38,292 nucleotides of DNA, taken from positions 1 to 38,292 of the forward strand of contig JBHHXN010000030.1 of the NCBI GenBank assembly GCA_046757025.1, read 5' to 3'. A program made the translations under genes and the position numbers. A model generated the notes under the pieces. The model had not been told where the DNA came from, made no database searches, and was given only the letters and a program-made list of their open reading frames with translations. Below, one piece after another: positions 1-38,292 of this stretch. Numbering within the stretch: position 1 is the first letter of the stretch; each line of letters begins with the position of its first letter. This DNA comes from a bacterium. GTDB taxonomy: Bacteria; Zhuqueibacterota; Zhuqueibacteria; Oceanimicrobiales; Oceanimicrobiaceae.

Positions 1-63
1 CAATGGATTCCCGCTTAAAGATTGCGGGAATGACAAAAAAGGGCTCTTTACGAATGGAAACTA
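1..63. mobile_element. Right end of a MITE-like element (partial, cut by the window edge), same family as 15697-15846
   Basis: 1-63 is nearly identical to 15785-15846 (CAATGGATTCCCGC-T(T/C)AAAGATT-GCGGGAATGACAAAAAAGG...) and ends in TTACGAATGGAAACTA (48-63), a 14/16 match to that element's right TIR. Confidence 0.8.
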
Positions 64-160
64 ATTATTCCTGTCGTACCTGTAAAATGAATTCAGACCG
101 AAGTGGGGAGTCAAACATTTAATAATCATTTCAGTTCACTGCTGGTGAGAGCTAAATGGT

Positions 161-300
161 GATTGACCGAAAAGTCCCTATTTCTTCACCCGGAGCCCTT
201 CGACAAGCTCAGAATAAATTGCGTCGAAGGGTGATAAGCTGTTGTTTTTAAGTCATGCATCGACTCCGCTCAGAATGAAGACGCTCGTTTTCGGTCCATC
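161..300. repeat. IR-bounded REP-like repeat (CTTCGAC..GCTCAG class)
   Basis: Outer IR GATTGACCGAAAA (161-173) / TTTTCGGTCCATC (288-300), 12/13. Inner CCTTCGACAAGCTCAG, GTCGAAGGGTGA and TCGACTCCGCTCAGAATGAAGA motifs resemble 29452-29487. Confidence 0.6.
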
Positions 301-392
301 AATAAATAAGAAAATGGCAATGATTCAAACGCATTTTGTTGAGAATACCAAAAGTTGAGATCAAGAAAGATGGGCTTAATAAATTTAGTCCA

Positions 393-863
393 ATGAAACT
401 TAAAATCATTCAGGTGGGAAAAACTAAAACGCTGCACTGGCGGTCGGCTGAAAAGGAATATCTGCAGCGAATTGCGCGCTTCACGGAAGTGCAGCAGGTG
501 GTGGTGAGAGACGCTTCACTGCAAGCCCTCAAAAATCCCGCACAGATTAAAAGAATCGAAGCAAAAGATATTCTGAGCAAGCTAAATAACCAGGACTTTT
601 TTGTGGCATTAGACCGGACCGGCCAGCAGATGCCTTCAACCGCGTTTGCAGCGTTTCTGCAGGAAAAACAGCAATCCAGCGCCAAAATGCTGACCTTCGT
701 CATCGGCGGTTCGGAAGGATTAGAGGCGTCACTTCTCAATCAAGCCAATCTGACTCTTTTCTTTTCGGAAATGACTTTTCCGCACGAGATGTTCAAAGTG
801 ATGCTGTTAGAGCAGATTTACCGCGCCTTCACCATTCTCCATCATGAAAATTACCACAAATAA
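393..863 (+). CDS. rlmH: 23S rRNA (pseudouridine1915-N3)-methyltransferase RlmH (SPOUT)
   Basis: MKLKIIQVGK N-terminus, FVIGGSEGL, MTFPHEM..LLEQIYRAFTI...YHK C-terminus. The ATG at 393 gives the typical ~156 aa length. Confidence 0.95.
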   Translation: MKLKIIQVGKTKTLHWRSAEKEYLQRIARFTEVQQVVVRDASLQALKNPAQIKRIEAKDILSKLNNQDFFVALDRTGQQMPSTAFAAFLQEKQQSSAKMLTFVIGGSEGLEASLLNQANLTLFFSEMTFPHEMFKVMLLEQIYRAFTILHHENYHK

Positions 864-1013
864 ATTTCACCTGTTTTTTTATTGACTCATATAGAATTGT
901 ACAAAATAAGGTGTTCCATCTTTAGGTAGAAGTCTAAGCATCCCGTTCTTTTCCCATTTTTTTAAGGCCAACTGTCAACTTACTCATATCCATCATAAAA
1001 TTAATTATTTTCT

Positions 1014-1042
1014 TTGATTTTCATTCGGTATATTTCTATATT
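1014..1042 (+). promoter_or_regulatory. Putative sigma70 promoter of ispH
   Basis: TTGATT (1014-1019)-17 bp-TATATT (1037-1042). Confidence 0.45.
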
Positions 1043-1049
1043 AGGAGTC

Positions 1050-2336
1050 ATGAATAATTATTTTGATGCACCAGCAAATACAACAAAAAAAGACGCCAAC
1101 TCAGATAAATCCGTTCGCATGGAAAACGGGCAGTTTTATCAACGTGGCCTGGGTTTAAAAAAAGAAGTCCAGGGCATCTTAAAACACGATTATTACAGTA
1201 ACATCGTTACCTTTTTGCGGGAGAACGAATTCCAAGTACATGCCGGCGGGCTGACGCTCTATCTTGCCAGGGAATTTGGGTTTTGCTATGGCGTGGACCG
1301 AGCGGTGGATTATGCATACCAGACACGCGAACGTTTTCCTGATCGCCGGATTTTTCTGACCGGCGAGATCATCCACAATCCGCACGTGAATAAGCGACTC
1401 ATCAAGATGGGAATTCAATTCCTCAGCGGACAGTATTGCAATGGGACTAGCATCGAGGATCTGCGGCCGGAAGACGTGGTCATTTTGCCGGCGTTTGGCG
1501 TTTCCATTCAGCAGTTCCAAGCGCTTAAAAAACGAGAAAGCATTCTGGTAGATACCACCTGTGGCTCGGTTTTAAACGTCTGGAAACGCGTGATTCATTA
1601 TGCAAAAAACGGCTACACTTCCATCATTCATGGCAAATATTATCACGAAGAAACCATCGCCACCAGCTCGCAGGCGTTGAAGTTTGCCAACGGCCGTTTT
1701 TTGATCGTACGCGATCTGGAAGAAACACAAAAAGTCTGCGATTACCTTATTCATGGCGGAGACCGGGAATCTTTTATGTCGAAATTTGGAAAAGCCGTAT
1801 CTCCAGAGTTTGATCCGGATCGCGACCTGAATAAAATCGGCGTCGCCAATCAAACGACCATGCTGAGCAGCGAATCCCTGGCCATTGCGGATGAATTGAA
1901 AAAGGCGATGCGTTCCAAATTCGGCTCACAAAAATTGCACGATCATTTTCTGACTTTCGACACGATTTGCAGCGCCACCCAGGAGCGCCAGGATGCCGTG
2001 GTCGAGATGGTTGAAAGGCACGATTTGAATCTGGTGATCGTGGTGGGCGGCTTTAACAGCAGCAACACCAATCATTTAGCGGAAATCACCTCCAAATATA
2101 CCCACACCTACCATATCGACGATCCCGATTGCATTCTGGATAAAAATACCATTAAACATAAGTTGATCGACAGTGAACAAATCGAGACCAGCCGCAATTG
2201 GTTGCCAACTGGCGAAATAAAAGTGGGCATTACCGCCGGCGCTTCCACGCCAAACAATAAGATTGGTAAGGTGGTCGAAAAGATTTTAAGTTTTCGAAAT
2301 GTGAGCATATCGGCTATGTTAGGCACAGTAACGTAA
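1050..2336 (+). CDS. ispH: 4-hydroxy-3-methylbut-2-enyl diphosphate reductase (long form)
   Basis: FGFCYGVDRAV, IIHNPHV, DTTCGSV, ANQTT, DTICSATQERQ, SSNT and GITAGASTP motifs, with three Fe-S Cys. Start uncertain (ATG 1050 or 1119). Confidence 0.95.
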   Translation: MNNYFDAPANTTKKDANSDKSVRMENGQFYQRGLGLKKEVQGILKHDYYSNIVTFLRENEFQVHAGGLTLYLAREFGFCYGVDRAVDYAYQTRERFPDRRIFLTGEIIHNPHVNKRLIKMGIQFLSGQYCNGTSIEDLRPEDVVILPAFGVSIQQFQALKKRESILVDTTCGSVLNVWKRVIHYAKNGYTSIIHGKYYHEETIATSSQALKFANGRFLIVRDLEETQKVCDYLIHGGDRESFMSKFGKAVSPEFDPDRDLNKIGVANQTTMLSSESLAIADELKKAMRSKFGSQKLHDHFLTFDTICSATQERQDAVVEMVERHDLNLVIVVGGFNSSNTNHLAEITSKYTHTYHIDDPDCILDKNTIKHKLIDSEQIETSRNWLPTGEIKVGITAGASTPNNKIGKVVEKILSFRNVSISAMLGTVT

Positions 2337-2474
2337 CGTACACGACTCATAAAATCAAGCGAGTGGAAAAGCAGATTATGATCTTGAGAGAGGTTGGCAG
2401 CAACCAAATCGACGGTTCTGCGGGTTTGTGCGATTTCGGGCAAACTCGTGATGGGAGTGCAGGGCTCTTTTTCA

Positions 2475-2926
2475 AACGCAGAGGCGCAGAGAACGCACAG
2501 GAATTCATACGAATACATGAGAACCAGATATCAGAAAAGATAATCGGTGCGGCCATTGAGAGGTACATCTTCTTTTTAGTCCAGGACTTTTAGAATCGGT
2601 TTATCAGGAGGCACTTTGTCAAGAGTTGCATTTGCGATGCTTGAAGTTTGTCCGGCAACAGAGTGTACCGATTCCTTTCAAAGGAATTAAACTGGGTACG
2701 GACCTTCGCTTAGACTTAGTAGTCGAAGATAAGGTAATCGTTGACTTGAAAGCTAAAGAGAAATTAGTACCAATGGATAAGCGCAAACTGCTGACATACA
2801 TGAGACTCAGCGAGAAACATCTGGGCTTAATCCTTGATTTTCATGTAGAAGTCTTGCGCGACGGTATCGAGCGAGTGGTCAATGAGCTATCAGAATAAAT
2901 CTCTGCGACCTCTGCGTCTCTGCGTT
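2475..2926. mobile_element. Inverted-repeat-framed GxxExxY cassette
   Basis: AACGCAGAGGCGCAGAG (2475-2491) and CTCTGCGTCTCTGCGTT (2910-2926) form a 16/17 IR, built of tandem CGCAGAG units, tightly bracketing the gene. Confidence 0.65.
2513..2898 (+). pseudogene. GxxExxY family protein (PD-(D/E)xK-like nuclease), frameshifted
   Basis: Removing the extra AG at 2561-2562 joins (I)HENQISEKIIGAAIE to VHLLFSPGLLESVYQEALCQEL...RLDLVVEDKVIVDLKA...LLTYMRLS...GIERVVN. The start appears mutated to ATA (2513). Confidence 0.85.
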
Positions 2927-3218
2927 AAGATGAATGATTGCGGCAGGGTAAAAAGGTGCATTTAAATAATTGTCCTTGTTTGGCCTCAGATTTGGCTCAA
3001 CTTGACCAGCTACGCTAGCGCAATTTTCGGAATTCAGAGGTTTTTCAAGTATAAGTGTTCATTTCAAGTATTGTGCTAATTCGTCGCTGCAAGGTAGTCA
3101 AGCGTCGGATGGTTTAAAATCAAGATAATAAGATTAAATAATTCAACAAAATTGTGTAATATGGTCGTAACTTGCCAGGCAAGGAGATAACGCTTCTTGC
3201 CTTTTTTATAGAGTAAAA

Positions 3219-6077
3219 ATGCAAGACATCATTCAAGCTTTGCGAAAACACCTCCAGGGCGAGGTGAGATTTGATCTGACCTCCCGTATTCTGTACAGTA
3301 CCGACGCCAGCATTTATGAGCTCATGCCGCTGGGCGTGGTCATCCCGAAATCGGCAGAGGATATTCAGGCGACCATTGAAATCGCTCATCAACATGGTGT
3401 AGCCATCGTTCCCCGCGGGGCCGGCACCAGCATCGTAGGCAATGCCATCGGAGAAGGCATCGTCCTCGACTGCTCAAAATACCTGAACCACATCCTTGAA
3501 GTGAACCGTGAAGAAAACTGGGTGCGAATTCAACCGGGCGTGGTGCTGGATCAACTCAATCAGCATCTCAAAACATTCGGGCTTTTGTTTGGCCCGGATG
3601 TGGCTACCAGCAGCCGCGCCAGCCTAGGGGGCCTCATCGGCAACAACTCTTCTGGCGCCCATTCCATCGTTTACGGTAAAACCCTCGATCACGTGTTAGA
3701 ACTCAAGGTACTGCTTTCCAACGGCGAGACCGCTAAGTTCACTTCGCAGACACATGCTGAATGGCAAAACAAGCTCAACAAACCCGGCTTTGTGAATTCG
3801 CTTTATTCTCGAGTAGATGCAATCGTTCTGGAAAACCAAGATGAAATCGAACGGCGGTTTCCGAAAATACTGCGTCGGGTTGCGGGTTACAATTTAGATG
3901 AATTTGTACAGAAAACCCACCACAATCTGGCAAAATTGCTGGTGGGTTCCGAAGGCACTTTAGCGGTGGTCACCGAAGCGAAGCTCAATCTCGTGCCTCT
4001 GCCAAAACACAGTGTGCTGGCGGTGGTGCATTTTCACGACCTGTTTTCCGCTCTGGATGCCGTTAGCCCTATCATCGATTTTCAACCCTCTGCCATCGAG
4101 CTGTTGGATGATAATATCATCGACTTGACACGCAGCACCATGGAATGCTCGCGCCGACTGACCTTTGTGGATGGCTTCCCAGCCGCGCTGTTGCTGGTGG
4201 AGTTTCAGGGGGATTCGAAAACGGCTTTGATAGAGAAGTTAAACCGGCTCGCTGATTTTCTTTCCAAAAATAAATTGGGCTATCAGTGTTTTAAGGCAGT
4301 GGAAAACGCCCAGCAGGCGGATGTCTGGTATGTCCGCAAGGCTGGCCTGGGCCTGTTGATGGGTACGCGTGCTGACCGTAAGCCCATCGGCTTCATCGAA
4401 GATTCCGCCGTGGCTCCTGAGAAACTACCGCAGTACATCAAACGATTCGATGAGATCGTGCGCTCTTTTGGCACGGAAGCCGCTTACTATGCGCACGCCA
4501 GTGTGGGGTGTTTGCACATTCGTCCCAAGCTCAATTTGAAAGATGCGCACGATGTGGAAATTATGGCCAAAATGGCCGCCGCCATCAGCAGCCTGGCCTT
4601 GGAATTTGGCGGCACCATCAGCGGTGAGCACGGCGACGGTTTGGCGCATAGCTGCTGGAACGAGAAAATGTTTGGCAGCCGTCTTTACCAGGCATTTCGC
4701 GAAATCAAAAAGGCGTTCGATCCCAAAAATATTTTGAATCCGGGCAAAATCGTCGATGCGCAATTTCTCACAAAGAATTTCCGAAAGCCCCCCAATCCTG
4801 AAATTCAAACCATCCAGCCGTTTTTTGATTATTCCAGAGAAGGCGGCCTGAACACCGCCATCGCGATGTGCAACGGCAACGGCTTCTGCCGTAAACTAAC
4901 CGAAGGCGCCATGTGTCCTTCCTACATGGTGACATTGGAAGAAGCGCACTCCACCCGCGGACGCGCCAATGCGTTGCGTGCAGTGCTCACAGGAAAAGTC
5001 GAGCCGTCTGAGTTTACCAGCCGCAAGATGTATGAAATCATGGAGCTGTGCGTTTCCTGCAAGGGCTGTAAAGGCGAGTGCCCTACCAACGTGGACATGG
5101 CGAAATTGAAGACAGAATTTCTGTACCATTATCACAAAACCCATGGCTTGCCCCTGCAGGATAAGCTGTTTGGGAATATCGCCACATTGAGTCGGTGGGG
5201 TAGTCGTCTGGCACCGATGTCGAATTGGCTGTTACACTCGTTGCCGGTGCGCTGGTTATTGCAACAAGCGATCGGGATCGAATGCCGTCGGGCCTTGCCG
5301 ACTTTTGCCCGTGAGCCGTTTCATCGTTGGTTTGAAAAACGTCCCGTGCGGACTCAAGCTAATAAAGTCGTGTTGTTTAACGACACCTTTTTAAATTTCA
5401 ATTATCCACAGATCGGCCGGGCAGCGGTGATTGTGCTGGAAGCGGCGGGTTGGGAAGTCATCCTGCCGGAGAAAAAATGCTGCGGCCGGCCGTTCATCTC
5501 GCGGGGCATGCTGCAGGAAGCGCGCAAACATGTCGAATACAATATCGATGCCCTTTATCCGCTGATCGAGCAAGGGTACCAGTTGGTGGGATTTGAGCCA
5601 AGCTGCGTTTCGACATTTCGGGAGGAGTATCCGGACTTGCTGAAAGATTCGCGGGTGACCGATGTGGCTGAAAATACGTTGTTGTTTGACGAGTTTTTGC
5701 TTACGGTGCTGGCAAATCCGGCTTCCGACTTGAATTTCAAACGTGCTGAAAAGAAATATTTGCTGCACACGCACTGCCACCAAAATGCGTTGATCGGCAG
5801 CCATTTAACCCGGCAGCTTTTACAAGTGATTCCAGACCTGCAAGTGGAAGCAGTAGATGCTGGCTGCTGCGGCATGGCCGGTGGCTTTGGATATGAAAGA
5901 GAACACTATCAATTTTCATTAGCCATGGGCCGGCGGAAGCTTTTCCCGGCCGTGGAAGCCAAAGATGATTCCTGGCAGATGCTGGCGACCGGTGTTTCCT
6001 GCCGGCAGCAGATCGAGCATGCCACCGGCAAATCCGTCAAACATCCGGTGGAGGTACTGGCTAAACATTTGCCATAA
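3219..6077 (+). CDS. FAD-linked oxidase fused to 4Fe-4S/CCG domains (YdiJ-like; GlcD+GlcF/GlpC-type fusion)
   Basis: YSTDASIY, PRGAGTS, GSEGTL, SGEHGDG, CNGNGFC..MCPS, CVSCKGCKGECP and the CCG motifs CCGRP and CCGMAG. Confidence 0.9.
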   Translation: MQDIIQALRKHLQGEVRFDLTSRILYSTDASIYELMPLGVVIPKSAEDIQATIEIAHQHGVAIVPRGAGTSIVGNAIGEGIVLDCSKYLNHILEVNREENWVRIQPGVVLDQLNQHLKTFGLLFGPDVATSSRASLGGLIGNNSSGAHSIVYGKTLDHVLELKVLLSNGETAKFTSQTHAEWQNKLNKPGFVNSLYSRVDAIVLENQDEIERRFPKILRRVAGYNLDEFVQKTHHNLAKLLVGSEGTLAVVTEAKLNLVPLPKHSVLAVVHFHDLFSALDAVSPIIDFQPSAIELLDDNIIDLTRSTMECSRRLTFVDGFPAALLLVEFQGDSKTALIEKLNRLADFLSKNKLGYQCFKAVENAQQADVWYVRKAGLGLLMGTRADRKPIGFIEDSAVAPEKLPQYIKRFDEIVRSFGTEAAYYAHASVGCLHIRPKLNLKDAHDVEIMAKMAAAISSLALEFGGTISGEHGDGLAHSCWNEKMFGSRLYQAFREIKKAFDPKNILNPGKIVDAQFLTKNFRKPPNPEIQTIQPFFDYSREGGLNTAIAMCNGNGFCRKLTEGAMCPSYMVTLEEAHSTRGRANALRAVLTGKVEPSEFTSRKMYEIMELCVSCKGCKGECPTNVDMAKLKTEFLYHYHKTHGLPLQDKLFGNIATLSRWGSRLAPMSNWLLHSLPVRWLLQQAIGIECRRALPTFAREPFHRWFEKRPVRTQANKVVLFNDTFLNFNYPQIGRAAVIVLEAAGWEVILPEKKCCGRPFISRGMLQEARKHVEYNIDALYPLIEQGYQLVGFEPSCVSTFREEYPDLLKDSRVTDVAENTLLFDEFLLTVLANPASDLNFKRAEKKYLLHTHCHQNALIGSHLTRQLLQVIPDLQVEAVDAGCCGMAGGFGYEREHYQFSLAMGRRKLFPAVEAKDDSWQMLATGVSCRQQIEHATGKSVKHPVEVLAKHLP

Positions 6078-6131
6078 AACATCCATTATAGTATTACTTC
6101 TGAACTTTTGCATTTTTTTACAAGAAAATGG

Positions 6132-6250
6132 CTAAATGACGCGAAGTGAATGACACGACCCGTCATAAAGTCATCAGGTCATTTGCCTTTGGCGTCATTT
6201 TAGACAGCAGCAATAATTCACCTCTGTCAATGACAGCGAAGCTTAATGAC
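6132..6250. repeat. AATGAC/GTCATT imperfect repeat cluster
   Basis: AATGACGCGAAGTGAATGAC (6135-6154) and AATGACAGCGAAGCTTAATGAC (6229-6250) are direct copies; GTCATTTGCCTTTGGCGTCATT (6178-6199) is an inverted copy. Confidence 0.5.
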
Positions 6251-6421
6251 GGCTGATAATAGCACCATGGTTTGGACTACAACAAAGCAAGTCATTTAAA
6301 CATTTGCGGCTCCGCCGCGCTAGGAATTACCTCGAATCGAATAATCAAACACCTTCGAATTTCATTGCGAATTATTTTTTTCATTTTGTAGTTGTCATAC
6401 CTTAAACAAGCGGAAGAAGTC

Positions 6422-9097
6422 ATGATAAAAAAGATGCCCCTTTCTTCACAACGAAATCAATTACCAGCATTGATAATTCTATTTGCCTTCTTTTTGTTGT
6501 TTTATTTTGTGAGCGAATGGTTCAAAAAAGGCGCAATTGATCAGTTGGAAAATTTCGGCAATACACAAGTTCAAGATCAAATTAACAAAATAAGTTACCC
6601 TTCCGACTGGGCCTGGCTGCAGCGCACTTTTCCGTACGGACGAGCCGACAAAACCGCCCATGTTGAAGCGCTGCAAGCTGCACAAAAAATGCGGCAACAA
6701 GCGCCACTTCACAATTTAAAATTAAAAAACCAGTTGAATATAAACAATGAGGTGTCCTGGCAATTTGCCGGTCCCATCAACGTCGGCGGCCGGGTGGTGG
6801 ACATCGAATTTAATCCTGTGGATCCGAACGTGGTTTATGCCGGCGCGGCTACCGGTGGGGTGTTTAAATCAGAAGATATGGGCTTTACCTGGCAGCCGAT
6901 TTTCGATGAACAAACCGTCCTCACTATCGGGGATCTGGCCGTGGATCCCGTCAAACCCAACATCCTTTATGTGGGCACCGGCGAAGCCAACGGTGGGCAC
7001 AACAATTTTCCCGGCGGCGGCGTGTACAAATCGACGGATGCCGGCGCCACCTGGCAGTTTATCGGATTGGAAAACACCGCTTCCATTGGCCGAATCATCG
7101 TCGATCCGGCGAATCCGCAAAGAGTGTTTGTGGCGGCGGTGGGCTCTTACTTTCTGCCAAATCCAGAACGGGGCATCTACCGCTCGGATGACGCCGGGCT
7201 AAGTTGGTCCAACGTGTTGTTTATCTCCGATTCCACCGGCGCCATCGACCTGGTTATCAATCCGGATAACCCCTCAGTGCTTCTGGCGGCCTTTTGGGAG
7301 CGCGTGCGCAGGCCAAACGACGCCCATCTTTACGGCAAAACCAGCGGCATTTATAAAACCATCGATGGCGGCGATTCCTGGTATCCGGTCACTCAGGGCC
7401 TGCCCGATGCCAACCTCGAGCGGGTGGGACGGATTGGCCTGACTTTGTGCGCCAGCGAACCCGACATTCTTTACGCTTTGTACAATGACGGCTCAGAATA
7501 CACGGGCATATTTAGGTCCCCGGACGCCGGTGAAAGCTGGCTGCAAGTGGATCTCGAGCGGGACATCGCCCGCGGTACAAGCAACTTTAGCTGGTATTTT
7601 GGCCAGGTGCGCGTGCACCCCACTAACCCGGAGCGTGTGTTCGCTCTGGACGTCCATTTGATGTCCTCACGAAATGGCGGCGACAACTGGTCGTTCTTGC
7701 GCTCCGGAAACATGCATGTGGATCACCATGCTCTGGCCTTTCACCCAAGTCACCCCGACACCCTTATCGATGGCAACGACGGCGGCATCAACATTTCTTT
7801 TAACGGCGGTTTGACCTGGAGAAAAGTGGCTGAGCTGCCGGTCACGCAATTTTATGAAATCACCATAGATGCTACCCGGCCCGAACGATTGTACGGCGGC
7901 ACCCAGGACAACGGCACCATTCGCACTCTCGGCGGCACTCTTTCGGATTGGCAGCGAATTCTGGGCGGCGACGGCTTTTACGTCATCGTGGACCCCATCG
8001 ATCCGGCTGTCATTTATGCGGAATCACAATTCGGCGACCTGTTTAAATCGGTAAACGGCGGAAACACCTTTTTCTTTGCTCGAAGTGGCATCAACTCTTT
8101 GGAAGACACCAACTGGTCCACGCCGGTGGTGATGGACCCCAACAACAACCTGGTGCTTTATTACGGCACCGATAAGATTTATCGTACCGAAGACGGCGCC
8201 ATTAGCTGGACCCCCATCAGCGCCAATTTGACGGACGGCGGTCCGGACAAGCGCCTGGGTACGGTCACCACCATCGCGGTGGCTCCCACCAATTCCAATG
8301 TCATTTACGCCGGCACCGATGACAGCCATGTCTGGGTGAGCGAAGATTACGGCCAGATCTGGAAAGATGTTTCGGCCACTTTGCCGTACCGCTGGGTCAC
8401 CCGGGTGGTGGTGGACCCCGCGGATGAAAATATCGCTTACGTGACTTTTTCGGGCTTAAAGTGGCGGGATCCCCAGCCGCATGTTTTTCGCACAGAAAAT
8501 AAAGGCACAACCTGGGAGGACATCAGTAGCAATTTGCCGGATGCGCCGGTCAACGCCCTGGCAGTCGATCCCAAAAACCGCGACAGATTGTATGTGGGCA
8601 CCGATGTTGGCGCTTATGTGAGCTTTGATACCGGCCAGTCCTGGCAGCCATTGGGAACAGGATTGCCTCTGGTGCCGGTAAACGACCTGAAAATTCACCA
8701 GGGCGAATATTTTTTAATTGCCGGCACCCACGGTCGTTCCATGTTTAAATTGGATTTGAACAGTCTCGTCACCGGGGTAGGGTCACCCGCACCCAAAAAC
8801 GTGATCACCGACTTACGGCTGGAGCAAAATTTTCCGAATCCATTCAACCCGCAAACACACTTGCGATTCACGATTTCGCAATCGATTCAAAAAAGTGTTC
8901 AAGTTGAATTAGAAATTTACGATATTACAGGACGAACCGTCCGCACATTATTTACGGGTTTGAAATCAGCCGGCACGCATACTTTTCAGTGGGATGGTAA
9001 GGAAGAGCGCGGTTTGAATGCGGCTTCGGGTATTTATCTGTATCGGTTACGAGTAGGGGAGACCGTGCTTACGAAGAAAATGATTCTGGCCAGGTAA
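6422..9097 (+). CDS. Secreted BNR/Asp-box (VPS10/GH74-like) beta-propeller protein with C-terminal FlgD-Ig/T9SS-type sorting domain
   Basis: N-terminal hydrophobic segment; many S/T-x-D/N-x-G-x-T/S-W Asp-boxes; HVDHHA; GGTQDNGT; C-terminal LEQNFPNPFNP...IYDITGR...WDG...ASGIYLYRL...KKMILAR. Confidence 0.85.
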   Translation: MIKKMPLSSQRNQLPALIILFAFFLLFYFVSEWFKKGAIDQLENFGNTQVQDQINKISYPSDWAWLQRTFPYGRADKTAHVEALQAAQKMRQQAPLHNLKLKNQLNINNEVSWQFAGPINVGGRVVDIEFNPVDPNVVYAGAATGGVFKSEDMGFTWQPIFDEQTVLTIGDLAVDPVKPNILYVGTGEANGGHNNFPGGGVYKSTDAGATWQFIGLENTASIGRIIVDPANPQRVFVAAVGSYFLPNPERGIYRSDDAGLSWSNVLFISDSTGAIDLVINPDNPSVLLAAFWERVRRPNDAHLYGKTSGIYKTIDGGDSWYPVTQGLPDANLERVGRIGLTLCASEPDILYALYNDGSEYTGIFRSPDAGESWLQVDLERDIARGTSNFSWYFGQVRVHPTNPERVFALDVHLMSSRNGGDNWSFLRSGNMHVDHHALAFHPSHPDTLIDGNDGGINISFNGGLTWRKVAELPVTQFYEITIDATRPERLYGGTQDNGTIRTLGGTLSDWQRILGGDGFYVIVDPIDPAVIYAESQFGDLFKSVNGGNTFFFARSGINSLEDTNWSTPVVMDPNNNLVLYYGTDKIYRTEDGAISWTPISANLTDGGPDKRLGTVTTIAVAPTNSNVIYAGTDDSHVWVSEDYGQIWKDVSATLPYRWVTRVVVDPADENIAYVTFSGLKWRDPQPHVFRTENKGTTWEDISSNLPDAPVNALAVDPKNRDRLYVGTDVGAYVSFDTGQSWQPLGTGLPLVPVNDLKIHQGEYFLIAGTHGRSMFKLDLNSLVTGVGSPAPKNVITDLRLEQNFPNPFNPQTHLRFTISQSIQKSVQVELEIYDITGRTVRTLFTGLKSAGTHTFQWDGKEERGLNAASGIYLYRLRVGETVLTKKMILAR

Positions 9098-9182
9098 CTT
9101 GCTCACGATACGCAGATGGAAAAAGCATGATTCCTTGCCCTTGAAAATACATTATTTAAAAACGAAATCAAATGAATTTCAC

Positions 9183-9211
9183 TTGACTTTCATTTGTGAA
9201 TAAAGTAAATT
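9183..9211 (+). promoter_or_regulatory. Putative sigma70 promoter of the hypothetical-TPM-NTase-lemA cluster
   Basis: TTGACT (9183-9188)-17 bp-TAAATT (9206-9211) in an AT-rich intergenic region. Confidence 0.5.
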
Positions 9212-9465
9212 CAGCTTGTTTTAGTTCAAGCTCTAATAAAGAATTGTCTTAAGATATTAAAAAACATATTTTTAAATAGTGGATTTTTACCTAAGGGCAT
9301 ATCGATTTTCTTGTTTTAAGATTTTTCTGCAATTGCAATTCCATCCAATAATTGCTTCCATGCCTTCATTATACCTGTCATCAAACCATCAACTTACAAT
9401 TAATGGGTAAAATGGATTTAATACTCTCATTTGACTTTTTATCAACAAACGCAGGGGGAAATTGA

Positions 9466-9858
9466 ATGAGTGAATATGAAAATGTTAGAAAAGAAAATGA
9501 TAGCCCGAATAATTCAAAATTAACACCTGCCTCGCCTCTGGCTGATATCATTTCATTGGAAACGGTAGTAAATGTGCTGTTGCAAAAGGGTTTGTGTACA
9601 CCGGAAGAATTATTTGAAGAGGAAAGAAAAAGGTATCATTATCAGAGCAAGGTAAAAAACGTTTCCCTGGTGCAAACACCACAGAGTCTGGAGCAAGTTG
9701 ACAACAAAAAAAAGCATGGACATAACAGCCATTGGTTGAAGCGCAAAATGAGCAAATATCGCTGGACCAGAAGACTGGGCACAGCGCTTTTCGGTTGGCG
9801 CTGGAAAAAAGTGAAAACTAATCACACCAACAAACCACTTGAAAATCTTCATGAATAG
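9466..9858 (+). CDS. Hypothetical protein (130 aa), basic Trp-rich C-terminus
   Basis: Purine-rich SD (AGGGGG) upstream; its stop overlaps the TPM start (ATGAATAG), suggesting translational coupling. Confidence 0.7.
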   Translation: MSEYENVRKENDSPNNSKLTPASPLADIISLETVVNVLLQKGLCTPEELFEEERKRYHYQSKVKNVSLVQTPQSLEQVDNKKKHGHNSHWLKRKMSKYRWTRRLGTALFGWRWKKVKTNHTNKPLENLHE

Positions 9859-10648
9859 ATACTTGAAATTAACGCAAGCACTTTTGCTAATCGGTGTCAT
9901 TTTTTGTGTCTGCTCAGCAGGGAGGCTGTTTGCGCAAACTACCTTCCCCAAACCTGTTGGGTATGTCAATGATTTCGCCGGAGTGATTCCGCCGTCTTTC
10001 GAACAAAAAATGGAAGCCATCTGTCTGGAACTGCGGCAGAAAACCGGCGCTCAGCTTGTGGTGGTCACGGTTGAATCCGTGGGCGATGAATACTACACGG
10101 AGTACGCCAACAAGTTATTTGAAGCGTGGGGCATTGGGGAAAAAGGCAAGGACAACGGTGTGCTGCTGTTTAACACCGTCAAGGAACGCAAATTTCGCTT
10201 GGAGGTGGGGTACGGTCTGGAAGGCATCATCCCGGACGGTTTGGCCGGTGAGATTCGGGACCATTACGTGTTTCCGTTTTTTAAGCGAGACGATTATGGC
10301 AACGGTTTTTTAGCCGGTACAAAAGCGGTGGCGGCCATAATCGCAAAATCCGCAGGAGTGGAAATTACCGGTGTGCCCATGTTACCCGCGGTTCGAAAGA
10401 CAGTCAGAAAAAGAGGAGCCGGATCGAATTTTATCAAATTTATTTTACTGGCGTTGTTTTTTATCTTTTTTATGGGAAGAGGAAGAGGGGGACTTCTGCC
10501 TCTGTTATTTCTTGGCAGCATGGGTGGCCGTGGCCGGTATCACCACTGGGGCGGTGGTGGCTTTGGCGGGGGCGGTGGCTTTGGAGGCGGCTTTGGCGGT
10601 TTCGGCGGCGGCATGAGCGGCGGCGGCGGCGCAGGAGGAGGCTATTGA
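9851..10648 (+). CDS. TPM domain-containing membrane protein (YgcG-like)
   Basis: Signal peptide, GYVNDFAGVI, WGIGEKGKDNGVLL, LEVGYGLEGIIPD, one TM helix and a Gly-rich tail GGFGGFGGGMSGGGGAGGGY. Confidence 0.92.
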   Translation: MNRYLKLTQALLLIGVIFCVCSAGRLFAQTTFPKPVGYVNDFAGVIPPSFEQKMEAICLELRQKTGAQLVVVTVESVGDEYYTEYANKLFEAWGIGEKGKDNGVLLFNTVKERKFRLEVGYGLEGIIPDGLAGEIRDHYVFPFFKRDDYGNGFLAGTKAVAAIIAKSAGVEITGVPMLPAVRKTVRKRGAGSNFIKFILLALFFIFFMGRGRGGLLPLLFLGSMGGRGRYHHWGGGGFGGGGGFGGGFGGFGGGMSGGGGAGGGY

Positions 10649-10681
10649 AATGGTTGGCATTTATAATTTTCAGGAATCTTA

Positions 10682-10859
10682 ATTTTGTAGAATTATGCAA
10701 AATAGGGTGTTCAACCTCTCGTGCCTGTGTGAAAAGTTAAACTTAGAAAGTTTTGTCATGCCCCGCGTTGTGGGATTAGCGTTTCGACCTCTCACACAGT
10801 CTTTTTAAGTTGAAGCAGATTGAAGCCTGAACACCTCTGCATAATCTCATTTTGTAGAA
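10682..10859. mobile_element. Nested MITE-like repeat between the TPM and nucleotidyltransferase genes
   Basis: 11-bp direct repeats ATTTTGTAGAA (10682-10692; 10849-10859). Outer IR ATTATGCA..GGTGTTCA / TGAACACC..TGCATAAT. Inner IR CTGTGTGAAAAG (to 10736) / CCTCTCACACAG (from 10788). Confidence 0.6.
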
Positions 10860-10888
10860 GTTGAACATTTTCAAAATGGAGGAACAGT

Positions 10889-11614
10889 TTGGCCAGGATC
10901 CCAGAATCACCAGAAGAAATTTTTAAAGACTTTACTGAGGATGTACAAAATGCTTTTGAAAAGGAATTGGTGTCCATCATTCTTTATGGCAGCGGTGCAA
11001 AACATGCCTACATTCCCAAAAAATCCGACATCAACTTTCTGATCGCACTCACCGACCGTGGCATCGAAAATCTACAAAATGCCATAAATCTCGTGGCGAA
11101 GTGGCGCAAGCGCAACGTGGCAGTACCGCTTTTTCTTACCCAATCATATATCGATTCCGCCCTGGACACTTTTCCAATTGAGTTCTTGAACTTGAAGAGC
11201 CGCTACCAGGTCGTGTTTGGCGACGACTTGCTGAGTGGCGTGGTCATCAAAAAAAGCGATCTGCGTTTGCAAATCGAGCGGGAACTGCGTGGTAAATTGA
11301 TTTATTTGCGTGAAGGATTTCTCAGCACGGGGCAGGACCGGCGGGCGTTGTATGAAATGTTAGCGGCTACGGTGCCGTCCTTCGTCTCTATTTTCTCCGC
11401 CCTATTGTACCTTAAAGATGAAGCCGTACCCGATTCCCGTATAAAAGCTTTTGAGCGAACCGGGGAGTTATTTGGTTTGCAGAATGCGGTTTTTACCCAC
11501 CTGCTCAACATCAAACGCGGTGAGTGGCGAGGTTCCAAAACACAACTCCACGAAATCACCATGAGTTTTATCAATCAAATCAAGAAGTTAGTAGAGCAGG
11601 TTGACAAAATTTAA
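10889..11614 (+). CDS. Pol-beta superfamily nucleotidyltransferase-domain protein with C-terminal helical domain
   Basis: SIILYGSGA...SDINFLI (hG[GS]x9-13DxD-like, here DxN); TTG start with GGAGG SD; lies next to lemA and TPM. Confidence 0.8.
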   Translation: MARIPESPEEIFKDFTEDVQNAFEKELVSIILYGSGAKHAYIPKKSDINFLIALTDRGIENLQNAINLVAKWRKRNVAVPLFLTQSYIDSALDTFPIEFLNLKSRYQVVFGDDLLSGVVIKKSDLRLQIERELRGKLIYLREGFLSTGQDRRALYEMLAATVPSFVSIFSALLYLKDEAVPDSRIKAFERTGELFGLQNAVFTHLLNIKRGEWRGSKTQLHEITMSFINQIKKLVEQVDKI

Positions 11615-11640
11615 TAATTTGCTGTTTACAGGAGGGTTTC

Positions 11641-12264
11641 ATGAGTAAAGGTATGAAAATATTTTTAGGTATTGCTATCGTTCTGGTAATACTTGGATTC
11701 ATGACATTCAGCTTTTTTAAGAACAATTATAACGCGCTAGTGCAGCTGGATGAAAACGTCAACGGCGCCTGGGCGCAGGTGCAAAACGTCTATCAAAGAC
11801 GAGCAGACTTGATTCCCAATTTAGTGGAAACGGTTAAAGGATATGCGGCCCATGAAAAGGAAACCCTGGAAGCGGTGATCCAGGCGCGAGCCAACGCCAC
11901 GCGGCCGCAAATCAACGCAGGCAATATTTTGCAGAATCCTCAACTTTTCCAACAATTCGAACAGGCGCAGAATCAATTAGGCGCCGCCCTGGGACGCTTG
12001 ATGCTGGTCATCGAGCGCTACCCCGATCTCAAAGCCAACGTCAACTTTATTCGGTTGCAGGATGAGCTGGCGGGTACTGAAAACAGGATCGCTGTAGAAC
12101 GGCGTCGATTTAACGACTCGGTAAAAGTTTATAATCAAAAGATCAGGAAATTTCCGACGGTGATGATTGCGGGCATGTTTGGGTTTCAACAGCGACAATA
12201 TTTTCAGGCCAGCGAAGAAGCCCAGCAAGCGCCAGCCGTGGATTTTTCATCGGAGAGAAAATAG
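11641..12264 (+). CDS. lemA: LemA family protein
   Basis: N-terminal TM anchor, YQRRADLIPNLVETVKGYAAHE, ERYPDLKAN, ELAGTENRIAVERRRFN; AGGAGG SD. Confidence 0.95.
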   Translation: MSKGMKIFLGIAIVLVILGFMTFSFFKNNYNALVQLDENVNGAWAQVQNVYQRRADLIPNLVETVKGYAAHEKETLEAVIQARANATRPQINAGNILQNPQLFQQFEQAQNQLGAALGRLMLVIERYPDLKANVNFIRLQDELAGTENRIAVERRRFNDSVKVYNQKIRKFPTVMIAGMFGFQQRQYFQASEEAQQAPAVDFSSERK

Positions 12265-12432
12265 AGCAGGCTCAACTAATCTCAGATTGGTTACATACCA
12301 AAAAAGTTTCAACTCTCATTACCATAAAATACTTTGTCGAGGATACATTTTGCAATGTATCCTATTTGATTGTTTACAGTCATTTGACGAAGACAATTAC
12401 CTGCACTGCTGATGTTTTAAATTTGATTCAAT

Positions 12433-13977
12433 TTGAATAACCAAAATAAATATTCCACCTATCAAAAAGTCAGCCTGCTGCTTGGGATTCCGATCTTTCT
12501 TGCCATCTTGTTGCTTCTCCATCCCACCGGACTTTCACCGGAGGGTCAAAAAACACTGGCCATAGCCGTGTTGATGGCTTTTTGGTGGATTACCGAAGCC
12601 CTCCCCATTCCCGCCACCGCTTTGATTCCGTTGGCTCTGTTTCCCGCTCTCGGAATCATGAGCTACCGCGATGTGGCGCCCAATTACAGCGACAGCGTCA
12701 TTTTTTTATTCATGGGCGGCTTTTTATTGGCCATGGCCATGCAAAAATGGCAGCTCCACAAAAGATTGGCCCTGCGCATCGTCAGTGTGATCGGCACCAG
12801 TTCGCACCGCATCGTGTTAGGTTTTATGACGGCTTCCGCTTTCATCTCCATGATGATCTCTAACACCTCCACAACTTTGTTGATGTATCCCATCGGTCTG
12901 GCGGTGATTTTGCAGTTAGCTGAATTAAAAAAGGCGAACACAAATGAAGAAAAATTAGACGACGGTACGCATTTTCAAACTGCCCTACTGTTAGGCATTG
13001 CCTATGCGTCCAGCGTGGGTGGCATCGCCACGTTAATCGGCACGCCCCCCAATGTGATTTTTGCCGGCGTGGTAACCTCCATTTTCCCGCAAGCGCCGGC
13101 GGTCGGTTTTTTTCAGTGGATGCTCATTGGCGTCCCTTTGTCGGTACTATTTATTCCTGTGATTTGGATTTGTTTAACCCGGTTGATTTTTCCATTATCG
13201 CGCGTTGAGGTAGCTGGCGGCAAACAGGTCATTCGCCAGCAGCTGGCGCAGCTCGGTAAGATCACACGAGGAGAAAGGTTAACACTGATTATTTTTATCG
13301 TAACTGCTTTTGCCTTGATTTTTCGGCGCGACATCGATCTGCATATCATCACCATTCCTGGCTGGAGCGATTGGCTGGGACTGTCGGCCTTGGTGAGCGA
13401 CACCACGGTGGTGATGTTTGCGGCCTTGTTGATGTTTGCCATCCCCGTGGATTTGAAAAAAGGCGAGTTCGTTCTGGACTGGCAGTGGGCCGTGAAAATT
13501 CCATGGGGTTTGCTGCTTTTGTTTGGAGGCGGCATTGCGTTGGCCAAGGGCTTTCAAACCACAGGATTGGCGGCATGGTTGGGATCCCATTTAACTTACT
13601 TGCAAAATGTGCCCGTCATCCTGATGATTTTGAGCATTTGCCTTTTGCTGACTTTCCTGACCGAGCTGACCTCCAACACGGCCATCACCACCATCTTTAT
13701 GCCGATTTTGGCTTCAACTGCTGTGGCCATGCATACGCATCCCTTTCTTTTAATGATTCCAGCAGCCATGTCTGCCTCATGCGCTTTCATGCTGCCGGTG
13801 GCCACTCCGCCGAACGCCATTATATTTGGCTCGGGCTACATCAGAATTTCACAAATGACGCGAGCAGGATTTGCGCTAAATATCCTTGGGGCGGTTTTGA
13901 TAACCCTTCTGGTTTATCTGCTGGCGCTGCCTGTGTTTAACATAAGCCCGGGTACGGTGCCAGTTTGGGCGCAATAA
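12433..13977 (+). CDS. DASS/SLC13 family Na+-coupled di/tricarboxylate or sulfate symporter
   Basis: WWITEALPIPATAL, ISNTST, TLIGTPPN, TELTSNTA and FMLPVATPPNAI (both SNT motifs present). Confidence 0.93.
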   Translation: MNNQNKYSTYQKVSLLLGIPIFLAILLLLHPTGLSPEGQKTLAIAVLMAFWWITEALPIPATALIPLALFPALGIMSYRDVAPNYSDSVIFLFMGGFLLAMAMQKWQLHKRLALRIVSVIGTSSHRIVLGFMTASAFISMMISNTSTTLLMYPIGLAVILQLAELKKANTNEEKLDDGTHFQTALLLGIAYASSVGGIATLIGTPPNVIFAGVVTSIFPQAPAVGFFQWMLIGVPLSVLFIPVIWICLTRLIFPLSRVEVAGGKQVIRQQLAQLGKITRGERLTLIIFIVTAFALIFRRDIDLHIITIPGWSDWLGLSALVSDTTVVMFAALLMFAIPVDLKKGEFVLDWQWAVKIPWGLLLLFGGGIALAKGFQTTGLAAWLGSHLTYLQNVPVILMILSICLLLTFLTELTSNTAITTIFMPILASTAVAMHTHPFLLMIPAAMSASCAFMLPVATPPNAIIFGSGYIRISQMTRAGFALNILGAVLITLLVYLLALPVFNISPGTVPVWAQ

Positions 13978-14006
13978 GCAACTGGAAAAATAAAAGGCGG
14001 TTTTTC

Positions 14007-14168
14007 TCTTAAAAGTGAGAAAAAGCATTACGATAATTCTTAAAAGTAAGAAAGAAAAAGTAACTTCCATTTTGAATTAACTTTTAGATGTAAAAAGTAA
14101 TTAATTAACATGTATTTAGAAGAGCTCAATTCAATGACTCATCAAAATATCTTGGCATGTTGTTTGGT
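14007..14168 (+). promoter_or_regulatory. Putative sigma54-like promoter with upstream direct repeats before gdhA
   Basis: TGGCAT-N5-TTGG (14153-14167) against consensus TGGCAC-N5-TTGC; TCTTAAAAGTRAGAAA repeated at 14007 and 14038. Confidence 0.4.
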
Positions 14169-14236
14169 GAGCAAAATTCATTGTTTTAAATTCGACGACT
14201 TTTTATTTCATGCACATACTAACTTGAGGAGGCATT

Positions 14237-15598
14237 ATGTCTGAATTCATCAAAGATTTTATGGCAGAGATCAAAGCAAAAAATCCGAGTGAGCCGGAGT
14301 TTCATCAAGCTGTGGAAGAAGTAGCTGAGTCCTTAGTTTTGGTTCTGGATCGCCATTCGGAATATCGTTCTGCCAAAATATTGGAGCGTATTGCCGAACC
14401 GGAACGCGTCATCATGTTCCGGGTGCCGTGGGTAGATGATCAGGGGCACGTTCAGGTCAATCGCGGATTTCGCATCGAAATGAACAGCGCTATTGGTCCA
14501 TACAAAGGCGGCTTGCGATTTCACCCTTCTGTAAACCTGGGTATCTTAAAATTTTTAGCTTTTGAGCAAGTGTTTAAAAACAGTCTGACCACCTTACCCA
14601 TGGGGGGCGGCAAAGGTGGCTCGGATTTTGATCCAAAAGGGAAAAGCGACACTGAAGTCATGCGATTCTGCCAGAGTTTTATGAATGAATTGTTTCGACA
14701 TATTGGCTCGAACACAGACGTACCGGCTGGCGATATTGGCGTGGGCGGCCGGGAAATAGGTTATTTGTTTGGGCAGTACAAAAAACTAAGCAACGAATTC
14801 ACCGGTGTGCTCACTGGCAAGGGTTTGAATTGGGGCGGTTCCCTCATTCGTCCGGAAGCGACCGGTTACGGCTCAGTCTATTTTGCAGCGGAAATGATCG
14901 CCACCCGCGGCGAAACTTTGGAAGGCAAGACCTGCCTGGTTTCGGGCAGCGGCAACGTGGCTCAGTACACGGTGGAAAAGATCAATCAACTTGGCGGTAA
15001 GGTGGTTACCCTATCTGATTCCAGCGGCTATATCTATGATGAAGAAGGAATTTCAACGGAAAAGCTGGAATTTGTGAAGGAGCTGAAAAACGTGCGTCGT
15101 GGCCGGATTAAGCAATATGCCGATAAATATCCCAACGTGGTTTATACCACAATCGATCCCGCGGCGGACCATAATCCAATCTGGAACCACAAAGCGGACT
15201 GTGCTTTCCCGAGCGCAACTCAAAATGAAATCAATGGCCAGGATGCCCAAAATTTAGTCAACAACGGGGTTTACGTGGTCAGCGAAGGCGCAAACATGCC
15301 CACCACTTTGGACGGCGTCAGGATTTTCTTAGACAACGGTGTTCTCTATGGGCCTGGCAAAGCCGCCAACGCCGGCGGTGTGGCGGTGTCTGGCCTGGAA
15401 ATGACTCAGAATAGCATGCGGCTTCCCTGGACTCGCGAGGAAGTCGATCAAAAGCTGCATCACATCATGAAAAGCATTCATCAAACCTGTGTGGAATTTT
15501 CGGAACGATTTGGTACGCCGGGCAATTATGTCAATGGGGCTAACATCGGCGGATTCCTCAAAGTGGCCGACGCCATGCTCGATCAAGGAATTGTTTGA
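14237..15598 (+). CDS. gdhA: NADP-specific-type glutamate dehydrogenase
   Basis: GPYKGGLRFHPSV, LPMGGGKGGSDFDP, DVPAGDIGVG, RPEATGYG, SGSGNVA, PGKAANAGGV; GAGGAGG SD. Confidence 0.97.
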   Translation: MSEFIKDFMAEIKAKNPSEPEFHQAVEEVAESLVLVLDRHSEYRSAKILERIAEPERVIMFRVPWVDDQGHVQVNRGFRIEMNSAIGPYKGGLRFHPSVNLGILKFLAFEQVFKNSLTTLPMGGGKGGSDFDPKGKSDTEVMRFCQSFMNELFRHIGSNTDVPAGDIGVGGREIGYLFGQYKKLSNEFTGVLTGKGLNWGGSLIRPEATGYGSVYFAAEMIATRGETLEGKTCLVSGSGNVAQYTVEKINQLGGKVVTLSDSSGYIYDEEGISTEKLEFVKELKNVRRGRIKQYADKYPNVVYTTIDPAADHNPIWNHKADCAFPSATQNEINGQDAQNLVNNGVYVVSEGANMPTTLDGVRIFLDNGVLYGPGKAANAGGVAVSGLEMTQNSMRLPWTREEVDQKLHHIMKSIHQTCVEFSERFGTPGNYVNGANIGGFLKVADAMLDQGIV

Positions 15599-15623
15599 TT
15601 TTTATCGCAATTATGATTATTAT

Positions 15624-15654
15624 CGGAGTGGCGATTTGCCGCTCCGTTTTTTTT
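15624..15654 (+). terminator. Rho-independent terminator after gdhA
   Basis: CGGAGTGGC-loop-GCCGCTCCG hairpin followed by T8. Confidence 0.8.
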
Positions 15655-15696
15655 ATACAGCAGCGAAGAACTCGGAAGTAACAAAGCAAGTTTAAA

Positions 15697-15846
15697 TAGT
15701 GTCCATCCGTAATCGTCATTCCCGAATGCTCCCTGCTTACAACATGCAGGGACAAGCTCATCGGGAATCTCATGCCTAACGGAACAATGGATTCCCGCTC
15801 AAAGATTGCGGGAATGACAAAAAAGGTTCTTTACGGATGGACACTA
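15697..15846. mobile_element. 150-bp MITE-like element with perfect 16-bp terminal inverted repeats
   Basis: TAGTGTCCATCCGTAA (15697-15712) / TTACGGATGGACACTA (15831-15846). Internal GTCATTCCCG...CGGGAATC and GATTCCCGC..GCGGGAATGAC hairpins. Second copy at 1-63. Confidence 0.85.
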
Positions 15847-15906
15847 AATAATAGAAAAATATTGGGGAATTTGGAATCCCTTGACACTTCGTTAAAGGCG
15901 TAAATC

Positions 15907-18900
15907 ATGGCGAAAAAAACGAAAAATTTTCATGACGGAAATTTTGAGCCGCTGTGGTTAGAACAGGGTTACGGTGCCCGGGTGCAAGCCTTTCAAAATC
16001 TCATGCGCTACCGCATCCGCGACATTTTGATGGTGTCCAGTCTGTACGATTTGTTTTTGTTTGAGGAAGACGGACGACTTTACGAGCTGTTGCGGGAAGA
16101 ATACCGGGATTTGAATCTTAGTCACGCACCGGAGCTTACACGCGTTTCCAGCGGCAAAGAGGCCATTCGCATAGCCAAAGAAGAGAAGCGTTTTGATCTG
16201 ATCATTACCACGCTGCACATTGACGACATGCAGCCGCATTCATTCGCCAAACTGGTGCGGGATTCCCAACTGAATATTCCCATCGTGCTGCTGGCTTACG
16301 ATCATCGTGAGCTGCAGGAATTGCTGCTTTATCACGATCCCTCGGTGTTCGACCAGGTTTTTGTCTGGCAGGGCAACTTTCGCATTCTCATCGCCATCAT
16401 AAAATGTCTGGAAGATAAAAAAAATGTTGACCATGACACGCGCGCTGTGGGGGTGCAGTCGATTATTCTCATCGAAGACCAGGTACGCTACTACTCGTCC
16501 TTTCTGCCTATTTTTTACATGGAAATTTTTCAACAGGCGCGGCGGCTGCTTTCCGAAGGCATCAACCTGTCGCATCGATTTTTACGAATGCGGGCACGGC
16601 CTAAAATTCTTTTGTGCAACAATTATGAGGAAGCGTGGAATTATTTTTCCAAATACAAGGATTATATTCTCGGCGTAATATCTGATATCGATTTCATGCA
16701 CAACGGCAAGGAAGATCCTCAGGCGGGCATTGAATTTGCCCAAAGCGTCAAACGATTGCATGAGGACATCCCCATTCTGCTGCAATCGAATGTGCCTGAA
16801 AACGAACAAAAGGCGTATGAGGCCGGCGCCTCGTTTCTGCTCAAGCAATCGCCAACATTGTTGGAAGAGCTGCGTAAGTTCATGTATGAACATTTTTCAT
16901 TTGGTGAATTTGTGTTTCGAACGCCCGACGGCCGCGAAATTGCCCGGGCCCATGATTTGAAATCTCTGGAAAAACAGCTCAAAGTGGTCCCCGAAGAAAG
17001 TCTGAAATATCACGGTGAGCGCAACCATTTTTCCAATTGGTTAAAGGCGCGTACCGAATTCTGGTTGGCTCACAAATTGCGTCCGCGCAAAGTCTCTGAT
17101 TTTTCTTCCCTGCAGGGTCTGCGTCAAGATCTGATCAATTCCCTCCGGGAATATCGCAAAGACCGCCAGCGCGGTATCATAACCGACTTCAAAAAAGAAA
17201 CGTTCTATCCCCTGAGCAGCTTTGCCAGAATCGGAGGAGGTTCACTGGGTGGAAAAGCCCGGGGATTGTCGTTTGTAAATAAATTGATTTACAATTATAA
17301 AGTGAACAACCGATTTAAAAACGTTAAGATTTTTATACCGCCGGCTGTGGTTCTTGGTACCGATGTTTTCGATGAATTTATTGAAGAAAACGATCTGCAC
17401 CACTTTGCCTTAAACGCCACGTGTGACCAAGATATCATTCAAAAATTTTTAGCCGCTGAAAAATTTCCCGCGTCGGTTGTATCGGATTTAAAATATTTTC
17501 TACAATCCATTAAAACTCCCTTAGCCATTCGTTCTTCGAGTTTGATGGAAGACTCGCAGTACTTTCCCTTTGCTGGCGTTTACAACACATACATGCTGCC
17601 AAATAACAACAAAGTTTTGAATGCGCGATTAGATGAATTGCTTTGCGCGATAAAGTTGGTTTATGCGTCCACATTTTATCAAAATTCAAAAGAATATTTC
17701 AAAGTAACTTCGTACCGTCTGGAAGAGGAAAAAATGGCGGTCATCATTCAGAAGATGGTCGGAACACAGCACGGCGAGCGATTTTATCCGGATTTTTCCG
17801 GCGTGGCCAAATCGTACAACTTTTATCCGGTGGAACCGCAAAAATCGTACGACGGAATTTGTTCCATTGCGTTAGGGCTGGGAAAGACCGTGGTGGATGG
17901 CGGCATAACCGTAAAATTTTGTCCTAAATACCCTAACCTGATTCCACAGTTTCATACCATCGATGAAACGCTCAAATCAAGTCAACAGACTTTTTTTGCC
18001 ATGAACCTATCCGGCAAAATCGACAAGTCATCTGAAGCCAATTACGGATTGATCAATGAATTTGATTTAAGTCATGCAGAAAAAGACGGCACGCTCAAGT
18101 TTGCCGGGTCCACTTATTCACACGAAAACAGCGTTATTTATGACGGCATCGCCCGCCCCGGCTTCCGGCTGGTGACTTTTGCCCCGATTTTGAAGCACGG
18201 TTTATTTCCGCTTGCTGAAATCGTACGGCTTTTGTTGGATCTGGGGACCTGGGCCATGGGCACGCCGGTGGAAATCGAATTTGCCGTGAATCTTTCCCAT
18301 TCAAAAAGTAAACAACCAGAATTTGGTTTTTTACAAATGCGGCCGTTGGCGATTCGACATGAATTCGATGTGCTGGAAATCAACGAAACGCAGCCGGACA
18401 AATTGATTTGCCAAAGCAAAAAAGTTTTGGGGAACGGAATCATTTCGGATATTCAGGATATCGTGGTAGTGGACATCCATCGTTTCGATCGCTTTAAAAG
18501 TCACGAAGTCGCCAGGGAAGTGACCATTTACAATACCCGGCTGATTGCTGAAAATCGGCCGTATCTTTTAATCGGTGTGGGTCGGTGGGGCTCCATGGAC
18601 CCGTTATTAGGAATTCCGGTGAAATGGGAACAAATTTCCGGCGCTCGGGTAATCGTGGAAGGGGGATTCAAAGACTACAGTGTTGCGCCTTCGCAAGGTT
18701 CCCATTTCTTTCATAATCTCACCTCCTTCCGGGTCGGATATTTCACCATCACATCTGATACCGCTGACGGCTTTCTAAATTGGGAGTGGTTGTTGAAGCA
18801 GCCATCTCATGACGAAATGCAATTCACCCGGCACTTGCAATTAGACGAGCCAATCACCGTGAAAATGAACGGCCGGAAAAATTTGGGCGTCATTTTAAAG

Positions 18901-18924
18901 CCGGCCCCTAGATCAACCAACTGA
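15907..18924 (+). CDS. Receiver-domain / PEP-pyruvate-binding (PPDK_N ATP-grasp) dikinase-like protein
   Basis: Two receiver-like domains, then GGKARGL, PLAIRSSSLMEDS..FAGVY, MAVIIQ, EIEFA and LQMRP ATP-grasp motifs; C-terminal GRWGS...GSHFF; no C-terminal PEP/pyruvate barrel. Confidence 0.85.
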   Translation: MAKKTKNFHDGNFEPLWLEQGYGARVQAFQNLMRYRIRDILMVSSLYDLFLFEEDGRLYELLREEYRDLNLSHAPELTRVSSGKEAIRIAKEEKRFDLIITTLHIDDMQPHSFAKLVRDSQLNIPIVLLAYDHRELQELLLYHDPSVFDQVFVWQGNFRILIAIIKCLEDKKNVDHDTRAVGVQSIILIEDQVRYYSSFLPIFYMEIFQQARRLLSEGINLSHRFLRMRARPKILLCNNYEEAWNYFSKYKDYILGVISDIDFMHNGKEDPQAGIEFAQSVKRLHEDIPILLQSNVPENEQKAYEAGASFLLKQSPTLLEELRKFMYEHFSFGEFVFRTPDGREIARAHDLKSLEKQLKVVPEESLKYHGERNHFSNWLKARTEFWLAHKLRPRKVSDFSSLQGLRQDLINSLREYRKDRQRGIITDFKKETFYPLSSFARIGGGSLGGKARGLSFVNKLIYNYKVNNRFKNVKIFIPPAVVLGTDVFDEFIEENDLHHFALNATCDQDIIQKFLAAEKFPASVVSDLKYFLQSIKTPLAIRSSSLMEDSQYFPFAGVYNTYMLPNNNKVLNARLDELLCAIKLVYASTFYQNSKEYFKVTSYRLEEEKMAVIIQKMVGTQHGERFYPDFSGVAKSYNFYPVEPQKSYDGICSIALGLGKTVVDGGITVKFCPKYPNLIPQFHTIDETLKSSQQTFFAMNLSGKIDKSSEANYGLINEFDLSHAEKDGTLKFAGSTYSHENSVIYDGIARPGFRLVTFAPILKHGLFPLAEIVRLLLDLGTWAMGTPVEIEFAVNLSHSKSKQPEFGFLQMRPLAIRHEFDVLEINETQPDKLICQSKKVLGNGIISDIQDIVVVDIHRFDRFKSHEVAREVTIYNTRLIAENRPYLLIGVGRWGSMDPLLGIPVKWEQISGARVIVEGGFKDYSVAPSQGSHFFHNLTSFRVGYFTITSDTADGFLNWEWLLKQPSHDEMQFTRHLQLDEPITVKMNGRKNLGVILKPAPRSTN

Positions 18925-18959
18925 ATCCGTCGCCGAAACCAGAACTGAACGGTAATTAA

Positions 18960-19307
18960 ATGAAAATTACATGTATTTTTAGTGACGCTGCCGGGGAATC
19001 CCATTTTGAGGATTTGGACATTCCACTGCAAGCCGCCGGGGAAATCGGTCGATTATCAGAAAAAAGGCCTGTGACGGGTATCATTTTTCGGGAAAACGAC
19101 GCCGACTACGATTATGCATGGCACACCGCGCCACAAAGACAGTACATTATTTTACTCGACGGTGAAATCGAAATTGAGGTCAGCGACGGCGAGATTCGGC
19201 GATTTAAGGGGGGCGAGGTGTTGCTGGTGGAAGACACATCGGGAAAAGGGCACAAAACCCGCATCGTCAACAATCAACCTCGCCGGTCTATTTTTGTGAC
19301 AATTTAA
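18960..19307 (+). CDS. Cupin-domain protein
   Basis: GESHFED, WHTAPQRQYIILLDG, GEVLLVEDTSGKGH metal-binding cupin motifs. Confidence 0.85.
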   Translation: MKITCIFSDAAGESHFEDLDIPLQAAGEIGRLSEKRPVTGIIFRENDADYDYAWHTAPQRQYIILLDGEIEIEVSDGEIRRFKGGEVLLVEDTSGKGHKTRIVNNQPRRSIFVTI

Positions 19308-19683
19308 CGCCTTACCAGGCTTCCCTTTCCAAATTAAACTGCACGCTTTGTGATTATTCTTGAATGTAAGCAATACCCGCCCTATCATGTAAATTGACCG
19401 CTTTGATTTTGTGGTTATTTTACCGCACCACTCTGCAGCAGAGAGAGATATACGGTATAATTACAATTGATGTTGAACATCAATGTGTTGTTCCCGATCT
19501 GTACAGGATATTTATTGGAAACAACAGTTCAATCTATTTATTAAATTTGCTAAGTTGCTAAATACATTATTAATAATAAATTGGAATTATGAAAAAAACT
19601 TTAAATATCATGTCAATTTGCGGTATAACTCTTGCATGGGCAACGGTGTGGTTGAAAAATAAATTTTCCACAGGGCAGACAAC

Positions 19684-19950
19684 ATGGCAACCGAAGCAAC
19701 AATCAAGCAACAAATTGAGAAGAGCGTGGGTAGCAAATATTCTGAATGGAAGATCGGGATTACCAATGATCCATCTCAAAAAAGAGCAAAAATGGGGAAT
19801 CCACTGAGCTGGCTGCTCTGGCAAGCTGATTCACCAAGGACCGCTCAAAATGTTGAGCTGTACTTTTTACGTAAAGGAATGCAAAGCGGCGGCAAAGCCC
19901 CGCAATCATCTGATTATGTATATATTTTACTGGTTCAGGATTCCATCTAA
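19684..19950 (+). CDS. Small hypothetical protein, GIY-YIG-like signature
   Basis: WKIGITNDPSQKR...AQNVE.YF...GM...YVY. Confidence 0.65.
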   Translation: MATEATIKQQIEKSVGSKYSEWKIGITNDPSQKRAKMGNPLSWLLWQADSPRTAQNVELYFLRKGMQSGGKAPQSSDYVYILLVQDSI

Positions 19951-20351
19951 CGAATCGGATTTTTTCGACTAAACCAATCCTGAATTTGACTAGGGATAAT
20001 TGATTTAGTGTCCCATATCCTGATATGAAACAATTGTCGTGCAATTTTCACACACTCTGCAGTCGATCACCCACCCTCACATTATTTCATAATCTTTTTC
20101 TTCAGCGGTTAATTTTTAAATTCATCGTCTAGTCCGTAAATAGCGTAACTTTTTTAAACATTTCACGCCTTCCGGATTCATTTACTCTCCGAGATGTATT
20201 CAGGCACTACCCACATTTATTCTGCAAAATGACTTTTCTGTAAAAATTTTAGTTGTTATCGACCCGAAAATTCTTTAGATTGCGAATTGATTCGATACGG
20301 GCAATCAGCTTATATTTTAAATAACCATCCACACACTAGGCATTATTTACA

Positions 20352-20774
20352 ATGCATGAACAAGGAATACCGGCCGGCTATTCAAAGCGCACACTGGTGG
20401 AAAAATTAGGCATCAAGTCCGGGTTTAAAGTGAAATTCATAGCCGCGCCCGAAAACTACCTGGAAACGTTGGGGGAGCTGCCAGAACGAGTTGTACTGGT
20501 TGAACAATCCCACGCAGCAATCGATTTTCTACAAATTTTCGTGAAATCCTGTTCTGATCTTGAGTTAAGGTTTCCGCAGCTGAAAAAGGCGCTGGCCACA
20601 AACGGCATGATGTGGGTATCCTGGCCCAAAAAGGCCTCAAAAATCGAAACCGATTTGAATGAAAATATCGTACGGGAAATCGGCTTGAAAAACAACCTCG
20701 TTGATATCAAGGTATGTGCTGTAGATGAAATCTGGTCCGGATTAAAGTTTGTCTATCGCAAAAAAGACCGCTGA
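20352..20774 (+). CDS. DUF3052-like protein
   Basis: AGYSKRTLVEKLGIK, WVSWPKKAS, LVDIKVCAVDEIWSGLKFV. Confidence 0.85.
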   Translation: MHEQGIPAGYSKRTLVEKLGIKSGFKVKFIAAPENYLETLGELPERVVLVEQSHAAIDFLQIFVKSCSDLELRFPQLKKALATNGMMWVSWPKKASKIETDLNENIVREIGLKNNLVDIKVCAVDEIWSGLKFVYRKKDR

Positions 20775-20820
20775 AACCGGACATGAAAGGAGCTTAAAAA
20801 ATTGACCTCTCCCGAAAAAA

Positions 20821-21555
20821 ATGAATAGTCCCCTTGAACAAAACGGTTCTGTATTAAATATTGAAGGCGTGGGCAAGGTCCGCTTGCGCAGAAATCACCG
20901 TGCAAAACATTTAAATATCTGCATCAAACCGTTTCGCGGCATCCTGGTTACCGTGCCAGATGGCATGAAATGGACGGATGCGAAAAAAATCGTCATTTCA
21001 AAACAGAATTGGATATTGAAAAAACTAAAACAGACCAAAAGTCTGGAAGAAGCCTCGGTGAACCAAATTAAAGCTGGCGTGGTGTACACGCATTCGCATC
21101 GGGTAGAGATCAAAGCGGCGCTGCGGGATAATATTTTGCTGTTCAAAAAGCAAGATCAAATTACAATTCGTTTTCCAGCTGCGCTTGGAATGGAACATCT
21201 TCTGGTGCAGAAGGCCGTCAAAAAGGCGCTCATCAATATTTATCGTTTTGAAGCCAAAAATTACCTGCCCGCTCGACTTAATTATTGGGCAAAAAAGTTT
21301 AATTTGCCTTACAATAAAGTCACCATCAGAAAACAGACTTCCAGGTGGGGGAGCTGCTCTTCTAAAAATAACATCAATTTGAATTTGCATTTGATGCGGT
21401 TACCGGACAGGCTGATCGATTATGTTTTGTTGCATGAACTGGTTCATACGAAGATCAAGAACCACGGTCCGGCTTTTTGGAGAAAGCTGACCGAACTGTG
21501 TCCGAATGCCAAAAAATTAAATAAAGCGTTGAATAATTATTCGTTGTTTTTTTAA
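20821..21555 (+). CDS. YgjP/DUF45-like zinc metallohydrolase (M48/SprT-like)
   Basis: SRWGSCS, LIDYVLLHELVH (HExxH), NHGPAFW. Confidence 0.9.
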   Translation: MNSPLEQNGSVLNIEGVGKVRLRRNHRAKHLNICIKPFRGILVTVPDGMKWTDAKKIVISKQNWILKKLKQTKSLEEASVNQIKAGVVYTHSHRVEIKAALRDNILLFKKQDQITIRFPAALGMEHLLVQKAVKKALINIYRFEAKNYLPARLNYWAKKFNLPYNKVTIRKQTSRWGSCSSKNNINLNLHLMRLPDRLIDYVLLHELVHTKIKNHGPAFWRKLTELCPNAKKLNKALNNYSLFF

Positions 21556-21597
21556 ATATCTTAAAATTAAATGTGATTTAACTGGAAAGGAAATTAC

Positions 21598-22605
21598 ATG
21601 AGACAACTGGGTTTATGGTTCATATTGCTGATGACTTTTAGCGCCTGTGGCTATGCTCAGAAAATAAAGGTGGCTACTTACAATATATATTTTCTGGATG
21701 ATGGCATCTCGCAGGAGCGCAAAGAAAATTTGCAGGCGGTGATCAAGAAGTTAGATGCCGACATCATCGGTTTTCAAGAAATCACCAATGTAGCGGCTTT
21801 GAAAAATATTCTTCCCGCGTCGTACGAAATCGCTATGATCGATGATCCAGAAGAGGTTCAGGAATGTGCCCTGGCGGTGCGTCAACCCATTGAAATCAAG
21901 TCAGTTGAATATGTCTATCCAGAAAAAAAGTACGATGACGCCTTTCCGCGTTCAAGAGATTTGCTCCAGGTGCGTATCAAAGGCAACGGTAACGAACTTA
22001 CGGTGTTGGTGCATCATGCCAAATCTCGCAGCCGCAGCAGAATGAAAACCGACCGCCGGCGGGCCGCGGCTTCTGTTCTGATCATGGAACACTTGAAGAA
22101 AAAATTATCAAACCAACCAGTGGTTATTTTAGGAGATTTCAACGACAATCCGGACGACCGCTCGCTGAACATCCTGGAAACCGGCGACACGAATGCGATT
22201 GGCGGAATCGACCAACAGGAGGATAGTTTTTTATTCAACGTCACCGAAATACTGGCGGCAAAGGATTATTGTTCGTACGGTTACAGTTATCTGTTCAAGG
22301 ATGCGGATGCCGATACGTTTCCGTTAGTGGTTAAAGGCGCACGTGCTGAAAATAACAAATGGCGTGGAAAAAAGCACAATTTTTTTGAGGATGTGAAAGT
22401 CAAAGCCATTCTGTTCGATCAGATCCTGGTATCGATGGCTCTGAAAGATCGCGTAGTTGAAACGGGCGTAGTCAATAATTTTGTGGCCATTCGTGGACAG
22501 GGTTCCCGCATTAAATTTACAGATGACGGTTTGGTTTACACGCGACGCGGTAGTCTGGCTTCCGACCACGTGCCGGTTTGGGCGGTTTTGGATTTGAGCA
22601 AGTAA
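21598..22605 (+). CDS. Exported endonuclease/exonuclease/phosphatase (EEP) family protein
   Basis: Signal peptide; VATYNI, DIIGFQEI, HHAKS, ILGDFND, FDQILVS, SDHVPV. Confidence 0.9.
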   Translation: MRQLGLWFILLMTFSACGYAQKIKVATYNIYFLDDGISQERKENLQAVIKKLDADIIGFQEITNVAALKNILPASYEIAMIDDPEEVQECALAVRQPIEIKSVEYVYPEKKYDDAFPRSRDLLQVRIKGNGNELTVLVHHAKSRSRSRMKTDRRRAAASVLIMEHLKKKLSNQPVVILGDFNDNPDDRSLNILETGDTNAIGGIDQQEDSFLFNVTEILAAKDYCSYGYSYLFKDADADTFPLVVKGARAENNKWRGKKHNFFEDVKVKAILFDQILVSMALKDRVVETGVVNNFVAIRGQGSRIKFTDDGLVYTRRGSLASDHVPVWAVLDLSK

Positions 22606-22613
22606 AATTTTCA

Positions 22614-24245
22614 TCAAGCCAGCCGCTCGATGAGGTAGGTGATCAGGATGATCAGAAAAAAGTAAACGACCACCAGCCAGTAAATTCGGCGCCAATTCAT
22701 AAGCGATGGCGGCTGGGCTGGTTCTGTCGAGGCGGCCCACAGCCTCTGACCTTGCACGATTCGCGAATAGAGCACGGCGATCAGGACGGTCATCAAAAAT
22801 CCCGTGGCATTCCACCACAACCACGATATTTCCGTAAACGTTTTTAAGAGGAGGTTAAACAAGATCCCTGCAATAATGCCAAATTGCACGCCTCTGGCAG
22901 TGATACCTTTTGTGAGCATGCCTAATAAAAAAGTGGCCAGGATGGGACCGTACAGCAAACTGCCGATGGCGTTGATCAGCACGATGGTGGTATGACGCGT
23001 GGCCTCCCCTGAGCCGGCTAAAACCAGGGCCACCATCAGGCAAAAGACGCCCCAGCAGAGCGTCACCAATTTAGACACCACCAGATAGTGGCGGGGGGTG
23101 CCGTTTTTTTTGAGGTATTTTTGATAGAAGTCTCGCACCGTCACCGCACTCAGGGCATTCAAACCGGAGTCCAAGCTGGACATGAGGGCGGCCATGATCG
23201 CCACGAAGATAAAACCGATGACGCCGTGCGGTAAGTACGAAATGATAAACAGCGGCACCATCCTGTCTGGGTCTTTTTCTAATAAATCCACAATCGCCGA
23301 AGCATCCATATTGACCTGCGTTGCCACGTGTTGCAGAGAATCGGCCGAAGCAAACACCGCGCCCACGAATATGCCCATAAAACAGTACAGCGCCACCAGC
23401 GGGAAGCGACCGAATGCGTTCACCAGCAACGACTTTTTCACATCGTCGATGTTGCCCACGGTCAGCTCCCGCTGCACCTGACTCTGGTCGCAGCCATAGT
23501 AAGAAGCGTACAAAAAGAAACCGCCGATGAGCATGGGCCAGAAAGCGTAAGCGCCATCTGCACTGGCGCCCAGGTGTTTAAAATCTAAGATGTGAAAGCG
23601 TGCTGGGTCCAGCGCAGCCAGAGCCGATTGCCAGCCGGTGATGGACAGCGCCACGCCGCCGCAAATGACGATTCCGATGGCAATGATGGTCATTTGCATA
23701 AAATCGCTTAAAATGACCACGCGGATGCCGCCTAAAGCATCGTAAAGCACGGTGACCGCGCCGATCAAGATGATGGCAGTAGTGGTTGAAATGGCCAGGG
23801 CGGTGGACAAAATCAACCCCCCAGCCAGAACCGCAACCGCCGTGGCCAGACCTCTCCCGAGTTGAAACAGCAAGCTGATCAAGGATCGGGTGTGCGTATC
23901 AAATCGTTCTTCCAAATATTCGTAAATGCTGATATAATTTCGTCGGTGAAAGGTGGGGATGATCAGAGTCATCACCAAGATCAGCGCCAAGGGTACGCCA
24001 AATTCATAGCATAGCCATTTGAGTCCGCCGCCTTGCTTCAACGCCACAAAGGCCGGCGCAGAAATAAAACTCACGGCGCTCAACTGCGTGGCCATGGTGG
24101 AAACCCCCGACTGCCACCATTTTATCTTTTTGCCTGCCAGATAATAATCTTCTAAATCTGTTTGCGTACGGGTCATTTTTATGGCCATGCCCACAATAAG
24201 CACAAGATAAACGACGATGACGGTCCAATCTAACCAATTAATCAC
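22614..24245 (-). CDS. Sodium:solute symporter (SSS/SLC5) family transporter
   Basis: MATQLSAVSF, ISIYEYLEERF, GGIRVVILSDFMQ, YGCDQSQVQR, AALMSSLDS; multiple TM helices. Confidence 0.93.
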   Translation of the reverse strand: MINWLDWTVIVVYLVLIVGMAIKMTRTQTDLEDYYLAGKKIKWWQSGVSTMATQLSAVSFISAPAFVALKQGGGLKWLCYEFGVPLALILVMTLIIPTFHRRNYISIYEYLEERFDTHTRSLISLLFQLGRGLATAVAVLAGGLILSTALAISTTTAIILIGAVTVLYDALGGIRVVILSDFMQMTIIAIGIVICGGVALSITGWQSALAALDPARFHILDFKHLGASADGAYAFWPMLIGGFFLYASYYGCDQSQVQRELTVGNIDDVKKSLLVNAFGRFPLVALYCFMGIFVGAVFASADSLQHVATQVNMDASAIVDLLEKDPDRMVPLFIISYLPHGVIGFIFVAIMAALMSSLDSGLNALSAVTVRDFYQKYLKKNGTPRHYLVVSKLVTLCWGVFCLMVALVLAGSGEATRHTTIVLINAIGSLLYGPILATFLLGMLTKGITARGVQFGIIAGILFNLLLKTFTEISWLWWNATGFLMTVLIAVLYSRIVQGQRLWAASTEPAQPPSLMNWRRIYWLVVVYFFLIILITYLIERLA

Positions 24246-24319
24246 TTTGAAATCCTTTCTTTAGTTTTAACCTGAACTGAGCGATTCATCATCGGCTGGA
24301 ATTCGGGGTTCAAGCTTTT

Positions 24320-24452
24320 GAGACTGTGTGAAAACATGGTAAAACAAGCCTCTGGCTTGTTAAAACAGGTCTGTGATTTAAGCTAAGTGTTTGTATTCTT
24401 TGCAATCCAGTTTCGCAAACAAGATGCTTGCGCTACGTTTTTACCCAGGCTC
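24320..24452. mobile_element. MITE-like element (CTGTGTGAAAA-type TIR) enclosing REP-like arms
   Basis: GAGACTGTGTGAAAAC (24320-24335) / GTTTTTACCCAGGCTC (24437-24452), 13/16 IR; internal ACAAGCCTCTGGCTTGT and ACAAGATGCTTGCGCTAC. Confidence 0.6.
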
Positions 24453-24577
24453 TTTAGCTTGCTGGTGTGAGTAGGGAGGAACACGCGGAAGAACCCGTCT
24501 TTGAAGCGTGAACACCCACTCTCTAACAATTCAACCCATTTGTGCGTATTTGCCTATTTAATTTGCTCAGCTAATGA

Positions 24578-26011
24578 TTAAGTAACCTGATTTACCTGCT
24601 CGGCTGTTTTGATGAGGTTGATCGCCAGGCAAACGATGGCTGCCATGCCGAAGAGGCCAGAAAATCCAAAAGCGGTCTGCATGACCACAACCGTGCCGGG
24701 CAAAAGCTTGAACAGTTCGGACGGCAGGAGCAAAGGAACGATACGGCTAACGACTGCCAACGAAGCCAGCCAGAACGTGGCCATGACCAATCCTGGTCGT
24801 GCGACTTTCTTCTTTTTTATAAAACCAGGAATCATGCGCACGGACATACCCAGAATGAGGTGCGTGATGAAACCCAGCAAATAGATGTGACGAACGGCAT
24901 CGGTGCTGATGGCAGCGTTCCAATTGGTGAATACCGAAAACCCGACGATAATTTCGACAACCGCCCCAAACAGCAGCCAGCTGTAAGCCGCGTAAATGAG
25001 ATATTCGAAATAGCCGAACTCGCCGTAATCGGGCATGCCCTCGCGAGTGGGTCGCCGGTTTACACCCGGGTGCAGCAGGCGTTGAATGGTCCAGGGTTCA
25101 CGCCAGCGGGTGAGAACGTCAATTTTCCAGATGAACCAGAGAATGGCGGCGCTTTTGAGCAGGCGTCCGGCATTGGACAGATACAAAGGCCAGCTCGCAT
25201 CCATGCTCAAAATAGGCGGTAAAGTGGGGAGAATTTGTGAGCACACTGCTGCAAAATACACCAAGGCCAGTTTTTTCACCGACCAGTCCACCACCGGCAA
25301 TCGCAAATACAGCGGAAACATGCGTACGGAAAAGGCAAACGCCACGGGCAGCAACACCAGTGTGATGAACATCTGAAGGCCGAATTCATTCCATTCCGGG
25401 TCCATAACGGTTTTGTTCTGAAATACCAGATTCCAGCCTAAAATCACCATGAGCAAACCGTAGAGGAACCAGCCGCTCAGCATCATGGCAAAAAATGGCC
25501 GAACCGAAAGCAGAGCCGCCCGTTGCGAAAAATTGTGCACTTTCAGAATGGTTTCAACGATGAGCACAAAATAAAGAATGATGCCTATTAACTCCAGAAT
25601 CGTGGATAGCAGAATCAGGATTTGAACTGAAGAGACCAGAAACGAATCGGTTAAATAAGGGAGAATCGAATGACTGAGAAATCGGATGCTCAAACCGGCG
25701 GTTATGAAATAGAGCACCAGATCGATGCGTTTAGGCCTGGCGATGGGCACGCCTGCCAGTCTTGGAATAAAGTGCAGACTGACTCCGAGAATGAACAGAC
25801 CGGCCCAGCCCACCAGTTGCAAATGCCCGTGGGTTTGAACGAAGGCATGGTAGCCGCGGCTGAGGGGGAAATCCAGTCCGATTACCGAAGCCACATGCGC
25901 GCCCAGTGCAAAGCCCGCGAAAATGGCCACACCCAGCGCCCACCAGATGAAGCGGATTTGAAACTCAACCTGTTTTTTTTGCAACACAGTTTCAGTTTTC
26001 GTTTGGATCAT
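24578..26011 (-). CDS. NnrS-like polytopic membrane protein
   Basis: About 12 TM helices; QTHGHLQLVGW, HFIPRL, DAVRHIYLLGF, RMIPGF internally repeated His/Pro motifs typical of NnrS-type proteins. Confidence 0.7.
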   Translation of the reverse strand: MIQTKTETVLQKKQVEFQIRFIWWALGVAIFAGFALGAHVASVIGLDFPLSRGYHAFVQTHGHLQLVGWAGLFILGVSLHFIPRLAGVPIARPKRIDLVLYFITAGLSIRFLSHSILPYLTDSFLVSSVQILILLSTILELIGIILYFVLIVETILKVHNFSQRAALLSVRPFFAMMLSGWFLYGLLMVILGWNLVFQNKTVMDPEWNEFGLQMFITLVLLPVAFAFSVRMFPLYLRLPVVDWSVKKLALVYFAAVCSQILPTLPPILSMDASWPLYLSNAGRLLKSAAILWFIWKIDVLTRWREPWTIQRLLHPGVNRRPTREGMPDYGEFGYFEYLIYAAYSWLLFGAVVEIIVGFSVFTNWNAAISTDAVRHIYLLGFITHLILGMSVRMIPGFIKKKKVARPGLVMATFWLASLAVVSRIVPLLLPSELFKLLPGTVVVMQTAFGFSGLFGMAAIVCLAINLIKTAEQVNQVT

Positions 26012-26081
26012 GGAATCGATGTTCAGGGTACCAGTGGCTGATCTTTGGATACAAGTTACCTTTCATTTTTATGCAGCAGTT

Positions 26082-26107
26082 AAAAAAAAGCACCGTGCTG
26101 GCGGTGC
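26082..26107 (-). terminator. Rho-independent terminator after iolG
   Basis: Minus strand GCACCG-CCAGCA-CGGTGC followed by T8. Confidence 0.7.
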
Positions 26108-26150
26108 AGTTAGAAAACGTTTGTTTCAATAAAAGGCGATTGAAAACCCT

Positions 26151-27173
26151 TCATGCAATTTCGGTTAATTTGGTTGGTCGATTCTCTTGTAAAGATTTTT
26201 TAGCCGCCAACCCGATTTTAACCGGCATCAAACCATCCAGACCGGATACCGGGGTTGCCTTATCTTTAAGGCAGGCTTCCACAAACGCTTGTAATTCTGC
26301 AACGAAGGACTGCTCGTATCTTTCCAGAAAAAAATAAAGTGGTTTGGCCGATTCCACGCTCTCGGCGAGCATGAGCACGTGTGAATCCGGCGAGTTGTTG
26401 CGGACGTACACTGCGCCTTTCGAGCCAAAAACTTCCACGCGCTGGTCGTAGCCGTAAACTGCCTTGCGGCTGTTGTCGATGACGCCCATGGCGCCGTTTT
26501 CAAATTTTAAAGTAACCACCGCGGTGTCGATGTCGTCTGCCTCGTGGAAACGCGAATCGATCAGCACGCTGCCGGCGGCAAAAACTTCGGTGACTTCGCT
26601 GTCCATTAAAAAGCGCGCCATATCAAAATCGTGAATGGTCATGTCGAGAAAGATACCGCCCGAAACGCGCAGATATTCCAAGGGCGGCGGCTCGGGATCG
26701 CGGCTGGTGATTTTTAGCAAGTGGGGATCGCCGATTTTGCCTTCCAGAATGGTTTGTTTGATTTTGGAAAAATTGACGTCAAATCTGCGATTGAATCCAA
26801 CTTGCAATTTTACGCCGGCTTTTTCTACCGCGGTAAGCGCCGATTGAATGCAGCCGATTTCCAGCGCGATGGGCTTCTCGCAAAAGATGTGTTTGCCGGC
26901 GGCAGCCGACTCTTTTATCAACTGCGCATGAGTGTCAGTGGAGGTGCAGATCAGGACGGCGTCGATGGCCGGGTTGTCCAGAACACTGCGGTAGTCTTGC
27001 GTGGCTTCGGGAATTTGGCACTGTACGGCCGTTTCTTCGGCTGCGGAAAGAAAAATGTCGGCGATGGCTATTGGCACGGCATTTTTGATGCGAAACGCCA
27101 GATGTTCAGCATGCAGTCGGCCAATTCGGCCAGCTCCGATAATTCCTACTTGTAAATTGTTTTTGGATGACAT
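26151..27173 (-). CDS. iolG: Inositol 2-dehydrogenase (Gfo/Idh/MocA family)
   Basis: GIIGAGRIG, FCEKPI, VGFNRRFD, ITSRDP, DMTIHDFDMARF, YGYDQRVEVFG, FFLERY; GGAGG SD before ATG 27173. Confidence 0.88.
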   Translation of the reverse strand: MSSKNNLQVGIIGAGRIGRLHAEHLAFRIKNAVPIAIADIFLSAAEETAVQCQIPEATQDYRSVLDNPAIDAVLICTSTDTHAQLIKESAAAGKHIFCEKPIALEIGCIQSALTAVEKAGVKLQVGFNRRFDVNFSKIKQTILEGKIGDPHLLKITSRDPEPPPLEYLRVSGGIFLDMTIHDFDMARFLMDSEVTEVFAAGSVLIDSRFHEADDIDTAVVTLKFENGAMGVIDNSRKAVYGYDQRVEVFGSKGAVYVRNNSPDSHVLMLAESVESAKPLYFFLERYEQSFVAELQAFVEACLKDKATPVSGLDGLMPVKIGLAAKKSLQENRPTKLTEIA

Positions 27174-27202
27174 AATTTCCTCCGTGAAGTGCACACCTGC
27201 GC

Positions 27203-29272
27203 TTAAAGGTTATCTATTTTAATGGCCGGGATATCATCCATCAGATCGAACTGAAATATTTTTGAATAAAAATAAAGCTCCGCTTCCAGGGAGCGTTTGA
27301 TATTTTCAGCCCGGCGCAAACCGTGCTGTTCTCCTGCAAACGGAATGTATGCGACGGGCAGACCTTTTTTACGCAAGGCGGCCACCATCATTTCGGCTTG
27401 ATTGGGCGGAACCACTTTATCTTCCAGACCTTGAAAAATGATCACCGGGCAGGAGAGGGCGTCCGTGAAGTGGATGGGTGAGCGTTTTAGATAAATTTCG
27501 CGTTGTTCTGGATACTTACCGATCAATTTGTCGAGATAGTGTGACTCGAATTTGTGGGTATCTTTGGCTAGAGCTTCCAGATCGCTGATTCCGTAGTAGC
27601 TGGCGCCGGCCCTGAAAAAATTGTGAAAGGTCAGCGCGCACAACGTGGTGTAACCGCCAGCGCTGCCGCCGGTGATGGCGATTCTTTCCCGATCTACCAG
27701 CTCTTTTTGCACCAGATATTTTGCGCCGTTTACGCAATCAGCGACATCCACTATCCCCCATTTGCCATTTAACCGCTGGCGAAATTCCCGGCCATAACCC
27801 GTGCTGCCGCCATAGTTGACGTCCAGAACCGCGAATCCGCGGCTGGTCCAGTATTGAATTTTCATTTCCAGGACGCTGGCGGTTGTGCCGGTTGGCCCTC
27901 CATGACTTTTCACGATGAGCGGCGGACGCTCTCCCTCTGGCGCTTCGTAATCGCGATTTTGCGGTGGATAATAGTAAGCGTAGGCTGTTAAATCGTTTTC
28001 AGTTGGAAATTCGACAGCCTGCGGACGCGAAATAAAAGTTGTATCAACGGTCAGTTCTGAAGACTTGCGCAGAATGTTGAATTTTAGCGAATTTAAATCG
28101 AGCTGCACCACCGCTTTCGACATGATGGGCGCGGCGGCGAGGAAAACCACCTGCTCCCCCGAAGCGCGGATTTCCTCAAAAAATGTGAACGGAGTTTCTA
28201 TGATTTGTAGTTGACCGTTTGGTGTGTGCAACCGGGCCAAATGCCAGTCGCCGTTTTCGAAATATGTGCAAATCAATTCATTCTCAGAAACGAACGCGTA
28301 GGTGGACATCCCAAAAACCCATTGCGGTAAACCGAACTCAGCATCTTTTTCCAACACCCGTTGCACCCGGTTTGCCTGAAAGCGGTAGAGATTCCACCAG
28401 TTTGAACGGTCGGAGATGAAATAAAGCGTGCCCTCCGGAGACCACTGCGGCTGGAAAATGGACTCGTTCTGGCCGCCAGCAATTTTGCGCACCTGACTCA
28501 CCGCTCCCTGTGTATCCAATTCCCCCAGCCACAATTCCGTACCGTCCCACGGCATATTTGGATGGTTCCAGGTCAACCAGGCCAGTTGGCGCCCGTCGGG
28601 ACTCAAACAGGGTGAAGCGTAAAAATCGTTACCCGAAACCAAGACTTCACTTGCTTGCTGACCGGTGAGTGGCAGAGCCACGATGGTGTTCACGACTTCC
28701 TGACCGCTGTGACTGTGGTCTTCGCGGATGCAAAGCAAACGGTTACGGCGCGCATCTACTAGGAGATCGGCAAAGCGATGATGGCTTTCGTGCGTCAACT
28801 GAATTGGAGAAGATTCGTGGGTCAAACGGTAGAGCTGTTGATCTTCATCGTTGGTAAAATAGACCACGCCGTCGTGCACGGTAAAAGCGCCGCCGCCGTA
28901 TTCGTGTACGCGTGTGCGGGCATTAAAGGGAGACGAGATCACATCCCATAGTTGGCCATTCGCATCGGTGGTCACGACGACATTTCGACCGGCCTCGTCC
29001 GGGCGCATTTCGTTCCAGTAAATCTGGCCACCGTCCAGCACCACTTGCCCCAGCTTGACGCTTTTTTGGACGATCATATCTGACGTAATGGGCGATTTCC
29101 AAGAACCATAAGGACTCGATTGCGGTATGGACATTTCATGCCTCCTAAATTCAATTTCTTGATCTGTTTTGTTTGAACAGGCTGCGGCGAACAAACCCAT
29201 TAAAATGGGAATAATTGAATAAGTAACCATCAATTTTGGAAATGAACCAATTTTGTGCCTCAAAAACCGCAT
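27203..29272 (-). CDS. S9 family peptidase (prolyl oligopeptidase/acylaminoacyl-peptidase-like); alternative internal start at 29134
   Basis: PYGSWKSPI, HGGPT, GGSAGG nucleophile, QGLED..VPP, GEQHG; AGGAGG SD before ATG 29134. Confidence 0.92.
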   Translation of the reverse strand: MRFLRHKIGSFPKLMVTYSIIPILMGLFAAACSNKTDQEIEFRRHEMSIPQSSPYGSWKSPITSDMIVQKSVKLGQVVLDGGQIYWNEMRPDEAGRNVVVTTDANGQLWDVISSPFNARTRVHEYGGGAFTVHDGVVYFTNDEDQQLYRLTHESSPIQLTHESHHRFADLLVDARRNRLLCIREDHSHSGQEVVNTIVALPLTGQQASEVLVSGNDFYASPCLSPDGRQLAWLTWNHPNMPWDGTELWLGELDTQGAVSQVRKIAGGQNESIFQPQWSPEGTLYFISDRSNWWNLYRFQANRVQRVLEKDAEFGLPQWVFGMSTYAFVSENELICTYFENGDWHLARLHTPNGQLQIIETPFTFFEEIRASGEQVVFLAAAPIMSKAVVQLDLNSLKFNILRKSSELTVDTTFISRPQAVEFPTENDLTAYAYYYPPQNRDYEAPEGERPPLIVKSHGGPTGTTASVLEMKIQYWTSRGFAVLDVNYGGSTGYGREFRQRLNGKWGIVDVADCVNGAKYLVQKELVDRERIAITGGSAGGYTTLCALTFHNFFRAGASYYGISDLEALAKDTHKFESHYLDKLIGKYPEQREIYLKRSPIHFTDALSCPVIIFQGLEDKVVPPNQAEMMVAALRKKGLPVAYIPFAGEQHGLRRAENIKRSLEAELYFYSKIFQFDLMDDIPAIKIDNL

Positions 29273-29380
29273 CTTTATTTGTTCAAAATCAAAAATGAGT
29301 GGATGAGTTCTAAGTTGTGTTGGAAGTACAACATCTCTGTCGCGTTTGGCTTCCTTGCACTTCGAATAAAAATTACTTCG

Positions 29381-29539
29381 TATTCCATTTCAAAATAGAT
29401 TGTCGGGTACTTATCTTCATGCTGAGTGCCAATTCAAAATCGGAAAACCGTGATCTTCACCCTGAGTGGAGTTGAAGGGTGAAGATCGGTAGCTGCTGTT
29501 ATCTCTTGTAAACCCTACAACCATTACTGAAATGGAGCA
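29381..29539. repeat. IR-bounded REP-like element in the peptidase upstream region
   Basis: Outer IR 29381-29408 / 29512-29539 (20/28). Inner perfect 12-bp IR GATCTTCACCCT / AGGGTGAAGATC (29452-29487), related to 183-281. Confidence 0.6.
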
Positions 29540-29603
29540 CAAGTGACAATCGGATTAATGACCTCTAGTCTTAAATTGTGAGTTGGTGAATTAATCACGT
29601 TAA

Positions 29604-29632
29604 AATATACCAAAACATAAATGGTTAGTCAA
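29604..29632 (-). promoter_or_regulatory. Putative sigma70 promoter for the S9 peptidase-iolG unit
   Basis: Minus strand TTGACT-17 bp-TATATT with a TGn extended -10. Confidence 0.6.
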
Positions 29633-29658
29633 GTTTTAAAATGCACTCCAGAAAAATC

Positions 29659-29687
29659 TTGCAGTTAAGGGGTCGTTTGTTTATTTT
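29659..29687 (+). promoter_or_regulatory. Putative divergent sigma70 promoter for the molybdopterin oxidoreductase
   Basis: TTGCAG-17 bp-TATTTT. Confidence 0.35.
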
Positions 29688-29891
29688 GGGTTAACAGTCA
29701 GGTCGCAAGCCGCGGTTGTCGATTTTATTTTCAATTTTTTGAGCGTGCCTTTAAATTCTATTTCCACTAATATTGCGGTGAACTAAAAAAAGGCTTCGCG
29801 TGGGACAAAGCGGGGTGACAAGAATTGAGACGTTTCGAATATTTTGTAGTTGCAGAGTTACCAATTCAAAACAATCCGAAGGAGAGTAATC

Positions 29892-31892
29892 GTGTCGGAC
29901 AAGTTAAAGCCCTCTGCGTGTCCCATGGATTGCCCGGATGCGTGTAGTTTGGAAGTGGAAGTGACGGATGAACGAATCACCGGAATTCGGGGATCTCACT
30001 TAAATCCCACCACTCAGGGATTCATCTGTACAAAGGTTGCACGCTTCGCTAACCGGGTGTATTCTTCTCACCGGTTGCACCATCCCATGAAACGGGTTGG
30101 CAAAAAAGGTACCGGCCAATTTGAAAGAATAAGCTGGCAGGAAGCGCTGGAGAACATCTGTGCAAAGTTCACTGCCATTCAAAACGAATGGGGTGGGGAA
30201 GCCATCCTGCCGTATTCCTATGGCGGGTCAAACGGTTTGCTGGGGCAGGACACTTGCGACCGGGTCTTTTTTGCGAAATTGGGGGCGTCACGGCTGGCAA
30301 GAACGGTTTGCGCCGCTCCCACTACCGAAGCGGCTCTGGGCTTATATGGTAAAATGCCGGGCACGGCGTTTGAAGATTATGAATTTGCCCGTTTCATTTT
30401 GATTTGGGGAGCCAATCCCAAAGTGTCGAATATTCATCTGATGCCGTTTATCAAAAAAGCCAAAGCGGCTGGCGCAAAAATCGCCCTGGTGGATCCGCGT
30501 TTAAATTTTTCAAAAAATGAAATCGATATGCATCTACCGGTTTTCCCTGGTACCGATTTGGTGGTGGCGTTGGCGCTCATCCATGTTTGGCAAAAAATGA
30601 AACTGTTAAATTGGGATTTTATTCACACCCACACCAAATCCGTGGACACCTTACTACAAGCGGCATCAAATTATCCGCCTGAACGAGCGGCCAAAATAGC
30701 CGGCGTTGCCAGGAAGGATATTGAATTGTTAGCACAGTGGTATGCCGGTCACGATCCCGCGGTGCTGCGAATCGGCTGGGGACTGGAACGAAACCGAAAT
30801 GGCGGGCAGGCGGTGGCGGCCATTCTATCCCTGCCAGCCCTCTTGGGTAAATTTGGCCTGACAGGTTCTGGCTACACTCTCAGCAACAGCGCCGCCTACA
30901 AAATAGATGGTCCGGCGCGGGTCGGCTCTTCCGAGTGGAACACGCGAATTGTAAATATGAACAAATTAGGCCGGGTTTTGCAGCACGAAATCGCTCCGCC
31001 CATCAAAGGCTTGTTTGTGTACAATTGCAATCCCGTTGCAACTATGCCGAATCAAAACGCCATACTTGCTGGATTAAAGCGAGAGGATTTGTTTACCGTG
31101 GTATTTGATCAGGTGATGACCGACACTGCCCATTTCGCGGACATCCTTTTGCCGGCGGTGACTTTTTTGGAGCAAAAGGAATTGACCACAGGTTACGGTG
31201 CATACGCACTGCAATATTTGGATGCCGTCATCCAACCTGTTGGCGAAGCCAAATCCAACGAGGAAGTGTTTGCGCTATTAGGCCGCAGCATGGGGTGGAC
31301 CGACCCGGCGTTTTATGAGGATACGGAATCCTACTTGAAACGGATAGTGAGTGCTGTCGGTGGCCTGGGAAAACCGGTTCATCTTGAAACTTTAAAACGG
31401 AACAAGATCGCTTTTTTTGATTTTCCTGGTAGCAGACCGCAGCAATTTAAAACCGTATTTCCCTGCACACCCGATGGTAAAATCGATTTCACGCCGGCGG
31501 TGCTCGGTCCATCCCCGTATGTTTTTAAAACGGCTCCAACCAGCCGCTATCCGTTAGCGCTGATTTCACCCGCTACCAACAAAATGACCAACAGTACCCT
31601 GGGCGAATTTAATTTCCCCGAGCAGTATGTACTGATGAATTCAATTGACGCACAAAAACGATCTGTAAAAAACGATACCATGGTGAAAGTTTTTAATGAA
31701 TTGGGTGAAGTTGTGGTCAAAGCCAGATTGAGTGACTCGGTACGGGAAGGCGTGGTGGTGATGCCAAAAGGCGCCTGGCGTAAATCATCCCAAAATGGCC
31801 TGACTGCTACGGCGCTGGTTTCGGATGAAATCAGTTCAGTCGGCGGCGGCGCCTGTTTCAACGATGCCAGAGTGGAGGTGGCAATTTATTGA
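29892..31892 (+). CDS. Molybdopterin-dependent oxidoreductase (DMSO reductase/MopB family, YoaE-like), no Tat signal
   Basis: CPMDCPDAC...GFICTK 4Fe-4S motif, RISWQEAL, RTVCAA, WGANP, DTAHFADILLPA, C-terminal MopB domain; GTG start after AAGGAG. Confidence 0.9.
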   Translation: MSDKLKPSACPMDCPDACSLEVEVTDERITGIRGSHLNPTTQGFICTKVARFANRVYSSHRLHHPMKRVGKKGTGQFERISWQEALENICAKFTAIQNEWGGEAILPYSYGGSNGLLGQDTCDRVFFAKLGASRLARTVCAAPTTEAALGLYGKMPGTAFEDYEFARFILIWGANPKVSNIHLMPFIKKAKAAGAKIALVDPRLNFSKNEIDMHLPVFPGTDLVVALALIHVWQKMKLLNWDFIHTHTKSVDTLLQAASNYPPERAAKIAGVARKDIELLAQWYAGHDPAVLRIGWGLERNRNGGQAVAAILSLPALLGKFGLTGSGYTLSNSAAYKIDGPARVGSSEWNTRIVNMNKLGRVLQHEIAPPIKGLFVYNCNPVATMPNQNAILAGLKREDLFTVVFDQVMTDTAHFADILLPAVTFLEQKELTTGYGAYALQYLDAVIQPVGEAKSNEEVFALLGRSMGWTDPAFYEDTESYLKRIVSAVGGLGKPVHLETLKRNKIAFFDFPGSRPQQFKTVFPCTPDGKIDFTPAVLGPSPYVFKTAPTSRYPLALISPATNKMTNSTLGEFNFPEQYVLMNSIDAQKRSVKNDTMVKVFNELGEVVVKARLSDSVREGVVVMPKGAWRKSSQNGLTATALVSDEISSVGGGACFNDARVEVAIY

Positions 31893-32069
31893 GAGTGACT
31901 GCTTTTTGAATTTATTTTTTGTAAAGGATTGTTCTTTTCTCAGTGTTTGATTCACTTCTTTGTTTTTCCTGATTTTAACTTTAGAAAACAACCCACCTGG
32001 TCGATATTTCTTCCACATAGCCATTTTCAATAGAACGATTTTTTGAATAAGTTGTAAAGGCCTTTAGAC

Positions 32070-33344
32070 ATGAAAAAAATTCATCTTCAATGTTGGGTTT
32101 TTGTGTTTGTAATGACAAACGGATTGCATGCGGGCGGTTACCAAAAGGAATTCAGCCTGGGTTTTAATTTAACCAGTCAAAAATTGTTGGGAGATTCGTA
32201 TTCGGGGCATTTTGTTTTTGGTGGAAATCCCTTTTCAGTTCGGTTGAACTTCGCGCCCAACGCTTTCATTGAATCAGACCTGGGTTACGCGCGTTTGGCG
32301 ACCCGGGTGGCCGGCAGAGGATTGGACACCGAAATGTACAATCTGGGGGCGAAATTGGGATTGCGTTTGTATGCTTACAAAAAATTCAATCCACTAATTT
32401 ATTTTGGATTAGGGCTCATCAATTACAGCATTAATAAATCCACACGTTTCTGGGATGGTTACGCAGCGGTAGGCGGCGGTTTCGAATATCTCTTTTCCAA
32501 CAGATTGGCGCTCAATTTCAGCGGCGACTATCGTTACACTTCAGCGGATGGCTTCGACGGCGCCAAACTTGGGCGCAAGAAGGATGCCTTCATCAATTTC
32601 AGCGTCGGCATATTTTATTATTTGAAACACCAAACGCCAATTCAGCAAAATTTTGATGTGTCATTTTCTGAAGAATATCTCGCGGTGGAAGAAGTGACAG
32701 CGGAAGGGAATGATCTCAAAAATCCTGAATTCGCTTCAGACGAAAAGCAAAATCAACCCAACCATGTGCAACCGAAAAGACACACTGAAATTAGAAAATT
32801 GTTAGCTGAAAAAGTCGCAACCTTAAATCTGCTGCTGGTAAAAGCACGTGTTTTCGACGACCAGATTCGCAGGCTGGAAACCGCGTTGAGTGTAAGTCAG
32901 AAAAAGAATTATTCAAATTTCCGTTCTGCTAACAAACGCATCTTACACGGAATACATAAGCGATATAAAACCGGTTTGGGTTATTTTGAAGCGGGCCAAT
33001 TTGAGGATGCAATTTATACCTTCAAGAGTCTTCAGCGCGAGAATCCACATCACGAGGTAGCAAAAAACAGCTGGTTCTGGTTGGGGGAATGCTACTTCAG
33101 CATTCAGGACTTTGAGGAGGCGGCCAAATCATACCAAGCCTTTTTATCCGAAGAGAATCCTTTATATAAAAGAGAAATCGCCCAGTATATGTTGGGACTT
33201 AGTTTGTTCAAATCCAGTGAAATTGACCAGGCAAAAATCGAATTGAATTTGCTGCTTAAAATGAATCCTAATACGAAATTCAAAAAAATGGCTGAACAGT
33301 ATCTGACACGGATGCCCAACCACATTCCCTCATCTGTCGATTGA
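32070..33344 (+). CDS. Outer-membrane beta-barrel fused to a coiled coil and a CpoB/YbgF-like TPR domain
   Basis: Signal peptide; barrel strands (PLIYFGLG, VGGGFEY, GDYRY, FSVGIFYY); TPRs (YKTGLGYF..GQFEDA, FWLGECYF..DFEEAA, YMLGLSL). Confidence 0.75.
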   Translation: MKKIHLQCWVFVFVMTNGLHAGGYQKEFSLGFNLTSQKLLGDSYSGHFVFGGNPFSVRLNFAPNAFIESDLGYARLATRVAGRGLDTEMYNLGAKLGLRLYAYKKFNPLIYFGLGLINYSINKSTRFWDGYAAVGGGFEYLFSNRLALNFSGDYRYTSADGFDGAKLGRKKDAFINFSVGIFYYLKHQTPIQQNFDVSFSEEYLAVEEVTAEGNDLKNPEFASDEKQNQPNHVQPKRHTEIRKLLAEKVATLNLLLVKARVFDDQIRRLETALSVSQKKNYSNFRSANKRILHGIHKRYKTGLGYFEAGQFEDAIYTFKSLQRENPHHEVAKNSWFWLGECYFSIQDFEEAAKSYQAFLSEENPLYKREIAQYMLGLSLFKSSEIDQAKIELNLLLKMNPNTKFKKMAEQYLTRMPNHIPSSVD

Positions 33345-33350
33345 TTCATC

Positions 33351-33944
33351 ATGGTAAATTCATACTCTAAAAAATTTATTTTGACGCTTACTGACGCGTT
33401 TTATTCTCATGAAATTCTGGAATCTTTTCTCCTGTTGTTGGATAGATTATTTGTAAATAAATTTATATCAGAAAAGACTTTTGAATTTCAGATTTTAAAC
33501 GCATCGTTGGATTCTCAATTTATCTCAAGAATCAATGTTCAGAAAACCATCCGCTACCTTCGTGGTGACCCAAAGGAGATAAATATTCAGCGAAGTCTGC
33601 AAAATTCGCATGCTTTTTTATTCATTCAGCGAGCGGAAGGCAAGGGATTTATTTCAAATAGATTTTATGAATTTGTGACCTGCCAAAAAAAGGTGCTGGC
33701 GCTGGTTCCAAATACCAGTACCTTTGAAGAATTAACCAGGGAGCTGCCGGAGGTCTATTGTGCGGACATACGCAGTCCCTTCTCTATTTGCAGCGCGTTC
33801 ATACAGATGTTTTCTGATTGGGAAAAGCAATGTCAAATTGAACTGTGGCAGACATTGCTGCTACCCGAATGGAAAACTGATTTTCAGACGTCCCACCCGA
33901 TGGGCATACATAATAGACTCACAGCCACAAAAATTCCTTTGTAA
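33351..33944 (+). CDS. Hypothetical protein resembling the C-terminal half of a GT-B glycosyltransferase
   Basis: SHAFLFI...ISNRFYEFVTCQKKVLAL resembles the GT4-type ADxLL..P.KxYEY..GKPILA motif; starts 6 nt after the upstream stop. Confidence 0.55.
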   Translation: MVNSYSKKFILTLTDAFYSHEILESFLLLLDRLFVNKFISEKTFEFQILNASLDSQFISRINVQKTIRYLRGDPKEINIQRSLQNSHAFLFIQRAEGKGFISNRFYEFVTCQKKVLALVPNTSTFEELTRELPEVYCADIRSPFSICSAFIQMFSDWEKQCQIELWQTLLLPEWKTDFQTSHPMGIHNRLTATKIPL

Positions 33945-34032
33945 GTATCAAATGATTGTTTTATGGGTTAGGATGGATTATTGTGGAAATCTGGGCATAT
34001 TTGATAAAGAGAAGTAGGAAGATGCTCCGTGC

Positions 34033-34194
34033 TTTTGTCATTCCCCGCCTTGCTGGATAAGCAGGCGGAGTCTTATTGGATTGGACGTAAAGCGCTGTTT
34101 ATTAAAAAGATTCTTCCAGCCTTTCCCGCAAAGCGGGAAATGACCATTATTGTGTGCTCGGTTTTTAGTTGATGTTTCGACTTTTCACAAAGTC
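34033..34194. repeat. Degenerate GTCATTCCC...GGGAAATGAC repeat with a TTTTCACA-type right end
   Basis: 34033-34058 matches 10751-10776 (22/26); 34174-34194 matches 10781-10801 (18/21); internal TTTCCCGC-AAA-GCGGGAAA hairpin. Confidence 0.65.
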
Positions 34195-34309
34195 ACGTTA
34201 GGTTGAGGCCTGGACACCCCCCCGGAATTTCATTTTGCAGAAATCTTTGTTGCTTTAAATTTCAAAACACTTCACGAACTTATTCTCCGGTCAATTTCGA
34301 AATGGTAAT

Positions 34310-34546
34310 TCAGGTTTCGATGGCAATTCGTTCGGCATTGACAATTCGTAAAATGATACGCAAAGCATCTTTGATTCTTTGCAGGTTGGCCGGCGTCACC
34401 GTGACGACGTACGCGTCATGTCCGTCACTGGAATGGACGACGTCATCCTGATAACTGGGATTGTGCAAGGTGCTGATCAAACTGTTGAGTTCAGTGATTT
34501 CATTGAGATTCACATTATTGATTCGCAGATCAACTCGATTAACCAC
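34310..34546 (-). CDS. Small hypothetical protein (78 aa)
   Basis: GTG start preceded by AAGGAGAG; higher GC than the flanking DNA; candidate promoter upstream. Confidence 0.6.
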   Translation of the reverse strand: MVNRVDLRINNVNLNEITELNSLISTLHNPSYQDDVVHSSDGHDAYVVTVTPANLQRIKDALRIILRIVNAERIAIET

Positions 34547-34740
34547 TTTTATTTCTCTCCTTAAAAAATTTTACAATAAACTCATTCCTGATAAAAAGTA
34601 ATTACACGGCCCAAAATCGTAATTTCAATTTTGTAATACCTCCGTGTCGTGGTCGTGGATGTGTATCGTTGAAAGTGTTTATTAATAAAAAACTTAATGG
34701 AATTGTATTTTGAGCCATGATGTTGATTACTAATTGTTTT

Positions 34741-34757
34741 ATCAATATTTGTGCCAA
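34741..34757 (-). promoter_or_regulatory. Putative sigma54 -24/-12 promoter for the 78-aa gene
   Basis: Minus strand TTGGCAC-AAATA-TTGAT against consensus TGGCAC-N5-TTGC. Confidence 0.45.
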
Positions 34758-35088
34758 GGCTTAAATCGCTAAATATCGAGTTCAATGCAAGGTGATTTAG
34801 CGGGTTTGAAACAAGGCGACACGTTCCCCTGGGTACAGGTGAACCATCTGGTGCATGAATGAATGTGAAATAAAAATGGCACCGGCAACAATTGAAAATA
34901 AATCGAAGCAAATAGTCCACACCTGTGGTGTAGTTTCACACATTTGTCGTAAATAAGATTAACTCTAAGTAATGCATAAAAAGAACTTAGGGTCAAAAGA
35001 AAAGCCTGGTACACAGTTTGTATTTAGGCTCAGTCGATCACAAGATTTTCATGCAATGAAAAATATTTTACCTTAAACGGAGGGCCTC

Positions 35089-35697
35089 ATGAATTTACAT
35101 AAATACTTTTCGTGGATGCTGTCGTGTTTTCTGATGGTGATGATTGTTAGTTCAGCCCAGGCTAAACCGGATTCAACCAAATCGCGGTTTTCACACAAAG
35201 GGATAAAAGTGGCCGTCGGCTCCGGTTCCGTGGAGATGACGTCCGAACGGCAGCTTGAGGAAGGAGAAGGCGGGTTGCTATGCATCGGTTACGGTTTCAC
35301 CAATCGCTTCACCCTGTGGCTGACCTTGCTGGGTTCAGAGCATACACCAATCAAACAAACCGACCTCATTCAAAAATTCAGCGGATTGGAATTGAATATT
35401 CAGCACAAATTCGATGTGGACGACCGATTGCAACCGTATGGTAAATTGGGTTTCGGCCTTTACGGTTTAGAAAGTCAGCAAAGCGCTACGCGATTGGTCG
35501 GGGCCGGCGTGAATTTGGCTTTTGGTCTGGACTACTTTTTTTCGAAACACTTTGGCGTCGGCGCGGAATTGATGTACAAAAAGCTGGATTATTATCTCCA
35601 AAGCACCAAAGCTGTGGAAGGAGAATTCGTGACGGAATTAAATCCTGATCTGAACGGCGATACGGTGGCTCTCATGATTACTTTTACAATTCAGTGA
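35089..35697 (+). CDS. Outer-membrane beta-barrel protein (OmpA-TM/porin-like, about 8 strands)
   Basis: GGAGG SD; signal peptide ending AQA; IGYGF, LQPYGKLGFG, FGLDYFF, amphipathic C-terminal strand. Confidence 0.85.
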   Translation: MNLHKYFSWMLSCFLMVMIVSSAQAKPDSTKSRFSHKGIKVAVGSGSVEMTSERQLEEGEGGLLCIGYGFTNRFTLWLTLLGSEHTPIKQTDLIQKFSGLELNIQHKFDVDDRLQPYGKLGFGLYGLESQQSATRLVGAGVNLAFGLDYFFSKHFGVGAELMYKKLDYYLQSTKAVEGEFVTELNPDLNGDTVALMITFTIQ

Positions 35698-35755
35698 GAC
35701 CAAAGCTTTGTTGCGTCAACGGGTACGTCCGTCTTCCGTAATTTAAATAGAAGGG

Positions 35756-36712
35756 TTAAGCGTTTTGAACGGCCTTTTTATTTTCAACGCAGACTTCTTG
35801 CATTAACGATGGCTTTTTAATGACTTCTGGCTGTCGAGAGACCTTTACCATGAGCAGGCCGGAAATAATGATGATGGTGGCGGTGGCCACACTCCAATCG
35901 AGTTTTTCATCGAGAATAAGCCAGCCTAAAATCACCGCTATCAACGGATTGATGTAGGCATACATGGAAACGATGGAAGCGGGCAGTTTGTCCAGTGCAT
36001 AAATGTAGGAGCTGTAGCCAATGAGGGAGCCAAATACAACCAAATAAGCTAAGGCGGCAAGGCCTTTAAAGGTGTAGGAATATTCAGCCAATTCCCCATT
36101 CATGGTTCCGAGTAGGGTGAGCAGGACGCCGGCGATGACCATTTGCAGGGCCGCCGCCATCAAGGGTTTGGTTTTCATGGTTCGATATTTGGAATAAATG
36201 GAGCCAGCCCCCCAGGACAACGGCGCGATGAGAATCACAGCCATGCCTGTTAGATAGCCCGGTTCGGTGGAGCCGCGCAGGTCCGGATATACCAGAAGTA
36301 CCAACCCTGCAAAACCGGTCACAATTCCCAGGACTTTTTTGAAATTCAATTTGTCGCCGCGGGGTAGAGTTGCTTCGATGCCCACCATCCAGAACGGCAG
36401 GGTGGCGACGATGAGCGCAGCTAGGCCGCTCGGTACCCATTGCTCGGCCCACACCACAATGCCGTTGGCTATGGTTAAGAGGGCGATGCCTACTATTGTG
36501 ATATCTAAAAGTTCTCGACCTACAGGCAGTTTGTAACCGCGTATCAGTAAAAAAACCAGAAATAAAACACCCGCTATCAAGAAGCGTATGCCAGCAAAAA
36601 TGGCTGCGGGAAATACTTCCACGCCGATGCGGATGGCCAGATAGGTTGTGCCCCAAAAAATACAAACCGCTCCCCAGGCAAGATACGCCTTTATCAATTC
36701 TTTTTTTGACAT
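35756..36712 (-). CDS. EamA/DMT family transporter (YedA-like)
   Basis: CIFWGTTYLAIRI, VPSGLAAL, YLVVFGSLIGY, YAYINPLIAVILG; 10 TM helices. Confidence 0.93.
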   Translation of the reverse strand: MSKKELIKAYLAWGAVCIFWGTTYLAIRIGVEVFPAAIFAGIRFLIAGVLFLVFLLIRGYKLPVGRELLDITIVGIALLTIANGIVVWAEQWVPSGLAALIVATLPFWMVGIEATLPRGDKLNFKKVLGIVTGFAGLVLLVYPDLRGSTEPGYLTGMAVILIAPLSWGAGSIYSKYRTMKTKPLMAAALQMVIAGVLLTLLGTMNGELAEYSYTFKGLAALAYLVVFGSLIGYSSYIYALDKLPASIVSMYAYINPLIAVILGWLILDEKLDWSVATATIIIISGLLMVKVSRQPEVIKKPSLMQEVCVENKKAVQNA

Positions 36713-36781
36713 AAAACGACCTCGATTGTTTTCCGAATATACCACCAAAGCCGCAGCCCATCCACCCGAAACTTGCTTTAT

Positions 36782-37240
36782 TTACAGATTCAGGACCGTG
36801 CCGCCAATTTTTTCGAAATAGCTTTCCAGAACGATGGTGGTTTTTGTGGACAATGAAAGCGGGGGCGCTTTCAGGCTGTTGACGATTTTGTTCAGCGATT
36901 TCATATCACAGGTTCTGACTTTGATCAAAAAACAATCTTCACCCGCTATGCTGTGGATTTCGAGAATGTCTGGATTTTCGACTAATTTTTTTAAGGCGTA
37001 TTGAATCTTTTCGTCCAAAATCCCCAGGTGCTTTGCGGAAATAAATGCGGTGATGGTTTTATTGAATTGTTCCGGATTGAGTATGGCGCTGTAACCTTTG
37101 ATGATGCCAAACTGTTCCATTTTTTTTACTCGCTCCGTGACTGCCGGCCGCGAAAGTCCAACCATTTCGGCAATTTGGGCATGTGGTGTGCGAGCATCTC
37201 TAGTTAAGATTTCTAAAATCTTAGTGTCCGTATTTTCCAT
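36782..37240 (-). CDS. Lrp/AsnC family transcriptional regulator
   Basis: DTKILEIL..DAR...IAEMVGLSRPAVTERVKKME..GIIKGY HTH; IAGEDCFLIKV ligand-binding domain; directly upstream of EamA. Confidence 0.93.
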   Translation of the reverse strand: MENTDTKILEILTRDARTPHAQIAEMVGLSRPAVTERVKKMEQFGIIKGYSAILNPEQFNKTITAFISAKHLGILDEKIQYALKKLVENPDILEIHSIAGEDCFLIKVRTCDMKSLNKIVNSLKAPPLSLSTKTTIVLESYFEKIGGTVLNL

Positions 37241-37399
37241 AAAAAACCTGCGAATAGTAATTATAATAGCGAAATAACTTACCATACGCTGTAAATAGAT
37301 TAATGTTCCAATCTAATAGAATATCATGCCTTGATTAATTTGTCGTTTCAAATGTACACGATTTTGCCGAAACAAAAATAAATTGTCATAAAAAAATGC

Positions 37400-37429
37400 T
37401 TGCATTCGCACTTTTGAGAAGGTATATTC
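37400..37429 (+). promoter_or_regulatory. Putative sigma70 promoter of the Cys-rich ORF/TolC unit (coordinates +/-1)
   Basis: TTGCAT-17 bp-TATATT. Confidence 0.45.
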
Positions 37430-37498
37430 ATATAATTGGAACTATGAGAAATATTTTACGTTACACTACTGTTTGAAAAATGAATTATAATTGAATAT

Positions 37499-37912
37499 AT
37501 GAAAAAGAGAAATAAATTAATTTCAACATTCTTGCTCGTTCCGATAATTTTGTTGAATGCCCCCCTGGGAATGGCTGCATCGTGCAGCATGAACGCGGTG
37601 GCGCAGAAGCCGATGTCCTGTTGCACCGTCGAGGCTCCGTCAGAATGGCTGCCTCAATATCACCTGCAAAAAACCGACTGTGGTTGCCAGATAAAACAAT
37701 CTTCTGTTCCTGCCATTCCTATTGTGAATTCACTTGAAGTCCAATATAAAAATATAAAAGTCTCTGAAAAGCAGTTCGTTTCCACATCCATAAAAATCCA
37801 ATCAAATTTTACTAATTTAACTCCATCTCATTTTAATTTTGAGTTTTTCTATCATCCCAAATTTCCAGCGGAACTCAAAATCTACGACCTAGTCGCTTCC
37901 TATCTGATTTAA
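37499..37912 (+). CDS. Cys-rich exported hypothetical protein, HYC_CC_PP/DUF2946-like
   Basis: Signal-like N-terminus, SCCT and DCGC motifs, C-terminal HPKFP..KIYDLVASYLI; precedes a TolC-family gene. Confidence 0.6.
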   Translation: MKKRNKLISTFLLVPIILLNAPLGMAASCSMNAVAQKPMSCCTVEAPSEWLPQYHLQKTDCGCQIKQSSVPAIPIVNSLEVQYKNIKVSEKQFVSTSIKIQSNFTNLTPSHFNFEFFYHPKFPAELKIYDLVASYLI

Positions 37913-38110
37913 TATTCACCTCAATGGATTTCTGAATCCAGTTTTTCTTGCCGTACGTTTTTTGACATAGTTCTTATAAACTAAACGCAAGAAAATGATA
38001 CTCTATTTATACATTAGTTACGGTTTTAATTTTAGATAAACACGGCATTATTTATATAAATGTCATTAATATATAAAATGCCGACTCAGGAATAATTTGT
38101 CAGGTGGAAA

Positions 38111-38292
38111 ATGAATACAAAATACTTTCAAATTGCTATTTGTAGTTTGTTCGTTTTTATGGGGCTGAGTATTTTACGAACTCAAGAGAACGGACGAAAA
38201 ATCTCTGTGGATGCTTTGGTCAAAGAAGCATTGGATCGGAATCCACAAATAAAATCAGCGGAGCGGCGTTGGCAGGCGGCGTTGCACAAACC
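38111..38292 (+). CDS. TolC/outer-membrane efflux protein, N-terminal fragment (runs off the window)
   Basis: MNTKYFQIAICSLFVFMGLSILRTQENGRKISVDALVKEALDRNPQIKSAERRWQAA: signal peptide plus the L..AL..NP.I..A motif. Confidence 0.75.
   Translation, partial: MNTKYFQIAICSLFVFMGLSILRTQENGRKISVDALVKEALDRNPQIKSAERRWQAALHK

Follow-up and report, generated by a model that had tools for sequence, protein, structure and literature searches.

Glutamate dehydrogenase (GDH) stands where carbon and nitrogen metabolism meet, and its known protein regulators in bacteria (GarA/OdhI, the GltAB-GudB pair, and APRTh in Thermus) are dedicated partners that act post-translationally. GDH of B. fragilis is reversibly inactivated by ammonia, and the title of a 1996 paper by Baggio and Morrison names "trans-acting gene(s) downstream of gdhA". 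To our knowledge, all dikinase-type enzymes described so far act on small molecules or glucans, and we are aware of no earlier case in which phospho-His dikinase chemistry modifies a protein. PMC4539542 describes GDH as a main ammonia-assimilation route in gut Bacteroides.

The gdhA-P0001 locus

We analyzed a 38,292-nt stretch of contig JBHHXN010000030.1 (GCA_046757025.1; phylum Zhuqueibacterota), here called the window. It carries a gdhA gene followed on the same strand by the gene for a protein that we call P0001:

14237..15598, + strand: gdhA, family-I NAD(P)-glutamate dehydrogenase, 453 aa, the proposed partner (Pfam ELFV_dehydrog and ELFV_dehydrog_N; NCBIfam PRK09414)
15624..15655, + strand: intrinsic-terminator-like hairpin (10 pairs, 7 of them G-C) and T-run, directly 3' of gdhA
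15692..15851, no strand assigned: dispersed ~160-bp repeat between gdhA and P0001 (blastn of the intergenic region against the genome)
15907..18924, + strand: P0001, 1005 aa, receiver-receiver-DUF5752-like-ATP-grasp-His-swivel protein (ORF translation, domain searches and model)
16012..16422, + strand: pseudo-receiver (receiver 1), residues ~36-172, with T102 (16210-16212) at the phospho-Asp position
16453..16902, + strand: intact receiver (receiver 2), residues 183-332, with E190/D191, D260 (16684-16686), S294 and K313
16903..17175, + strand: DUF5752-like small domain, residues ~333-423 (sub-cut-off Pfam match and model)
17215..18363, + strand: PPDK/RPH-type ATP-grasp, residues ~437-819, with invariant K450, R542, E548, D549, T561, E791 and Q810
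18376..18906, + strand: predicted swivel-fold His domain, residues 824-1000, ~177 aa, with H933 (18703-18705) (conservation, model and fold matches)

The gdhA product scores 764.7 bits against PRK09414 (NCBIfam cut-off, 536). The two genes are 308 nt apart, and the gap contains a strong terminator-like hairpin, at 15624-15646 and followed by the T-run, that the initial annotation had overlooked. The ~160-bp repeat had escaped notice as well. The intergenic region gives 103 blastn matches in the genome, many of them 90-96% identical over ~160 bp; we read the repeat as REP/MITE-like (the label is our own), and the gap is long because it was inserted there. Given terminator and repeat, we rejected a simple unbroken gdhA-P0001 operon in this genome. 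Among relatives, the gap between gdhA and the P0001 homologue is 3-6 nt in loci L029, L034 and L073. Hairpins comparable with that of the window are visible by eye in several short gaps, e.g., in L010 and L065. An upstream DASS transporter was rejected as part of the system, being common to only one other locus.

Domain composition of P0001

The protein had been described as having five parts, and domain searches and the model agree with this layout; all quoted motifs are found in the translation. Receiver 1 matches the receiver fold (VIA Z 11.6; Pfam Response_reg E 2e-6, under cut-off), and the position of T102 is Asp in none of 149 homologues, with T, M, S or V there instead, in keeping with its description as a pseudo-receiver. 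Receiver 2, which resembles the TorR receiver (VIA Z 14.2) and carries a long helical insert at 193-228, retains E190, D260, S294 and K313 in 149/149 homologues. Judged by fold match and conservation, it has the features of a phosphorylatable receiver (fold, acidic pocket, Asp, Ser/Thr and Lys), as claimed. For the proposed DUF5752-like module, PF19027 matches residues 347-422 of P0001 below its cut-off of 23 (E 6.7e-4, 19.5 bits), and it exceeds the cut-off in two of the four long Bacteroidales homologues scanned (23.5 and 23.8 bits).

The ATP-grasp gives a clear PPDK_N match (PF01326, residues 446-820; E 3.6e-37, 128.8 bits against a Pfam cut-off of 27) and a VIA Z of 26.3 to rifampin phosphotransferase (RPH). 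Its seven listed residues, together with H933, are kept in all 149 homologues. R542 and T561 align with R117 and T136 of RPH, which the RPH report shows to be required for resistance and rifampin phosphorylation (PMC4844700). The ATP-grasp site is intact, as first suspected, and by PF01326 match, fold and conserved residues it is that of the PEP-utilising dikinase superfamily.

No PEP-utilisers_C barrel (PF02896) was found in P0001 with Pfam, confirming the absence reported earlier, and the protein ends five residues past the His domain. The only two PF02896 barrels of the genome lie in ORFs of 921 and 594 aa, each of which also has the swivel family; these are PPDK- and enzyme I-like genes, and no stand-alone pyruvate/PEP barrel is present in the genome. 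The relatives do, as the initial annotation stated, bear database names such as "phosphoenolpyruvate synthase", and P0001 has weak NCBIfam matches to PEP synthase and PPDK, all far below cut-off (20-68 bits against 598-1350). It is nevertheless extremely improbable that P0001 is such an enzyme, linked to gdh through co-regulation of carbon and nitrogen flux: a complete PPDK-like gene sits elsewhere in the genome, and without a barrel the name is impossible for P0001 on its own. We therefore rejected this identity, and many of the family's database names are probably wrong. A rifampin-binding domain is also absent between the ATP-grasp (end ~819) and the His domain (start ~824); NF041857 scores 26 bits against an NCBIfam cut-off of 999. 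P0001 has no acceptor-binding domain of its own.

The C-terminal domain had been called short and likened to phospho-His domains; it is not short, and such domains are the best matches of its model. Helix 933-940 begins at H933, and the strand that follows at +11 from the helix start gives the spacing that the T/S-H motif has in the PPDK and EI proteins of these genomes. Phospho-His-type domains make up six of the seven top VIA matches of the model (pLDDT 92.9), at moderate Z of 6-7.4, within the range (Z < 8) that VIA calls common: RPH is best (756-867; Z 7.4, rmsd 3.2, 112 aligned), PPDK (7.1, 6.8) and enzyme I (6.2, 6.1) are others, and the pyruvate kinase C-terminal domain (6.7) is also among them. 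The model thus suggests a swivel-like domain with H933 in the matching helix-strand register. Foldseek gave no match at E<=0.001; many of its weak rows are what we take to be swivel-fold proteins. Pfam, including PF00391, found nothing meaningful on the end domains of 146 members, and an end-domain profile against PDB sequences gave at best a longin domain (E 0.042), taken as chance. Shallow swivel profiles of PPDK and EI gave no hhalign match (probability <1%), and ESM Atlas returned only unnamed or same-family clusters.

Association with GDH genes and the likely acceptor

The P0001 family, whose size is judged from 7976 of 8000 scored candidates plus genome samples, adjoins GDH genes across several bacterial phyla. 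The enrichment beside gdh that the initial annotation implied is strong: within the phylum of the window, P0001-type copies lie within 1 kb of a family-I gdhA in 50/72 cases and within 6 kb in 55/72. Of 71 genomes with a receiver-type protein, 68 have a family-I gdhA, versus 6 of the 79 genomes without it; in those six the gdhA gene stands without its companion, and the two genes covary within the nine families that hold both states. The family was found in 75/81 Bacteroidales genomes searched, and the suggested linkage in Bacteroidota does exist; it is looser than implied, with 40/102 copies (31/74 genomes) within 6 kb of gdh, as counted in fragmented genomes. Across 166 loci, GDH is the sole common neighbor (93 loci; the next family, 18). 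A metallophosphoesterase, possibly an eraser of a modification, is encoded in 6/166 loci.

The linkage extends to paralogues of other architectures. Those of 580, 930 and 1060 aa adjoin family-II GDH, and split forms adjoin a large GDH of 952-957 aa; in the stretches fetched, no GDH was present for the 770-aa plus ~600-aa paralogues (L044-L048, L052) or for three of the four copies of KaiC-like type (L151-L153). The constant part of the GDH-linked paralogues is the core and not the N-terminus, where input domains vary between subfamilies (receivers, KaiC-like, others). The His is retained in 33/34 paralogue rows, including the split forms, whose ATP site is degenerate. FastTree trees match two Bacteroidales clades of paralogues (support 0.997 and 1.0) to two clades of GDH (support 1.0 and 0.842); the GDH clade with support 1.0 also includes one spirochaete GDH. 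Mirroring between the trees fails for pairs L004, L082, L057, L073, L088 and L003. Co-inheritance of linked genes alone produces mirrored trees.

These data bear on what would receive the phosphate. One unlikely reading is that phospho-His933 serves a small molecule of glutamate metabolism (glutamate, glutamine, 2-oxoglutarate as enol phosphate, or a nicotinamide cofactor), which either GDH, standing in for the absent third domain, or the N-terminal domains of P0001 would hold. The structural neighbors RPH, HpeI, PEP synthase and PPDK all use small molecules, split dikinases are known (HpeHI), and aminotransferases or other genes of amino-acid metabolism are found nearby in 6/166 loci. However, no conserved substrate-binding partner gene accompanies GDH, a diffusible metabolite would need no separate paralogue for each GDH paralogue, and the N-terminal domains cannot be a shared substrate site because they differ between subfamilies. 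If P0001 does act on a metabolite, it points to a phosphorylated intermediate new to glutamate metabolism.

The dikinase module could instead act as an internal histidine kinase, with phospho-His933 passing phosphate to Asp260 so that the phosphorylated receiver acts on GDH. D260 and its pocket are invariant, and no separate conserved histidine kinase cluster was found among the neighbors in the 166 mostly narrow loci, where receiver-containing proteins may have been merged into the first cluster. This scheme is nonetheless improbable, as the paralogues of 580, 870, 930 and 1060 aa that are linked to GDH keep the His but give no receiver match.

Structure prediction with GdhA, suggested as a check, gave weak support: P0001 437-999 with GdhA scored 0.38 versus 0.00 for the best control, a mark reached by 116/157 solved complexes and 2/215 mismatches, with scores <=0.60 at the mark accounting for just 18 of the 157 and both mismatches. 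A weak score is wrong more often than right unless the pairing is likely beforehand. In the complex runs, contact agreement was at least 73% and partner pLDDT at least 88.

Such a complex would also suit a non-covalent switch, in which P0001, brought into a suitable conformation by ATP/AMP binding and by autophosphorylation of H933 or D260, would bind the GDH hexamer and inhibit or activate it, with GDH left unphosphorylated. Binding switches have precedents in GltAB on GudB and GarA on large GDH. The matched pairs of GDH and P0001-type paralogues agree with this, as do the split forms beside GDH, whose degenerate ATP site fits binding better than catalysis. Against it, receiver-type members keep the complete catalytic set without exception, and the terminator 3' of gdhA suggests a lower dose of P0001. 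Moreover, BT_1972, presumably the B. thetaiotaomicron member, has a logCPM of 3.43 against 6.23 and 5.29 for its flanking nitrogen-metabolism genes (one comparison), i.e., reads ~7-fold and ~3.6-fold lower for a probably longer gene; if BT_1972 is a member, this is easier to reconcile with a catalyst than with an inhibitor acting stoichiometrically. We consider a purely binding switch rather doubtful.

Our preferred reading, at a probability of roughly 0.4, is that P0001 is a signal-gated dikinase that phosphorylates the neighboring GDH and thereby switches it. Genomic context and the weakly supported complex prediction make GDH the candidate direct target. By analogy with RPH and PPDK, the beta-phosphate of ATP would move to H933 with release of AMP and Pi, and the His domain would then swivel off the ATP site. 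With no third domain in P0001 itself, GdhA would serve in trans as acceptor, and phosphorylation of a GdhA side chain would alter its activity reversibly. The gate may be phosphorylation of D260 by a kinase, a ligand at the pseudo-receiver, or both; in paralogues, different input domains would be joined to this core. More tentatively, the whole family may consist of "protein dikinases" that convert ATP to AMP and Pi and pass phosphate through a swivelling His to GDH of three classes, with exchangeable sensors and, in some loci, a phosphoesterase partner, forming a reversible switch in anaerobes including gut Bacteroidales.

If so, the family would account for the trans-acting gene(s) of Baggio and Morrison and for the inactivation of B. 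fragilis GDH, would provide a testable gene for the old post-translational control of GDH in Bacteroides, and would represent a type of protein kinase for which we know no precedent. In the mostly open-access literature searched, we found no paper on the family or its GDH link, and none describing such a route.

Comparison with known systems

P0001 has a close counterpart in RPH (PDB 5hv1, 5fbs; PMC4844700), with which it shares the ATP-grasp fold, the R117/T136 equivalents, a predicted C-terminal swivel-like His domain and the lack of a pyruvate barrel; the RPH relatives PigC/RedH/HapC, HpeHI and MarK offer further comparisons. Unlike RPH, P0001 passes from ATP-grasp to His domain with no large acceptor domain, rifampin-binding or other, in between, carries two N-terminal receivers, is tied to GDH by gene position, and has a His domain that is ~50-60 residues larger and of undetectable sequence likeness. 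The order of ATP-grasp and predicted His swivel is that of PpsA and PPDK (Foldseek and VIA matches to 2ols, 1vbg and 2fm4), which differ in continuing into a PEP/pyruvate TIM barrel where P0001 stops. Tandem receivers, one of them degenerate, before an enzymatic output recall PleD-type regulators (Foldseek to PleD, E ~1e-7). In P0001, however, the pseudo-receiver comes first, the opposite of the order in PleD, and a dikinase core takes the place of GGDEF as output. GarA/OdhI, GltAB-GudB and APRTh have unrelated folds, and none of them combines an ATP-grasp with a phospho-His domain, as P0001 is predicted to do.

The gdhA locus and the architecture of P0001

The dikinase-like protein, P0001, is encoded directly after gdhA:

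14237-15598, same strand as the P0001 gene: gdhA, 453 aa, matching PRK09414 over cut-off
15907-18924, same strand as gdhA and 308 nt downstream of it: 1005-aa ORF, P0001

The P0001 gene is single-copy in its genome, which carries a second, family-II-like glutamate dehydrogenase (GDH) elsewhere; among the matches listed, the closest named relative comes from a KSB1 genome (72% identity). A terminator-like hairpin lies directly 3' of gdhA, and most of the gap between the two genes is occupied by a dispersed repeat of ~160 bp (window 15692-15851) that resembles a REP/MITE-type element of recent spread; an intergenic query gave 103 blastn matches across the genome, many of them 90-96% identical. 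The DASS-family anion symporter encoded immediately 5' of gdhA (12433-13977) probably reflects local synteny, since the same neighbour is found in only one other locus (L001). The window also encodes a 952-aa protein (3219-6077) in which an FAD-linked oxidase is joined to 4Fe-4S and CCG domains and, on the minus strand, a 477-aa membrane-like ORF (24578-26011) with only a weak COX1 match (E 1.7e-4, under cut-off).

Pfam assigned PPDK_N to residues 446-820 of P0001 (E 3.6e-37), with weak receiver (74-130) and DUF5752 (347-422) matches. A structural search of the AlphaFold2 model (mean pLDDT 84.2, 149-sequence alignment) identified two receiver folds, at residues 36-172 (Z 11.6) and 183-332 (Z 14.2), and placed the ATP-grasp closest to rifampin phosphotransferase (RPH; Z 26.3, rmsd 2.7, 283 aligned). 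No PEP-utilisers barrel was found in P0001 by Pfam, and both PEP barrels of the genome are accounted for by PPDK- and enzyme I-like genes; that P0001 is a PEP synthase is hardly credible.

We compared 149 homologues (36-72% identity), of which 53 came from a separate candidate search and 96, the query among them, from loci. K450, R542, E548, D549, T561, E791, Q810 and H933 are invariant. According to the RPH study (PMC4844700), K22, R117 and T136 of that enzyme position ATP for transfer to His825; R542 and T561 of P0001 align to R117 and T136, and K450 is matched to K22 by motif only. Receiver 2 retains E190, D260, S294 and K313 in 149/149 homologues, and none of them has Asp at position 102, in receiver 1. 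With both H933 and the receiver 2 Asp invariant, an internal His-to-Asp relay can be envisaged, and we regard it as improbable.

The end domain (residues 824-1000), folded alone from 146 sequences, gave a model with pLDDT 92.9. Its best structural matches were with RPH (His-swivel; Z 7.4, rmsd 3.2, 112 aligned), PPDK (phosphoryl-carrier domain; Z 7.1 and 6.8), a DRTGG domain (Z 6.8), a pyruvate kinase (extra domain; Z 6.7) and enzyme I (Z 6.2 and 6.1). These values are moderate, and six of the seven top matches are phospho-His-type domains. Foldseek with this domain returned no match at E<=0.001, and no match was found in sequence and profile tests. Invariant H933 stands at the start of a helix and is followed by a strand at +11, an arrangement shared with the PPDK and enzyme I motifs. 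Given this register, the nature of the top matches and the position of the domain after the ATP-grasp, it is likely that the end domain is a diverged phospho-His swivel.

Association with glutamate dehydrogenase

We analyzed 150 other genomes of the phylum and took from them 72 copies with the P0001 architecture (receiver-type; full or N-terminal matches, leaving out C-terminal pieces in genomes G107, G030, G068 and G146 and a fragment in G145). A family-I gdhA lies within 1 kb of 50 of these copies and within 6 kb of 55; of the remaining copies (17), several sit at the end of a contig or close to a family-II GDH. Family-I gdhA is present in 68/71 genomes with the receiver-type protein compared with 6/79 without it, the three of the 71 that lack it being 76-80% complete, and the two vary together inside nine families holding both states. 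Because kin are not independent, we give no p-value for this co-occurrence.

In Bacteroidales, the protein occurs in 75/81 genomes, although of 102 near-full copies only 40 (31/74 genomes) are within 6 kb of a gdh, compared with roughly 0.5% by chance. Counting any subfamily, it was detected in 29/141 sampled genomes of the Bacteroidales' phylum, 13/81 of the phylum of a spirochaete and 9/61 of that of a Bacteriovoracaceae genome. When all neighbour ORFs of 166 loci were clustered (most loci spanned +/-1.5 kb, and some overlapped), GDH came up in 93 loci and a small protein resembling a zinc ribbon in 18; every other family was in seven or fewer. The zinc-ribbon-like ORF (~66 aa) lies directly 3' of the receiver-type gene (L006:8970-9185, L026:4433-4666 and 16 more loci) and often precedes family-II GDH; it was not seen beside the P0001 gene in the window.

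Paralogues with a common core

The ATP-grasp and His core is the constant part across paralogues, and the His is kept in 33/34 paralogue rows. The 580-aa paralogues consist of this core only; the 930- and 1060-aa forms have unrelated N-termini, and the latter adds a C-terminal nucleotidyltransferase-like domain. All three adjoin family-II GDH (L039-L042, L049, L050, L053). Split forms, in which the ATP site is degenerate, adjoin a large GDH of 952-957 aa: in L050:9537-15922 and L051:6283-12437, a 551-aa protein (degenerate ATP-grasp, intact His motif) and a 482-aa protein that corresponds to the receiver-2/DUF5752 region lie directly upstream of it. The 870-aa paralogues (L151-L154), whose N-terminus appears KaiC/RecA-like on sequence inspection (no Pfam match), are beside gdhA in one of four loci; in L154:4154-9719 the paralogue sits between gdhA and an HTH-cupin regulator carrying a related N-terminal domain. 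For 770-aa and ~600-aa types, no GDH was seen nearby in the fetched loci.

A metallophosphoesterase is present in six loci. In L039-L043 (e.g., L042:4376-11484) it is clustered with 580-aa core-only and 1060-aa paralogues and family-II GDH (the latter seen in L039-L042, not in L043), possibly as a writer/eraser set; in L146:4855-8842 it is divergent from a receiver-type copy.

Bacteroidales also have "long" paralogues (L135-L140, 1150-1540 aa) with an extra N-terminal region to which no Pfam family corresponds; several are oriented divergently from their own gdh, and some form a tandem with the short paralogue. Two paralogue clades of the Bacteroidales are matched by two clades of GDH; the 59-pair trees contain exceptions in other places. 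Since linked genes are inherited together, this pairing shows that the genes have long been kept as pairs; it does not show that their products touch.

Predicted mechanism and relation to known dikinases

Folding residues 437-999 of P0001 with GdhA 17-453 gave a score of 0.38, compared with 0.00 for the best control. The mark for a complex is reached by 116/157 solved complexes and 2/215 mismatched pairs, with only 18/157 solved complexes and both mismatches at 0.60 or below. Runs agree in at least 73% of contacts, with partner pLDDT of at least 88, and we are not aware of a similar solved complex for the prediction to have memorised. The model thus lends weak support to a core-GdhA complex. 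A non-covalent GDH switch would likewise involve such contact, and we consider it rather unlikely.

BT_1972 of B. thetaiotaomicron is, we assume, a member of the P0001 family. In supplementary data of PMC10994844, BT_1972 carries the annotation ATP-binding and kinase, with a separate start site that runs divergently from BT_1973; the category nitrogen and glutamate metabolism takes in both BT_1970 and BT_1973. The same data give a log2 change of -0.91 to +0.24 across 13 conditions and, in one comparison, a logCPM of 3.43 versus 6.23 and 5.29 for flanking nitrogen-metabolism genes. If the identification holds, this expression would suit a catalyst kept at a low and steady level.

A dikinase requires a site for its acceptor and P0001 is without one, the N-termini are exchangeable and sensor-type, and GDH is the sole constant neighbour; GdhA is therefore our candidate acceptor. 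We predict, with a probability of about 0.4, that ATP would phosphorylate H933 with release of AMP and Pi, that the swivel domain would transfer the phosphate from H933 to GdhA, and that receiver 2 would gate this transfer. A small-molecule acceptor, perhaps held by GDH, is possible if doubtful.

A search of the literature available to us found no paper on a link of the P0001 family to GDH. In B. fragilis, GDH undergoes reversible inactivation. We conclude that the family is real, widespread and tied to GDH, a variant of the dikinase superfamily that appears not to have been described. P0001 would resemble RPH and PEP synthase in the first half-reaction, but it fails membership of both.
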